Made by a program: the position numbers and the translations under genes. The notes under the pieces are model-generated. The model was not told the origin of the DNA, did no database searches, and was given only the letters and a program-made list of their open reading frames with translations. Below are positions 1 through 64,000 of a stretch of 64,000 nucleotides of DNA, in pieces; positions within the stretch are counted from its first letter, which is position 1, and the number at the start of each line of letters is the position of its first letter. Source of the DNA: Dehalococcoidia bacterium (GTDB taxonomy: Bacteria; Chloroflexota; Dehalococcoidia; Plut-88900); contig CBDBLV010000005.1 of the NCBI GenBank assembly GCA_965207225.1, positions 992,001-1,056,000 on the forward strand, written 5' to 3'.

Positions 1-204
1 ATTGCGGATCGCCTGCTCGAATACGTCCATACCGCCCTTCTTTTCGGTGTTTTCGATGATGTCCAGGGCGTCGTAGACGATGCGCTGGGCCGTGCTCTTC
101 TTGCCATTCTTCATCGTCTTGTTGATGAATCGGGCCAGCATGAGGCTCTGGTATTTGGGGTCGGGGTCGACCCTTCTCTTTTCGGCTCGTCTCCTTCTCG
201 CCAT
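1..204 (-). CDS. rpsG: 30S ribosomal protein S7 (5' part, runs off window)
   Basis: Manual translation MARRRRAEKRRVDPDPKYQSLMLARFINKTMKNGKKSTAQRIVYDAL...; lies downstream of rpsL. Confidence 0.95.
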   Translation of the reverse strand, partial: MARRRRAEKRRVDPDPKYQSLMLARFINKTMKNGKKSTAQRIVYDALDIIENTEKKGGMDVFEQAIRN

Positions 205-373
205 TTCCTTCTCTACGTTGCCCGTTCAGGGCATAGGTGTAACTTTGCTAAAAAGTCCTTCGGAACTTGTTCCCTAGCGGGCTAGGGTGTCTATCCGGTT
301 GCGGTTGGCCGCCCGAGACTCCGGGTCTCGACGACTCAACCCAGGGTGAGGGCCCCGACTGCCAGTCGTCCGG

Positions 374-787
374 TTAACGGTTTCTCTTTGTCCCGTATTT
401 GCTCCGGCCCTGTTGCCGATTTGCTACTCCGGATGCGTCCAGAGACCCCCTTATTACGTGATACCTTACGCCCGGCAGGTCCTTCACCCTTCCCCCTTCG
501 ATCAGCACAACCGAGTGTTCCTGGAGGTTGTGCCCTTCGCCGGGGATGTACGCCGTGACTTCCATGCCGTTGGTCAGCCTGACCCTGGCCACCTTTCTCA
601 GCGCCGAGTTAGGCTTCTTGGGCGTCACGGTTCTTACGCGTACACAAACTCCCCTCTTCTGGGGGGAGTTGGAGTTCCGCACCTGCCTGTTTTTCAAAGT
701 GTTGTAGGACATGCGAAGAGCCGGAGCCTTGGTCTTCTTGGTGACCTTGGTCCTGCCCTTCCTGATCAGTTGGTTGACTGTAGGCAT
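374..787 (-). CDS. rpsL: 30S ribosomal protein S12
   Basis: MPTVNQL...[16 protein letters not shown]...[12 protein letters not shown] motifs. Confidence 0.99.
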
Positions 788-1128
788 TTCAGTCCTGTCA
801 ACTCCTGCGCTTCGACCCGTGGCTCCGAGTCAATTGCGCGCTAATCGAATTAACGAATGACGACCTGTGGCCGCGAATGGCGAGTCTACCAGCACAAGGG
901 TGGAGTGTCAAGAGAAAAGCCCGGCTTTTGGTGCGTAATCCGCTATCCTTCCACTCGCCTGGCTAAGTAAATTGTCCGAAGTCCCCAGCCCTCGGGCCAT
1001 CCCGCAGTTTGATTAATGCAAAGCTGCTTTGTAACCTGCCGGAGAGATGTTGAGTAGATTTCCACAATTATTCTGCTGTCCAAGGTGTTTAAGGCCGGAT
1101 TGGTGGGCTACTCGACCCTGCCTGTGAT

Positions 1129-1671
1129 ATGCTTCCGGCGTATCTTCCGATGTGCTTCATCAGGAAAAAGCCAGTGAATGACGCCGAGAAAGAAACTCTT
1201 GACCTCGCCTACGAGATGATCGTACCCGCTTACGATTGGTCTTTACGTAGGATCGCCTCTGCTGAGAGTCGAATAGACAGACTTATCACCCTAATCGTCA
1301 TCGTGACGGTTGCGTTTCCGGTGGCAGTGATGGCTCTGGCCAAGGAGGGTTCCATATCGACATCGGCCCTTTCTCTAACTTTGGGCTCCTGTGCATTGGC
1401 CCTGGCAGTCTTTGCAGTCGGCTTTCTCATATATACGCGCGAGCTGGGACGCGTACAGTATGCGATGCCGGAAACCCTTACCCGTGAGGAACTGCTTTCA
1501 GCCGCAGCAGAAGACTTCAGAAGGGAAGTCCTGGAGCAAGCGAGAAATTCTATTCAAGAGATGAAATCAATGATCGAAAGGCGGTCCTGGCGCACGGACT
1601 GGATGACTGGAGTCTTCGGGCTGGAGGTCATATTTGGCATCACGTGGGGGGCACTTCAGTTCGTTGATTAA
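1129..1671 (+). CDS. hypothetical membrane protein (about 3 TM segments; start may be GTG 1175)
   Basis: ORF with hydrophobic segments; no family recognised. Confidence 0.6.
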   Translation: MLPAYLPMCFIRKKPVNDAEKETLDLAYEMIVPAYDWSLRRIASAESRIDRLITLIVIVTVAFPVAVMALAKEGSISTSALSLTLGSCALALAVFAVGFLIYTRELGRVQYAMPETLTREELLSAAAEDFRREVLEQARNSIQEMKSMIERRSWRTDWMTGVFGLEVIFGITWGALQFVD

Positions 1672-1768
1672 AGCGCCTGAGTAAACCTAAATGGCGTAAG
1701 ATCACTTCGTGCCCTGTGCATTGCTGATTCCCGCCGGCTAGGGGTGCCGGATCCGGAGCCGGCAACCT

Positions 1769-2416
1769 TCAGAAGTCTGTTGTTTCCAACCCCTCCTCCA
1801 CTCCCGACTCCACCCTCTCCGGACACTCCTCTTTCGATATCTGGCAAAAGCCGCACTCCATCGCGCTGGGGGTCTTCAGCAAAGCCTCTCCTTGGCTAAT
1901 TCTCCGAATCAACGAGGCCAGCCTATCGATGAACTGCTCATCGACGGCGGACGCAGGGATCGGCACCTCGTAGTCTCGGTATACGACCATTCCATCGAAG
2001 GCCATGTCCCTGTACTGGCCCAGGGCCCGAGGCAGGGCGTACATGTAGGTCATCACCTGGACGTGGTCCGATGCCGTGGGTTGGCCGGTCTTGACGTCGT
2101 AGATGACTCCCTTTTTCCCGGAAAGGGCGATGAGGTCAGGCTTGCCCCCGAGCGTCGCGCTGCTACCCCTCAAGGCGAACCGGTTCTGCTTTTCCACGAA
2201 GACCGTATGGCCTTCGCACTGGAGCCGGTCCCGCACCTGGTTCAGCAGCACAGTATGGTTCATCTGCCATGTCGCGCTGTCGAAATCGTCGGGCGCCCGA
2301 CGGAAGTTAGTGTAGTGGGCCCTGAACCAAGCCGCCCATTCGCACGAGTTCTCCCCGACCAGCAGCTTGGTCAGCCATGTTACCCATATATAGGGATAGT
2401 CACGCTTAGTGGTCAT
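1769..2416 (-). CDS. PD-(D/E)XK nuclease, Cas4/AddB-like with Fe-S cysteine pattern
   Basis: GKPDLI...YDVKTG, QVxxY motif, N-terminal Cys plus C-terminal CxxCxxxxxxC. Confidence 0.8.
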   Translation of the reverse strand: MTTKRDYPYIWVTWLTKLLVGENSCEWAAWFRAHYTNFRRAPDDFDSATWQMNHTVLLNQVRDRLQCEGHTVFVEKQNRFALRGSSATLGGKPDLIALSGKKGVIYDVKTGQPTASDHVQVMTYMYALPRALGQYRDMAFDGMVVYRDYEVPIPASAVDEQFIDRLASLIRRISQGEALLKTPSAMECGFCQISKEECPERVESGVEEGLETTDF

Positions 2417-2562
2417 TGCATTCCTCGCAGGTCATGATAGCAATACGCCGCCTACGGGCAAATGCCTTACGGGAATCCTTGCGAAATGAGTACGTTGAAA
2501 TGATATACTTGGCGACGAATTCCCCGCCGCAGCGGCGCACGAATTGCGGGTTCGGGGGCCGG

Positions 2563-3276
2563 ATGGACAAACTCGTAAAAGGGGCCCGAGCCCTGGGCCT
2601 GGAACTCTCCCAAGACCAGCTTCGGCAATTCCGTATCTATATGGAAAAGCTGCGAGAGTCGAACCGCAAAGCGAACCTGACAAGCATAACGACAGCGGAG
2701 GACATCCAGCTCAAGCACTTTGTAGATTCCCTTACCGTGGCCCTGATGCTGCCCTCTCCATCGCGACAGAGAATGAGGCTGCTGGACGTGGGGAGCGGGG
2801 CGGGGTTCCCGGGTGTGCCCCTGAAGATAGCAAGAGAAGACATTTCACTTGTCCTGCTGGATTCGATAGGCAAGAAGACCAGCTTCCTGGAACAGTTGGC
2901 CCGAGACTTGGACCTGGAGGATGTGACAGTGCTCAACGGCCGCGCCGAGACCCTCGCCCGCCGCCAGGACCTGCGGGAGTCCTTCGACTTCGTCGTGGCC
3001 AGGGCAGTGGCGCCCCTCTCAGCATTGCTGGAATTCACCTTGCCCTTTTGCCGGGTTGGGGGCAAGGTGGTTGCCCAGAAGGTACACACTTACACCCGAG
3101 AACCGGGGGATTTTCGCAAGGCTCTCTCGGAACTCGGGGGTGAGTTCCTGCAGGACGCCCCGGTTGAGGTTCAAGGGCTAGGCCCGGGGCGCAGACTTCT
3201 CTTATTCAAAAAGATCGCCACAACTCCCCAGAAGTATCCCCGCAGGCCCGGCCTGCCCCTTAAGCGACCTCTCTGA
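2563..3276 (+). CDS. rsmG: 16S rRNA m7G527 methyltransferase
   Basis: NLTSI, HFVDSL, LDVGSGAGFPG, GRAE, ARAVA, YPRRPG motifs. Confidence 0.95.
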   Translation: MDKLVKGARALGLELSQDQLRQFRIYMEKLRESNRKANLTSITTAEDIQLKHFVDSLTVALMLPSPSRQRMRLLDVGSGAGFPGVPLKIAREDISLVLLDSIGKKTSFLEQLARDLDLEDVTVLNGRAETLARRQDLRESFDFVVARAVAPLSALLEFTLPFCRVGGKVVAQKVHTYTREPGDFRKALSELGGEFLQDAPVEVQGLGPGRRLLLFKKIATTPQKYPRRPGLPLKRPL

Positions 3277-3277
3277 C

Positions 3278-4363
3278 ATGAAAGAACGCGAGGACATAGA
3301 GGCCAAACCGGAGGACTCGGAGCCCGAGACCTCGGAGCAGCGACAGGGCAGGAACGCCCTCACCTCGGCGTCCCTTTGTCGCCGCTTTCTGAGCGCGCGG
3401 AATGTAATCGCCCTCGCCATCGCCGGGTCTCTGATGTATTTCCTTCTGGTCCAGTTTGACCTGGACCTCGAAAGCACATGGCTGGAACTACAACGTACAG
3501 ACCCCGTCTGGTACGCCGCCGCTTTTGCAATTTACTACCTGAATTTCCCCATAAGGTCCATACGATGGCGCGTCCTGCTGGAGGACTCGGGCTGCGAAGA
3601 GATAAACGCCCCCAACAAAGTGTCCATCCTCACCCTGTCGGAGATCGGGTACTTGGGCTGGTACCTGAACTCTGTTTCCGTGTTCAGAATGGGTTTTGTT
3701 TACCGCTGCTACCAGTTGACCAGCCGACTCAAGGCGAGTCTTGCCCTCATAGTCGGGTCCCTTTTTGCCGAGCGGATCCTGGACACGGTAGTAACCTTGG
3801 GGTTGATCGGGTTTGCCGCTCTGTTCCTGCTGAGCAACTATTGGAACCCGGTGCTCACTTACATACTGCTCGGTGGTCTGGTCACGACCGTTGTCCTTGC
3901 CGGTGTGCCGATAGCCATGCTGGTTACCGGCAAAGGCATCACCCGTTTCCTCCCCGCCAAGCTTAAGGGCGGCTACGATGGCTTCAGGGAAGGCACTCTC
4001 AACAGTTTCCACCGCTGGCCCCGACTCACAGTTCTCAGCATCGCCGTCTGGTGCTGCGAGACGGCCCGGCTCCTCTTCGTAGTCTATTCTCTCGGCCTCG
4101 ACGTGGACATTTCGATAGTGGTGTTCGTAGCCCTGGGGACGTCGATTATTACCACGTTCCCCATTACACCCGGGGGCATTGGACTCGTTGAGGCGGGAAT
4201 GACGGGGGTCCTCGCCATTGTGCTTTCTCCCGAGGAGGCCTTGTCCGTGACCCTTCTCGACCGCTCCATTAACTTCCTCAGCGTCATAGGCTTGGGAAGC
4301 CTGCTTCTTCTGGCCCGAAGTGGATATTCTCTGCGTCGAGGCGCTCTTAAAGCCACCCGATAA
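3278..4363 (+). CDS. lysylphosphatidylglycerol synthase TM-domain / flippase-like protein (UPF0104)
   Basis: RSIRW, ERILD, PITPGGIGLVE motifs; multiple TM segments. Confidence 0.85.
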   Translation: MKEREDIEAKPEDSEPETSEQRQGRNALTSASLCRRFLSARNVIALAIAGSLMYFLLVQFDLDLESTWLELQRTDPVWYAAAFAIYYLNFPIRSIRWRVLLEDSGCEEINAPNKVSILTLSEIGYLGWYLNSVSVFRMGFVYRCYQLTSRLKASLALIVGSLFAERILDTVVTLGLIGFAALFLLSNYWNPVLTYILLGGLVTTVVLAGVPIAMLVTGKGITRFLPAKLKGGYDGFREGTLNSFHRWPRLTVLSIAVWCCETARLLFVVYSLGLDVDISIVVFVALGTSIITTFPITPGGIGLVEAGMTGVLAIVLSPEEALSVTLLDRSINFLSVIGLGSLLLLARSGYSLRRGALKATR

Positions 4364-4378
4364 GTGGCTCCCTACATT

Positions 4379-4412
4379 ACAATAGGGGCCTCTGAACAAT
4401 AGGGGCCTCTGA
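4379..4412 (+). repeat. 17 bp tandem duplication ACAATAGGGGCCTCTGA
   Basis: Two adjacent copies seen in the intergenic region. Confidence 0.7.
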
Positions 4413-4524
4413 CACTGCTCTAATGCGGTTGCATGCCACGATTGCTTGAGCACATATCGAAGGAACAGACAGCATTGAGTTTGATTGACACCCGACGCGA
4501 AAGTTCGATACGGAGAAGTGCACC

Positions 4525-5466
4525 ATGAAGAAGGTTGTATTCGCAGATCTCGGGGGCATGATCCCCTTTGAGTCCGACCCCCTCGCAGATATCGCTGAGA
4601 CCAGCTACTTTTACGACCTCCCGTCCGCCGAGGATTTCGTGGCTCGGTGCCAGGGCGCCGAGGCCATCTGTTGGAGCTGGATTAACCTCACCCACGAAAT
4701 GCTCGACGCAATGCCCGACCTGAAGATGATCTGCTACTTGGGCATCGGGCCCCAGACCCAGATCGACATGAAATACGCTTGGAACAAGGGCATAACCCTG
4801 TGCAACACCCCCCACTATGGCGACGAAGCCGTTGCCGAGCACGCCATCGCCCTGATGTTCGCCCTTGCCCGAAAAGTGGTAAACGCTGACAAATCAATGC
4901 GCGAAAGCAAGTGGGAACGGTTTGGCGGGTCCGGGATCAAGGGTGCGACCATGGGCATACTGGGGCTCGGGGGCCTGGGCTCCGAGCTTGCCGCCATTGG
5001 CAACGGGCTCGGCATGAACGTGATTTGCACCACCCGAAACCCGTCCGATGAACGTGCCAAGGCCCACAACGTGGAGTTCGTTTCCCTGGACGAGTTGATG
5101 TCCCGCTCAGATTACGTCCAGCTCGCGCCCGTCCTCAACGATGACACGACGGGAATAATTGGTGAACGTGAGCTCGGCCTGATGAAGGAAGGCGCCCATC
5201 TCGTCAACGTGTCTCGGGGCCAGGTGGTGCAGCAGAACGCTTTGATCAAGGCCCTCGAGTCGGGACAGCTGGCCGGCTTCGCCACCGATGTCTATGCCGA
5301 GGAACCCGCCACCGACGAACCGCTGCGCCACTTTGAAAACGCGGTACTCACCCCCCACATCGCCTACGACACCCCCGCCGCCATCATCAACATGACCAAC
5401 ATCGCTGCGGATACGATTCGGGCCTACCTGAACGGAAGCCCGATAAATGTGCTCGGGCCGGATTAA
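4525..5466 (+). CDS. D-isomer-specific 2-hydroxyacid dehydrogenase
   Basis: GILGLGGLG Rossmann motif, VNVSRG, DVYAEEP, LTPHIA. Confidence 0.93.
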   Translation: MKKVVFADLGGMIPFESDPLADIAETSYFYDLPSAEDFVARCQGAEAICWSWINLTHEMLDAMPDLKMICYLGIGPQTQIDMKYAWNKGITLCNTPHYGDEAVAEHAIALMFALARKVVNADKSMRESKWERFGGSGIKGATMGILGLGGLGSELAAIGNGLGMNVICTTRNPSDERAKAHNVEFVSLDELMSRSDYVQLAPVLNDDTTGIIGERELGLMKEGAHLVNVSRGQVVQQNALIKALESGQLAGFATDVYAEEPATDEPLRHFENAVLTPHIAYDTPAAIINMTNIAADTIRAYLNGSPINVLGPD

Positions 5467-5566
5467 GGGTGGATAGGTGATCAGGAATCTGCAACCGTGA
5501 GTTGAGATGGTTTCAAGCTGAGTTATCTCGATTCACCAAGTGTGAGTCCCACAAAGGGCGAGTCCA

Positions 5567-5767
5567 CTAAGCCCACAGCTTCACCACCGCCGCAATCACT
5601 GCGCCTACCATCGGAGTTAGCAGCAGTCCCAGCACCCATTTGAGGGTGCGCAACTCACCCTTAAGCTCGCTAAGGTCTGACCTCGTAGCTGTGTGTTCGT
5701 AAACGGCTTCCAGATAGGCCACGCGCTCCGCTAAACTGTCCCCAGCCCTGATTGGCTGGGGCGCCAT
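5567..5767 (-). CDS. small coiled-coil membrane-anchored protein (DUF1640/CCDC90-like)
   Basis: ATRSDL..LKGEL..LKW followed by a TM helix; SD GGAGG upstream. Confidence 0.6.
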   Translation of the reverse strand: MAPQPIRAGDSLAERVAYLEAVYEHTATRSDLSELKGELRTLKWVLGLLLTPMVGAVIAAVVKLWA

Positions 5768-5782
5768 ACATTCAGCCTCCGC

Positions 5783-6022
5783 CTAGGCCCGTACGACATG
5801 CAGGTCCCTTAGACGTCGCATGGCCTCCGATGCCTCCTTAGCCTCTTCATCGCCTTGCTCGCCGAGTTCAGAAGCTCGCTCGATCGCTTCATCCAACTTA
5901 CTGTAATACTCGGCCTCGTTGACTCCTGCGTCATGGTCCCACGAATGCACCCAATACCTGTCAAAGGTATCCGTGCCGTCCTTCGAAGAATAATAGGAAA
6001 AGCGGTGCTTACGCTTTAGCAT
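5783..6022 (-). CDS. hypothetical protein
   Basis: ATG at 6022 with GGAGG SD; 79 aa. Confidence 0.5.
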   Translation of the reverse strand: MLKRKHRFSYYSSKDGTDTFDRYWVHSWDHDAGVNEAEYYSKLDEAIERASELGEQGDEEAKEASEAMRRLRDLHVVRA

Positions 6023-6090
6023 AAGGCCTCCATGACATCCATGTTTGACATTACAATAATACAGTTGGAGTAATTGCAAGTCCAATAGTT

Positions 6091-6177
6091 TGGTGCCGAG
6101 GAAGGGGTTCGAACCCTTATGGGATTACTCCCAACGGATTTTAAGTCCGTCGCGTCTGCCAATTCCGCCACCTCGGC
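6091..6177 (-). tRNA. tRNA-Leu(TAA)
   Basis: Cloverleaf with long variable arm, anticodon TAA, CCA end. Confidence 0.96.
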
Positions 6178-6244
6178 CCGCATAACTTCTTCATTATAAA
6201 GAGACGCAGGCCCGATTTACCGGGCCTGCGCTCTTTCTTCCTTT

Positions 6245-6319
6245 TGGAGGCGACGGGCGGATTCGAACCGCCGATAGAGGTTTTGCAGACCCCCGCCTTA
6301 ACCACTTGGCTACGTCGCC
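6245..6319 (-). tRNA. tRNA-Cys(GCA)
   Basis: GGCGACGTAGCCAAGTGG...CTGCAAA...TTCGAATCC...CCA. Confidence 0.96.
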
Positions 6320-6320
6320 C

Positions 6321-6395
6321 TGGAGCGGAAGACGGGATTCGAACCCGCGACCCTCTCCTTGGCAAGGAGATGCTCTACCACTGAGCCACTTCCGC
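6321..6395 (-). tRNA. tRNA-Gly(GCC)
   Basis: GCGGAAGTGGCTCAGTGG...TTGCCAA...TTCGAATCCC...CCA. Confidence 0.96.
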
Positions 6396-6418
6396 TTGTA
6401 TGTTGTCCTGTTAAGGTT

Positions 6419-6505
6419 TGGTGCCGAGGAGGAGATTTGAACTCCTACGAGCTTTCGCTCACTGCCCCCTCAAGACAGCGTGTCTACCGATTCCACCACC
6501 TCGGC
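6419..6505 (-). tRNA. tRNA-Leu(GAG)
   Basis: Long variable arm, anticodon GAG, CCA end. Confidence 0.95.
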
Positions 6506-6601
6506 AAGCAGATTTTCTCTCCTCCCTTGCTCGCCCTCGACCCCCTTATCTTGTTGCCGAGGCCGTCACGATCATATCACTCCCAGCCCGGCCTTTTCGA
6601 A

Positions 6602-6677
6602 TGGCAGGAGTGGGAGGACTCGAACCCCCGACCTGCGGTTTTGGAGACCGCTGCTCTTCCAGCTGAGCTACACTCCT
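6602..6677 (-). tRNA. tRNA-Trp(CCA)
   Basis: AGGAGTGTAGCTCAG...CTCCAAA...TTCGAGTCC...CCA. Confidence 0.96.
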
Positions 6678-6765
6678 ACAGGGGCCTTGCAGCGAACGAT
6701 TTTACCACCACCCCCAAAATCCCGTCAAACCAAAATCTCTGTGCGAGAGCGTTTCGGTGTAGTCG

Positions 6766-8007
6766 TCAGTCGGCCTTTGCCAAGGCCAGCGTTACCTCGT
6801 AGAGAACGTCGAGTCCGGGAAGGATATCCTCCCAGTAGGTCAGCTCGTCCGGCGAGTGGCTCTTGCCCCCGACGCTCGGCACGAAGATCATGCCCGCATT
6901 GGTCACCTGCGCGATGTGCGAAGTATCGTGTACGGCCCGGCTGTAGGCGTCCATACGGTCAAGCCCCAGCTTGTCGCAGGCCGACGCAATGGCCGACTTC
7001 ACCTCCCCCGACATCTCAACCGCCGGTATGTACTCAAGGTTTTCGATGTCGAATTCCACCCCCCGTTCCAGCGCAACCGCGGTAATCATGTCGTCGATGT
7101 CCTGGATTGCGGCGTCCAATGTGGCGGGCGAGGTATCCCGGACGTCTGTGGTGAAGGTGACCTCGTTGGGCACGATGTTCATCGCGCCGGGCTTCACCTG
7201 CACGATCCCGACCGTGCACACAAGAGACCCGCTCGGGTCCCCCCGCCCGACCCGCTCTATCTCTTGGACCATGCGGGCCACGGGGACCAGCGCGTCGGTG
7301 CGTCGGTCCATGGGGGTTGCGCCTGCATGGTCGGCCACCCCGTAGACCCTGACCCGCTTGTGGCTCGACCCCGTGATGGCCTGGACTATCCCGATTGGCT
7401 TCGAGTTCTCCTCCAGCTTCCCGCTCTGCTCCACATGAAGCTCTATGAAACTCTTCACCTCGCCTTCGCGAAGCTGGATGTCTTCCGTCGTGCCCGAGGT
7501 CTCGATGCCCTTCAACGCCTCGGTTAGTGTAACCCCATCGTCATCCCTGATGTCCTTGATCTCGTCCCACTCGATCCGACCCGCCATCACAGCGCTGCCC
7601 AGGGTCCCCTTCCGAAAGCGTGCACCCTCCTCGTCGGTAAAAACCACAACCTCAATGGGGTGCAAAGTCTCGATGCCCTCGTCGTTGAGTGTGCGGACTA
7701 TCTCCAATGGGCCCATGACGCCCGTGGGGCCGTCGTAGTCCCCTCCATTGGGAACGCTGTCAATATGAGAGCCCATCATCACGATGGGCGCCCCCGGGTC
7801 CCGGTCCCGACCCTCCCTCCGCGCCCGGATGTTGCCTATAGCGTCCACCCGCACCTCCAACCCGATACTCTCCATGATCCCTATAGTCAACTCCCGGCCT
7901 TCGATGTCGGCCGGTGAAAGCGCAAACCTCGACACCCCTCCCTCCGGCACCCGGCCGATCTTCGCCAGGGCCTGCATGTCGTTTTTGAACCGTTCCAGAT
8001 TGGGCAT
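6766..8007 (-). CDS. M20 family Zn amidohydrolase (N-carbamoyl-L-amino acid / allantoate amidohydrolase-like)
   Basis: GSHIDSVPNGG.YDG, DEEG.RF, ELHVEQ, HAGATPM, GKSHSPDE. Confidence 0.92.
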   Translation of the reverse strand: MPNLERFKNDMQALAKIGRVPEGGVSRFALSPADIEGRELTIGIMESIGLEVRVDAIGNIRARREGRDRDPGAPIVMMGSHIDSVPNGGDYDGPTGVMGPLEIVRTLNDEGIETLHPIEVVVFTDEEGARFRKGTLGSAVMAGRIEWDEIKDIRDDDGVTLTEALKGIETSGTTEDIQLREGEVKSFIELHVEQSGKLEENSKPIGIVQAITGSSHKRVRVYGVADHAGATPMDRRTDALVPVARMVQEIERVGRGDPSGSLVCTVGIVQVKPGAMNIVPNEVTFTTDVRDTSPATLDAAIQDIDDMITAVALERGVEFDIENLEYIPAVEMSGEVKSAIASACDKLGLDRMDAYSRAVHDTSHIAQVTNAGMIFVPSVGGKSHSPDELTYWEDILPGLDVLYEVTLALAKAD

Positions 8008-8032
8008 TGAAGAACTCTCCTAGTTGTTCTGG

Positions 8033-9703
8033 TTAAAACGAACCGTCAATAACGGCATCCACCAGCGCCGGCTTACCTGAGGCCAGCGCCCTCTCAATGG
8101 CGGGCCGGACTTCGTCACCCTTGGTGACCTGCACGCCGTCTATCCCGAGACTCTCGGCGATCCTGGCAAAGTTCAAAGCCGGACCTCCTAGGTCTACGGA
8201 ATGGAGCTTGGCCCGGGCCTCGGGGCCCAGGACGCGCATGGTGTTCAGCTTGAGTATTCGGTAGGTGGCGTTGTTGCATATGACCCAGACCACGGGAATC
8301 TGGTGGTGAGCAGCTGTCCAAAGGCCCTGTATGGAATACATGGCGTTGCCGTCGCCCACCACCCCGACCACCGGCCTGTCCGGCCAGGCGAGCTTGACCC
8401 CCATAGCCATCGGCAACGCATCCCCGAGACTGCCGTCGTTGTCCCGGACCGCCAGGTAAGACTCCGCATCCCCGAAATCGATCAGGTCCCTTAATGCCAT
8501 AGATGCGGTAATCCCGCCGTCGACTATTACCGTGTCCTCGGGAATAGCCTCCTTTAACTCCATCATGAGTCGGGAGTCCGACATCGGGTCGCTGTCCCTG
8601 CGGCTGTGAGCCCTCTCCCAGATCACCTCTCGCCTTCTCTGGTTGGAGTCTGCAATTCGTGCCGCACGCTCCCGGGCCCCGGCCTTGGCATCGCCGGTCA
8701 TCTTCTCCTCGACCGCCTTGTTCAACTCGATAAGAGCGGCCTTGATATCGGCCAGGATCCCGATGTCCGTGGGCTGGTTCTTGCCTATCTCCCAGGGGTC
8801 AGTGTCTAGGTGAATGACCTTTGAGGACGGGTTGATGATTTCGTCTGGTGTGTAAAAGAGCTGCGACACGAAATTCGCGCCGATGGACATGACCACGTCG
8901 GCGTCTTTGAGCACCTCGTGGGCCTGGGGAACGTCGGTCCACATGCCGCCCTCAAAGAGCGGATGATCAGAGGGGAAGGCGTTTTCGGCCCGGATCCGGT
9001 TCTCCGTCACCCGTGCTCCGACTAGCTCAGCCAGTTCCACAGCCTCCCCCAGCGCCCCGCACCTCGAAACCCGGAACCCGAGGAATAACACAGGGCTCTT
9101 TGCCCCGGCGAGTAACGTCGCCGCCTGGTCTATGGCTGCGGGGTCGGGCCTGAGCCCCGGGGCCACCCAAGTCGGTCTCCCGACCTCAATATCCGCCTCC
9201 CTGCTCAGCACGTCCTGGGGCAGGGAAAGGAAGGTAGGGCCCTGGGGCTGCTGGCCTGACATCTTGAATGCCCGGTGAAACATCAACGGAATGTCTTGCG
9301 GGTGCTGTACCTCGGCGCTCCACTTCGTAAAGGCCTTCGTCATCCCGACCAGGTCGCCCGACAGGCCTGGCTCCCGCTGGATGAGCCGGGTGTCCTGCTG
9401 GCCCGCAGTCACCACCATGTTGAAGTCGGCGACGTTGGCGTTGTACAGGGCGCTTATGGCGTTCGCGACACCCGGCGCGGTGTGAACGTTGACGAATCCC
9501 GTCTTCCCGGACGCCCAGGAATACCCACCCGCCATCCCCATCGCCACCGTCTCGTGAAGCGCCAGCATGTACTTGATGCGCGGGTGTTCGTAGAGGGCGT
9601 CCATAAAGACGACCTCCGTCGAGCCGGGATTCCCGAACACGTACTCGACATCATGAGCGTCAAGCACCTTCATCAGGGCGTCTATGCCTGTCATTCTGGG
9701 CAT
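8033..9703 (-). CDS. ThDP-dependent enzyme (benzoylformate decarboxylase-like)
   Basis: FGNPGSTE, HE, HTAPG, GDG...NN ThDP motif. Confidence 0.9.
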   Translation of the reverse strand: MPRMTGIDALMKVLDAHDVEYVFGNPGSTEVVFMDALYEHPRIKYMLALHETVAMGMAGGYSWASGKTGFVNVHTAPGVANAISALYNANVADFNMVVTAGQQDTRLIQREPGLSGDLVGMTKAFTKWSAEVQHPQDIPLMFHRAFKMSGQQPQGPTFLSLPQDVLSREADIEVGRPTWVAPGLRPDPAAIDQAATLLAGAKSPVLFLGFRVSRCGALGEAVELAELVGARVTENRIRAENAFPSDHPLFEGGMWTDVPQAHEVLKDADVVMSIGANFVSQLFYTPDEIINPSSKVIHLDTDPWEIGKNQPTDIGILADIKAALIELNKAVEEKMTGDAKAGARERAARIADSNQRRREVIWERAHSRRDSDPMSDSRLMMELKEAIPEDTVIVDGGITASMALRDLIDFGDAESYLAVRDNDGSLGDALPMAMGVKLAWPDRPVVGVVGDGNAMYSIQGLWTAAHHQIPVVWVICNNATYRILKLNTMRVLGPEARAKLHSVDLGGPALNFARIAESLGIDGVQVTKGDEVRPAIERALASGKPALVDAVIDGSF

Positions 9704-9841
9704 GTGCAGTTCCTTTAATGGGACTGGGGTATCGGTGGGAATGGTAACACAGGCTTCATTACCCCTCCCGTTGACGCCCCTCCCCCCGCACCCTACACTT
9801 TCCCCCTGCTTCTAACTGTGCAATTGAAGAGAGGTGGCCCC

Positions 9842-10300
9842 ATGCAACTCAGCGAGCGACTGGAAGAATTCCTGAAGAAGCCGAACCTCGGCATCCTTGC
9901 CACCCTGCGCAAGGACGGCTCCCCTCACCTGACCGTCGTCTGGTACGAGTGGAGCAACGGCGAGGTCCTTCTCACCGTCACCGACACCCGGGTCAAGTAC
10001 AAGAACGTCCTGCGAGACCCCCGGGTCTCCCTCGCCGTCACCGCCAACGAACACCCATATAAGGAAGTGGTATTGGAGGGCATCGCCGAGGTCACCGCGG
10101 AGGGCGGCCCCGAGCTGTTCCGCCGCCTCGCGCTCAGGTACGACGGCCCCGTAGAAGGCGACAAGTATGCTAACTACTCCAACTCCCGGGACAACCGGCT
10201 GGTCATGAAGTTCAAACCCACCCGTATCATGCGCTGGGACTTCGCCCACGAGGATGACGACCACAACCCCTGGGGCTACGACCGTAACCTCGGGACATAA
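9842..10300 (+). CDS. PPOX-class F420-dependent oxidoreductase
   Basis: LATLRKDGSPH..VW, K.KN..RDPRVSL; TTGACG-17-TACACT promoter upstream. Confidence 0.88.
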   Translation: MQLSERLEEFLKKPNLGILATLRKDGSPHLTVVWYEWSNGEVLLTVTDTRVKYKNVLRDPRVSLAVTANEHPYKEVVLEGIAEVTAEGGPELFRRLALRYDGPVEGDKYANYSNSRDNRLVMKFKPTRIMRWDFAHEDDDHNPWGYDRNLGT

Positions 10301-10317
10301 GGTAAAGGATTATCGCC

Positions 10318-11322
10318 ATGAAGAAGGGAATACTGGAGCGACTTGAAGAAGGCGTTGTGCTGGGTGATGGGGGTTACATCCTGGAAATGGAGAAGCGGGG
10401 CTATGCGATTGCAGGCCCCTTCACCCCCGAGGTTGTCCTTGAGCACCCCACCGCTGTGCAGGAGCTGCACAAAGAGTTCATCCGCGCCGGCAGCGAGGTC
10501 ATTCAGGCCTTCGCCTTCTATGCCAGCCGTGAAAAGTTGGCCAACGTCGGTTACGGTGAGAAGGTTCTCGACCTCAATAGGCAGGCCGTCAGGATAGCCA
10601 AAGAAGTGGCAGGAGATGACGTCCTGGTCACGGGCAACCTGAGCACGACCTGGTCCTACAAGCAGGGGGACGCCGACTCCCGGGAAATTGCACGTCGGCA
10701 GTTCGAAGAGCAGCTGAGGGTGCAGGTCGACGAAGGTGTCGACTTCATCGTCGGCGAACTGTTCTTCGACCTCGAAGAAGCGCTGATTGCGCTGGACGTT
10801 GCCAAGGCCACGGGCCTTCCGGTGATGATGACGATGGCCTATTTCAAGGACAAGTACAGCCGCGAGGGAAAGGACCCCGCCGAGTGTGCCAGGGCCCTCA
10901 GCGAGAACGGCGCCGACATTGTTGGCATTAACTGCGGCCGGGGCCCCGACCAGATGCTCCCTCTCGTCAAGGAGATGCGTGACGCCATCGACGGCTACGT
11001 CGCCATTCAGGCCGTCGCCTATGCCACGACCGACGAGGTTCCATTCTGCGGCGGCCTCCCCGGCTTCCCCGACGGCATGGAGCCCTACCAGGTGGATCGG
11101 TTCAAGATGGCTGATTATGCCCTTCAGGCCAGGGACATGGGCATCAACTACATCGGAGGGTGCTGCGGCTCCGTGGCTGTGCACATCAGGGAGATGGCCC
11201 GGGCGCTGGGCAAGCCCGTGCAGGAGCGCAAGGTCTGGACCGCGGATTACGGAAGTCCAATGTCCGCTACCGAGGAGTGGAGGGACTACCGGGCGGAGTC
11301 GGGAGAGCGTTACAACCCCTAG
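10318..11322 (+). CDS. homocysteine S-methyltransferase, BHMT-like
   Basis: GDGG, AGPFTPE, GINC and GGCCG Zn ligands. Confidence 0.9.
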   Translation: MKKGILERLEEGVVLGDGGYILEMEKRGYAIAGPFTPEVVLEHPTAVQELHKEFIRAGSEVIQAFAFYASREKLANVGYGEKVLDLNRQAVRIAKEVAGDDVLVTGNLSTTWSYKQGDADSREIARRQFEEQLRVQVDEGVDFIVGELFFDLEEALIALDVAKATGLPVMMTMAYFKDKYSREGKDPAECARALSENGADIVGINCGRGPDQMLPLVKEMRDAIDGYVAIQAVAYATTDEVPFCGGLPGFPDGMEPYQVDRFKMADYALQARDMGINYIGGCCGSVAVHIREMARALGKPVQERKVWTADYGSPMSATEEWRDYRAESGERYNP

Positions 11323-12356
11323 GGAACGCTCAGCACCAGCTTCCCGAACACGTCCCGACCTTCCATAGCGCGGTGTGCGTCGGCGGCATTCTCCAGCGGG
11401 AAAGTCCGGCTCACGATACCTCGGATCTCTCCCCGCCGCACCAGGTTAGCCACCTTGGTGAAGTCTGCCCGGCTCCCGGTTGAGGCACCCATCAGCGTCA
11501 CCTGCGAGGTAAACATCCGACCTATCCTCAGCGACGCCCGGTGTCCACCCGTGACCCCACAATTGACTAGCCTCCCACCTGACTTCAACGACTTGAAATT
11601 CTCGTCCCAAACCGAAGCGCCGATGCTGTCGAAGACGAGGTCCACACCCTTGCCTTCTGTTAATTCCATTACCGTGTCACTGAATGCAGGGTTTTCGATG
11701 TAGTTGATAGTATCGTCGGCGCCCAGGGCACGGGCCTTGGCCAGCTTCTCCTCTGTGCTGGCGGTTGTGATCACCCGGGCCCCGACCAGCTTGGCCAGTT
11801 TGATGGCCGCGCTTCCCACCCCGCTCCCCGCCGCCATGATGAGCACGTCCTCTCCCGGCAGCATCCCGCACCGGGTTATCAGGCAATGCCACGCCGTCTT
11901 GTATACCAGGGGAATTGCCGCGGCCTCTTCAAAGCCCATTTCGTCGGAGATTGCCTCCACGTTGCGGGCCGGTACGCTGACGTACTGGGCGTAGCCCCCG
12001 TTGGTCGTGATCCCGATGCTGCCTCCGACTTCGCAGCGCTGGTCCTGGCCCGCCTCGCACGCAATGCACTCCCCGCACGGTAGGGAGTAGTCGACCATCA
12101 CCCTGTCCCCAATGTTCAATCCCTCTACTCCAGCCCCTACATCAGCCACCTCCCCGGCCAGATCGCAGCCCAGCACGTGGGGAAACTTGTCGATGATGAC
12201 GCCGTTCCTTCCCGCCCGGGCAAAGGTGTCCAGGTGGTTCAGCGCCGTGGCCCGGACCCGGATGATTGCTTCTCCGGGGCCAGGGGAAGGGTCGGGGAGG
12301 TCTCCAAACGTCAGGACTTCCGGTGGGCCTTGTTCTTCGATGTAGGTAGCCTTCAT
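11319..12356 (-). CDS. Zn-binding alcohol dehydrogenase / quinone oxidoreductase (MDR family)
   Basis: NHLD, CGEC..C...C structural Zn, AAGSGVG, GKLVL. Confidence 0.9.
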   Translation of the reverse strand: MKATYIEEQGPPEVLTFGDLPDPSPGPGEAIIRVRATALNHLDTFARAGRNGVIIDKFPHVLGCDLAGEVADVGAGVEGLNIGDRVMVDYSLPCGECIACEAGQDQRCEVGGSIGITTNGGYAQYVSVPARNVEAISDEMGFEEAAAIPLVYKTAWHCLITRCGMLPGEDVLIMAAGSGVGSAAIKLAKLVGARVITTASTEEKLAKARALGADDTINYIENPAFSDTVMELTEGKGVDLVFDSIGASVWDENFKSLKSGGRLVNCGVTGGHRASLRIGRMFTSQVTLMGASTGSRADFTKVANLVRRGEIRGIVSRTFPLENAADAHRAMEGRDVFGKLVLSVP

Positions 12357-12425
12357 GGTCTTTCTAGGTGGGTGGAATGGGGAGCGAGAGTCGGCGGATT
12401 ATAGCATGGGCTTATTCTTCCCCAC

Positions 12426-12454
12426 CTGTCATTCCGATGCCCCGCGAGGAATCT
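12426..12454 (+). repeat. REP-like palindrome CTGTCATTCCG...GAGGAATCT (copy 1 of 3; others 12642-12670, 13735-13763)
   Basis: Three near-identical 29 bp copies with internal ATTCC/GGAAT pairing. Confidence 0.85.
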
Positions 12455-12706
12455 CAAGCACCTATCGAAAAAACACGCCCTATCCCGCCCCTCAACCAGT
12501 TCATCTTTGTCCCTGGTGTGGGGCCCCTCACCCTGAGGCCACTCGAAGAGCCTGCCCCTGCGAAGGCAGAGGGTCGAGCGGGGGGGTGGCCCACATCTCT
12601 CCAAACCATCACACCCGTCTTACCCCATTCCACACCCTTCCCTGTCATTCCGAGGCCCCGCGAGGAATCTAGGATTTGCCCGCTCATGCTCTTTACCTCC
12701 CTCCCC

Positions 12707-12856
12707 CTTCTCCCCAGTACTGAACTAGAGGGCTACGTGGGTGCGCAGCACCCACGTAGCCCTTTGTTCTTCTCTCCCCCTCTCCCTTAAAGGCCCTAAG
12801 AGCCTGCCCCGAGTCCCTCGAGGGGGAGAGGGGGATCAAGGGGGTGAGGGTTCCCC
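12707..12856 (+). repeat. composite palindromic repeat, copy A
   Basis: Shares CTTCTCCCCAGTA-TGAACTAGAGG...GTTCTTCT...CCCCTCTCCC...GGGAGAGGGGGA...GAGGGTTCCC with 13782-13907 and 44122-44246. Confidence 0.9.
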
Positions 12857-12892
12857 TAAGGGGTCGAGGGGCATCCCCCCGAAATTGCACAT

Positions 12893-12921
12893 TTGCACTA
12901 CATGAACCCCCGTGCTATACT
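12893..12921 (+). promoter_or_regulatory. sigma70-type promoter TTGCAC-17-TATACT (extended -10 TG)
   Basis: Sequence match and spacing; precedes the putative ncRNA. Confidence 0.7.
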
Positions 12922-12927
12922 ACACTC

Positions 12928-13545
12928 TAGGGCCACCGACCTCGTACCTCGGGGCCCATCACAGGAAAGGAACAAGGAGTTTATGAGACGCAACAGCCTG
13001 ATCAGCTCTCGTCGCACCCGGACACTGCGCGAACGCCCGGCTACTGACACGCGCCTCAGCCCCTCACCCTTTCCTACCAGGCGATGGAAGGTCCATCGAC
13101 CACACGCGGCATACCCATCTTTTGGGTCCATCCCGCGTCTGCGCCCCCTTAAAGGCGCACTCACCCCCGGCTACAGGCCAGGGGGACGACCCGACACCCT
13201 CGGGTCCCCGGAGGCCATCGCGCCCCGGCTCGACTCCCCCGTCGCTTCCTTCGGAACTCCCCCATACCACGGCGACGGGAAGGGGTATACGCCCGACCCC
13301 CTCCGAACGGTCGGAAGCGTCTGGGGTTCATACCCCTTTCTGGGCTCCCCCGTCTTACCTCTCGGAGACCCCTGTTCACCCGGAGACGGCAGAGAGTTCG
13401 CGCTCCCATCCCTCCGAATGGTGGAGCGCTTCCCGCATACGGACAGGCCGCAAAGGGAAACTCCCTCTAATCCTGCCGACATGTGGGTCTGGCGCAGCCT
13501 GGCCTCCCGGCCCCTGCGCCTTGGTCATGGTCCTTCCATCGCCTA
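12928..13545 (+). ncRNA. candidate large structured ncRNA, copy 1 (class unknown)
   Basis: 17/18 bp helix 13079-13096 with 13527-13544; two kissing-loop modules; homologous to 43557-44043 with compensatory changes. Confidence 0.6.
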
Positions 13546-13781
13546 CACCCCCCTTCCCACCACCATCCTTACCGTCATTCCCGACCCTGATTGGGAATCC
13601 ATAGGCGGGGGTTCCGCTCGCCCTGAGCAGAGTCCAAGAGCCTGCCCCGAGTCCCTCGAGGGGGTCTCAAGAGCGGAACGAGGCGGGGTTCCTCCCTGGC
13701 GCGGGACCGCAAACACCAACCAACGCCCCTCACACTGTCATTCCGATGCCCCGCGAGGAATCTGGGGTGGTGTCCTGTCTT

Positions 13782-13907
13782 CTTCTCCCAGTATTGAACT
13801 AGAGGCAGAGGTTGGCGCTTTAGCGCCAACCTCTGCCTCTGTTCTTCTCTCCCCCTCTCCCTCAACGGCCCTGAGGGAGAGGGGGATAAAGGGGGAGAGG
13901 GTTCCCC
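13782..13907 (+). repeat. composite palindromic repeat, copy B
   Basis: Same frame as copy A; central hairpin AGAGGCAGAGGTTGGCGC-TTTA-GCGCCAACCTCTGCCTCT. Confidence 0.9.
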
Positions 13908-14149
13908 CTGCACCATGCGAAATCCCCAGAAAACCCTTTAGGCGTCGTTCAATCAAAACAGCTATGAGTTCAATCAATGTTCAATCAAAATCCCACCCTC
14001 CGCAACTGAAGAAAATCCACCGTCTTGCCAATCTGTCGGCCCGACATACGGGCTTGACGCTCAACCTGGTGGGCGCGCAAAATCATCAGCGAAAACCACA
14101 CCCCGGGGCCCGGTTCAGGCCCCGCAGAAAGCATACACAGGAGGCCCAG

Positions 14150-14308
14150 ATGCCCCAGATAATCGTCAAACCCAATTCCGTCGCGCAGATTTCCCTCAAA
14201 CCCCTTCCCTTTATGCCGAGCATCCCCTTCAACATCACCAACGTCAGCAACGTGAACCTTCGGGTCACGGCTCAGGGCAACAATATCCAGTTGAAAGAAG
14301 CCGAATAG
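14150..14308 (+). CDS. small hypothetical protein (52 aa)
   Basis: AGGAGG SD before ATG; TTGACG...CAAAAT promoter-like sequence near 14054. Confidence 0.5.
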   Translation: MPQIIVKPNSVAQISLKPLPFMPSIPFNITNVSNVNLRVTAQGNNIQLKEAE

Positions 14309-14377
14309 GGCGTCTGGGTCGCACGAATTGGGGGGAGATAGAGCCCCTTTACGGGAGCCGTCTGCCCTCCCTTTGTA

Positions 14378-14424
14378 TTGACACTAAAATCGGGTGGGTG
14401 CTACAATTGTGAGCGCAATCACAC
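14378..14424 (+). promoter_or_regulatory. etfBA promoter (TTGACA-18-TACAAT) with overlapping TGTGA-N6-TCACA operator (Rex/CRP-type)
   Basis: TTGTGAGCGCAATCACAC at 14407-14424. Confidence 0.65.
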
Positions 14425-14498
14425 ACTTTGTGCAGACCCGTTAGGCGGAATTTCTCAGACCTCGTCCCGACCTTGTCAGGGCGCGGAGGAAAACGTAG

Positions 14499-15299
14499 AT
14501 GAACATCATTGTTTGCGTGAAGCAGGTGCCCGATCCCCAGATGCCCCTGGCCAGCTTCAGGATCGACCCGGCTACTAACAAGCTAGTCCCAGCCCCCGGC
14601 ATTCCCCCGGTCATCAACGGCTACGATGAGCAGGCCGTCGAGGCGGCCCTCCGGTTGAAAGAGGGTGGGGACGCCAAGATCACCGTCCTGTCTATGGGCA
14701 CCAACCTTGTGTCCGACGTAATTAAGAAGCCCCTCTCTATGGGCGCCGACGAACTGGTCCTTCTCCAGGACGACGCCTTCGAAGACTCCGACGACTACGC
14801 CACCGCCCGAGTTCTGGTCGCCGCGATCAACAAGATCGGGGACTTTGACATCGTCATCTGCGGCCGACAGTCATCGGACTTTGACACGGGTATCGTTGGG
14901 GCGGGTGTGGCGGAACTGCTCGGCATCCCCATCGTTCCTATAATCAGGGACGTTAAGATGGTGGACGGTACGGTCCGGATAGAAAGGGTGGTTGCCGACG
15001 GCTACGAGGTAGTCGAGGCTGCTCCTCCGGTGCTTGTAACGGTCAGCAATGAGCTTGGTGAGCCTCGATACCCGACCCTGCGCGGCATCATGGCCGCGGG
15101 CCGCAAGCAGCCCACCGTCTGGTCTGCCGCGGACCTGGGGATCGATGCCTCCGAGGCCGGCCTCTCCGGTTCCAAGGTGAAAATCATGAAGCTCTTCCAG
15201 CCCGAAAAAGTCTCCCAGTGCGAGTTCATAGAAGGCGACAGCCCTGCCGAGGTTGGCGCAAACCTTGCCCTCAAGCTCCGGGAAGACAAGGTAATCTAG
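14499..15299 (+). CDS. etfB: electron transfer flavoprotein subunit beta
   Basis: VCVKQVPD, D..AVE.ALRLKE, G.QS.D.DTG, PRYP. Confidence 0.96.
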   Translation: MNIIVCVKQVPDPQMPLASFRIDPATNKLVPAPGIPPVINGYDEQAVEAALRLKEGGDAKITVLSMGTNLVSDVIKKPLSMGADELVLLQDDAFEDSDDYATARVLVAAINKIGDFDIVICGRQSSDFDTGIVGAGVAELLGIPIVPIIRDVKMVDGTVRIERVVADGYEVVEAAPPVLVTVSNELGEPRYPTLRGIMAAGRKQPTVWSAADLGIDASEAGLSGSKVKIMKLFQPEKVSQCEFIEGDSPAEVGANLALKLREDKVI

Positions 15300-15335
15300 A
15301 AGTCTCAATCCGTACGTTTCAGGAGGGTCTAATCA

Positions 15336-16340
15336 ATGGCGGAGAATAGTGGAATCCTGGTCTTTGGCGAAGTCGCCGACGACGGATTGAGTGGTACTAC
15401 GAAAGAGCTCCTGGGCAAGGCCTCCGAAATGGCCTGCGCCCTCGGCGAAAGTGTGACTGGCGTAGTGGCCGGTGCCGGAGCCAAGGCGGCGGCACAGGAA
15501 ATGGTCGCCCACGGGGCTTCCAAGGTCTATTGCTCCGAGGGCGGCGCCCTTGATGCTTACAGCTCGGACCTCTACACCGCTGCTTTGCAAGGTCTGGTCG
15601 GAGACGTCTCGCCATCCATCTTGCTTATGGGCCACACCGAGATCGGCCGTGACCTGGGCCCCAGGCTCGCCTTTCGTCTCGATACCGGCATCGGTACAGA
15701 CTGCACTGACCTGAACATTGACCCCGAGACCAACCTCATGGTCCAGACCAGACCGGTCTACGGCGGCAACGCCCAGGCGCAGGTCGTAGTGGACGGGTCC
15801 AGTCCCCAGATGGCCACAGTGCGCCCCAAGACTCTTCAGCCTTCAGAGCAAGACGGCTCCGCTTCCGGAGAGATTGTCGACTGGCAGCCTTCCGTGGATG
15901 CCTCGGCCTCCAGGACCAAGGTTGTTGACCGGGTCAAGGCCGAAGCAAGCGGTATGAAGTTGGAAGAGGCCCCCGCAATCATCGCGGGCGGCAGGGGCGT
16001 CGGCAGCTCCGAGGCCTTTGACGAACTGGCAGAGATTGCCGGCACCCTCGGTGGCCTTGTGGGCGCCACAAGGGCGGCCTGCGACTCCGGCTACATATCT
16101 CCCTCGGTACAGATAGGCATCACCGGTCGGGTGGTAAGCCCGGACCTGTACATAGCTGTAGCTCTCTCGGGCGCTAGCCAGCACATGTCGGGCTGTCTCG
16201 GGTCGAAAGTCATCGTTGCGGTCAACAAGGACCCCGACGCGAACGTCTTCAAGGACTCCAGGTACGGGGCCGTCGGCGACTTCAAGCAGGTGATGCCGGC
16301 GTTCCACGAAAAGTGTAAAGAGCTGCTGGCGTCTTCGTAA
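15336..16340 (+). CDS. etfA: electron transfer flavoprotein subunit alpha
   Basis: [30 protein letters not shown]. Confidence 0.96.
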
Positions 16341-16379
16341 CTCGATTTCCCTGGTCCCCTAGTAGGCAGGAGGGAACGG

Positions 16380-16817
16380 ATGGACGGCGAATACCGCATC
16401 GATCTGGACGAGATAGCCACGACCATCGAGGCTTCCGAAGTGATTTCCATACTCTTTCCCATGCTGCGCAAGTCCCTGGTCCTCGACACCCGTTCGGACC
16501 TCGAAGACGGCCCCATGGCGAGGGTCGTCCCCATGGCCGAGTCCGTGGATGACCGGCTGCGATCGATCAAGCGGATGCGCCCCCGCTTCCCCCGCCCCGA
16601 GAGTGTCACGGTTATCCCCTGGCCGAAGCAGGTCAAGAGCCTCAAACGACTAGGACTCTGGGGTAAGATCCTCGAGCGGATGATGATTACGGGAAACTCG
16701 GAGATCATCGGCAAGTGCAACAACTGCTACGAAAAGCTGCTTGAGCTGGACGCCGAAGAGCTGGCCGCAGTGATCACTGGAAAGAACTACTACACGCTCT
16801 GGGAAGCTCCCAAGTGA
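16380..16817 (+). CDS. hypothetical protein
   Basis: Good SD (GGAGG); follows etfA; no family recognised. Confidence 0.75.
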
Positions 16818-16839
16818 CACATCGCCGAAAGAAGGTTAC

Positions 16840-16880
16840 GAAAAGGTCGGCGGCTCTTGGAGCCGCCGACCTTTTGTTTT
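16840..16880. terminator. bidirectional intrinsic terminator
   Basis: AAAAGGTCGGCGGCTC-TTG-GAGCCGCCGACCTTTT between convergent genes. Confidence 0.9.
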
Positions 16881-16903
16881 GGAAACTCTGAAGACAGCTT
16901 GGG

Positions 16904-18967
16904 CTAGCCGTCCTTCTTCTGGACCTGTTCCACGATCTTCTGGGTAAGGTGGGCGGGCACCTCTTCGTAGCGTACGAATTCCGTGGCGTAGGCCCCCCGG
17001 CCCTGGGTAATCGACCTCAGGTCGACGGCATAGCGGACTATCTCCGCCTGGGGTACCTCAGCCTCGATGACAGTCCTGCCGTTCTGGGGCTCCATGCCCA
17101 GCACCCGACCCCTCTTGGTGTTGAGGTCACCTATGATGTCGCCGGTGTAGGTGTCGGGCACAGTAACTTTCATGTGCATGACCGGTTCCAGGAGAGCGGG
17201 GTTGCCCTGGTTGGCCCCCTTTTTGAAGGCCTGGACTGCAGCTATCTTGAAGGACATATCGGATGAGTCAACGGGATGCGAGCTGCCGTCGTAGAGGGTT
17301 ACCTTGACGTCGACCATCGGGAAGTCAGTGAGCACTCCACCCTGCGCGGCTTCCATAACACCCTTTTCGACCGCCGGGATGTAGTTCTTCGGCACGTTCC
17401 CCCCGACCACCTTCTGAGCGAACTCTATTCCCGAGCCCGGGGCCGTGGGCTCCATTTCAATCATGACGTGGCCGTACTGCCCGTGCCCCCCGGTCTGCTT
17501 CTTGTGCTTGTACTCGGCTTTTGTCGCCATGGTGATGGTCTCTTTGTACGGGATCCGGGGAATCTCCGTCACCACCTCCACCGAAAACTTTCTGTTCAAC
17601 TTTTGTAGTGTCGTGTCTATGTGGGCCTCTCCCATGCCCCAAAGCAGCATCTCCCCGGTGTCCGGGTGGGTCTCCAGCTTCAGTGTCGGGTCTTCCTCAA
17701 CGAGTCGGGTAAGGGAGGAACCCAGCTTGTCGATGTCCGACTTGGACTTGGCTGTCACCGCTACCGATAGAGGGGCTAGCGGGAAGTCGATGCCACCCAG
17801 GTCCAGCGGACGATCCCGATCGCAGAGGGTGTCTCCGCTGCTCGTGGCGGACAGCTTGGCCACTGCACCAATGTCACCGGTCACGACCTGCGGTACGTTC
17901 TCCTGGGACTTTCCCCGGGCCATGAACAGCTGGCTGACCTTCTCCGCCGAACTCTTTGTCGCATTCCAGACTTGGGAGTCGCTGTGGAGGGTGTTAGAGT
18001 AGACGCGGAAGTAGGAGAGCTTACCAACGAAAGGGTCGGCGGAAGTCTTGAAAACGGATGCAGCCAGGGGGCCGGTGGGGTCGCCGTCAAGGGTGATGTT
18101 CTCTTCCGAGACCAGGTCCTTAGCATCCACGCCGCCATTGGTGTCGGGCGCGGGCATGTATACGCTGATGCTGTCCATCACCCCCTGAACGCAGGTGTTT
18201 GTGAGGGCTGATGCGGCCACAACCGGAACTATCGATCCGGATTTGACCCCTTCCGCGAGGCCATTCAGCAACTCCTCTTCCGTTAGTTCCTCGCCTTCAA
18301 GGAATTTCATGGTGAGTTCGTCATCGGACTCGGCTATGGTCTCTGCGAGGGCATCCCTGAGTTCTTGCGCCTGGTCGGATAGTTCACTAGGGATTTCGAT
18401 GTCCTGGCCGTCGGGGCCTTGTGCCCTCATGCTAATGAGGTCTATCACACCCCCGAAGTCGGACTCCGCTCCGATGGGGAGCTGGATAGCGACGCATTTC
18501 CTGCCGAACCGGTCGCGGAGAGAATCGATGACGCCAATGAAATTAGCGTTCTCCCGGTCCATCTTGTTGAGAAGGATCATCGTTGGAAGCCCCCGGCCGG
18601 TGACCTCCGCCCACATAAGCTCCGTCCCGACCTCTATCCCTGAAGCTGCGCAGATAACAAGCAGGGCGGAGTCGGCGACTTTGAGGGCGGCGATTACCTC
18701 GCCAATGAAGTCGGCGTAGCCCGGAGTGTCTATAAGGTTGACCTTGGTGTCTTTCCATTCGATGGGGAGGATGGACAGTTGGACGCTTCCGCTACGACGA
18801 ACTTCCTCGGGTTCGTAGTCGGAGGTGGTATTTCCGTCCTCCACTTTGCCGAGTCGGGTCACGTGGCCCGCGTTGAACAGCATGGCCTCAGAAAGGGAAG
18901 TCTTGCCTGCCCCGCTGTGGGACAGCAACACGACATTTCTGATTGCCTCGGTCTTGTAGGTCTGCAT
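16904..18967 (-). CDS. fusA: elongation factor G-like protein (EF-G II paralog)
   Basis: SHSGAGKT, DTPGYADF, NKMD, HKKQTGGHGQYG, DSSDMSF; outside the str operon. Confidence 0.93.
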   Translation of the reverse strand: MQTYKTEAIRNVVLLSHSGAGKTSLSEAMLFNAGHVTRLGKVEDGNTTSDYEPEEVRRSGSVQLSILPIEWKDTKVNLIDTPGYADFIGEVIAALKVADSALLVICAASGIEVGTELMWAEVTGRGLPTMILLNKMDRENANFIGVIDSLRDRFGRKCVAIQLPIGAESDFGGVIDLISMRAQGPDGQDIEIPSELSDQAQELRDALAETIAESDDELTMKFLEGEELTEEELLNGLAEGVKSGSIVPVVAASALTNTCVQGVMDSISVYMPAPDTNGGVDAKDLVSEENITLDGDPTGPLAASVFKTSADPFVGKLSYFRVYSNTLHSDSQVWNATKSSAEKVSQLFMARGKSQENVPQVVTGDIGAVAKLSATSSGDTLCDRDRPLDLGGIDFPLAPLSVAVTAKSKSDIDKLGSSLTRLVEEDPTLKLETHPDTGEMLLWGMGEAHIDTTLQKLNRKFSVEVVTEIPRIPYKETITMATKAEYKHKKQTGGHGQYGHVMIEMEPTAPGSGIEFAQKVVGGNVPKNYIPAVEKGVMEAAQGGVLTDFPMVDVKVTLYDGSSHPVDSSDMSFKIAAVQAFKKGANQGNPALLEPVMHMKVTVPDTYTGDIIGDLNTKRGRVLGMEPQNGRTVIEAEVPQAEIVRYAVDLRSITQGRGAYATEFVRYEEVPAHLTQKIVEQVQKKDG

Positions 18968-19120
18968 ACCTTGAAGGCCTCCCCCGTGCCTGTGAATACT
19001 TGCCATTGTAGGTAAAGCTCCCCACCCCTGCAACAACTCAGCACCCATTCCCATCCAAGAACGTTCCACAGGGGGAATGCTATCCTGAACGTATAGCCTC
19101 TTTACTCTCCATTTCCACCT

Positions 19121-20404
19121 ATGTTCAGCGACCTTCTAAAATCTGAATTACCCCCCCGCCTGTTGAAGCCCGCATGGGCCTCCTTGCTACTTGCTGCTCT
19201 CTTCTACCTGGCGCTCTTCATACCCTCGTCTCCCCAGCCCCGAGACGACATTGGCATCGTCATTCACGGGCACGACCACGACCTCATCGGCTGGGAAGTG
19301 CGCAACTTCTTCGACAAGTGGCTCTCCCGTGGGGCGTCGTTATTCAGCGACGATCCAACGGAGGAGGAGACCATTGCCGACGTGCGGGAGTATGCCCGAC
19401 TGACGGGCGAGATAGGTCGGATTAACGGGGAGATAAACCGAGCCGTTAGCCTGGGTGAACCGGTATCGAGCCTTGAAGAGGAGCGGGCGGATTTGGTTGA
19501 TCGGAGAGACAGGCTCGAGGCGCGGGTGGAGGAGCTGATAGAAGCGCAGATAAGCGGCATCCTGGCTGAGGAGGGCCTGACTTGGCGGGTCCATTTCCTT
19601 GGCGCCGATGGCTACCTGTTCCCACCCGTCGACTTCAAGTACGAAGACTCGCCGCCGGTATTGGTGATCTCGCCGCGGGAACGGATCGAACTGGAGTCGA
19701 CCAGGCTCCTGACTCCCGGTTTGGGTGTTGGTGAAAGGCAGGCCATTGAAGAGGACGTTGAAGTGCTGGATAGCGATTACTCCGCTCTCGTGGTCGATAC
19801 CGGGGGCGTGGCAACTTTCCCTGCCGTGGTGGGCGCTTCCGCCAATCTCCAATATACGCTCCGAACCGTCGCACATGAATGGGTCCACCACTACTTAATT
19901 TTCTATCCCCTGGGGCGCAACTACTGGGATTCGGGAGAGATGGTGACTATCAATGAGACAGTAGCGGACATCGCCGGTGATGAGATTGGCGATGTCGTTT
20001 ATGATAGGCACTACGCCGACAATAGCCGCACTTCTACAACCCCTCGTCAGGAATCCCCTCCAGCGCCCACCCCCGAACCCCCCGTATTCAGCTTCAACCG
20101 AGAGATGCGGGACACCCGACTGGAGGCTGACCGCCTGTTGGCTCAGGGCCTGGTGGAGGACGCAGAGGCGTACATGGAGCAACGGCGGCTGCTATTCGCT
20201 GAAAACGGCTATTTCCTCCGCAAACTTAACCAGGCATATTTTGCGTTCCACGGTTCTTACGCCGACCGTCCGACCGCCGTAAGTCCCATCGGTGGCCAGG
20301 TGAAGCAGGTGAGGGAGCAGAGCGCTTCCCTCAAGGATTTTTTGGAAACCATGGCCCGGGTCTCCAGCCATGAGGACTTGCTGAGGCTAGTGGGGGCTGA
20401 ATAA
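19121..20404 (+). CDS. membrane-anchored putative zinc metallopeptidase
   Basis: N-terminal TM helix; AHEWVHHY plus downstream NET.A (gluzincin-type). Confidence 0.7.
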   Translation: MFSDLLKSELPPRLLKPAWASLLLAALFYLALFIPSSPQPRDDIGIVIHGHDHDLIGWEVRNFFDKWLSRGASLFSDDPTEEETIADVREYARLTGEIGRINGEINRAVSLGEPVSSLEEERADLVDRRDRLEARVEELIEAQISGILAEEGLTWRVHFLGADGYLFPPVDFKYEDSPPVLVISPRERIELESTRLLTPGLGVGERQAIEEDVEVLDSDYSALVVDTGGVATFPAVVGASANLQYTLRTVAHEWVHHYLIFYPLGRNYWDSGEMVTINETVADIAGDEIGDVVYDRHYADNSRTSTTPRQESPPAPTPEPPVFSFNREMRDTRLEADRLLAQGLVEDAEAYMEQRRLLFAENGYFLRKLNQAYFAFHGSYADRPTAVSPIGGQVKQVREQSASLKDFLETMARVSSHEDLLRLVGAE

Positions 20405-20494
20405 ACGACAGCGGCCCATTCGAATGCGGCTGTAGTAAACTCTCTAGGCCGTTGATTGGGCGGCATAAGTGCAGGCTTCCCGAAGGAGGATAAA

Positions 20495-21643
20495 TTGGCT
20501 GGGCCGTTAGAAGGTGTGAAAGTACTCGACCTAACCAGGGTGCTGGCAGGTCCCTACGCCACCATGGTCCTTGCCGATCTCGGAGCCGAGGTCATTAAGG
20601 TGGAGCGCCCCGAGGGCGGAGACATGGCCCGGGGCACGGGGCCCTTCGTAAACGGACAGAGCTCCTACTTCATGAGTATCAACCGGGGCAAGAAGAGCGT
20701 AATCATCGACCTGAAAGATGAGGCTGGCAAGGAAACGTTCCTCGAAATCCTCGGCCACTTCGACGTACTGGTGGAGAACTTCGTGCCGGGCGTGATGAAG
20801 CGCTTGGGACTGGACTACGACGTGCTACGCGAACGCCATCCGAGTCTGATCTATGCTGCGGTCTCGGGTTTCGGGCAGTTTGGGCCGTATACAAAGCGCC
20901 CGGCCCTCGACATCATAGTGCAGGCGATGGGCGGCATGCTCAGTATCACCGGCGAGCCGGGGCGGCCTCCAGTCAGACCGGGCTCGTCATTGGGGGACAT
21001 CACGGCCGGGCTCTTCACCACCATTGGCATCCTTTCGGCGCTTCACGAAAGGCAACAAAGCGGCATGGGGCAGATGATTGATGTATCGATGCTCGACTGC
21101 CAGCTGGCCGTGCTGGAAAATGCATTCGCTCGGTACTTTGCGACTGGCGAGGTGCCCGGGCCAATTGGGACCCGGCACCCAGTTACCACGCCCTTCCAGG
21201 TATATGAGACCAGTGACGGCTATGTGACTGTCGCCTTCGTCGGAGGGGCCAAGGACCAGTGGCCAATGTTCTGCGCCCTCCTGGACAGGGTAGACCTGAT
21301 CGATGACGAGCGATTTACCACTAGCTGGAACCGAACGCTCAACTACGACGAACTTAACCCGATAATAGAGGAAGGGATGCGGAAGAAGTCCACCGCGCAG
21401 TGGCTGGAAGAGCTCACCGAGGGGGGAATCCCCTGCGGCCCCGTCAACAACATAGCCGACATAGTCGCAGATGAGCATATCCGCACCCGAGGGATGATTA
21501 TCGATGTTCCCCACCCGGAATCGGGAACCGTCAAGATGGTGAACACACCCATCCGCTTTTCCCGCACGGTGGCAGAAGTTGATGGTGCGGCGCCGCTTCA
21601 TGGGGGCAACACCGATGAGGTACTACGCTCCATCCTAGGATAG
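20495..21643 (+). CDS. CaiB/BaiF family III CoA-transferase
   Basis: VLDLTRVLAGP, LGAEVIKVE, NRGKKS, ENF.PG; TTG start after AGGAGG. Confidence 0.93.
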   Translation: MAGPLEGVKVLDLTRVLAGPYATMVLADLGAEVIKVERPEGGDMARGTGPFVNGQSSYFMSINRGKKSVIIDLKDEAGKETFLEILGHFDVLVENFVPGVMKRLGLDYDVLRERHPSLIYAAVSGFGQFGPYTKRPALDIIVQAMGGMLSITGEPGRPPVRPGSSLGDITAGLFTTIGILSALHERQQSGMGQMIDVSMLDCQLAVLENAFARYFATGEVPGPIGTRHPVTTPFQVYETSDGYVTVAFVGGAKDQWPMFCALLDRVDLIDDERFTTSWNRTLNYDELNPIIEEGMRKKSTAQWLEELTEGGIPCGPVNNIADIVADEHIRTRGMIIDVPHPESGTVKMVNTPIRFSRTVAEVDGAAPLHGGNTDEVLRSILG

Positions 21644-21722
21644 GGAGCGTCGGGATTCGATTGACACTAAAATTTTCAGTGGGCTAGAATGGACTCATAG
21701 CCCCCGATGCCAGAGCTTTACC

Positions 21723-22274
21723 ATGCTTGAAGTTACCATCGAAAGCATCCGCGTCAGCCTGATGAATTATCAGCGGGTGGTCATCCTCAAGGAGAAAGAG
21801 GCCGACCGCTACCTTCCGATATGGATCGGCCCCGCCGAGGCCGACGCCATAGCCGTAAAGCTCCAGGACGTTTCCGTGCCGAGGCCGTTGACCCATGATT
21901 TGCTACAGTCGGTAATAGGGGATCTGGGCGCAGCGGTAAACTCCATCGTGGTGTCTGACCTGAACAACGAGACTTTCTTTGCCAAGATCCTATTGGAGAG
22001 CAATGGGAAGACGGTTGAGGTGGACTCCCGGCCCAGCGACGCCCTTGCCCTTGCCGTACGAGTAAAGGCTCCTATATTCGTAGAGGAAATTGTGCTGGAA
22101 AAGGCCGGTGTCATCCTGGACAAGGAGACGGGCAAGCCGATCATCGCCGGGGAAGGCTCGGACGTTAAGCCGCCCGATGAGGAAGAATTGAAACGACTCT
22201 CGGCGTTCCAGGATTTTGTGGACAGCCTGGACCTGGAAGACTTTGGCAAGAAGAAGGCTTCTGGGTCGGAATAG
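21723..22274 (+). CDS. bifunctional nuclease family protein (DUF151)
   Basis: LPIWIG..EA, RPLTHDL, DSRPSDALALA; TTGACA-TAGAAT promoter at 21661. Confidence 0.92.
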   Translation: MLEVTIESIRVSLMNYQRVVILKEKEADRYLPIWIGPAEADAIAVKLQDVSVPRPLTHDLLQSVIGDLGAAVNSIVVSDLNNETFFAKILLESNGKTVEVDSRPSDALALAVRVKAPIFVEEIVLEKAGVILDKETGKPIIAGEGSDVKPPDEEELKRLSAFQDFVDSLDLEDFGKKKASGSE

Positions 22275-22343
22275 TCTTAGTCTGCCTTAACACACCAACT
22301 CTCTGGCATCTTATTGAATTTAAGGTGTCTTTTACTAAATAGA

Positions 22344-22982
22344 TTAAACAGGCTCTCCCGTATAAAAGGCCGTCGTTCGCTTTCCAGCGATGCGTGCCTT
22401 TTCGGGGTTCTCTCCGGCGTCGATTGCCGCCCGTACCCAACCGTCGCTACTTCCGGTGATGAAGGAGCGTCCGTCCCGTGAAGTTGCAAATCCCATATCG
22501 TCGGGCTTTGGGGCGTCCGGGTCAGCTATGTGAAGCGCCAGTCCAAGAAATGCCATCTCCCACCCCACCCCCACCGCCCCGGCCCCGTATTCGTCCCAGT
22601 GCGGCGAAAGCAGCGCTGTATGCCTAAGGGTTAGGCGGGGCTCATTCCCTTCCTTCGAGACTCGTGCCTCCACCCAACTCACGTCTACTGCGAATTCCCA
22701 GGTCAGTATGAAGTGGGATAGCTTTTCGCACTCCGTTATCGTACCGCTGGCGTTGCCTTCTATGGCGTATTGTCGCCCGGATTCCAGTGTGCCGGATACC
22801 GGGGCGAACCATCGCGGGATGCGCTCAAAGTTGGTCAGTGCGTCCCAAAGGTCTTCGGGAGTAGTCGGGTAGGTGCGGGAGAGGGTTACAACGCTGGCGG
22901 GTCGGGAATCCTTTTCCAGGAAGGCCACTGACCTTGCTAAGGCTGCGAGGTTGCTTTCTGCGTTAAATTCCATTGTTCCCAT
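22344..22982 (-). CDS. SRPBCC/AHA1 domain protein
   Basis: DLWDALT..ERIPRWF, GVGWE motifs. Confidence 0.85.
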   Translation of the reverse strand: MGTMEFNAESNLAALARSVAFLEKDSRPASVVTLSRTYPTTPEDLWDALTNFERIPRWFAPVSGTLESGRQYAIEGNASGTITECEKLSHFILTWEFAVDVSWVEARVSKEGNEPRLTLRHTALLSPHWDEYGAGAVGVGWEMAFLGLALHIADPDAPKPDDMGFATSRDGRSFITGSSDGWVRAAIDAGENPEKARIAGKRTTAFYTGEPV

Positions 22983-23149
22983 CTTCCGTTCAGCTACGAC
23001 ATATCCGGATCGACGCTCTATTGCGTACTCATTCATTGGATTACAGCAATTTACCGACCGTCAACCCTCCGGATGTCCTGACGATGGGAGCGAGGGTATA
23101 GGCGTTAACGAAAAATTCGCGGTCTCCGTCACTTCCACCCCAAGTACCT

Positions 23150-23167
23150 TTGTGATATAATGCACGA
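23150..23167 (+). promoter_or_regulatory. Rex-like operator overlapping the extended -10 of the atp operon
   Basis: TTGTGATATAATGCACGA resembles TTGTGAA-WWWW-TTCACAA and contains TGnTATAAT. Confidence 0.55.
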
Positions 23168-23185
23168 CCGGAGCGGGAGGGGGTC

Positions 23186-23419
23186 TTGGATAGAAGGCAG
23201 TGGCTGGATATTTTCCGCCTTTTGGGCTTGGGTTGGTACGTAGTCACGGCCATCGGGGTGGGGGTTGCCGCCGGGATTTTCATAGACCGGTGGGCCGACA
23301 CCGCACCTATCCTGACCTTGGTAGGACTGGGACTGGGCATACTGGCGGCGTTTTGGGGTATGCTCCGGATGGTCTCCCCCCTGCTTAAGAGAAATATCGA
23401 CCGCAAGGAAGACCGTTAG
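23186..23419 (+). CDS. AtpZ/AtpI-like ATP synthase accessory protein
   Basis: G..ID.W..T.P two-TM pattern; first gene of the atp operon. Confidence 0.8.
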   Translation: MDRRQWLDIFRLLGLGWYVVTAIGVGVAAGIFIDRWADTAPILTLVGLGLGILAAFWGMLRMVSPLLKRNIDRKEDR

Positions 23420-24705
23420 TGGGACTGTTTCGCAGACCAAAGTTCCTCCTGGCCATCGGCCTGGTAATCGTTTCTCTAGTCGTCAGTCACACCATCCTCC
23501 GCTTCCCCTTCCCCTTCATCTCCATCAAGCCTGAGAACCTGGGCAAAGAACTCATCCCCCTCGGCCCCATCGGCGACTTCAACCTCACCAACACCATTTT
23601 TTCGTCCTGGGTCGCTATCGCGATCATCTTCATCCTCGCCTACTTCACCACCCGTAAGCTGGGCATGGTCCCGAGGGGCCTCCAGAATTTCGTCGAAGCC
23701 GTCCTTTCTTGGCTCCTGGGCCTAGTAGACTCCATAGCCGGACCAAAGGGCCGACGCTTCTTCCCTCTCGTAGCCACCATCTTCATCTTCGTAATCGTCA
23801 ACAACTGGATGAGCCTGCTGCCGGGATTCGCCACCGTCGGAAAGATTGAATCAGCTGAAGAGGTTGTCCATCACGTCATAGAGGAGAAGGCGGAGGAAGC
23901 CGAGCCTCACCTGACCCTGATCGAGGCAGAACACGAGCTTGAAGTCTTCCTGGATTGGGATGAGGCCGAGAGAGCCGAGGCGCCCACCGAGCACGTCGGC
24001 AAGCAGATCTACACGGCACTCGAGGGCAGGGAACTCCACATTTGGGATGAGGTGGGGACATTCCGGGTCATGCCTTTTGCCATGCATGAGCAGAGCATGT
24101 CCGGAGCGGAATACGCAGAGGAATACATCAAATTCGACGAGAAGGGACACATAGATTTCATCGTGCCAGAAGGTCGGGAAGGACAGACGGTAGGACTGCT
24201 GATTCCATTTTTCAGGAATGCCAACACGGGCCTTAACACCACCCTCGCCATTGCATTGATAGCCATGTTCTTCGTGGAGTTCTGGGGAATCCGGTCGCTG
24301 GGCCTTTTCCGGTACGCCGGAAAATTCCTGAACTTCAGCGGATTCAAGAGGGGCATCACCACCGGCTTCATAGACTTCTTCGTCGGGATTCTGGAAGGCA
24401 TAAGCGAAATCGCCAGGGTCATCAGCTTCACCTTCCGACTCTTCGGCAACATGTTCGCTGGCGAAATCCTCCTATTCGTAATGATGTTCCTCATACCCCT
24501 GGCCCTGGTGGTGCCCTTCTACGGGCTGGAGCTCTTCGTAGGGTTCATCCAGGCCACAATCTTCGCAGTGCTCACCCTGATGTTCGCTGCAATAGCCGTT
24601 ACCGCCCATGGAGACCACGGTGACCACGAGGAGCATTCCGAGGAAGGGGCCCACTCAGAGGCCGAGGCCCCCGCAGTAGAAGAAGCAACGGAAACCACCC
24701 GTTAA
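23419..24705 (+). CDS. atpB: ATP synthase Fo subunit a (with large insertion)
   Basis: PRGLQN..E, NWMSLLPG, FRLFGNMFAGE, IQA.IF. Confidence 0.95.
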   Translation: MGLFRRPKFLLAIGLVIVSLVVSHTILRFPFPFISIKPENLGKELIPLGPIGDFNLTNTIFSSWVAIAIIFILAYFTTRKLGMVPRGLQNFVEAVLSWLLGLVDSIAGPKGRRFFPLVATIFIFVIVNNWMSLLPGFATVGKIESAEEVVHHVIEEKAEEAEPHLTLIEAEHELEVFLDWDEAERAEAPTEHVGKQIYTALEGRELHIWDEVGTFRVMPFAMHEQSMSGAEYAEEYIKFDEKGHIDFIVPEGREGQTVGLLIPFFRNANTGLNTTLAIALIAMFFVEFWGIRSLGLFRYAGKFLNFSGFKRGITTGFIDFFVGILEGISEIARVISFTFRLFGNMFAGEILLFVMMFLIPLALVVPFYGLELFVGFIQATIFAVLTLMFAAIAVTAHGDHGDHEEHSEEGAHSEAEAPAVEEATETTR

Positions 24706-25041
<336 letters not shown>

Positions 25042-25077
25042 CGGCGGTCAAGGACTTACTTCCGAAAGGAGAGGCCA

Positions 25078-25584
25078 TTGGGAGAGCTGGGAATCAACCT
25101 GCCTGGGCTTCTGGTGCAAATCATCAACGTAGCCCTGGTTCTGATAATCCTGCGCCTGGTCCTCTATAAACCCATCCTTAGGCTGCTGGAACGGCGTTCA
25201 TCGAGCATCAAGGAGAGCTTGGAAGCCGCAGAGGCCGCCAAGGCCGAGTCCGCTCGCAGTGAAGAAGAGGTCCGCAAGACCTTGGTCGAAGCTCGACAGG
25301 AAGGCCAGCGGCTCATCGGTCAGGCTTCAGAGATGGGCGAACGCTTGAAAGAGGAAGCTCGCGAGGACGCCAAGAAGGAAGGCGAAGCCATGATCGAGCG
25401 GGCCCGCAGCGAGATCGCTCGGGAACGCGACGATGCCGTCGAGCAGGTCCGCAAGGAGTTCGCCGGGCTGGCCATCACCGCTGCCGAGAAGGTCATAAAC
25501 TCGGAGCTCGACGAAGACCGGCACCGCAAGCTGATAGACGACGTCCTGGAGGAGAGCGTTTCCTCCCGGAAGGACGGAAACTAG
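25078..25584 (+). CDS. atpF: ATP synthase Fo subunit b
   Basis: N-terminal TM, YKPI...R, coiled coil, AAEKVI. Confidence 0.95.
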   Translation: MGELGINLPGLLVQIINVALVLIILRLVLYKPILRLLERRSSSIKESLEAAEAAKAESARSEEEVRKTLVEARQEGQRLIGQASEMGERLKEEAREDAKKEGEAMIERARSEIARERDDAVEQVRKEFAGLAITAAEKVINSELDEDRHRKLIDDVLEESVSSRKDGN

Positions 25585-25588
25585 TCTC

Positions 25589-26128
25589 ATGGCAGCCGGC
25601 TCCTCCGCCCGACGCCACGCTCAGGCAGTCTTCCAGATTGCCCGGGCACAGGACTCGCTAGACAAGTGGCAGGCGGACCTGGACGAGATCGCTTCCGCCC
25701 TCGGTGACGAAGAACTGAGCAGGGTGCTGGAAAGCCCCCGGATAAGGCCCGACCAGAAGCAGGAGTTGGCCGGTCAGCGGCTGGCGGGTCTCGACCCGCT
25801 GGCCCGCAACCTGGCCAGCCTGCTGGTGTCCAAGGGTCGGGTGGCCCTGGCTGGAGACATCGCCGGGGAGTACAGGGCTCTCCTGGACGACCACCGGGGT
25901 GTGGGGGCTGCGGAAGTGATTACTGCCGTGCCCCTGGACTCCCGGGCGGAGAAGCGGATAGTCGACCAGATGTCGAAGGCCACTGGCAAGCGGATAACGC
26001 TGACTTCCAGCGTGGATCCGGATATCGTCGGAGGCATCGTCATCAAGATTGGCGACAGGCTCATAGATGGCAGCACGAGGACGAAGCTCTCGGCGATGAG
26101 AAATTCCCTTGCCGAGCGGCGGATATGA
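25589..26128 (+). CDS. atpH: ATP synthase F1 subunit delta
   Basis: ARR.A.A, VDP.IVGG.VIKIGD..IDGS. Confidence 0.95.
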   Translation: MAAGSSARRHAQAVFQIARAQDSLDKWQADLDEIASALGDEELSRVLESPRIRPDQKQELAGQRLAGLDPLARNLASLLVSKGRVALAGDIAGEYRALLDDHRGVGAAEVITAVPLDSRAEKRIVDQMSKATGKRITLTSSVDPDIVGGIVIKIGDRLIDGSTRTKLSAMRNSLAERRI

Positions 26129-26188
26129 AGGTTTGAAGCGGACTCGCAAGGGACAGAATAAAATTAGACCGGTTAGAGGTTAGGCGCG

Positions 26189-27697
26189 ATGGTCGGGTCT
26201 CAGGACATAACGTCCATAATCAAACGACAGATAGAAGAGTTCGGGGCGCAGGTCACGATGACAGGCGTCGGTACGGTTGTTGAGGTCGGCGATGGAATCG
26301 CACGGATCCACGGCCTTTCCGGCGTTCAAGCCAACGAACTCGTTACCTTCCCCAGCGGGGTGACGGGCATGGCCCTGAACCTTGAAGAGGACAGCGTAGG
26401 CGCCATCATCCTGGGTGGCTTCACCGACATTAAGGAGGGCGACGAGGTCCGGTCCACGGGCCGCATCGCCGAAGTCCCTGTCGGGGATGCCCTTATCGGG
26501 CGCGTTGTTAACTCTCTCGGGGAGGCTACCGACGGTCGGGGCCCGATTAACACCGATAAGACCAGGCCCGTGGAGCGGGTTGCTCCCAACGTCGTGCTAA
26601 GGAAGTCGGTGGACACCCCCGTCCAGACAGGCATTAAGGCCATAGACTCCATGATTCCCATCGGCCGTGGCCAGCGGGAACTCATAATTGGCGACCGGTC
26701 TACCGGCAAGTCGGCCATTGCCATCGACACCATAATCAACCAGAGGGGCGGAGACCTGGTCTGCATCTACGTGGCCATTGGCCAGAAGGCCTCCAAGGTC
26801 GCCCAGACCGTAGCCATTCTCGAACAGAATGGAGCCTTGGAACACACAGTTGTCGTGGCGGCGAACGCCTCCGACCCCGCCGCCCTCCAGTACCTCGCCC
26901 CCTACGCAGGATGCGCTATCGGCGAGGAATTCATGGAGAACGGCAAGGATGCCCTGATCATCTACGACGACCTCTCCAAGCACGCCTGGGCATACAGGCA
27001 GATCTCGCTTCTCCTGCGCCGACCTCCGGGACGAGAGGCCTACCCCGGAGACGTTTTCTACCTTCACAGCCGCCTCCTCGAAAGAGCGGCCAAGATGGAC
27101 GACTCCGCCGGAGGTGGCTCCCTAACCGCCCTGCCTATAATCGAGACCCAGGCCGGAGACGTATCCGCCTACATTCCCACCAATGTCATATCCATCACCG
27201 ACGGCCAGATTTACCTGGAGACCGACCTCTTCAACGCCGGACAGAGACCGGCGATGAACGTAGGACTATCGGTATCCCGGGTAGGCGGCTCTGCGCAGAG
27301 TCGGGCCATGAAGAAGGTGGCTGGCAGGCTTCGGCTGGACCTGGCCCAATTCCGTGAGCTTGCGGCCTTCGCCCAGTTCGGCACTGCTGACCTGGACGCC
27401 GCAACCAGACGCCAGCTCGAGCGGGGCCAGCGCATCACCGAGATCCTGAAGCAGCCCCAGTACGAACCCGCCTCCCTCGAACAACAGGTCAGCATCATCT
27501 ACGCCGCCATCAGCGGCTTTATGGACGATGTTCCCGTTGCCGACGTCGCCGAGTTCGAGGCCGGGTTCCACAAGTACATGCAGACCAATCACCCGGACAT
27601 AGTCGGCAATATTGCCGAGACTAGTGACCTTGGCGATGATGTAGTGGAGGAACTAAGAAAGGCCATCGACGAATACAAGCAGACTGTAGCGGTCTAA
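26189..27697 (+). CDS. atpA: ATP synthase F1 subunit alpha
   Basis: [30 protein letters not shown]. Confidence 0.99.
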
Positions 27698-27715
27698 GGC
27701 CTACGAGCAAACACT

Positions 27716-28579
27716 TTGCCCAGCACCAGGGAAATACGCAGACGAATCCGCAGTGTGGAAAACACTGCGAAGATAACCAAGGCCATGGAAATGGTCGCGG
27801 CATCCAAGATGAAGCGCGCCCAGGACCGGGTCCTCGCCGCCAGACCTTACGCCGAGAAGATGGCCGAAATTCTGAGCCACCTCGCCTCCCAACCCTCGGA
27901 AGACGACGTGGTCCACCCGCTTCTCCAGAAACGAGATGGCGACCGGGTCTCCGTAGTCCACATCACCCCCGACCGGGGCCTGTGCGGCGGCCTGAACGCA
28001 AACATCAACCGCTCCACCAGCAGTTACATTCTGGGCTCCAATGGAGCATCGGTGTCTCTGATTACGGTCGGGAAGAAGGGTCGAGACTTCATGGGCCGTT
28101 TTGGCCGGGATATCAAGGCCGTCTTCTCAGACCTGGGAGACAGGCCGGGTGTCGAGGACATCCTCCCAATAGCCCGGATAATCATCGATGAATATTCGGA
28201 GGCCCAGGTTGACAAGGTCTATCTGGCCTACAGCCGGTTCGTAACTACCACCAACCAGGTTCCCTACATGCAGCAAATCCTTCCCGTGGAACCGGCAGAG
28301 GTTGGGGAGATGAAGCAGGCGGGCTATATCTACGAACCCGACAGCGCCACTGCCCTCAGTGAGCTTCTCCCCCGATTCGTGGAGATGCAGGTATACCACG
28401 CCGTCCTGGAATCCATAGCCAGCGAGCAATCAGCGCGCATGGTTGCTATGCGCAACGCTACCGACAACGCCGCAGACATGATCCAGGACCTCACCCTTGT
28501 ATACAACAAGGCCCGACAGGAAATGATCACTACCGAGTTGCTGGACATCACCGGCGGCGTCGTGGCCCTGGAGGGATAG
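27716..28579 (+). CDS. atpG: ATP synthase F1 subunit gamma
   Basis: KITKAMEMVAASK, DRGLCG, RMVAM.NATDNA, RQ..IT.E. Confidence 0.98.
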   Translation: MPSTREIRRRIRSVENTAKITKAMEMVAASKMKRAQDRVLAARPYAEKMAEILSHLASQPSEDDVVHPLLQKRDGDRVSVVHITPDRGLCGGLNANINRSTSSYILGSNGASVSLITVGKKGRDFMGRFGRDIKAVFSDLGDRPGVEDILPIARIIIDEYSEAQVDKVYLAYSRFVTTTNQVPYMQQILPVEPAEVGEMKQAGYIYEPDSATALSELLPRFVEMQVYHAVLESIASEQSARMVAMRNATDNAADMIQDLTLVYNKARQEMITTELLDITGGVVALEG

Positions 28580-28594
28580 TCCCCGCATTTCACT

Positions 28595-28834
28595 ATGAGT
28601 GTTCAGCGCTGGTTAAACGAGATTCTCGGCTACCTGGCCGACAACCAGTCCCAGGCCTTCGATGCGGGCGCTCTGGCGACAAGGGTCAAGGGAAGGAAGA
28701 CTGATAGTCTCGCCGGCCTGAGCGACTCGGACTTTCACAAGGCGCTGCGATCCTTGGAATCTTCCGGCTCGGTTATCTCAAGAATTTTCAACGGCAAAAA
28801 GCACTACTCTCACAGGTCCCCATCCAACAGATAG
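28595..28834 (+). CDS. small hypothetical protein, possible winged helix
   Basis: 79 aa ORF filling the atpG-atpD gap; EILGYL...FHKALRSLESSGSVISRIFNGKKHY. Confidence 0.6.
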   Translation: MSVQRWLNEILGYLADNQSQAFDAGALATRVKGRKTDSLAGLSDSDFHKALRSLESSGSVISRIFNGKKHYSHRSPSNR

Positions 28835-30247
<1,413 letters not shown>

Positions 30248-30261
30248 AGGTAGAGAGAGAA

Positions 30262-30696
30262 ATGCCTCTACAATTCGAAATCCTAACCGCCGAGCGTCGG
30301 GTCTATTCCGATGAAGTGGATATGGTCATCGCTCCTGGCCAGCTTGGTGAGCTAGGTATTCTGCCCAATCATGCTCCCCTACTCACCCCCCTCCAACCCG
30401 GAGAACTTCGCATTAGGAAGGGTTCTGAGGAAGTTGCGATAGCCGTCTCCGGCGGGTTCCTGGAAATGTTCCAGGACCAGCTGACCATCCTCGCCGATGC
30501 TGCAGAGAGAGCGGAGGAGATAGACGTGGAGCGGGCCGAGCGGGCCATGGCTAGGGCGCAGGAACAAGTCAAGTCCGCCGCATCCGACGCTGATCTTGCC
30601 GTGGCTCTTGCGGCGATAAGGCGGTCGCAGCTGCGCATGAAAGTTGCGGAAAGGCGCCGGCGGCGGGGTGGTGGGGTGCCATCGGCTCGACCTTAG
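30262..30696 (+). CDS. atpC: ATP synthase F1 subunit epsilon
   Basis: GELGILPNHAP, VSGGF, ILAD.AE. Confidence 0.97.
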   Translation: MPLQFEILTAERRVYSDEVDMVIAPGQLGELGILPNHAPLLTPLQPGELRIRKGSEEVAIAVSGGFLEMFQDQLTILADAAERAEEIDVERAERAMARAQEQVKSAASDADLAVALAAIRRSQLRMKVAERRRRRGGGVPSARP

Positions 30697-30784
30697 GCCT
30701 TTCCCCCTGCAGACGAATCGGGGCTCCAGCCCAATGATCCTAGTCCCTTTCGAAACTTCCCTCGAGGCTATTCGCTTAGCGCTT

Positions 30785-31414
30785 TTACCCTTCGGCGGAC
30801 TTCAGGTGGAAAGTGAGGGTCTGCAGAGAGAGGACCGGGTCAATGTTTCGGACCCACACGCCCTCGGGGACCTGAGGTGAGGTCGGGGCGTAGTTCAGGA
30901 TGCCTTTTACGCCGCTTTCAATCAGAAGGTCCACCACACCCTGTGCGTGCTCCTCGGGAACGGCGACAATGCCGATGTGGACGCCCAGGTCTCGGATTAC
31001 GGGGCCAAGATCCGCCATGGCCCGAATCTTCACACCGTCCAAATCCGTTCCCACAAGGCTTGGCGAGGCGTCAAAAATAGCTACAACCTGGAACCCTTCC
31101 CTGGAGAATCCGGGATAGCTGATGATTGCCCGCCCCAACCTGCCGATGCCTATGAGAGCGGCTTTCCATTCCTGGTCCAAACCCATAATGGTCCTGAGTT
31201 CCTGGAGCAGGTACCCGACGTTGTACCCCCGACCTTGCTTCCCGAATCGCCCGAAATAGCTGAGGTCTTTGCGGATTTGCGCAGGTGTAATCTGAAGTTT
31301 GTCACCAAGAGCGTGGGAACTGACGACTTCGATGCCGGAGTCCTGAAGCTGGGTCAATGCCCTGACGTAGAGCGGCAGTCGTAGTACCACTACGTCGGGA
31401 ATAGCGCCATTCAT
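30785..31414 (-). CDS. rex: redox-sensing transcriptional repressor Rex
   Basis: RLPLY.R, IRKDLSYFG.FG..G.GY, G.GRLG, ILNYAP. Confidence 0.96.
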   Translation of the reverse strand: MNGAIPDVVVLRLPLYVRALTQLQDSGIEVVSSHALGDKLQITPAQIRKDLSYFGRFGKQGRGYNVGYLLQELRTIMGLDQEWKAALIGIGRLGRAIISYPGFSREGFQVVAIFDASPSLVGTDLDGVKIRAMADLGPVIRDLGVHIGIVAVPEEHAQGVVDLLIESGVKGILNYAPTSPQVPEGVWVRNIDPVLSLQTLTFHLKSAEG

Positions 31415-31659
31415 GGTGGAGCAGCCTGGTCCTTTCCTCTGGAGTACTTCACAAGCGGGAGCTGGTCAGTTGTGGGACTCGGCAAATTTGCCGATTGTGA
31501 AAAATTGCCCTAACCCGCGGCAAACTAATTTTAGGACGGGCGTATAAGGTCGTCAATAGAGATGAGGTATCCCTTCACTTGGAAGGAAGGGGCATCCACC
31601 GCAAATCGCGTCTATAAGCAGTTTGCAGGGATCCTTGAAGCGTGAGGGGGAGGTAGGGA

Positions 31660-32010
31660 CTAGGTCCCGCGGATTTCGGCGGCCAGCTGGGAGAAGCCAG
31701 CCGGGTCACGGAGGGCGATGTCGGCGAGGGTCTTACGGTCCAGATCGATGTCGCGCTGCTTTAACAAGTGCATAAACTTGCTATAGGAAAGACCTTCGCT
31801 GCGGGCGGCGGCATTGATTCGGGCGATCCACAGGCGCCTGAAGTCGCGCTTCTTCTCGCGCCGATGCCTGTAGGCGTAGCTCAGGGACTTGAGCATGGCT
31901 TCATTGGCCCTGCGGAACAGGGTGCTCTTGCTAGCCCTTTGGCCTCGAGTCAGCTTCAGGATTTTCTTGTGTCGTCTTCGGGTTGTCGGTCCGCCTTTTA
32001 CCCGTGGCAA
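31660..32010 (-). CDS. rplT: 50S ribosomal protein L20
   Basis: [20 protein letters not shown]. Confidence 0.98.
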
Positions 32011-32065
32011 TGTATCTCTCCGGAGTTCAAATTGTAGGGTCGCTCTCCAAGCGCTCGGACCGCTG

Positions 32066-32269
32066 CTACGGCAGGCCGTAGGGCAGTGTCTTTGATATCT
32101 TACGCTTGTCGCTGGGGGACACGGCGTGCATTTCTGAATAGAGCCTCTTCACCCGCTTGGGCTTTTTCCTGCGCAGGTGGCTCTTCCCGCCCTTGGCCCT
32201 GAGGATTTTCCCTGTTCCGGTAATGTGGAACCGTCTCTTGGCACCCTTATGCGTTTTCAGTTTTGGCAT
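32066..32269 (-). CDS. rpmI: 50S ribosomal protein L35
   Basis: [18 protein letters not shown]. Confidence 0.97.
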
Positions 32270-32813
32270 CTGCTTCCTCTGGAGCCGATATCTGGGCCCC
32301 GTCTCTGCGGCCCGGAACTAGCACCATGCTCATCATACGTCGTTCCATGACGGGTGGGGTCTCCACGCGTGCGCTGTCCATCAGGGACCTGGCTACCTTG
32401 CCCAGCAGCTGGTTCCCGATCTCCGGGTGAGTCATTTCCCTCCCCCGGAACTGGACCGACACCTTCACCTTGTCGCCTTCAGCAAGAAACTCGCGAATCT
32501 TACCGGTCTTGCGCTGCATGTCGTGGTCGCCTATCCGCGTTCTCATCCTCACCTCACGCATGGCTGAGGACTTCTGGGCCTTCTTGGCTTCTCGCTCCTT
32601 CTTTGCCTGCTCGTAACGGAATTTTCCGTAGTCCATCAGGCGGCAAACAGGAGGATCAGTGTTGGGAGCCACCTCCACCACGTCGACGCCGTTTTCCCGA
32701 GCGACTCTGATCGCCTCCGGAACCGGCATCACCCCCAACTGCTCGTTCTCCAACCCGATCACCAGGACCTCGCGCGCTCGTATTCTTCCGTTGGTTCTGT
32801 AGTCTCGGACTAT
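32247..32813 (-). CDS. infC: translation initiation factor IF-3 (ATA start)
   Basis: PPVC.LMDYGKF.YE, GDKVKV..FRGRE; SD GAGAGGT 7 nt before ATA at 32813. Confidence 0.95.
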
Positions 32814-33028
32814 GCGTGTTACCTCTCTACAATATGTGCTGAGACCGCGAAAGTGGCGGGAATATAGCACAAGGCTATTTAGGCGTCAATTTCCCACCTC
32901 CGGACGCCCGGCAGTATTATATAACAACTCTAGCCTCCGCCCTAATTTGCGTGACCGGTCATTCTATACTTGCGCCATAGATGGCTATAGTTTGGAATGC
33001 CCGTCGTCTGTTTGCTACCATTGGCATC

Positions 33029-33721
33029 GTGAGAGCCAGCAGATTACATCCTTGGGACATATCTCCGTCCGAAGCCGTCGGTATACAACGCCGACTAGCG
33101 GACCGGGTAATCGTCAGCTCCCTCGAGCAGGAGCCAAAGCTGGTGGCTGGTTTGGATATATCGGGTGTGGGTTCGGAAGGCCGGGCCGCGGTGGCCGTGG
33201 TAGTCCTGACCTACCCTGAATTGGAAACAGTCGAGTGCCGCGTTGCTCACTCTGAAGTGACATTCCCATATGTCCCGGGACTGCTCTCCTTCAGAGAGAC
33301 CCCCGTCCTCTCCCCTGTGCTTGAGTCCCTTGACACCACGCCTGACATGCTGCTTATCGACGGCCAAGGCATTGCCCACCCGAGGCGCTTTGGCATAGCG
33401 TGTCACCTTGGCCTGCTTTTCGACATACCTGCTATCGGATGTGCAAAATCAAGACTAACCGGTTCTTTCAATGAACCTGCACTGGTCAAGGGGTCTTATT
33501 CGGTGCTCAAGGACGGCGACGAGACGATAGGCGCTGCGCTGAGGAGCCGTGATGGGACGAGACCCATTTTCGTGTCCGTGGGACACAAGGTAGATCTTGC
33601 CTCGGCCATTCGTATAGTCCTGAAATGTGCCCCAAAATACCGCATTCCGGAACCCACGCGTCGGGCCCACCTGGCGGCGGCGGGAAAGATCGCTCCATGC
33701 AGCCTTGGGAAAGGATGTTAA
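33029..33721 (+). CDS. nfi: endonuclease V
   Basis: AGLD, FPYVPGLLSFRE, DGQGIAHPRRFGIA.H, IG.AKS, PEPTR.AH. Confidence 0.95.
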   Translation: MRASRLHPWDISPSEAVGIQRRLADRVIVSSLEQEPKLVAGLDISGVGSEGRAAVAVVVLTYPELETVECRVAHSEVTFPYVPGLLSFRETPVLSPVLESLDTTPDMLLIDGQGIAHPRRFGIACHLGLLFDIPAIGCAKSRLTGSFNEPALVKGSYSVLKDGDETIGAALRSRDGTRPIFVSVGHKVDLASAIRIVLKCAPKYRIPEPTRRAHLAAAGKIAPCSLGKGC

Positions 33722-33781
33722 AATCATTCATCAGCATTAGTTGCATATCACATTGGGGCTACGCCCGACAAAGAGAGCGTT

Positions 33782-34892
33782 ATGGAAGAGCAGAAGCGTG
33801 AAATAGAAGAACTGCGCACCCGCACCACCTATCTCCTCGACCGTCTTTGACATCGCCGGCAAGAAATTGCAGGTCGAGTCGTTGGAGAAGGAAGCCTCCG
33901 GCCCCGATCTGTGGAATGACCCCAATTATGCCCAGGCCACCATGCGCCGCCTCTCTCGGCTCAATGAAGAGGTCGCTCTCTGGAGCGATCTGGAGAGCAG
34001 CGTAGGCGCCCTCTCCGATCTCATTGACCTCTCTGTGGAGACGGGAGACCTTTCCCTGGAAGGCCAGATAGTCAGTGAGATTTCCGAGATTCGATCGCGA
34101 CTGGACAGGCTGGAGTTCAACCTCGCCCTAAACGGCAAGTACGACCGGGACTCGGCTCTAGTGGCCATACACTCGGGGGCCGGGGGTACCGAGTCCCAGG
34201 ACTGGGCCGAGACCCTGATGCGAATGTATCTCCGCTGGGGTGACGCCAAGGGACGAGAGACACGGGTCTTGGACTTGTCCCCGGGCGAAGAGGCTGGCAT
34301 AAAGAGCGTCACCCTGGAGATAGACGGGGCATGGGCCTACGGTTATCTGAAGTCGGAGCGGGGTGTCCACCGGCTGGTCAGACTGTCGCCCTTTGATGCC
34401 GACCACCTTCGCCATACATCTTTCGCCTTGGTCGAGGTGCTTCCCCAAGCGGAAGATGACATAGATATCACCGTAGACCCGGAGGACGTCAAAATCGACT
34501 ATTTCAAGTCCAGCGGCGCGGGCGGGCAGCACGTACAAAAGAACCTCACGGCGGTAAGGCTTACCCACGCTCCCACAGGCATAGTGGTCACCTGTCAAAA
34601 TGAGCGGTCCCAACTCCAGAACCGGGAAACCGCCATGAAGGTCCTGCGCTCCAGGCTTTTGGAAATCGAACTGAACAAGAAGGCCGAGGAGCAGGCCAAG
34701 CTCAAGGGAGAACACGTAGAAGCAGGCTGGGGGAACCAGATCCGCTCCTACGTCCTGCACCCCTACAAGCTCGTGAAGGACCACCGCTCGGGGTTTGAGT
34801 CGACCAGCCCGGAGGCAGTGCTGGAGGGGGAGATCGACCCGTTGCTCGACGCCTACCTCAAAGCGATGATCGGGACCGGCACGGCAGTTTAA
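33782..34892 (+). CDS. prfB: peptide chain release factor 2 (+1 programmed frameshift at CTT TGA C, 33845-33851)
   Basis: 21 codons to CTT-TGA, then the +1 frame continues into an ORF with SPF and GGQ motifs. Confidence 0.96.
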
Positions 34893-35527
34893 GAGCTTGC
34901 GGTATCGCCTTCGGTAGCCTTCTTCACCTGCCAGAGCCTTTGGGCGGCGGTGACATAAGAGAAGAAGGTCAGGATCAGTAATACGGGCGGCACCTGGTTG
35001 ATCAGCAGCCCGAGACCCATCAGCACCACCCGCTCCCCTCGAGACAGCAGCCCCACGTTGCAGTCTATTCCCTCGCCCTCGGCTCGCGCCTTGATATAGC
35101 TCACCAGCACCGACCCGAACATGGCCGCGAATACCAGGAGCACGTTGGGCAACTGGCCGAGGCCGCTATAAAGGGCCAGCAGCCCGAAGAGTAGTGCTGC
35201 CTCGCCAAGCCTGTCGAAGGTTGAGTCCAACACCGCCCCGAACTTGCTCTGCTGGCCCGTCAGCCTGGCCATAGCCCCATCCACCAAGTCCAACGCGCCT
35301 GCAGCCAAGACCAGGGCTCCCGCCTCGGGTAGCCTTCCATTTGCTGCAACGGCGCCCGCCGCTGCGGCAATTACGCCGCCCGCCACGGTAATCTTGTTCG
35401 GTGTAAACCCCATACCCGACAGCACCCGAGCGGTCGGATTGGAGAACCGCTCCGTGAGCAGGTCCTTCGCCTTGTCTCGCAGGTGAGCGGTGTCCAGGAA
35501 GACTGTTCGTTTACTATCCTTCTTCAT
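34889..35527 (-). CDS. pgsA: CDP-alcohol phosphatidyltransferase (PI/PIP synthase-like)
   Basis: TPN.IT, D..DG.MAR...G..LDS..DR, SY.KARAE. Confidence 0.85.
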   Translation of the reverse strand: MKKDSKRTVFLDTAHLRDKAKDLLTERFSNPTARVLSGMGFTPNKITVAGGVIAAAAGAVAANGRLPEAGALVLAAGALDLVDGAMARLTGQQSKFGAVLDSTFDRLGEAALLFGLLALYSGLGQLPNVLLVFAAMFGSVLVSYIKARAEGEGIDCNVGLLSRGERVVLMGLGLLINQVPPVLLILTFFSYVTAAQRLWQVKKATEGDTASS

Positions 35528-35573
35528 GGGGACGCACCAATGCAAAGGGTTGCATTATAGCGGGGCATCGGCG

Positions 35574-36746
35574 TTAGTTTAACTCGGCTGCCATCCTGGC
35601 TTCGTGGTTGGCCTGGGCCTCTTCATAGACACGCATGACCCGCGCCGCCACCTTGTCCCAGCTAAACTCCTGTACGTGGGCAAGTCCGCGATTGGCCATT
35701 GCTACCCTCAGGGTCTCATCCTCGATGAGTCGGGCAAGTTTCGAGGCCAGGGCGTCGTCATCTTTTGGCGGCACGAGGAACCCCTGCACTCCTTCGCTCA
35801 TTACCCCAGCATACCCAATGATATTGGAAGCTACAACGGCAGACCTGGTGGCCATCCCTTCAAGGAGCACTATGCCGAAGCTCTCCTTGCCCGTTGCCGG
35901 GGAGCAGTAGATGTCAGCGGTGCGGTAGTAGCGGGGCAGTTCCTCGTGGTGAACGTTGCCCACAACGACTACATCCGAGGGGTTGCGTTCGCCGAGGAGC
36001 CGCGCGGAGTCGGCGTCCATGTTCCCGGGCCCGACTATCAACAGCCTGATCTTCGGATAGTCCCACTTCAGCTTGGAATAGGCGCTAATTAGATATTTCA
36101 GTCCCTTGCGCTTCTCCATTCTCCCAACGAAAAGAATATTGACATAACCATCGTTATACTGTTCCAGGGGTTTTACGGATGGATTGAAAGTCTGGAGGTC
36201 AATGCCATTGGGGATGATGTTGTATTCGCTGGGAAAGTGCTTCGATATGAATTCCAGCGCCGCCTGGGACACGGCGATTTTGGCGTCCAGCCGACTCAGC
36301 CAGCGCTTCCTCACGTACCTGTTGAAAATGGTATATAGCCTGTCTGCACTGGATACGCCTATGACCCGGCGGTTGCCGTGAAAGGCGTGGAAAGTTGCCA
36401 CGTTGACGGCTTTGGAGTTTCTCAGAATGGTGGTGGGGAGGGTAGGGCAGAACGGCTCGTGGAAATGAAGGACGTCGAAATTCTCCCGCTCGAGGATGGG
36501 GATTACTTTGCTCGTGAGTCGAGGGGAAATGACAATGCGGGCCGTGGTGCCCGCAGTGTGAAGGGGGATGGACCACCCGAGGGGTATCAATTTGTCGGCT
36601 CCGAACTGGTCGGTCTCCCGGGAGCAGGGAGCGATTATGCGGACGCGGTGGCCTTCCTTGGCGAACTGCTCCGCGAGGTTTGCCACGTGAAGGTTAACGC
36701 CCCCCGGGTATCCGAAGTCATATATCGAAACGAAGCCTATATTCAA
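35574..36746 (-). CDS. GT4 glycosyltransferase, PimA-like
   Basis: YDF..PGGV..H, HEP..P, R.E.RKG, ESFGIVLLE. Confidence 0.85.
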   Translation of the reverse strand: MNIGFVSIYDFGYPGGVNLHVANLAEQFAKEGHRVRIIAPCSRETDQFGADKLIPLGWSIPLHTAGTTARIVISPRLTSKVIPILERENFDVLHFHEPFCPTLPTTILRNSKAVNVATFHAFHGNRRVIGVSSADRLYTIFNRYVRKRWLSRLDAKIAVSQAALEFISKHFPSEYNIIPNGIDLQTFNPSVKPLEQYNDGYVNILFVGRMEKRKGLKYLISAYSKLKWDYPKIRLLIVGPGNMDADSARLLGERNPSDVVVVGNVHHEELPRYYRTADIYCSPATGKESFGIVLLEGMATRSAVVASNIIGYAGVMSEGVQGFLVPPKDDDALASKLARLIEDETLRVAMANRGLAHVQEFSWDKVAARVMRVYEEAQANHEARMAAELN

Positions 36747-37744
36747 TGCTCTGTGGATGTAGTCGAGGCCTTTGATACCCCGGCCCGACTCCCGTTTGAG
36801 CCTATTGATCTGTGTCCCACTCCGTTCAATGCTCTCCTGCCACTGGTCAACGATGCGGTCTTCAGTGGGACGGATGACTCTTCGCGCCATATCGGTTCGA
36901 AGACCATCCATTGCTCGGGGTGACGGCTAATGTACTCCTCCATCAGGTTAACGATTCTTGAAAGCCCGGATTCTATGCACTCTTCACGCCCCGCTTCACG
37001 GTCCAATATGATCGGGGGTTCGAAGTGCATGGAGAACTTGTAGCCTTTTTCCCTGAAGGTGAATGCGGGCAATATGGCCGCTCCGGTGCGGTAGGCCATC
37101 TCCACTCCGCCAATCGGCAGCAACGCTTCATGTCCGAAGAACGGCCGGTGTTGACCGCTGCCCTGCAAGGCCCGGTCGCAGGCGATGGCCACAAGCTCAC
37201 CCTTCTGCAACTTCTTCATGGCGACTTTAATGCCGGAATATGTCACGGGGAGTATGGAAATGCCGTTAAAGCTCCGGAGGCTGCTGGTCTTACGGTACAG
37301 CTGCTCGGGCTCTTCGACCTCGGCCAGGATGGTCACATTGACGCCCCGGGCCCTAATTACCTGGATGGACATGTCCATATTCCCCATGTGGATGGATGCC
37401 AGCACCACCCCCTTTCCACGAGCTATCGCACTATCCATGTGCTCCCACCCGTGTACCGTGACTGGCCTTTCCAGTGTAGAGGGGTCCCTTCGGGGGATGT
37501 TGATCAGGTCGAAAGTGTTCCGGGACGCGTTCCGAAATGCTTCGAGAGCGAGGCGATTAAGCTCATTATCATGGGCATCCGGGCCGAGGACGTGCCGCAG
37601 GTTTTCGGTTATCCCGGCCTTGGCGCTTCGAGAAGTGAGGAAGATAAGGTCCGCTACGATGCGAGCGATGAAATATCCAACCCTCCTGGGCAGGGGAGCA
37701 ACAAGGGCTACGGCGGTAAGCAGTGCGAAGTACTTCCAAATCAT
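36743..37744 (-). CDS. lipid acyltransferase, PatA/LpxL-like
   Basis: H.GN.D, ACDR, FFG, PEQW motifs. Confidence 0.82.
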   Translation of the reverse strand: MIWKYFALLTAVALVAPLPRRVGYFIARIVADLIFLTSRSAKAGITENLRHVLGPDAHDNELNRLALEAFRNASRNTFDLINIPRRDPSTLERPVTVHGWEHMDSAIARGKGVVLASIHMGNMDMSIQVIRARGVNVTILAEVEEPEQLYRKTSSLRSFNGISILPVTYSGIKVAMKKLQKGELVAIACDRALQGSGQHRPFFGHEALLPIGGVEMAYRTGAAILPAFTFREKGYKFSMHFEPPIILDREAGREECIESGLSRIVNLMEEYISRHPEQWMVFEPIWREESSVPLKTASLTSGRRALNGVGHRSIGSNGSRAGVSKASTTSTEH

Positions 37745-38104
37745 CAGGCGATTGGGGGCGTTTGTAATCCTTGTTGCCGTGCGAGCCAAGGCAGCGAAGA
37801 AGGATGAGAGGAGGCGAGGATTGCGTCGAGTAGAGGAGTTCGGGAAAGGGTCTCGGGGGTCTGACGTACTGGGGATTTGCTCACTGCGCCCTGTTCGAGC
37901 CCTGATGAAGTTCGCTGGTTTATCCGGCTGTCCCTGTGGCGACGCCTCGACCGGTGACCATCCGCAGGTGTGCAGACAGCCACCCCACCCCCTCCTGATT
38001 TCTCCGTGACTTTAGCAATCGTGCCTGTGACTGTCAAGTTTGGCGGCTTCGAGCGCTGGTCCGTGGCGGCCTTGCCGTTCCACTTCGGAACAGAGGCACA
38101 GGCA

Positions 38105-39058
38105 TCATTCATTCCGAGATGCGAAAACCCGCTTGGGACTCCACGGGCCCCGGGGGGTGGGGGCGGAAATGACTGCCAGGAATCGCCCTTCCTGGGAGTA
38201 GGCCCTGCAAAATATCAACTCTCCGGGCTCTCTGTAGGCATTGGATATCTGGGCGGCAGCCGTGGAGATCTTGTCGTAGTCCAGGTAGGACACTGGGATG
38301 GGCTGGCCGTTCGTCGTGGCCCTTTCCGCTCTCTTATCCAGGATGGCAGCCGGCATATTACCGAGAGCGAAGTCCATGGGGAAAAGCAAGTCCTGCCAGG
38401 TTCCACCTTGCACGGCCTCCTCAAATTGTTCGGGCGTTACCGATTCAGATATGTCGAAGGGCCCCGTGCGAAGCCTGACAAGCTCCGTGAGATGGGCCCC
38501 GACCCCCAACTCTTGACCTATATCATGGGCCAATGACCTGACGTACGTACCCCTACCGCAGTCGACATAGATGGCTGCGCAGGGAGGGTCCCAGGAAACG
38601 ATTTGCAGTTTGTGGACCATAGTCTCCCGCTTAGGCCGCTCGATGGTGATGCCCTCTCGGGCCAGCTCGTAGAGCCGCTTGCCCTCGTGTTTCAAGGCGC
38701 TGTACATGGGTGGTTCCTGGAGTATTATTCCGCGAAACGAACCCATGGACTCCTCAACTTCCCTCAGGGTCAGATTGGAGGCGTCCTTTTCTTCGGTGAC
38801 AGTCCCTTCGGCGTCATAGGTGTCCGTAGACACCCCGAACTTCATCACGGCGCGGTAGCTCTTGCTCGAATCAGCCAGGAATTCGCTTACCCTAGTCGCC
38901 CGCCCCAAGCATATAGGCAACACCCCAACAGCTAGGGGGTCCAGCGTTCCCCCATGTCCCACCTTCTTTTCGCCCGACAGCCTCCTGATTCGCTTCACCA
39001 TATCGAAGGAAGTGCAGTCTACAGGCTTACAGAGGTTCAATATTCCCGAAACGGTCAA
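38105..39058 (-). CDS. truB: tRNA pseudouridine(55) synthase
   Basis: GHGGTLDP.A.GVL, PPMYSA.K, GTYVRSL. Confidence 0.97.
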   Translation of the reverse strand: MTVSGILNLCKPVDCTSFDMVKRIRRLSGEKKVGHGGTLDPLAVGVLPICLGRATRVSEFLADSSKSYRAVMKFGVSTDTYDAEGTVTEEKDASNLTLREVEESMGSFRGIILQEPPMYSALKHEGKRLYELAREGITIERPKRETMVHKLQIVSWDPPCAAIYVDCGRGTYVRSLAHDIGQELGVGAHLTELVRLRTGPFDISESVTPEQFEEAVQGGTWQDLLFPMDFALGNMPAAILDKRAERATTNGQPIPVSYLDYDKISTAAAQISNAYREPGELIFCRAYSQEGRFLAVISAPTPRGPWSPKRVFASRNE

Positions 39059-39429
39059 TTCCCCCCCGTTGTCTCGGCGCCTTCGTCGGCAAATTCGAAG
39101 CTGTTGATAATGCTGTTAAGTTTGGCCCCGCGCTCAATCGAGTCGTCCAGATGGAAAGCCAACCGAGGTATGTAACGCAGCGAGAGTCGTTCTCCCAGAC
39201 TTCTCCGCAAGTAGCTTCCCGCCGCCTCCAAACCCTTCTCCACCTCTGACTTTTCCTCTTCTGTCCCCATCGCGCTCACAAAGACCGTAGCCTGTTTGAG
39301 GTCGTTGGATACGGAAACAGAGGTGATTGAAAGCATCCGGTTGAGCCTCGGGTCCCGGACGCTCCTCTGGAGGAGCACGCTGAGCTCCTCGCGTAGCAAT
39401 TCACTGACTCTTAAGGTGCGTCTGCTCAT
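39055..39429 (-). CDS. rbfA: ribosome-binding factor A
   Basis: RDPR, DL..A.V, LR.IP.L.F..D.S. Confidence 0.95.
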   Translation of the reverse strand: MSRRTLRVSELLREELSVLLQRSVRDPRLNRMLSITSVSVSNDLKQATVFVSAMGTEEEKSEVEKGLEAAGSYLRRSLGERLSLRYIPRLAFHLDDSIERGAKLNSIINSFEFADEGAETTGGN

Positions 39430-39487
39430 GGTGGAGTTCCGGTAGGAGATTGAAGGCCGGAGGGAAGGATGCTTTGGGTCCGGGGGG

Positions 39488-41314
39488 TTAGTTGGATGGT
39501 GCGGTGACCAGGTCTTTCCTGAAGGCTACCAACTCGTCGCCAGCCTCGAAATTGTCAAAAGCTTCAAGCCCGAGTCCACCCTCGGACCCCGAGGCGATCT
39601 CCCTCACGTTGTCCTTGAAGTGGCGCAGGCTCTTGATCTTGCCCTCGTAGACCGGGCTGCCGTTCCTAATCACCCGTATAATTGCGTTCCGGTTCAACCT
39701 CCCTTCCCCAACCCCAATGCCTGCCACCTTTCCGCCCTTCACGTCGAACACTTCCTTGACGACCGCCCGGGCCTCGACTGTTTCCCGGTAGACGGGCTCG
39801 AGCATGCCTGATACGGCAGCGGTGACGTAGTCCAGCATGTCGTAGATGATGTCGTAGTGCCGGATGTCGACGCCTTCAATGTCGGCGAGACGTCGAGCGC
39901 CGGCCTCATCTCTAGTGTTGAAGGCCAGTATGACCGCGTCCGAGGCGGAGGCAAGCAGCACGTCAGTCTCCGTCACAATGCCGCTGCTGGTACGGATCAC
40001 CTTGACTGCAACCTCGTCGGTGGAGATATCCTCAAGGGCGCTTCTCAGGGCTTCTCCGCTGCCCTCCACATCCGTTTTGAGGATTACGTTCAATTCCTTG
40101 CTGTATCCCACCCGAACCTGGGCTAGCAGGGCCTCTGCATCACCGTGTCCCTCGTCTCGGCCCGCCATTTGGCGCTCCCTGCGCTCGGCGGCTGAGGTCG
40201 CTTTTCGTCCGGTCTCCGCAGCCACGAGTATGTCGCCGGTTCTGGGAACGCTGTCGAATCCCAGCACCTCTACGGGCACAGCGGGGCCGGCCTCTCCCAT
40301 CTTCTGTCCCTGGTAGTCAAACAGGGCGCGGACCTTGCCTTTAATGTCACCGGCGAAGAACCTGTCCCCCGACTTCAGTGTCCCCGACTGGACCAAAACT
40401 GTGGCGATCGGGCCCCGGGCTGTGTCCAGCTTGGCCTCCACTACCACCCCCCGGGCCTTCCCCTCCGGGTTGCTCTTCAGCTCTGCAACCTCGGCAACGA
40501 GCACGATATTCTCAAGAAGGTCCTGTACGCCTTCCTGGGTCTTGGCTGAAAGGGGTACGACTATGGTGTCGCCGCCCCATTCCTCGGCAATGAGCCCGAC
40601 CTCGGATAGTTGCTGCTTTACCCGGTCCGGGTTGGCGCCGGGCACATCCATCTTGTTGAGCGCCACAATAATCGGCACTTCGGCTGCCTTTGCGTGGTCG
40701 ATGGCTTCCCGGGTTTGAGGCATGACGCCGTCGTCCGCGGCCACTACCAGCACGGCAATGTCGGTGACCTGCGCTCCTCGGGCCCGCATCGCCGTGAAGG
40801 CCTCGTGGCCGGGGGTGTCGAGGAACGTTACCGGTTGCCCGTCGACACCGACCTGGTATGCACCGATGTGCTGGGTGATGCCACCCTTCTCGGAAGCGGT
40901 GACGGAGGTGTTCCTTATGACGTCCAGCAGGGATGTCTTGCCGTGGTCTACGTGGCCCAGAATTGTGACTATCGGCGCCCTCGGCTCCAGGTCATCTTCC
41001 AGATCGACGTCTGACTCCTTGGCATCCTTGACGCCAGTGTCCCGAGACTCCTCCTGCTGGGGAGAGAACCCGAAGTCCGATGCAATGATCGAGGCAGTCT
41101 CGTAATCGATGACCTGGTTGATGTTGGCCATCACGCCGCGGCGCATGAGCTGCTTGATAACCTCGATGCCGCTGGCCCGCATCAGTTCCGACAGGCCCTG
41201 GACAGCGATGGCGCTGGGGATCTCCAGAGGGGGGCCTGACACTGGTCTCGTCTCGACGTTTACGCCCTGACGGACCCTTCTGCCTCTTGTGGTGTTTGAT
41301 TGACCTGAAACCAT
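39488..41314 (-). CDS. infB: translation initiation factor IF-2
   Basis: [29 protein letters not shown]. Confidence 0.98.
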
Positions 41315-41355
41315 CTGTATTCTGAGCTAACTCTTCAATATCTGTGTGCTGTTTC

Positions 41356-41673
41356 CTAAACTGACGCGGATTCCACAGCCTCTTCCTTCAACGATTCGGC
41401 CTTCTCCTTTACAAGGGCTAAGGCCTGAGCGGGAACCCGATAGTTCAGGGCTTTTTCCAGTCTTTGCGACTTTATCGCCCTCGTCCAGCATTCAGGGTTG
41501 CTGCAAAGATATGCCCCCCTCCCCGACATCTTGCCGCCAGGGTCCAGGGTGACTTCCCCGTTCGGGGTACGGACGACCCGGTTTAGCTGGCGCTTGTCGA
41601 ACACCCCGCGACAGGAGACGCAGGTGCGCTGTGGTGGCATGCGTCTCTGTTTGACAGCGATGTTCCTGGCCAA
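41356..41673 (-). CDS. ylxR: YlxR/RnpM family RNA-binding protein
   Basis: PQRTCV.C, GRGAYLC; lies between nusA and infB. Confidence 0.92.
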   Translation of the reverse strand: MARNIAVKQRRMPPQRTCVSCRGVFDKRQLNRVVRTPNGEVTLDPGGKMSGRGAYLCSNPECWTRAIKSQRLEKALNYRVPAQALALVKEKAESLKEEAVESASV

Positions 41674-41724
41674 CCTTTTTTACCATTTCTGACCCGGCGC
41701 CTGCATCCTGGTCTCTGACCCAGA

Positions 41725-43344
41725 CTAGCGCCGGGACCGTGACGGGTTAGGGAACGCTCCAAAATTGCTCGGCCCCCCACCGGTTCCCTGACCTCTTCCT
41801 TTCTTTCCACCCTTCCGTTTCTTGCCCTTGGACTTGCCTCCACCGCGGCCCGGAATGAAGATGTCCAGGTCCTCGGCGAACCTCAACTCCGTTGCCGGAC
41901 GGTAGATTTCCTGCTCCGTGCTTGGCCAAATGTCCTCTATTGCCTGGGGAACGGCCTCGGGGAATTCGGGTTCCGAGAAGCCATCCAGGTCCGGCTCGAT
42001 GTCGTCGATGGCGGTCATCTCGGCTACCGGGACCAGTTCCTCGGGCACGGCAACTTCTTCGACCGCCACCGGTTCCGGCGCCTCTGCCTCGACGGGTTCA
42101 TCAGCGAGGGCGGCAGCGGCCTCTTCGGCGACTGCAACAGCCTCTTCAATTACTTCGGCTGCGGCTGGGACGGCTTCCACCGGTTCGGGAGTCTCAGCCT
42201 CAATTGCGGTGGCCTCTGCTTCTACGGCTACCGGCTCGGGGGTGGGCTCCTCCACCTTGGGCGCCGGCTGAGTCAGGGCTGCTATGGCGGCCGCCCGGAT
42301 CTTGCTTTCTCCGGCATCGCTCACACCCTTGATGTCAATTCTCCATCCTGTGAGCTTGGCCGCTAGCCTGGCATTTTGCCCTTCCTTGCCTATGGCCAGG
42401 GAGAGGTGTCGGTCTGCCACCACCACTACGGCCGATTCCTCTTCCTCTTCAATCTCCACCCGAGCAACCTGTGCGGGACTCAGAGAGTTTGCGATGAAAA
42501 TCGAGGGGTCTCTGTCCCATTGCACTACGTCGATTTTCTCGCCGTGGAGCTCGTTGACTATGTTCTGTATGCGGATGCCCCGCAGTCCCACGCAGGAGCC
42601 CACCGGGTCTATGCCTTCCTGCCTCGCCGAGACGGCGACCTTGGTCCGGTATCCCGCCTCCCGGGCTATGGACCGTATCTCGACGGTGCCGTTGTAGACC
42701 TCCGGGACTTCAAGCTCGAAGAGGCGTTTCACGAGGTCTTTGTGGGTACGGGAGACGATGACCTGGGGGCCCTTCACACTGCGGCTGACCTCCAGAACCA
42801 GCACCTTCATCCTCTGTCCCGGGCGGCAACGCTCGGTGGGGGGAATCTCGGGTGCGGGCATGACCGCTTCCGTCTTGTCTATGTCGACGATCACCTGCCT
42901 GGGCTCGAGGCGCTGCACTATGGAGCTGGCGATCTCGCCTTCCCGCTCGGAGAACTCCTGGTAGACGAGCTCCCGCTCCGCCTCCCTGAGCCGCTGCATG
43001 ACGACCTGCTTGGCAGTCTGCGCTGCGATGCGGCCCGCAAACTGGCCAGTCGCCTCAATCTCTATGACATCCCCAACGGCGGCGCCCTTCTGGTATTTGC
43101 CTGCTTCCTTCGGGGTGATTTCGAGCTCGGAGTCGGCCACTTCTTCGACGACCGTCTTCAGGGTGGCGACCTTCACCTCGCCGCTGTTGGGGAGGATCTT
43201 GACCGACAGGTTCTGACCGGAAGTCTCGCCTTCTCTCTTGTACACGGAAACGAGGGCTGCTTCGATGGCGGAGATCACCACTTCGCGCGGCAGGTTTCTC
43301 TCAGAGGCAAGCTGAGTTACCGCGATTAGAAAATCGCTCTTCAT
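41725..43344 (-). CDS. nusA: transcription termination/antitermination factor NusA
   Basis: GRIAAQTAKQV, EVPE, AREAG.RTKVAV, AIGKEGQNARLAAKLTGW. Confidence 0.97.
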   Translation of the reverse strand: MKSDFLIAVTQLASERNLPREVVISAIEAALVSVYKREGETSGQNLSVKILPNSGEVKVATLKTVVEEVADSELEITPKEAGKYQKGAAVGDVIEIEATGQFAGRIAAQTAKQVVMQRLREAERELVYQEFSEREGEIASSIVQRLEPRQVIVDIDKTEAVMPAPEIPPTERCRPGQRMKVLVLEVSRSVKGPQVIVSRTHKDLVKRLFELEVPEVYNGTVEIRSIAREAGYRTKVAVSARQEGIDPVGSCVGLRGIRIQNIVNELHGEKIDVVQWDRDPSIFIANSLSPAQVARVEIEEEEESAVVVVADRHLSLAIGKEGQNARLAAKLTGWRIDIKGVSDAGESKIRAAAIAALTQPAPKVEEPTPEPVAVEAEATAIEAETPEPVEAVPAAAEVIEEAVAVAEEAAAALADEPVEAEAPEPVAVEEVAVPEELVPVAEMTAIDDIEPDLDGFSEPEFPEAVPQAIEDIWPSTEQEIYRPATELRFAEDLDIFIPGRGGGKSKGKKRKGGKKGRGQGTGGGPSNFGAFPNPSRSRR

Positions 43345-43383
43345 ACCGGCCGTACCCTCCAATCCCGACTTCTGGCCGCTATT

Positions 43384-43407
43384 AAAAAAAGTGGGTTGCG
43401 CCCACTT
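43384..43407 (-). terminator. leader terminator/attenuator upstream of nusA
   Basis: AAGTGGG-CGCAA-CCCACTT-TTTTT downstream of the promoter TTGCAA-18-TATAAT (43463-43434). Confidence 0.8.
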
Positions 43408-43556
43408 CCTGCTACGGACCTTAAGTTGGTGGGATTATATCAGAGCCATAAGACTCCTTGCAAGGCCGTGCACCCGTTCGGCGGGGTTGGTTACGGGCCG
43501 GTTTTTTCTTCAGTTGTGGGGTTTTCATTTTCGTTTTGTCCGTTTTGGAGGGGGTC

Positions 43557-44043
43557 GGCGATGGAAGGTCCGGGACTCGGTTTCAGGGGGCGGGAGGCCA
43601 GCCTGGTTCAGCCCCGTGTTCCTGTGTCACATGGCAGACAAGCGAGGGGTTCTCGCCAGAGGGCATCTCTACCACCAGTTTTTCAGTTTGGCTCGACCCA
43701 CTCGGAGGGGTGGGGAACACGTTTTCTCGCTGCCGTCGCTGGGTTAAGGGGAATCTCCGAGGGGAACGACGGGGGAGATTTTTCCAAGGGCCATAAGGCC
43801 CGAGGTTTTTCGGCAGGGCTCCTATATGAGGAGCGTGCCGTTTAATGTTGTGGACCTTCCATCGCCTGGAAGGTCAGGGAAGGGGCACGGGACCCGTGGT
43901 GAGGAGACAACGCCGTTGGCTTGGGCCGCGGGCCTGCGCGAGGGCCTTTGGGCTGGGTCGGGGCGTTGAGTCCTCGGGGTCGGGTCTCGGGGGCTTCCCT
44001 GGGTTTTTGGATCCTCCTTAAGGTTGGTGTCGGGTCTAGACTT
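43557..44043 (-). ncRNA. candidate large structured ncRNA, copy 2 (class unknown)
   Basis: Perfect 15 bp helix 43852-43866 with 43557-43571; one kissing-loop module; homologous to the 13 kb locus. Confidence 0.6.
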
Positions 44044-44049
44044 AGAACA

Positions 44050-44078
44050 AATATAAAGCTCAAATGTTTACATGTCAA
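44050..44078 (-). promoter_or_regulatory. sigma70 promoter TTGACA-17-TATATT
   Basis: Near-consensus hexamers at 17 bp spacing, directed into ncRNA copy 2. Confidence 0.75.
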
Positions 44079-44121
44079 GGGGCATGTCACAATTTTGTGG
44101 GAATATCCCCCCGGCCCCCAA

Positions 44122-44246
44122 GGGAACCCTCACCCCCTGTATCCCCCTCTCCCTTATAGGCCCTAAGGGAGAGGGGGAAAGAAGAACAGAGGCAGGCGTG
44201 GGTGCAACGCACCCACGCCTGCCTCTAGTTCAATACTGGGGAGAAG
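44122..44246 (-). repeat. composite palindromic repeat, copy C
   Basis: Reverse complement matches copies A and B; central hairpin AGAGGCAGGCGTGGGTGC/GCACCCACGCCTGCCTCT. Confidence 0.9.
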
Positions 44247-44368
44247 GGAGGGGAAGAGTGAAAAACAGGGGATATACCTGCCCCAACATCTGCCTTTAGT
44301 TTTGTACTAGGGAAGATGGGGGTGGTTCAGTCCTGAAAAAGCGATCCAAGTCTTAGCGTGGGTGGCGT

Positions 44369-44396
44369 CCAGGGTACCCACAAGGGGCACCCCTAC
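44369..44396 (-). repeat. GTAG-type REP element
   Basis: Minus strand GTAGGGGTGCCCCTTGTGGGTACCC: GTAG tetranucleotide plus imperfect hairpin. Confidence 0.55.
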
Positions 44397-44492
44397 AGGG
44401 GAGGGGTATGCACCCGGAGCCACGGAGGAGGCCTCATGGCCAAACTCCTGGATTTCAGGCTTTGTTGACTGCCCAAAACCCCTTTGCTAGAC

Positions 44493-46157
44493 TCAATTCG
44501 CCCGGGCGGTTAGCTCAGTTGGTGAGAGCGCTGCGTTGACATCGCAGAGGTCACTGGTTCGAGTCCAGTATCGCCCACCAGACTTGACGGTAGACAGAAC
44601 CGGGGCGTGGAGAGCCACCTCCTCGGCGTCCCTTCCCCCTATGGGAGCATCCTCCGGCATGGGTATGGAATAGCGCAGCAAAGCGTTGCCGGGCATCACC
44701 ACGATCTCCTTGACGAAGGACTCGATGAAGGCTCTACGCTCGGTCAGTTCGCTCTCGTTGAGGAACCTGCTCATGTCCAGGGCGTAGGCCGTGATGGTCT
44801 CCACGTCGTCCAGCACCTCCCTGCGCTGGGAGAGGATGGCCCTAGCCTCCTGTGCTGAAGTCTCCAGCTTCTCCTGGCGCTCCCGGTGGTCTCTGATGCG
44901 GGGCTTGAAGTCCTCGATGTCCAGGTCCGTGGTCTCCGCCAGGTCGTAGAGCCGTCCCAGCCTGCGCTTCACGTCCTCAAGTGCCGCCTCGATGGTCTGA
45001 AGCTTCTGGCGCTGCTCCCTGGCGATGCCGTCCATCTCCTCGTCCACCAGCTTCACCAACTCCCGGATGTTGGACTCGGTGAGCACGTTCTCCCGTATCT
45101 TGCCCATCACCATCTCCTCGAAGCGACGGGCGTTGAGCCTGGGGGTCTCGCAGGCGTCCCTGCCCCGCTTCATGATGGACTGGCAGACGTAGTAGGCGTA
45201 CTTCCCGCTCTTGGCGTCCTGGCCGCTGAGTGCTCCGTCGCACGCCTTACACTTGACCATCCCGCTGAGCAAGTAGGTGCTCCCCACACGGCGGGGATGG
45301 GTCCGCTTGGGAGCCCTTCTGCGCATCCGACTGTTCACCCTCTTGAACTGGGCCTTGGAGATGATTCCGGGGAACGCCTTGTCCACCCGTACCGGCTCGG
45401 CCTTGTCCTTCCCGCCGACGCCCCAGAGGAGGGTTCCCGTATAGGCTTCGTTGCGGAGGATGATGTGGACGCCGTTCTTGGACCAGAGCCTCCCCGTGGG
45501 GTTGGCGATGCCCTCGGCGTTGAGGGTCTGGGCGATGTCCAGGATGCCCCTTCCCGACTCGGCCATGGAGAAGATGCGCTGCACCACGGGAGCGGTGGCG
45601 GGATCGGGTTCCAGCGTAGGGCGCTTCTTGGCCCCGTCCTGCACCATGCGCTTCTGGTAGCCGTAGGGCACCCTGCTGGCAACCCAGAAGCCGCGGGAGG
45701 CGGCCTCCCGCATTCCCCGTCGAACCTCCTCGGCCAAATTCTCCGAGTAAAACTCGTCCACGGACTCGATGATGGCCTCCATGAGCCTGCCGGTGGCGGA
45801 GTCGTCGGCGTGCTCGGTGATGGAGACGACGCGGACGCCCTTCCTTCTCAGCATGGACTTGAAGGCGACGGCGTGCTCCCGCTTGCGGGTGAACCTCGAA
45901 AACTTCCAGACCAAAATCTCCGCAAACGGGGCCTCCGGCTTGCTGGCCTCGTCCAGCATCTTGCGGAACTCCGGCCTGTCGGCGATGCGTCCGCTCTCAG
46001 CCTCGTCGATGTACTCCCGTGCCACGACGTAGCCGTTCTTGTCGGCGTAGTCGCGCAATGCCCGCAGCTGGGCGGCGACGGACAGGTCCACGTCCTGGCG
46101 GTCGCTGGAGACCCTGGCGTACAGGGCCACGGGAGTCGGGGTTGTTTCGTTAATCAT
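44493..46157 (-). CDS. large serine recombinase (integrase)
   Basis: YARVSS catalytic motif, recombinase domain (PYGY), zinc ribbon, coiled coil; 3' end runs antisense through the tRNA. Confidence 0.95.
   Translation of the reverse strand: MINETTPTPVALYARVSSDRQDVDLSVAAQLRALRDYADKNGYVVAREYIDEAESGRIADRPEFRKMLDEASKPEAPFAEILVWKFSRFTRKREHAVAFKSMLRRKGVRVVSITEHADDSATGRLMEAIIESVDEFYSENLAEEVRRGMREAASRGFWVASRVPYGYQKRMVQDGAKKRPTLEPDPATAPVVQRIFSMAESGRGILDIAQTLNAEGIANPTGRLWSKNGVHIILRNEAYTGTLLWGVGGKDKAEPVRVDKAFPGIISKAQFKRVNSRMRRRAPKRTHPRRVGSTYLLSGMVKCKACDGALSGQDAKSGKYAYYVCQSIMKRGRDACETPRLNARRFEEMVMGKIRENVLTESNIRELVKLVDEEMDGIAREQRQKLQTIEAALEDVKRRLGRLYDLAETTDLDIEDFKPRIRDHRERQEKLETSAQEARAILSQRREVLDDVETITAYALDMSRFLNESELTERRAFIESFVKEIVVMPGNALLRYSIPMPEDAPIGGRDAEEVALHAPVLSTVKSGGRYWTRTSDLCDVNAALSPTELTARAN
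44504..44580 (+). tRNA. tRNA-Val(GAC), integration target
   Basis: GGGCGGTTAGCTCAG...TTGACAT...TTCGAGTCC...CCCACCA; promoter TTGACT-17-TAGACT at 44465. Confidence 0.96.
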
Positions 46158-46384
46158 GCCTGTCCTCCTTCGTCTTGGTCGGTCTTTGCAACCGTGCGGG
46201 AGCGCAGTCTCTCCAATCGCTCCCGTCTGCGCCACTCCCGCTCCTCCATGAACAGGCGTATACCCTGCCGGAGGAGCTCGCTCACGGAGAGGTCGTCCTC
46301 ACGCATCACCCTCCGCACCTGGGCTTCCATCTCCGGGGGCAGCGAGAAGGTGATGGTCTTGGATCGTCGGGTACTGGTCGGCAT
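46154..46384 (-). CDS. ribbon-helix-helix (CopG-like) regulator
   Basis: ITFSLPPEM...SVSELLRQGIR; ATGA-coupled to the recombinase. Confidence 0.85.
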   Translation of the reverse strand: MPTSTRRSKTITFSLPPEMEAQVRRVMREDDLSVSELLRQGIRLFMEEREWRRRERLERLRSRTVAKTDQDEGGQA

Positions 46385-46477
46385 AGTCTCTCTAGGCTCG
46401 CATCCTATATTGCATTGTCTTACTCTACACTATCGGACGTCCAGCTTCAACTGCAATGGCCGTGGACGAGGCCGAAC

Positions 46478-48145
46478 TCATGGCCTTCCCATGAAGGCAT
46501 GGCTGGGTTCCATCACGTCGGGATTGCGCCAGGCTTTGCCCAGCGGCCCCATCTTCTCCAGTCTCTCCCTATGGGACACCCAAAGGGGCACCCCGACCTT
46601 GGCGCGTTCCATCTCCCTGCGAGCCACACCGAGGAAGTTGGCCTCGGCCAGGGGGTCGTCGAAGACGATCAGCACCATAGGCCGGTGTCCGTGGTCTTCC
46701 AGGGGCCGGTTGGAGGAGTAGTACCGCAGGTAGGGTGCGAGGCGGGAGGACATGGTGGACGGGTTCGCAGCCCGGCGCTCGTACTCAAGGAAGAAGGGGA
46801 AGGTTTTGCTCCCGGTCTGCACCACGCCGAAGCCGTCGGGATGGACGGAGCGGAGGCTGCCGCCGTACCGGAAGTACCGGACGGCGTGATGGGGTGGCGC
46901 AACCTGCACCACTCGGTAGCCCTTTGTCCCCTTCGCCTGCCGCTCCAGCGCAGCCATGAACCGGTGCACCGCCTGAGTGTGGTCGATGGTGCGGGCCAGG
47001 GGACGGCTTCGAGCGCCCGGCAGGTCTCGCCAGGATGATGGACTCTCGTCGTCCATCGGTTCGACGCTCCAGCGGCGTACGGCAGTGCCCACGGAGGCCC
47101 GGTCCCTGCGGGCCAGGACGGCCAGCCCTCCATCGCTGAGGGCATAGCGGCGCTGGCCTGCAAAATTAGCCGGCGCGACCAAATCCAACCTGTTCAGACG
47201 CGCGGCCAGCCTCCACGTACGGGAGTCGGAGAGACCAAGGATGCCCGACAGGTCTTCGACGGTGACCAGGGGCCAATCGGCGAGGCAGTCCAGCATCCGC
47301 TTCTCGGCGGGCTTGAGGGCGGCGGGGAGCAGGTGGTCGGCGACGTTATCGTCAATATCGCGCAGGTCGGCGTCGTCGGGCAGAGAGAGCCTCGAAGTTG
47401 GTCGTCCCCAGGGCAACGTACCGCCTGGCCGTAGGTGAGCGAAGACTTCTCCAAGGGACAACCTCGCAGGAGCGGAGGTGGCGTGCCACACCCTATCTTC
47501 GGCCAACAGCCGAGCAGTATCCCGCTCAAGGGCCAGGTACACCGGGCCGGGATAGGGAACCAACAGCCGCCGCGCCTGGCGCAGCCTCGGCTCGTCGGGC
47601 ATCAGTGCAAGCAGGGCGCGGGGCCTGGACTGCTCCGGGTCCAGGAGGCGGCGCACCCGGTCGGAGAAGGCCGTCCGGTCAACGGTGGGACCCTGCCGCA
47701 GCACGCCGAAGGTCCGTTTGTCGGGGAGCAGCATGGCGGCGTCCAGTGGAGCGGCCCGATACCACCTGAAGCGGGGAGGGCCGACCGCGTCCGCCACCGC
47801 CGATGTCAGCCGGTAGACAACCGCCAAAGCGTCCAGCCGCGCCAGGAGGATGCGCCGCCAGTGGGCCGAGACCGGATGCGTGCGCAGCAGGCGCTCGATG
47901 CCGGTCCCGTTCTCCGAGGCGAGCAATTGCAGTCCCTCTGAGGTAGCGTACCAGCGGCGCGTGGTCGGCGTTAGGGGAGAGGCGTGGCGCACGAAGCTGG
48001 CAAGACCGGCCCGCTCAAGGCTCCTCAGGGCGACGTGGGCGGCCTCTTCGTAGATGCCGGAGACGGAGGCAAGCTCCAGACGGTCCAGGAAGGGCATTGC
48101 CGCCAGGGTTCGCAGAGCCAGCCCCTCCCGCTCCTTCGCCCTCAT
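46478..48145 (-). CDS. replication-relaxation family protein (HTH + PD-(D/E)XK, duplicated)
   Basis: C-half has H...PDG...FLEYER; coupled to the VirD4-like gene. Confidence 0.75.
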   Translation of the reverse strand: MRAKEREGLALRTLAAMPFLDRLELASVSGIYEEAAHVALRSLERAGLASFVRHASPLTPTTRRWYATSEGLQLLASENGTGIERLLRTHPVSAHWRRILLARLDALAVVYRLTSAVADAVGPPRFRWYRAAPLDAAMLLPDKRTFGVLRQGPTVDRTAFSDRVRRLLDPEQSRPRALLALMPDEPRLRQARRLLVPYPGPVYLALERDTARLLAEDRVWHATSAPARLSLGEVFAHLRPGGTLPWGRPTSRLSLPDDADLRDIDDNVADHLLPAALKPAEKRMLDCLADWPLVTVEDLSGILGLSDSRTWRLAARLNRLDLVAPANFAGQRRYALSDGGLAVLARRDRASVGTAVRRWSVEPMDDESPSSWRDLPGARSRPLARTIDHTQAVHRFMAALERQAKGTKGYRVVQVAPPHHAVRYFRYGGSLRSVHPDGFGVVQTGSKTFPFFLEYERRAANPSTMSSRLAPYLRYYSSNRPLEDHGHRPMVLIVFDDPLAEANFLGVARREMERAKVGVPLWVSHRERLEKMGPLGKAWRNPDVMEPSHAFMGRP

Positions 48146-50796
48146 TCATCCCTTGCCGTGCCGACGTAAGCGCCGGGAACGTCCTGGTTGCCGCCCCCGC
48201 GCCGCTTGCGCGGCCTCTTCTTCTTGGGATTGGGCTGGGTTCCTGGACCGGGCTGGCTTGCCGTCCCGTTGACAGCGCTGGGAGGCGGCGAGGCTCCACC
48301 CACCCGCTGCTGTTGCTGTTGTTCCTCCTCCTCACGCTCCAGTTCATCCCGGTACGCCTGCGCCATCTTATCGACCTCTGGGTCCTGGGAGGCGATGACC
48401 TCCGCCGTGGTCGTGTACGTCTCGGCCCGCGCCTTCACCCGCTCCTCGGCCGCCGGACTCCCCGCCTCGGGCTCACGCACCCCCAAGGAGTAGGTGGGCT
48501 GTCTCAGCCCGTCCACCGTGGCTCTGACGTAGCAGTGGTGCGTCGGCAGCGACACCAGGTCCTCCTCGTCCAACCTGTCCCGGTCAAGCTCGCCTATCAG
48601 CTGCCGGGCGTCGGACGCCGCCACCTGGAACACCGCGAGACATCCCACGTTGGCAAGCAGGGTGTCCTGCATGGTGTCCGACAGCTCCTTCAGCCTCGCC
48701 AGGCTCTGGGTGGCCAGGATGAAGCTGGCCCCGAACTTGCCAAGCTCCGAGAGCATCGACTCGTAGTCCACGCCGGGCATGGCCTGCATCTCGTCCACCA
48801 CCACCAGAGCCCCGCGCCTCTCCCCAGGCGGCAGGCTGCCCTGCTCCCTTATCACCGCGTCCGTCAGGTTGAGCAAAGAGCCTCCCACCAGGCCGGACAC
48901 GTCCTGCCCCGCAGCCGACTGGGAGGTGGCGACCAAGAGCACGCCGCCCTCGGCTATGACCTTCCGCAGGTCCAGGGTGGAGCGGCGCTGCCCCAGGATG
49001 GCCCTGGCCTTCTTCGAAGTGGCGTAGTAGGCCAGGCGGGTCTGCACCGGGGCGACGGCGTCGGCCTTCAGGGTGCGGGTCCAGTTGCGGAAGTCCCTGG
49101 CCCACCAACCGATGACGTAGGGGTCGTCCACCCTCCTCAGCACCCGGTTGCGGTACGCCAGGTCCGACAGCATCCGCAGCCCGTCCAGGATGGTGCACTG
49201 CTCATCCACTCTCGTGTCCGGGTGGGTGTTGTACTCGTGCAGGCTCTTGACCGTGTGCTCCAGGATGGACTGCATCCTCGGCCCCCAGACCTGGTCCCAC
49301 AGCCCCCTGGCGATGCGCACCACAGAGTCGGCCGTGCGGTCCCGGTCGGGGAAGATGCGGGCGTCCAGCAGGTTGATGCCCGGCGAGCGCTCTTCGTTCT
49401 TCAGGTCGATGAGGTACGTCCTGTCCACGATCTCCTCGGGCACGTGCCTGAGCAGGGAGTTCACCAGGTCGTCGTGGGGATCGACCACCACGATGGCGTC
49501 TTCGTTGCGCCCCGCCGCCTTCTCCCGCATCTTGTGAACGACCAGGTGGTGCATCAGCGTGGACTTGCCCATGCGGGTGCGGGCCACGTAGAGGTGGTGA
49601 CGGCCCATGGCGTCGGCGGGGAAGTGCACCTTCCTCGGTTTGCCTACCACCGTGTCTCCCACGTAGGCCCCGCCCGAGCCGTTCCGCGATGAGGGAAACA
49701 GCGCCTTCGCCCCGGTGCGGGCCACCATGGGCAGCTGGTCTCCCGCCCCCAGGGGGTGCCACAGGGAGGCAAGCTCCCGCACTCCCAGCACGTTTCGCCC
49801 CGCCAGCAAGCTCCGCGCCGGCGGTAGCGGCTCGGTCACGGGTACCGCCGGGCGTGCCTTGATCGCCCGGAAGCTGGCCCCGGCGGGGTTGTTGTAGTGG
49901 CTGTAGGCCGCAGCCACGTTGCGCAATAGCTCCCTGGCCCTGTTCTCGGTGCCGTGCTCAGACAGCACGGCGGTCACCTCCAGCTGGGCCTCGTAGGCGA
50001 GTTTGGAGACCTTCTCCTTGATCATCACCGGGTCCTGGTACTTGCCGCCGGAGCGCCACTTCTTGAACCGCCATAACGCCCAGCCCGCCAGCGCCGCCAA
50101 TGACACCACTCCCAATCCCAACAACACCGCCTTCCACGTCTCGCCACGCTGCACCCACAGGTAGCCCTGGAGGGCGGGCAGGGCCAGCAACGCCAGGATG
50201 GTTATGGTGACCGCGTTGGTGCGGTCGATCCTGGGCTGGGCGGAGGAGGCGGACGTGTTGGGGTCGTAGGCGGGCCTGGGGTTCGTCTTCTCCTGGTGGG
50301 CGGCGGACCAGTCCGAGCCCAGCGACGACAGCCGCAGCCGGGCCACCAGCCTCTCCCCCTCCTCCAGGTCGGACAACGAGCCGATGACGGAGATGAGCGG
50401 GTCTGAGCCGGGGTCCAGCAGGTCGTCGTCACGGTAGGGGCGCAGGGGCAGGTACTCCGGCCCCCTGAGCCGCAGGTCCATCGACCACGCCTGCTCCCCT
50501 TCTCTCAGCCTGAGCGGGTCGTCCTCCGGCAAGACCTCGTTCACCCTGGCCTGGGGGTAGTGGACGCCCACCTGCTGGCGGACGAAGGAGCCCTCTCTAC
50601 AACGGGCCAGCAGCGTGACGCCGTCCGGGTCCCCGGCGATCTCCAGCGAGAAGGGCTCGGGGACGGCGATGGACTCCACCAGGTTCTGCACGCCCAGCAT
50701 GGTGCGCTCCCCGGACCGGGGCGGCGTTACGGCCATCAGCTTGACGGCGGGCTTCTCCCCGCCCTTGAACAACTTGGCTATCGGATTGAGTTTCAT
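48142..50796 (-). CDS. VirD4/TraG-like coupling ATPase with two TM helices
   Basis: H.YV.ARTRMGKS Walker A, VVDPHDD, VVDEMQ Walker B, LATQS..L, LANV. Confidence 0.85.
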   Translation of the reverse strand: MKLNPIAKLFKGGEKPAVKLMAVTPPRSGERTMLGVQNLVESIAVPEPFSLEIAGDPDGVTLLARCREGSFVRQQVGVHYPQARVNEVLPEDDPLRLREGEQAWSMDLRLRGPEYLPLRPYRDDDLLDPGSDPLISVIGSLSDLEEGERLVARLRLSSLGSDWSAAHQEKTNPRPAYDPNTSASSAQPRIDRTNAVTITILALLALPALQGYLWVQRGETWKAVLLGLGVVSLAALAGWALWRFKKWRSGGKYQDPVMIKEKVSKLAYEAQLEVTAVLSEHGTENRARELLRNVAAAYSHYNNPAGASFRAIKARPAVPVTEPLPPARSLLAGRNVLGVRELASLWHPLGAGDQLPMVARTGAKALFPSSRNGSGGAYVGDTVVGKPRKVHFPADAMGRHHLYVARTRMGKSTLMHHLVVHKMREKAAGRNEDAIVVVDPHDDLVNSLLRHVPEEIVDRTYLIDLKNEERSPGINLLDARIFPDRDRTADSVVRIARGLWDQVWGPRMQSILEHTVKSLHEYNTHPDTRVDEQCTILDGLRMLSDLAYRNRVLRRVDDPYVIGWWARDFRNWTRTLKADAVAPVQTRLAYYATSKKARAILGQRRSTLDLRKVIAEGGVLLVATSQSAAGQDVSGLVGGSLLNLTDAVIREQGSLPPGERRGALVVVDEMQAMPGVDYESMLSELGKFGASFILATQSLARLKELSDTMQDTLLANVGCLAVFQVAASDARQLIGELDRDRLDEEDLVSLPTHHCYVRATVDGLRQPTYSLGVREPEAGSPAAEERVKARAETYTTTAEVIASQDPEVDKMAQAYRDELEREEEEQQQQQRVGGASPPPSAVNGTASQPGPGTQPNPKKKRPRKRRGGGNQDVPGAYVGTARDE

Positions 50797-51178
50797 GGTG
50801 CATATTCTCCTTATTGTCTAGCGTCACAGCGAAAAGAACGCATGAGCTATTATCGGCCATCCGACACGGGGAAAGCAAGGACCAGATGGCCGCAGAGGAC
50901 GCTCACGACGCACCGACTCGGCCCGCCGCCTGAGCGCGGGCCGAGGAGCCTGACGTGTCGGACTACAATCGCTCAGGGGCGGCTATCGCCCTGGGAGGGC
51001 AGTAAGGAGATTAGGAGCACATTGTAGAATACAATCTCGGTGATATCGGTAGCTGTTTGAAGGGGAATCCGGGATGCCTGTAGACAATCCGGCGAGCAGT
51101 TTTACTGCGGGTCAGTGCTAAGTCTATTGTACTGATTGTATTGTAGTCTGTTGTAGTTTCTGACGCAAGGAGAAGCCA

Positions 51179-52048
51179 ATGGTAGGCCATGATGAGCCCG
51201 GCATGGACGGGTCGAAGGGTGCTGGCGACGGCATGAGCATCCCTCTATCGGATGCCCCCCTATCGGACGAGCCTCTACTGGACCTGCTGGACGCTCTGGT
51301 GAATGACCGGGGCAAGGTGGCTGCGGCCGAGGCCCTGGGGGTGAACTACCGCACTATGGTGACCTGCTATGAGTCTCGTCACGTGTCACGGCGGATGCGA
51401 AGGGCGTTGGCGGAGTTCAGGGACAAGCACGTTGACGGCGGGGATGAGCAGGACGATGAGGCCGGGGACATTGTAGCGAGGGTAACGGCACTGGAAGAAC
51501 GGGTGGCGGCGATGGAGGAAGCGCATGGAGCACTGGTGGAGACCGTCGAGGCCCAGGCGAAGCAGCTGACGGAGTTGCAACGCAATGTTGGAGGATCGGA
51601 GGACGGGGCGGAGGAAGAGAAACGGGAGCCGAGCAAGCCTGATCCGGTCGGTGATGGCGATGGTCGGCGCAGGGAGTGGTGGCCTCCCAGACGGGAGCAC
51701 GGACTACCCGACGCCGGTGTGGTCACGTCGGAGGAACAGCCGGACGAAGGGCACGCCTTCGGCCCGGCTGCCCAGTTGGTGAAGGAGTGGAGGGAGCTTC
51801 GAACCGGGGGTGAAGTTTCAGGAGGTCGGGTTGACCGGGCGAAGGCTGCGGTGCGCCGGTGGGAGTTGGAGATAGCCATGCTCGGCGACTACGGCCTGAC
51901 GCTGCCGCCGGAGACCGAACCCCTGGACGCTTCGCGCAGGGAAGATCACCTGAGGTGGCGGAAAAAGGCGCTGGCAGCGGCCTTGGCGAGAGCAAGGCGG
52001 CTGCGCTGGCTGAGGCGAGCACTCACCCTGGGTCTGCGATGGGGGTAG
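51179..52048 (+). CDS. hypothetical protein (N-terminal HTH-like segment, coiled coil)
   Basis: AAGGAG SD; AAAEALGVNYRT HTH-like; heptad region. Confidence 0.7.
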   Translation: MVGHDEPGMDGSKGAGDGMSIPLSDAPLSDEPLLDLLDALVNDRGKVAAAEALGVNYRTMVTCYESRHVSRRMRRALAEFRDKHVDGGDEQDDEAGDIVARVTALEERVAAMEEAHGALVETVEAQAKQLTELQRNVGGSEDGAEEEKREPSKPDPVGDGDGRRREWWPPRREHGLPDAGVVTSEEQPDEGHAFGPAAQLVKEWRELRTGGEVSGGRVDRAKAAVRRWELEIAMLGDYGLTLPPETEPLDASRREDHLRWRKKALAAALARARRLRWLRRALTLGLRWG

Positions 52049-52259
52049 CCGACTGAAGTAGCTCAAGGCGCCCTTCGCCGTCGGCCAGCGGATCGGACAG
52101 TCCGCGGACAGTCCGCGGTGGACTCGGCTCTTTCCAAGCGATGGACGGAGGTGGTAGAATGCAACTCGTAGAAGAACGCTCTGTTGGAGGAGCCTCGGAG
52201 TGGATGCGCCGGTGTCGGTTGGAGATGGCGCAGGCTCCGGGCCGATTGTCGGGTGAGAT

Positions 52260-52976
52260 ATGACGACGCCAGACACATTCACCAAAACCGCAGAAGTGCA
52301 AGGCGGCTTCCGGCTGCCCGACCCGCCGCAGCGGGAACCGGATGAGATGACGCAGTACGACCAGCTCTTCAAGTACGGCTACTCCCACGCCCTGGCAGTG
52401 CATCTGGGCAACCCGGAGACCACCCTGGTGGAGGCGGACCGCTGGATAGTCGCCAGGCCGGAGTACAACAAGGCCCGCGCCCGGCGCCCCGACCTCTTGG
52501 TGGCCTTTGGTGTTGATCCCGAGGTGTATCGCCGGAGCAACGGGTACATCGTCTCGGAGCAGGGGAAGGCGCCGGACTTCGTGCTTGAGGTGGCGTCGGA
52601 GAGCACCGGAGCAATGGACGTGGGGGCCAAACGGGTGGACTATGCCCGTTTGGGCATACCCGAGTACTGGCGCTTCGACGAGACGGGAGAGTATCACGGG
52701 GCGAGGTTGGCCGGTGACCGGCTGGTGGATGGCCGGTACGAACCCATACCGATAGAGACCGTGTCCGATGGAGTCCTCCAAGGATACAGTGCCGTGTTGG
52801 GCCTGAATCTGCGATGGTCGGATGGTGAGCTGCTGTTCTACGATCCTACCACGGGACGTCCCATCGCCAGCCTGGAAGACGAGCGGCAGGCGCGAGCGGC
52901 CGCCGAGTCCCGCGCCGAGGCCGCCGAAGCCCGTATACGGGAGTTGGAGGAGCGGCTTCGCGGCCAGGGAGGGTAA
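52260..52976 (+). CDS. Uma2 family (PD-(D/E)XK) endonuclease
   Basis: PDL.VAF, PDFVLEVAS.ST...D...K..Y..LGIPEYW.FD; C-terminal AEARAE coil. Confidence 0.9.
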   Translation: MTTPDTFTKTAEVQGGFRLPDPPQREPDEMTQYDQLFKYGYSHALAVHLGNPETTLVEADRWIVARPEYNKARARRPDLLVAFGVDPEVYRRSNGYIVSEQGKAPDFVLEVASESTGAMDVGAKRVDYARLGIPEYWRFDETGEYHGARLAGDRLVDGRYEPIPIETVSDGVLQGYSAVLGLNLRWSDGELLFYDPTTGRPIASLEDERQARAAAESRAEAAEARIRELEERLRGQGG

Positions 52977-53105
52977 ACCTCCGGCTGGCCTGACGATTGA
53001 GAAAATACAGTAAAACCAGGGGGGCACAGAGATGACTAAGGACAGGGAGAATATATCACCGTTGAGAGGTGCGACCTCACCAGGTCGCATCGTAAACGCC
53101 TTCTA

Positions 53106-53117
53106 CCCCCCCCCCCC
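53106..53117 (+). repeat. C12 homopolymer, possible phase-variation tract
   Basis: 12 consecutive C between upstream ATG 53032 and adhesin ATG 53141. Confidence 0.6.
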
Positions 53118-53140
53118 GCATTTCGTGGGGGTTCTCCCTC

Positions 53141-56100
53141 ATGAGGCGCCCTGGGATTGCGCTTCTCGCCCTCGCGCTGCTGGCGGTGGTGTTCGCGGCG
53201 ACGCCGGCGGAGCAGGCTAACGCGCAGACACCGCAGACCTTCGTCGCCAACACCGGCCAGTTAGACGGAGCCAGTGTATCTCTGGGCAATGATTACGCCC
53301 AGGCGTTCACGACCGGCAGCAGCAGCGCGGGCTACAGCCTGACCAGCGTCGGCGTGGAATTCGCCGCTATCGCCAGCGGCTTCAGCTCTTCGTCCCTCAC
53401 CGCCAGCATCCACGCCGACTCCGGCGGGTCTCCGGGCAACTCGCTGGGGACCCTGACCAACCCCGCCAGCTTTCCCGTCTCCAGTTCGGACCAGACGCTG
53501 ACCTTCACCAGCAGCGCGGGCATCGACCTTGCGGCGAAGACCACGTACTTCCTGGTGATCGATCTAAGCAGTGCCGAGTCTGCTTCGTTGATGCGCCTAA
53601 CGGGTTCGGACAGCGAGGACGGCGGAGGCCAGGCCGGCTGGAGCATCGGCGACGGTTTCTCGAGACGAGCGTGGAACACAACGGGCGCGTGGAGCACCTT
53701 CGCCTCGTCAATGAAACTCAGCCTCGGCGGCGTCAGCAAGCCTTTCCTGGTTTCGAACTTCGGGCAGGCGAACGGCGGCACCGGCAACTTCGTACAGCAC
53801 GACCACGCGCAGGCGTTCACGACGGGCGCCAACGCCGGCGGGTACACCCTGACGGGCGTCGACTTCTCGTTTCCGCAAATCAACGACGGCGCGCTGGCGG
53901 GGAAGCTGACTGCCGAGATCAGAAGCGACAGCAGCGGAGCGCCGGGCGCGGTGGTCGCCACCCTGACCAAGCCCGGCACGATCGCCGCGGGCACGAACAG
54001 CTTCACGCACTCGGGCGTGGCGCTCGCGGCGAACACCACGTACTGGGCGGTGCTGGACGTCACGCTGGTCCTGTTGCCCGGCGCCAACACCATCCAGAAC
54101 ACCGCGTCGGACGCCGAGGACGCCGGCGGCGCGGACGGCTGGACCATCGCCGACGACGGCCACTACCGGACCTGGAACACCTCGGGCGCCTGGACCTCGT
54201 TCAGCCAGTCCCGCAAGATGACCATCCACGGCACGGCCGTCGAGACGGTCGAGACGGAGACCTTCGTCGCCAACACCGGCCAGGCGGACGGAGGCACCTC
54301 ATTTCTGGGCAATGACTTCCACCAGGCGTTCACCAGCGGCTCCAACAGCTTCGGCTACACCCTGCACAGCGTCGACGTGGAGTTCTCCACCATCGACAGC
54401 GCCTTCAGCTCCTCGGCGCTGACCGCCAGCATCCACGCCGCCTCCGGCGGGTCTCCGGGCAGCTCGCTGGGGACCCTGACCAACCCCGCCAGCTTCCCCG
54501 CCTCCACCTCGGACCAGACGCTGACCTTCACCAGCAGCGCGGGCATCGACCTTGAGGGGAGCGCCACCTACTTCCTCGTGATCGACATGGACGCTGGCCA
54601 GAGTTCTTCGAGGGTACGCCTGACGGGTTCGGACGCCGAGGACGGCGGGGGCCTGGCCGGCTGGAGCATCGCCGACGGCGCTGGGACGAGAACGGCTTCC
54701 TCGACGGGCGCGTGGACCCCCAACGTATCGTCACTGAAGATCAGCCTCGACGGCGTCAGCAAGCCGCGGCCGTCGAGGGTGAGCATCCTTGGCGGCGGCG
54801 CCGTCACCGAGGGCGTCAGCGCCAGCTTCACGCTGACGGCGGTCCCGGCGCCCACGGCGGACCTGCCGGTGAGCGTGACGGTGGCCACGACCGGGGACTT
54901 CGGGTACGGGACCCTGCCCACCAGCGTCACCATCCCGGACTCGGGCACCGCGACGCTGGAGATCCCCACCACCGGCGACGACGTGGACGAAGCCCACGGC
55001 TCGGTCACGGTGACGCTGGTGGACGGGTCGGACTACGACCTGGCCACGTCGCTGGGGACGGCGACGGTCCGGGTGCGGGACGACGACCCGGCGCTGGTGA
55101 AGAACACCGGCCAGTCGAGCGGCCTGGTGCAGGGCCTGCACGTGGACCTGGCGCAGGGTTTCGACACCGGCGGCAACCCCTCGGGGTACACCCTGACCAG
55201 CGTGGACGTGGCCTTCAACCGGTCCACCGAGGACTTCGGCTCCAAGCTGACGGTCACCGTCCACAAAGGTGCCAACGGGGCTCCCGGCACGGTCGTGGGG
55301 ACCCTGGCCAATCCCGCCTTCGTGAACCGGCAGGCCGGCACGTACAGCTTCACGCACCCGGGCGTCGCGCTCGAGGCGGACACCCGCTACTGGGTCGTGC
55401 TGGACGCAGCCGGACTCACGGAAGGCAACAGCCAGGTGAAGTTCACGCAGAGCAACTCCGAGGACGAGGGCGCGGCGCCCGGCTGGAGCATCAACAACGA
55501 CGCTCGCATCCGCGCGCAGGGGGGCGGCAACTGGATCACCCTGGTCGGCGGCTCCACTCTGTCGATGGGAGTCAACGGCCGGCTGCTGCCCCACGCGGAC
55601 GGTTCCTACACCGTGCCCTTCGACTGGCCGCTGAAGCCGCTCGGTCTGGGCGCGGGCGAGACGTTCCGGCTGCTGTTCATGACCGAAGACCACCGCGACG
55701 CCACCGCCGCCGACATCGGCGTCTACGACGCCCACGTGCGGGAGGCGGCCCGCGACGGGCACGCCGCCGTCCGGCGCTACGCCGACCACTTCCGGGTGGT
55801 GGGCTCCACCGCCGCGGTGGACGCCCGGGACCACACCCGGACCAACCCCAACAACGCCGGGCACACGGACGCGGAGGTCTGGTGGCTGAACGGCGAGCGC
55901 GTCGCGGCGAACAACGCCGGCTTCTGGTCCGACACCTGGGAGAACTGGGCGATGGCGGACCGGCGCTTCGAGAGCGGCGAGAGGAGCACCTCGAACGACT
56001 GGCCGTGGACGGGCACCAGGACCGACGGTGCGAAGGAGGCGAACCCTCTGGGCGCCAGCAACGCCCGGCGGGGACGGTTCTCGACCACCGACGCGGACAC

Positions 56101-59100
56101 CGGCCCCATCAGCTACAACACCATCGCGAGCACCCAGGACCACGCGTTCTACGGCATCTCGCCCCTGTTCCGGGTGGAGCCCACGCCGGTGAACGCGCCG
56201 CCCGGTGAGCCGGCGGTGATGAGCAACCTGGGCCAGGCGGACGGCGCGGCGTTGACCGTGACGACTGCCAGTACCGTACGTGACCGCGCGCAGTCGTTCA
56301 CGACGGGCAAGAACGGCGGCCACTACCGCCTCAACAGCGTCGACGTCGAGTTTGCCGAGATCGGCGACTCCAACGCCGCCCGTGATCTGAGGGTACAGAT
56401 CTGGGCCGGCTCCGGCGGCTCGCCGGGCAGTACCGCCGCCGACGTCCTGGCCGACCTGGCGCGCCCCTCCATGCCGGTGGGCAGCGCCGATCGGACCTTC
56501 ACCTTCACCTACCAGGGCGACGACGGTTCGGGGCTGCGGCTGGAGCCGAACACCACCTACTGGGTGTACGTATACGACGCGTCCGTGCAGCCCAACAGCA
56601 CGTACACCCTTCGCGCCACCGCGTCGAACTCCGAGCGCCTGCGGGGCCTGCGCCTGCCCGAGGGCTGGAGCATCGGCGACGGCCACAGTTCCTGGTCGCT
56701 CTACCCCAACCCCGCCGTCTCCTGGAGCACCCACTCCGAGGCGCTCAAGATCGGCCTGAACCTGGGGGCCGCCGACGCCTTCGTGCAGTTCCGCACCTGC
56801 GCGGGCACGGTGTCGGGCAACACGTGCTCGACGGGCTGGGTGATCGCCAACTACAACAGGCACGACCCGCCGCCGACGATCACGCTGACCGAGGGCGGCC
56901 CGGCGGTGACCTACCAGTGGCAGGCGGTGGACCCCCACGAGCGCCGGCACTTCTACGTCGCCAGCCAGGTGGGTGAGCCGCTCAGCCACCACGGCGGCTA
57001 CATCGGGCCGGGCAAACCGGACCGGGACCGGCTGATGTGCCACACCGGGAGCCGCAGCCCCTACAACCTGGGCGACCCCATCGTCGAAGGGCTTGGCCGG
57101 GATGGGATTCATTTCGGCTACGGCAGCACCGCCGGCCCGCTGCTGGACCGGCACGACGGCTGCCCCTTCTCGTCGCAGTCCGTCTACGAGAGCGACGCCA
57201 ACAAGTGGCGTCCGGTGAGCCTCGCCGCGGGGCAGGACAGCGACGCCTTCGACCACGGGACGTTCCTGATCCACCGGCCCCACGCCGTCGGCCACAACTT
57301 CTATGAAAATGGCGTGCTGTACCAGGTGGGAGGCTTCGACTACCCCGAGGTGCAGGTGCCGCTCATCATCAGGGACGACGACGAGTGGGAGCAGACCCTG
57401 GAGTTCTCCATCGACGACGGGACCACCTGGACGTCCATCGAGGACGGCGGGCTCAATCTGGCCTTCCCGGCCTCGCTGAACACGGGGCGCAAGGCGCACT
57501 ACTTCTGGGTGCGGACGAAGAACGACCCGCCGGCGGACCAGGACAAGCGCTTCTCCATCAGCGCCGACTTCGCCGAGCCGCTGTTGCGGAGCGGCACGTC
57601 GGAGTACTTCCGGTCCCACCGGGTCTGGTTCACCAGCCCCGCCGCCTCGCACCTGCACACCTTCAGAACTGACTCTGCCGTCAGCGCCGGCTCGGTCACG
57701 GTCAGCCGCACGCCGGTCCAGGTCGACGTCCACGTCGGCGCCAACGTGGTCGGCAACGTGACCTTCCAGGTCGAGGGCTACAAGCTGTACGAGCGCAGCG
57801 ACAACCAGATCTCGACGGAGACGCCGCCGAAGACGGTGCGCACCGACAGCTTCAGCTTCCACCGCACGCTGGGCTCCTGCGTGGGCTGCCAGCGGCTGCT
57901 GGGCGACCTGCCGGACCCGGTGGTGGAGCGCGTGGGCGACCTGAGCTACGCCAACCTGTCCGACACGGGCATCGACCTGAGCTGGCCTCAGGTGGTCGGC
58001 GCCGAGGGCTACGAGGTGCGCTACTGGTCCACCACGTCGCCCTTCCCCGGCGTCCCGGCCGACGAGGCCTGGTTCGGGGCCGAGCCCAACGACCCGGCCT
58101 GGAACATCCGCCACCTGGAGCCGGACACCGAGTACCGGGCGGTGGTCTACTACGCCGACCACGGCGCGACGCAGCTGAGCACCGCCAGCCCGGTGATTCG
58201 CTTCACCACGCTTGCGGCGGGCTCGCCGGTGGAGGCGGAGCCCACGTCGGTCATCGTGGAGCGTGTGCCCGAGGTGTCGATCAGCGCCGCCGGCGGCACC
58301 ATCACCGAGGGCGAGGACGCGGTCTACACGGTCACCGTGAACCCCGCGCCCGACGCGCCGCTGGACGTCAGGGTGGGCGTGGCCGGCCCCGGCTCCGTGG
58401 TCGCCGCCCAGCACCTGGGCGAGCGCACGGTCAACGTGCCCACCGGCGGCAGCGTCTCGTTCACCATCCCCACCGTCGACGACACCGGTTGGGGCTCCAA
58501 CGGGATGCTCGGCGCGACGGTGCAGTTCGGCGAGGGCTACCGGCTGAACAGGTTCAGGAGCTACGCCTCGGTCTATATCGCCAACAACGACCTGCCGCCG
58601 CCGCCGCCGGTGCAGCTCAAGCGCGTCTCCGACACCACGGCGACCGTCGCCTGGAAGCCGCAGGGGGACGGCGCGTCCTACCTGGTCGTCTGGCACGAGA
58701 GCTTCACGGGCGTCCCGGTCCTGACGGAAGTCACGACCACCGCCACCGAGCACCAGCTCACCGGCCTCGACCCGCAGTCGCACTACGTGGTCTCCGTCCT
58801 TCACGGGACGACCCAGCTGGACAAGATCACCGTGCGGACCCTGGCCGCCGGCGCGACGCCGAAGACCTTCACGGTGGACTTCGAGACGCCCGCGCCCAAC
58901 ACGTCCGTGCCGCTGATCAGCGTGACCGCCGACGGCAACGTGACCGAGGGCGGGGACGCGACCTTCACGGTCAGCGCCAACCCGGCCCCGGCTGCGGACC
59001 TGGACGTGAGCGTCACGGTGTCGCAGAGCGACGACTCCGGGATATCCATGGAACATCGGACGGTGACCATCCCGTCGGCGGGCTACGCCGCGCTGACGGT

Positions 59101-62083
59101 GGCCACCACCAACGACGAGGTGGACGAGCCCGACGGATCGGTCACGGTCACCGTCGACGCCAGCGCCAACCTCGACTACCGGGTGTCCTCGTCCCAGGGG
59201 ACGGCCGTCGTGGTCGTGTCCGACGACGACGGCGGCTACACGGTCAACCAGGGAACGATCGCCAGGGTCAAGGAGCTGGCGTCGCAGACGCAGCACGGCG
59301 CGGCCCACGTGAACCGCTGGAACCGGGTGCTGCTGGCCTTCGGCGAGCACGACGGCACCGGCGTCACCGGCGGCCCGATGACGGCGTCCGAGGCCCAGGA
59401 CATGGCCGACAATCACAGCAGCCCCGTCTGGGACCTGGTGGTCGTCGAGCTGACCGCCCTGGAAGCGGCCGCGGCGCAGACGCCGCCGCCGCCGCCCACG
59501 CCCGAGGTGAGTATCACCGCTGGCAGCGGGGTGACCGAGGGCGGCGACGCCGTCTTCACGGTGACGGCCAGCCCGGCCCCGACCGCGAACCTGGACGTGA
59601 GCGTAACGGTGTCCCAGAGCGGCGACTACGGCGCGGCCACGGGCCAGCGCACGGTGACGATACCCACCACGGGCAGCGTCACCCTCACCGTGGGCACCAC
59701 GGACGATAACGCCGACGAGACCGACGGCTCGGTCACCGCGACGGTGAACGCGGGCAGCGGCTACACGGTGTCCTCGTCCCAGGGCGCGGCCACGGTGGCC
59801 GTGTCCGACAACGACGACGCCTCCACGCCGGTGGTGAGCGTCAGCGCGGGCGGCGGCATCACCGAGGGCGGCAGCGCAAGCTTCACCGTCAGCGCAAACC
59901 CCGCCCCCGCCGCCAACCTCGACGTGAGCGTCACGGTCTCCCAGAGCGGCGACTACGGCGCGACCACGGGCCAGCGCACGGTGACGATACCCACCACGGG
60001 CAGCGTCACCATCACCGTCGGCACCACGGACGACAGCGCCGACGAGGCCGACGGGTCGGTCACCGCAACGGTGAACGCGGGCAGCGGCTACACGGTGTCC
60101 TCGTCCCAGGGGGCTGCCACGGCCGGCGTCGCAGACAACGACGACCCGGTCGTTGAGGAGCAGACGGGCTACACGGTGGACCCGGACGTGATCGCGAAGG
60201 TCAGGGAGCTGGCGTCGCAGACGCAGCACGGCACGGCCCACGTGAACCGCTGGAACCGGGTGCTCGTCGCCTTCGGCGAGCACGACGGCACCGGCGTCAC
60301 GGGCGGCCCGATGACGGCGGCCGAGGCCCAGGACATGGCGGACAAACACAGCAGCCCCGTGTGGGACGAGGTGGTGACCGAGCTGACGGCGCTGGAGGCG
60401 GCGTCAGCGCAGACGCCACCGCCGCCCACGCCTGAGGTGAGCGTCACCGCTGGAAGCGGGATAACCGAGGGCGGCGACGCCGTCTTCACGGTGACGGCCA
60501 GCCCGGCGCCTTCGTCCAATCTGGACGTGAGCGTCACGGTCTCGCAGAGCGGCGACTACGGCGCGACCACGGGCCAGCGGACGGTGACGATACCCACCAC
60601 GGGCAGCGTCACCCTCACCGTGGGCACCACGGACGATACTACTGACGAGACCGACGGGTCGGTCACGGCCACGGTGAACGCGGGCAGCGGCTACACGGTG
60701 TCCTCGTCCCAGGGCGCGGCCACGGTGGCGGTGTCCGACAACGACGACGCCCCCACGCCGGTGGTGAGCGTCACTGCTGGCAGCGGGGTGACCGAGGGTG
60801 GGGACGTCGTCTTCACGGTGACGGCCAGCCCGGCCCCGGCGTCCAACCTGGCGGTGAGCGTCACGGTATCGCAGAGCGGCGACTACGGCGCGACCACAGG
60901 CCAGCGCACGGTGACCGTCCCGACTTCGGGCAGCGTCACCCTCACCGTTGGCACCACGGACGATACTACTGACGAGACCGACGGCTCGGTCATCGCGACG
61001 GTGAACGCGGGCAGCGGCTACACGGTGTCCTCGTCCCAGGGCGCGGCCACGGTCGGCGTGTCCGACAACGACGACGCCCCCACGCCGGTGGTGAGCGTCA
61101 CCGCTGGCAGCGGGGTGACCGAGGGCGGGGACGCCGTCTTCACGGTGACGGCCAGCCCGGCCCCGGCGGCCAACCTGGCGGTGAGCGTCACGGTGTCGCA
61201 GAGCGGCGACTACGGCGCGACCACGGGCCAGCGCACGGTGACGATACCCACCACGGGCAGCGTCACCCTCACCGTCGGCACCACGGACGACAGCGCGGAC
61301 GAGACCGACGGGTCGGTGACGGCGACGGTGAACGCGGGCAGCGGCTACACGGTGTCCTCGTCCCAGGGCGCGGCCACGGTCGGCGTGGCCGACAACGACG
61401 ACGCCCCCACGCCGGTGGTGAGCGTCACCGCTGGCAGCGGGGTGACCGAGGGCGGGGACGCCGTCTTCACGGTGACGGCCAGCCCGGCCCCGGCGTCCAA
61501 CCTGGCGGTGAGCGTCACGGTGTCCCAGAGCGGCGACTACGGCGCGACCACGGGCCACCGCACGGTGACGATACCCACCACGGGCAGCGTCACCCTCACC
61601 GTCGGCACCACGGACGATACTACTGACGAGACCGACGGGTCGGTGACGGCCACGGTGAACGCGGGCAGCGGCTACACCGTGTCCTCGACCCAGGGCGCGG
61701 CCACGGTCGGCGTGGCAGACAACGACGACGCGGCCCCTGAGGTGGAGATAACCGTCACCGTCGAGGCCGCGTCGGCGGTGGAGGGCGACGTGCTGGAGTT
61801 CCGGGTGCGGCTGTCCGAGGCGTCCACCGAGGAGATCAGGATCAGATGGAACACCGCGCCTGCGTACCACCTGCTGGACGACCGGGCGCACATGACCGAC
61901 TATCAGTACACGGAGGGTGAGCTGGTGTTCGCGCCGGGGGTGACGGAGCTGACGGCGGAGGTGTGGCTGGAGTACGACGACGATGAGGAGCCGGACGAGT
62001 ACTTCGTGGTGGAGGCGTACCTGCCCGGGACCCTCTACCCGCCCGACGCCGTGGGAACCATGACGATCAAAGACGACGACTAG
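53141..62083 (+). CDS. giant secreted repeat adhesin (2980 aa; beta-sandwich repeats, lectin-like domain, FN3-like, Calx-beta-like repeats)
   Basis: Signal peptide; repeated AQ.FTTG...GWSI.D domains; V.EG...F.V...DND Calx-beta-like units with a 327 bp period. Confidence 0.9.
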   Translation: MRRPGIALLALALLAVVFAATPAEQANAQTPQTFVANTGQLDGASVSLGNDYAQAFTTGSSSAGYSLTSVGVEFAAIASGFSSSSLTASIHADSGGSPGNSLGTLTNPASFPVSSSDQTLTFTSSAGIDLAAKTTYFLVIDLSSAESASLMRLTGSDSEDGGGQAGWSIGDGFSRRAWNTTGAWSTFASSMKLSLGGVSKPFLVSNFGQANGGTGNFVQHDHAQAFTTGANAGGYTLTGVDFSFPQINDGALAGKLTAEIRSDSSGAPGAVVATLTKPGTIAAGTNSFTHSGVALAANTTYWAVLDVTLVLLPGANTIQNTASDAEDAGGADGWTIADDGHYRTWNTSGAWTSFSQSRKMTIHGTAVETVETETFVANTGQADGGTSFLGNDFHQAFTSGSNSFGYTLHSVDVEFSTIDSAFSSSALTASIHAASGGSPGSSLGTLTNPASFPASTSDQTLTFTSSAGIDLEGSATYFLVIDMDAGQSSSRVRLTGSDAEDGGGLAGWSIADGAGTRTASSTGAWTPNVSSLKISLDGVSKPRPSRVSILGGGAVTEGVSASFTLTAVPAPTADLPVSVTVATTGDFGYGTLPTSVTIPDSGTATLEIPTTGDDVDEAHGSVTVTLVDGSDYDLATSLGTATVRVRDDDPALVKNTGQSSGLVQGLHVDLAQGFDTGGNPSGYTLTSVDVAFNRSTEDFGSKLTVTVHKGANGAPGTVVGTLANPAFVNRQAGTYSFTHPGVALEADTRYWVVLDAAGLTEGNSQVKFTQSNSEDEGAAPGWSINNDARIRAQGGGNWITLVGGSTLSMGVNGRLLPHADGSYTVPFDWPLKPLGLGAGETFRLLFMTEDHRDATAADIGVYDAHVREAARDGHAAVRRYADHFRVVGSTAAVDARDHTRTNPNNAGHTDAEVWWLNGERVAANNAGFWSDTWENWAMADRRFESGERSTSNDWPWTGTRTDGAKEANPLGASNARRGRFSTTDADTGPISYNTIASTQDHAFYGISPLFRVEPTPVNAPPGEPAVMSNLGQADGAALTVTTASTVRDRAQSFTTGKNGGHYRLNSVDVEFAEIGDSNAARDLRVQIWAGSGGSPGSTAADVLADLARPSMPVGSADRTFTFTYQGDDGSGLRLEPNTTYWVYVYDASVQPNSTYTLRATASNSERLRGLRLPEGWSIGDGHSSWSLYPNPAVSWSTHSEALKIGLNLGAADAFVQFRTCAGTVSGNTCSTGWVIANYNRHDPPPTITLTEGGPAVTYQWQAVDPHERRHFYVASQVGEPLSHHGGYIGPGKPDRDRLMCHTGSRSPYNLGDPIVEGLGRDGIHFGYGSTAGPLLDRHDGCPFSSQSVYESDANKWRPVSLAAGQDSDAFDHGTFLIHRPHAVGHNFYENGVLYQVGGFDYPEVQVPLIIRDDDEWEQTLEFSIDDGTTWTSIEDGGLNLAFPASLNTGRKAHYFWVRTKNDPPADQDKRFSISADFAEPLLRSGTSEYFRSHRVWFTSPAASHLHTFRTDSAVSAGSVTVSRTPVQVDVHVGANVVGNVTFQVEGYKLYERSDNQISTETPPKTVRTDSFSFHRTLGSCVGCQRLLGDLPDPVVERVGDLSYANLSDTGIDLSWPQVVGAEGYEVRYWSTTSPFPGVPADEAWFGAEPNDPAWNIRHLEPDTEYRAVVYYADHGATQLSTASPVIRFTTLAAGSPVEAEPTSVIVERVPEVSISAAGGTITEGEDAVYTVTVNPAPDAPLDVRVGVAGPGSVVAAQHLGERTVNVPTGGSVSFTIPTVDDTGWGSNGMLGATVQFGEGYRLNRFRSYASVYIANNDLPPPPPVQLKRVSDTTATVAWKPQGDGASYLVVWHESFTGVPVLTEVTTTATEHQLTGLDPQSHYVVSVLHGTTQLDKITVRTLAAGATPKTFTVDFETPAPNTSVPLISVTADGNVTEGGDATFTVSANPAPAADLDVSVTVSQSDDSGISMEHRTVTIPSAGYAALTVATTNDEVDEPDGSVTVTVDASANLDYRVSSSQGTAVVVVSDDDGGYTVNQGTIARVKELASQTQHGAAHVNRWNRVLLAFGEHDGTGVTGGPMTASEAQDMADNHSSPVWDLVVVELTALEAAAAQTPPPPPTPEVSITAGSGVTEGGDAVFTVTASPAPTANLDVSVTVSQSGDYGAATGQRTVTIPTTGSVTLTVGTTDDNADETDGSVTATVNAGSGYTVSSSQGAATVAVSDNDDASTPVVSVSAGGGITEGGSASFTVSANPAPAANLDVSVTVSQSGDYGATTGQRTVTIPTTGSVTITVGTTDDSADEADGSVTATVNAGSGYTVSSSQGAATAGVADNDDPVVEEQTGYTVDPDVIAKVRELASQTQHGTAHVNRWNRVLVAFGEHDGTGVTGGPMTAAEAQDMADKHSSPVWDEVVTELTALEAASAQTPPPPTPEVSVTAGSGITEGGDAVFTVTASPAPSSNLDVSVTVSQSGDYGATTGQRTVTIPTTGSVTLTVGTTDDTTDETDGSVTATVNAGSGYTVSSSQGAATVAVSDNDDAPTPVVSVTAGSGVTEGGDVVFTVTASPAPASNLAVSVTVSQSGDYGATTGQRTVTVPTSGSVTLTVGTTDDTTDETDGSVIATVNAGSGYTVSSSQGAATVGVSDNDDAPTPVVSVTAGSGVTEGGDAVFTVTASPAPAANLAVSVTVSQSGDYGATTGQRTVTIPTTGSVTLTVGTTDDSADETDGSVTATVNAGSGYTVSSSQGAATVGVADNDDAPTPVVSVTAGSGVTEGGDAVFTVTASPAPASNLAVSVTVSQSGDYGATTGHRTVTIPTTGSVTLTVGTTDDTTDETDGSVTATVNAGSGYTVSSTQGAATVGVADNDDAAPEVEITVTVEAASAVEGDVLEFRVRLSEASTEEIRIRWNTAPAYHLLDDRAHMTDYQYTEGELVFAPGVTELTAEVWLEYDDDEEPDEYFVVEAYLPGTLYPPDAVGTMTIKDDD
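59500..61740 (+). repeat. near-identical 327 bp intragenic repeats (Calx-beta-like units)
   Basis: Unit starts near 59501, 59828, 60431, 60758, 61085, 61412. Confidence 0.9.
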
Positions 62084-62111
62084 TCCGGCCCAGCCGGACC
62101 GGCAAGAGGAT

Positions 62112-62151
62112 GCAAGGGGGGCCTGCGGCAACACCGCCCAGGCCCCCTTGC
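62112..62151 (+). terminator. hairpin downstream of the adhesin
   Basis: GCAAGGGGG(G)CCTG...CAGGCCCCCTTGC stem; no U tract. Confidence 0.55.
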
Positions 62152-62321
62152 TCTAGCCGCGGGGCGGCTAGGTAATATACTAACGTGGGTGTCAGGATCG
62201 CCGGAGTGAAGTTGGATCACCCATCCACAATTCGAAAATGGTTCTGCCTATCGTCAACTCAGGCCCACCAGACTTGATAAAATCAAGAACCTTCCGCTTG
62301 TGCTTCAAGTTGGAGGTGTAA

Positions 62322-64000
62322 ATGAGGGGGCTAATGATGTCGGTAGGTACACGGTCACGGAATAGAGTCGGCCCCGTGATGTTGGTCGGCCTCGTAGTGG
62401 CCCTTCTTGTCATATCCTTGGCGGCATGTAGTGACGAGTCGTCCACACCGACCGACACCCCTACGCCTTCGCCAACACCCGCGCCGACCAACACCCCTAC
62501 GCCTTCGCCAACACCCGCGCCGACCAACACCCCTACGCCTTCGCCAACACCCGCGCCGACCAACACCCCTACGCCTTCGCCAACACCCGCGCCGACCAAC
62601 ACCCCTACGCCTTCGCCAACACCCACGCCACCTACTTTGCTGTCAACGTATGAAACAACCAACACCAGATGGCTGGTGAGAAACTATCCAGCACTGGCTC
62701 GGCAAATCCAGACGCTCCCCTGGGTCCAGGACGGACTTTCCGACCTAGAACGATCAGCAGTAGACGAGTTGCTTTGGATGGCCGCCGAAGACATTGATAA
62801 TCTGAAGGCGGCTCTACGTCTGTCTTGGGTGCAGGACGAGGTGTCCGAGACCGAGTACGACGTTATACATTGGCTCAGGGCACTGGACTTCGACGCCACA
62901 GATGTGGTCTTCCAACTCCTCTCAATGCCGTTCTTACTTTCCCCAGACACCACTGATGTGCTAGCCATTCGAGGAATGAAGAAACTGGCCTACGAAGGCC
63001 GCCTCGCCCCTCTCACTGACCACGCGATCTTTCAGGACGGCGTTACCGACGAGGAGACCACGCTGATTGCCGCTGTGGGCACCCTTAGCGACGCGGACGA
63101 GATTCGGGGGGTTCTGAACCCCGAAGGCGCTGCCATTGAGACAGTTTCCCTCGGTACAGAACTGACGCCCCATCTCAGGATCAGCATCGTCCGTACCGAC
63201 AGCCAATCCCGGCCGGGCACCATTGAGGCAACTCGGGATTTGATTCAGTTCGTTGAGAATACTACTGGCTTGCCATTGCCGGTGGACCACGTCATCATCA
63301 TGCTCAGCGAGAATGCGGTCACGGACAAGTACGCCGGCACAAATTATGGCTTTGCGTTCAGCTACTTGCCCAAATACGAGGTGACGCAATCTGGTACTTG
63401 GGAGTGGAGGCAAAGTCGATTAGGCTTCGTTCACGAAACCGCTCACTACTTCTGGAGCGGCAATGAGAACTGGATAGACGAGGGCCTAGCCAATCTGTTC
63501 GAGTATCGGTTTGGTCGGCAGATGGGCCTGAGCCATGGGCAGTTGCAAACTAAGCGCAGAGGATGCGAGGCCCACGACCTCGAGATGCTTTCGGAGTGGG
63601 ACCCGGATTCGAGTGAATGGGACCGCTATCAGTGCGCCTACTACCTGGGCCAGTTGCTCTTTCAGAACTTGTTCGCAAGTATGGACGCCGAGACATTTAC
63701 CGCAAGCCTCCAAGAATACTATCGGCTATCCCTGGATGCCCAGGAGGCAGACCGTATCCCCGGCATAGCGGAAGTCCGCAAAGCATTCGCGGGACAGGAC
63801 GCCATCATCGACCGCCACTGGTCAGGAAAGATGAACTCGCCGGAGAACCGCCCGTTCGACGAAGGTTATGAATATACAAGCCATAACCTTATCCAATGGA
63901 TACGGCATCCAACCTATGAAGACGGGGTAGTGGCTTTCGAAGGGGCCTTCTTGAACGGAGCAGAGCCTAGTTTTCGATTGCCACGGTCACGTGGATCACA
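62322..64000 (+). CDS. lipoprotein gluzincin-type metallopeptidase with Pro/Thr linker (runs off window; absent from the ORF track)
   Basis: GGAGGTG SD; lipobox LAAC; HETAHYFW...WIDEGLA; no stop found in the part translated manually. Confidence 0.8.
62448..62628 (+). repeat. 36 bp tandem repeat (about 5 units) encoding [12 protein letters not shown]
   Basis: CAACACCCGCGCCGACCAACACCCCTACGCCTTCGC repeated. Confidence 0.92.

Follow-up and report, generated by a model that had tools for sequence, protein, structure and literature searches.

A genus-restricted, multi-copy family of putative transcription cassettes with a structured RNA core in sponge-associated Dehalococcoidia

Interspersed repeats of bacteria are usually short palindromes, with CREE-type elements measuring about 100-150 bp, and large folded non-coding RNAs are usually encoded by single-copy genes; OLE, GOLLD, ROOL, HEARO and raiA, all large ornate bacterial non-coding RNAs, occur in one or few copies per genome. 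Three further systems border on the elements considered here. Reused or 'mobile' promoters are highly similar promoter-bearing upstream regions that precede unrelated genes in one genome (PMC3575422). The transposable elements TnGBS, ISLre2 and ISKra4 insert upstream of the -35 element of sigma-A promoters in conserved orientation, with a p-MULT 4 group found in Chloroflexi among others; they are placed 15-17 nt upstream of the -35 and have terminal inverted repeats, direct repeats and their own transposase (PMC3942029). Lastly, the STAB-SD of Bacillus cry3A is described as an SD-like sequence that lies in the untranslated 5' part of the mRNA and from which translation does not begin (PMC4113751).

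The current study concerns two loci on opposite strands of a 64,000-nt stretch of Dehalococcoidia DNA (the window). We hold, with roughly even confidence, that both belong to a hitherto undescribed family of repeated transcription cassettes, confined to one genus, copied as DNA and selected as RNA, whose function we infer. The family combines the interspersed repeat with the large folded non-coding RNA: its ~47 self-promoted units make up roughly 1% of the genome, and each appears to encode a 300-550 nt RNA under selection at the RNA level.

Copy number, range and build of the unit

The family was initially described as present twice, a count that is overturned by a wider census finding about 47 units in this genome. 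Blastn returns 14 full copies of the copy-2 type together with three full and four related copies of the copy-1 type, the copies within one type being 91-97% alike, and both 15-nt arms of the closing helix are present in 31 units. The two loci are members of a dispersed multi-copy family, not a gene with one paralog, and the reading as a two-copy non-coding RNA is ruled out by copy number in blastn, arm count and census. With at most one mismatch allowed on both strands, the arm 15-mer has 65 matches in this genome and 24-64 in each of eight congeners, compared to 2, 1 and 0 in three sister genera and 0-2 in a control scan with the reversed pattern. BLAST finds the family in 8/8 congeners and 0/32 other genera, and the covariance model R1, run on 151 genomes, has matches in this genome and 5/5 sampled congeners and in 0/145 other Dehalococcoidia genomes. 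Scanning 185,579 species genomes for an exact 22-mer yields 74 loci, 73 of them in eight assemblies titled Dehalococcoidia; the 74th, in a Kribbella MAG, is discarded as an isolated match without partner arm, leader or tail. Likewise, the one match of an 18-mer scan of viral contigs lies within coding-like sequence, has no partner arm and is attributed to chance. Among metagenome contigs the two-arm pattern has no match, and the 22-mer retrieves one contig of 1,242 nt, in which the 3' portion of a core, together with the tail, precedes the same ATP-grasp gene as in this genome. The family is restricted to one genus of sponge-associated Dehalococcoidia.

Searched at gathering scores, Rfam 15 recognizes six tRNAs only in the whole window. 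The earlier proposal of an undescribed RNA family agrees with this run, in which no family scores at or above its gathering score. With E values up to 10 admitted, the two loci produce 81 and 61 sub-threshold matches, nearly all on REP-like palindromes; core 1 has none, core 2 has a single chance-level match to sR16 (13.8 bits, E 9.6), and eight loci holding other core types have no match in Rfam. A literature search, with subscription journals and supplementary files outside its scope, found no description of the family, and the arm sequence as text matched unrelated primers only.

The common order of promoter, AAGGAG leader, closing helix, CTGGCCTCCCG motif and CAACTGAAGAAAA tail, pointed out in the initial annotation, is seen at both loci. 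Generalized to the family, the unit of ~600-1,000 bp comprises a sigma70-like promoter, a leader, a multi-helix core and a C/A-rich, G-poor tail. A promoter regex matches upstream of 98/99 members, compared to 8.1% of random 400-nt windows. The leader (70-310 nt) contains a leader helix and an SD-like box, AAGGAG(G), present in 97/99 leaders with no conserved reading frame behind it: 14 aligned type-A leaders have no start codon after the box, and in type-B leaders, where ATG follows in 5/7, the frame is lost through a 1-nt indel ahead of the arm (judged by eye). The core (200-550 nt) has about ten helices and is closed by a helix of 15-18 bp, the inner half of which (GGCGAUGGA / UCCAUCGCC) is nearly invariant. 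The tail motif CAACTGAAGAAAA follows 92/99 members, normally ~36 nt past the 3' arm, and the tails of 104 members average A.37, C.395, G.139 and T.097. A terminator-like hairpin within 300 nt after the tail is found in 24/99 members and is missing in 75/99; a second promoter is detected by regex in only 33/99. Across copies, promoter variants, leader inserts and cores vary as a mosaic. The leader-A motif has 41 sites in this genome, 40 with a core and one truncated; empty shells, in which the leader would directly join the tail and the core would be a separate insertion, are absent from these 41 sites, and that arrangement is rejected. Other repeat modules abound in the genome, and the REP-like hairpin mentioned below belongs to a distinct repeat family of very high abundance.

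Copy 1 is on the plus strand. A REP-like 19-bp hairpin with a T-rich run (TTCTTCTCTC), terminator-like in appearance, lies at 12726-12766 directly upstream of the sigma70-like promoter at 12892-12921 (TTTGCA-18-TATACT with TG, 9/12; alternatively TTGCAC-17-TATACT). The type-B leader (12929-13079) contains AAGGAG at 12974-12979, then ATG at 12983, and its helix pairs AGGAAAGG (12963-12970) with CCUUUCCU (13068-13075). Core 1 (464 nt, 13080-13543) is bounded by arms at 13080-13094 and 13529-13543; it holds the P4-P6 domain twice by model R1, at 13229-13317 (45.1 bits) and 13340-13429 (60.9 bits), and the CTGGCCTCCCGGCCCC motif at about 13499-13514. There follows a 3' extension (13544-13795) that is common to type-B units, the same sequence being found downstream of other type-B copies, and that contains hairpin repeat modules (e.g., GTCATTCCCGA...TCGGGAATCC and GTTCCGCTC...GAGCGGAAC). 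A REP-like, terminator-like hairpin at 13800-13841, the same module as at 12726-12766 and 44227-44187, is a possible candidate for the 3' end of the copy-1 transcript. The tail motif CAACTGAAGAAAA comes only at 14003-14015, 460 nt past the 3' arm. Of the proposal that the loci are independently transcribed RNAs of 500-650 nt, the part concerning an own sigma70-like promoter is supported and the length is less certain: in copy 1, other repeat modules lie between the 3' arm (13543) and the tail motif (14003), the hairpin at 13800-13841 among them. Downstream of the tail, a second promoter-like site (TTGACG-18-CAAAAT) is located at 14054-14083, and the ETF gene (14499-15299; ETF domain by Pfam) has a stronger one ahead of it, at 14378-14407.

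Copy 2, on the minus strand, is similarly arranged, with a REP-like terminator-like hairpin (44187-44227) upstream of its promoter TTGACA-17-TATATT (44050-44078, 11/12). Its type-A leader (43867-44043) has AAGGAGG at 44019-44013, no start codon behind the box and a helix of CAGGGAAG (44001-43994) with CUUCCCUG (43882-43875). Core 2 (310 nt, 43557-43866) has its arms at 43866-43852 and 43571-43557, one P4-P6 domain at 43690-43782 (model R1) and the CTGGCCTCCCGCCCCC motif at 43601-43586. The C/A-rich, G-poor tail (43500-43556) includes CAACTGAAGAAAA at 43516-43504, and the right-end segment CCGCCGAACGGGTGCACGG (43465-43483) adjoins the -35 of the native nusA promoter, TTGCAA-18-TATAAT (43434-43463), which lies outside the cassette and is conserved in congeners without one. 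NusA domains in the gene downstream of copy 2 are confirmed by Pfam.

RNA structure and coding potential

Both cores fold far better than dinucleotide shuffles on the sense strand, with minimum free energies of -234.9 kcal/mol (core 1, z -8.22) and -131.7 kcal/mol (core 2, z -6.24) that 0/100 shuffles equal in either case; their antisense strands likewise outperform shuffles (z -4.36 and -6.69). The closing helices are as first drawn. Positions 13079-13096 and 13527-13544 of copy 1 pair at 17/18, with one U-U mismatch, and are kept paired in the minimum free energy fold, and the copy-2 arms (43866-43852 with 43571-43557) pair at 15/15. The further GGCAG:CTGCC helix proposed alongside them is absent from the consensus fold, where the bases concerned pair as CCGUCG:CGACGG and UGGUAGA:UCUGCCA.

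The claim that pairing is kept while stems diverge is borne out by a covariation check, in which the helices covary beyond shuffled and slid controls; the counts are from copies that, within one genome, are related and not independent. In 34 copy-2-type cores, the 91 pairs are 95.5% paired, with 12 double-changed pairs compared to 5.7 +/- 1.5 in shuffles (0/500 as high) and 3-9 in slid controls, and the RNAalifold covariation term of this cluster (-0.83 kcal/mol) indicates modest covariation. Across subfamilies, the P4-P6 domain (64 distinct sequences, 20 pairs) is 94.6% paired, compared to 86.1% in shuffles, and has 10 pairs and 88 cells double-changed, compared to 24.9 +/- 3.8 cells in shuffles, none of 500 reaching the observed value, and 6-28 in slid controls, which are 3-6 fold lower; the covariation score is 0.301 compared to 0.158 (shuffles) and 0.03-0.065 (slid), all on an alignment that was fitted to the model and thus leans towards structure. 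On the promoter strand, G-U plus U-G pairs outnumber A-C plus C-A in two counts (167 vs 53 and 109 vs 29). The outer half of the closing helix covaries, being AGGUCC/GGACCU-like in 34/47 copies and AGACGC/GCGUCU-like in 13/47, and the leader helix covaries between leader types. The arm sequence is conserved even where U-U or A-C mismatches result, a pattern equally in keeping with an RNA helix and with a recognition site in DNA or for a protein.

Two alternative pairings were considered and dropped. The SD-like box could pair with the CCUCC loop of the 3' hairpin, but subfamilies without that loop keep the same leader, hence the box does not covary with it. Formation of an anti-closing-helix between CCCUUCCC, upstream of the core, and the 5' arm is dropped as a switch, CCCUUCCC being unchanged when the outer half of the arm changes; pairing of CCCUUCCC with GGGAAG in the leader is the more likely arrangement. 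Comparison of the copies supports the view that the core is a structured RNA outside every Rfam family.

The same alignments bear on whether the locus is instead a protein-coding gene, specifying a small or low-complexity protein on either strand. Copy 1 reads AAGGAG-7 nt-ATG, and its frame stays open from 12983 to 14308; no sense-strand stop occurs in copies of the C-richest core types (7/31 copies), and many copies are open on the antisense strand across 90% or more of the core. The copy-1 frame, however, crosses REP-like palindromes and is expected given the very low A+T, and type-A leaders provide no start codon. The initial observation that reading frames are not conserved is confirmed by stops in all three sense frames of 24/31 cores. 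In the 34-sequence alignment, gap runs are multiples of three in 59 cases compared to 310 and 72 that are not, and the substitutions by codon position (419/373/324) exhibit no third-position excess. On stops, gap runs and substitution pattern the coding gene is rejected; its probability is negligible.

Placement beside native promoters, site turnover and transcripts

The units are strongly oriented with respect to what follows them. With genes called by a crude finder based on codon bias, 42/46 units share their strand with the downstream gene, compared to a same-strand baseline of 0.69 for adjacent genes, and the upstream neighbor is on the same strand in 22 cases and on the opposite in 25. 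A same-strand gene lies within 1,500 nt of 99/105 members, and no member of the census overlaps a predicted gene. Downstream genes include rpoB, nusA, rpsB, rpsO, leuS and katG, and the Pfam check, which covered 20 downstream genes plus nusA and the ETF gene, adds GlnRS/GluRS and deformylase. The nusA site is occupied by a cassette in 4/9 congeners and has none within 1,500 nt in the other five, with the native promoter present in all nine; at two further sites, other species have a cassette that this genome lacks. At 3/3 filled/empty loci compared, the right end of the unit adjoins the -35 of the native promoter, and a CCGAACGNGTRCAC-like end adjoins the -35 at two other filled sites as it does at nusA. 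Different core clusters are held at 20/30 orthologous positions, and 30/57 downstream-gene clusters contain members from at least two genomes.

Such placement raises the possibility that the cassette is a cis-acting expression module, in which a second strong promoter and a long processed 5' leader serve the neighboring gene and the RNA and SD-like box do no more than stabilize or insulate the mRNA. Co-orientation, the junction with the native -35 and the missing hairpin in 75/99 members would all be explained, and many of the genes served are highly expressed housekeeping genes (RpoB, S2, S15, LeuRS, GlnRS/GluRS, NusA, deformylase). Precedents, so far as the accessible text of the sources goes, are found in promoter reuse (PMC3575422) and in CREE repeats, which give rise to promoters and are bound by RNase III (PMC2649163). 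We nevertheless consider the module unlikely. A stabilizer or insulator needs no set of about ten conserved helices with conserved loops; native promoters persist beside the cassette and are the same in congeners that lack it; the C/A-rich, G-poor tail resembles, by composition, a Rho loading site ahead of the gene; and a terminator-like hairpin does follow the tail in 24/99.

A gene-specific cis-regulator, sensing in the manner of a riboswitch, T-box or attenuator from the 5' region of the downstream gene, is suggested by the position of a large folded RNA ahead of genes on its own strand, some of them for aminoacyl-tRNA synthetases and ribosomal proteins, and by the ability of the 5' arm to pair alternatively with nearby look-alike segments (by eye). 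It is very improbable, given that the downstream genes are functionally unrelated, that different core types precede the same gene at 20/30 positions and that the cassette is absent in some species. Furthermore, there is no expression platform, the native promoter intervenes between RNA and gene at nusA and the two other sites, the segment upstream of the arm stays unchanged when the arm's outer half changes, and Rfam returns no riboswitch or T-box match.

Contigs of a sponge metatranscriptome coincide with the copy-2 unit: run X2 has them at 43498-43683 and 43793-44019, these being assembled contigs of one run that carry no strand, start or end information, from an RNA library that can contain DNA. 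A second RNA run, X1, has contigs only on 43239-43427, the nusA start and the untranslated region just upstream. The X2 contigs leave 43684-43792 and 44051-44300 (REP-like repeats, promoter) uncovered, contig gaps carrying no weight, and the DNA runs X3 and X7 are deepest on 44051-44300. The word shares of X1 (0.10) and X2 (0.05) are alone no evidence of habitat.

The turnover of sites brings up a selfish, non-autonomous mobile or recombining DNA, whose palindromes would matter as DNA and whose RNA would have no function of its own. Many copies that are 91-97% alike within a type, presence and absence that differ between species, the mosaic of promoter variants, leader inserts and cores, the abundance of other repeat modules in the genome and the conservation of the arm's inner half in sequence rather than by covariation are all in line with it. 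Moreover, the available part of PMC3942029 describes transposons (TnGBS, ISLre2, ISKra4) whose insertions are directed upstream of sigma-A promoters, in fixed orientation. The initial annotation had named many copies with target-site duplications, as in a MITE, as evidence against an RNA family. The many copies are found, and the duplications are not: none is seen at three filled/empty sites, where flanks only 79-90% identical could hide a short one. The inverted repeat (15-18 bp) is internal, enclosing the core only, with the repeated promoter, leader and tail outside it. The ISKra4 transposase model matches in 0/9 genus genomes, ISLre2 has no match in this genome (a weak negative, the control having matched nowhere), and Y1_Tnp, TnpB-like (PF07282) and IS110 (PF01548) proteins have no match in this genome, which is 92.3% complete. 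The reading as a guide RNA of a mobile element (omega or bridge RNA) is likewise without a partner protein, PF07282 and PF01548 having no match in this genome, and the loci searched against Rfam have no HEARO match. Retrotransposition is set aside: the genome has four RT-domain genes, but the repeated unit contains its own untranscribed promoter, which argues for copying as DNA. Against the selfish reading there stand, in addition, the ~3-4 fold excess of G-U over A-C on the promoter strand, which the symmetry of double-stranded DNA would not give; the compensatory changes in internal helices; the retention of the promoter in 98/99 members and of the SD-like box in 97/99; and the persistence of positions, with 30/57 downstream-gene clusters spanning at least two genomes. 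Taken together, we judge selfish DNA to be quite unlikely.

Proposed mechanism and comparison with known systems

In the reading that we prefer, of cassettes copied as DNA and selected as RNA, each unit would fire from its own promoter to give a stable folded RNA. By analogy with STAB-SD, the 5' SD-like box may block RNase J, and the invariant closing helix may be a recognition or processing site for which RNase III is the obvious candidate. A rut-like tail or a REP-like hairpin could end most transcripts, the remainder reading into the neighboring gene. Genes for RNase J, RNase III and Rho are present in this genome, each above its curated cut-off. Recombination or gene conversion among copies would spread and homogenize the family as DNA, and would also swap cores between the conserved leader and tail. 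Because core types interchange in front of the same gene, we take the role of the RNA to be generic, probably that of a protein- or ribosome-binding RNA, and not gene-specific sensing.

A more far-reaching proposal, which we regard as doubtful, is a new class of RNA gene: a modular, self-promoted ornate RNA with dozens of copies per genome, slotted upstream of host promoters, with interchangeable cores between a conserved leader and tail, and serving a genome-wide role in an uncultured sponge symbiont. The closing helix would then be the site at which a dedicated factor acts in processing or binding (e.g., cut to release or circularize the core), and the RNA might titrate ribosomes or an RNA-binding protein via its SD-like and CCUCC loops. 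If the RNA is functional, the family constitutes a new multi-copy RNA class, for which core swaps and presence/absence offer a ready comparative data set; if selfish, it represents a new mode of repeat persistence, via a carried promoter and folded RNA beside promoters and without a recognizable transposase. Either way, the annotation of genes, promoters and 5' ends in long-read symbiont genomes is affected.

Among described systems, CREE/NEMIS of Neisseria (also ERIC, BOX and RUP) are likewise dispersed in many intergenic copies beside genes (available parts of PMC2649163, PMC2229807 and PMC10969869), and CREE, in the accessible text of PMC2649163, shares inverted repeats foldable in transcripts, promoter supply, targeting by RNase III and strain-variable presence. 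CREE-type elements, however, are bounded by their inverted repeats and have a target duplication, whereas the unit here is ~600-1,000 bp long, has its inverted repeat inside and promoter, leader and tail outside, and combines a covarying multi-helix interior in several interchangeable core types with no duplication seen. Reused promoters, insofar as the excerpt of PMC3575422 describes them, differ in that the promoter is here coupled to a conserved folded RNA of 300-550 nt and placed upstream of a second, native promoter. The p-MULT elements are approached in the fixed orientation (42/46) and in the right end beside the -35 at 3/3 compared sites, yet that end falls within a few nt of the -35 at nusA and no direct repeats are seen. 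The likeness to STAB-SD resides in AAGGAG(G) in 97/99 leaders and in the presence of an RNase J gene, which suggests rather than establishes a similar use; an ATG behind the box in 5/7 type-B leaders and a host from the Dehalococcoidia, not a Firmicute, set the two apart. With the ornate non-coding RNAs, finally, the family shares a length of several hundred nt, many helices, conserved loops and no catalytic or coding role known at discovery, and it is distinguished from them by numbering ~47 copies, all self-promoted and fixed in position relative to the neighboring promoters.

Anatomy and distribution of the repeated unit

Every sequence feature that the initial annotation had listed for the two loci was recovered on reading the sequence. 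Copy 1, on the plus strand, has a promoter-like site at 12892-12921, AAGGAG at 12974-12979, closing-helix arms at 13080-13094 and 13529-13543 (with neighbours, 17/18 positions paired), the 3' motif CTGGCCTCCCGGCCCC near 13499-13514 and the tail motif CAACTGAAGAAAA at 14003-14015. For copy 2, which lies on the minus strand, they are the promoter TTGACA-17-TATATT (11/12) at 44078-44050, AAGGAGG at 44019-44013, arms at 43866-43852 and 43571-43557 (15/15 paired), the same 3' motif (43601-43586) and its tail (43516-43504). What had to be revised is the copy number, put at two in that annotation. In a blastn search of the genome of the window (G000) with the two cores, the copy-2 type was represented by 14 full copies (91-100% identity) and the copy-1 type by 3 full and 4 related ones; many further loci share just both ends with the cores. 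Pairing of the two 15-nt arms identified 31 units in G000, whose cores measure 307-464 nt and fall into at least seven size classes. A wider census, for which arm, leader box and 3' arm were all required, counted 47 units (cores 198-553 nt; 40 with the copy-2 kind of leader, type A, and 7 with the copy-1 kind, type B); being motif-based and dependent on invariant arm halves, such counts leave variants without these halves invisible. Over all loci fetched, 103 distinct cores fall into 12 BLAST clusters.

Alignment of the 14 copy-2-type loci with their flanks revealed that the repeat extends far beyond the core. The promoter occurs in three sequence variants that all keep TTGACx-17-TAxxxT; the A-rich 5' stretch ends in AAGGAGGAACCAAAAACCC with no start codon after it; and the leader, which accepts optional hairpin inserts, is closed by pairing of CAGGGAAG with CUUCCCUG. 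After the core comes a C/A-rich tail ending in CCCCACAACUGAAUA, then a final segment like CCGAACGNGTRCAC. Type-B units share the arms but differ from type A in promoter and leader, where AGGAAAGG pairs with CCUUUCCU as the equivalent of the leader helix, and their 3' extension is longer. Across the 99 members scored for anatomy (105 were found, 6 being left out for short flanks), an upstream promoter-regex match is present in 98, compared to 8.1% of random 400-nt windows, an SD-like box in 97, and the tail motif in 92 at a median of 36 nt past the 3' arm. In 33 members another promoter match follows (median 93 nt past the arm), and 24 have a terminator-like hairpin within 300 nt; the mean composition of the 70 nt past the arm is A.37, C.395, G.139 and T.097. 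All 40 intact type-A leaders carry a core, so the core did not enter an empty shell as an insertion of its own. At G000:C1:66973 (+), a disrupted family member has its type-A leader broken off after ~150 nt, where unrelated sequence begins that looks coding on the opposite strand.

In the search across genera suggested by the initial annotation, BLAST found the family in 8/8 other genomes of the sponge-associated genus and in 0/32 other genera sampled. Counts of the arm 15-mer (at most one mismatch, both strands; reversed-pattern control 0-2) are 65 in G000 and 24-64 per congener, and 2, 1 and 0 for three sister genera belonging to the same family. R1, a covariance model built on the central (P4-P6) domain, matches G000 and 5/5 congeners sampled; it has no match in the 145 other Dehalococcoidia genomes searched, which represent 109 other genera. 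Among 185,579 species represented by one genome each, an exact 3'-arm 22-mer, invariant by construction of the search, is present at 74 loci; 73 of these lie in 8 assemblies titled 'MAG: Dehalococcoidia bacterium', and the 74th is an isolated match without other parts of the unit. The public runs containing the stretch are sponge metagenomes and metatranscriptomes.

Conservation of the core as RNA

The core is conserved in the manner of a structured RNA. Both sense strands outfold their dinucleotide shuffles (z -8.22 for core 1, -6.24 for core 2), as do the antisense strands (z -6.69 and -4.36). For 34 copy-2-type cores, RNAalifold predicts about ten helices arranged about a multi-way junction, with the arms as its closing stem; the 91 pairs of this alignment are 95.5% paired. 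Both-side change is seen in 12 pairs, compared to 5.7 +/- 1.5 in shuffles (0/500 as high) and 3-9 in slid controls, with a covariation term of -0.83 kcal/mol; the signal is modest because the copies are close relatives, and their relatedness within and between genomes makes such statistics overstate independence. Covariation is clearer across subfamilies than within the copy-2 type. Model R1 (92 positions, 20 pairs) finds 31 domains in G000, two of them in tandem inside copy 1, and 73 in 100 loci. In its alignment of 64 distinct sequences, 94.6% of cells pair (86.1% in shuffles), both-side change affects 10/20 pairs and 88 cells (24.9 +/- 3.8 cells in shuffles, 6-28 in slid controls), and the covariation score is 0.301 (0.158 and 0.03-0.065, respectively), all figures that lean towards structure through the fit of the alignment to the model and the relatedness of copies. 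The earlier observation that stems diverge in sequence yet keep pairing is supported.

Given this leaning of the fitted alignment, two further features provide independent support for the structure. On the promoter strand, G-U plus U-G pairs exceed A-C plus C-A (167 vs 53 and 109 vs 29), and the closing helix has either of two complementary outer halves, AGGUCC/GGACCU-like (34/47 units) or AGACGC/GCGUCU-like (13/47). The inner half, GGCGAUGGA/UCCAUCGCC, is near-invariant, and some copies keep U-U or A-C mismatches there with no compensation. That it hardly varies and tolerates uncompensated mismatches suggests recognition of the inner-half sequence itself.

A protein-coding reading of the cores is rejected: 24/31 are stopped in all three sense frames (the 7 open ones are the most C-rich), gap runs number 59 in multiples of three against 310 and 72 that are not, and substitutions exhibit no codon periodicity. 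The initial claim that reading frames are not conserved is supported. Its view that no described RNA family is involved stands at Rfam gathering thresholds, where the whole window yields tRNAs only and eight loci with other core types yield 0 matches; at E <=10 the two loci gave just sub-threshold hairpin matches on REP-like palindromes and one chance-level match inside core 2. Between the copy-1 cassette and an ETF gene lies a 52-aa ORF (14150-14308, +) that has a good AGGAGG-ATG start and matches nothing in Pfam; it is in frame with a long composition-driven open frame starting at 12893.

Genomic position, turnover and neighbouring elements

Units point at genes. With a crude codon-bias gene finder, the next downstream gene is on the same strand for 29/30 strict units and 42/46 of the wider census, and over all genomes a same-strand gene lies at most 1,500 nt away for 99/105 units. 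Upstream neighbours are 22 same-strand and 25 opposite, against a genome baseline of 0.69 same-strand for neighbouring genes from the same crude calls. Copy 2 precedes nusA; copy 1 precedes the 52-aa ORF, then the ETF gene. Pfam confirmed 20 downstream genes, namely LeuRS, RpoB, ribosomal S2, ribosomal S15, GlnRS/GluRS, deformylase, a KatG-type peroxidase, MoaA, FBPase_3, an RNase D-like exonuclease, three amidohydrolases, an ATP-grasp protein, an M24 peptidase, a CoA-transferase, PrpD/MmgE, a radical SAM protein, a luciferase-like oxygenase and a Rieske protein.

In G000 and its congeners G008, G007 and G005 the nusA site is filled, a cassette separating a tRNA gene from the nusA promoter; in G001, G002, G004 and G006 it is empty, the tRNA lying ~90 nt from the same promoter, and in G003 no arm is found within 1,500 nt. 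The nusA promoter TTGCAA-N18-TATAAT is kept in 9/9 genomes. In G005 leader and tail match G000, and the core is unrelated and has the second arm version. Between nusA promoter and nusA start (43393-43420, -) lies a GUGGG-loop-CCCAC hairpin with at least 7 T after it, which is kept ahead of nusA in G000-G009; it has the look of an intrinsic attenuator, with a potential part in NusA autoregulation. Two other sites lack the cassette in G000 and have it in other species, where it lies between back-to-back promoters with its right end adjoining the -35 of the gene pointed at. Positions persist and cores turn over, because 30/57 downstream-gene clusters hold units from at least two genomes, and at 20 of these 30 shared positions the core clusters differ.

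Copying takes place at the DNA level, since the repeated unit includes its own untranscribed promoter. The initial annotation had considered a MITE, marked by many copies with target-site duplications. The many copies exist; no duplication is visible at the three sites compared filled and empty, including the two empty in G000, though with flanks 79-90% identical a short one could escape. ISKra4 transposase is found in 0/9 genus genomes, and Y1 (RAYT-type), TnpB-like, IS110 and ISLre2 transposases were not found in G000, the last negative being weak as the ISLre2 control was also without any match. G000 has four reverse-transcriptase-domain genes (C2:158087-158773, C5:1548409-1549095, C5:1553608-1554405, C5:1671488-1672288), two being identical 586-aa frames and two of ~640-650 aa with a split RVT_1 match; nothing links them to the cassette family.

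Intergenic regions of the genus are mosaics of several repeat families. A composite REP-like repeat (12700-12870, 13780-13905 and, on the minus strand, 44100-44260) starts with a 19-bp hairpin and TTCTTCT, which together resemble a terminator on the cassette strand, and continues with another palindrome, CCCCCTCTCCC...GGGAGAGGGGG. A same-strand copy of its hairpin and T-rich run lies beside many units (12726-12766, 13800-13841, 44227-44187). In two DNA metagenome runs it has the deepest coverage of the stretch (1,372 and 8,425; ~100-250 and 400-1,900 for the cassette). Small hairpin modules, GTCATTCCCGA...TCGGGAATCC and GTTCCGCTC...GAGCGGAAC, occur at 13571-13700 and many other loci, recurring beside cassettes and elsewhere, e.g., downstream of G000:C5:128814 and C3:167328. 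Adjoining copy 2, a tRNA gene (44504-44577, +) is overlapped by the 3' end of a 580-aa large serine recombinase (44493-46235, -; Resolvase, Recombinase and Zn-ribbon domains). This overlap, together with sequence past the tRNA that differs between G000 and G007/G005, suggests that G000 has an element integrated at this tRNA. A five-tRNA cluster lies at 6094-6677 (minus strand).

Expression, possible mechanism and known analogues

The copy-2 unit is present in an RNA library. In sponge metatranscriptome X2, six assembled-contig pieces of 85-99% likeness fall on 43207-43361 (nusA), 43498-43683 and 43793-44019, the latter two being tail, core and leader of copy 2; one piece continues into a different core type. 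Contigs of a second run, X1, fall on 43239-43427 alone. Assembled contigs carry neither strand nor ends, and some DNA may be carried over into an RNA library.

We infer a sequence of events in which each unit would be transcribed from its own promoter. The SD-like box near the 5' end, having no frame behind it, might act like a STAB-SD, described as binding 30S subunits and blocking RNase J (PMC4113751). Genes for RNase J, RNase III and rho are present in G000. The long, sequence-invariant closing helix, set between a conserved leader and trailer, is reminiscent of the stems at which rRNA precursors are processed and may provide a handle for RNase III or another protein. The C/A-rich, G-poor tail could be a Rho loading site and, together with the REP-like hairpins that follow a quarter of units, may end most transcripts before the neighbouring promoter and let the rest read through. 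Conserved leader and tail would offer homology for gene conversion, which would account for copy homogeneity as well as core swapping. A generic role of the cassette RNA is favoured over gene-specific sensing, because one core type can take the place of another in front of a given gene, and the downstream genes are unrelated to one another.

Lastly, the nearest analogues of the cassette family are CREE-like interspersed repeats, described as promoter-bearing with inverted repeats that fold in transcripts (PMC2649163), the reused promoters reported in prokaryotes (PMC3575422), and transposons reported to insert ahead of sigma-A promoters in fixed orientation (PMC3942029); large ornate ncRNAs are alike in size and fold. 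The family exhibits the full set of defining properties of none of the four. We rank it with the interspersed-repeat kind, and see a low but real probability that it constitutes a new class of multi-copy RNA gene.
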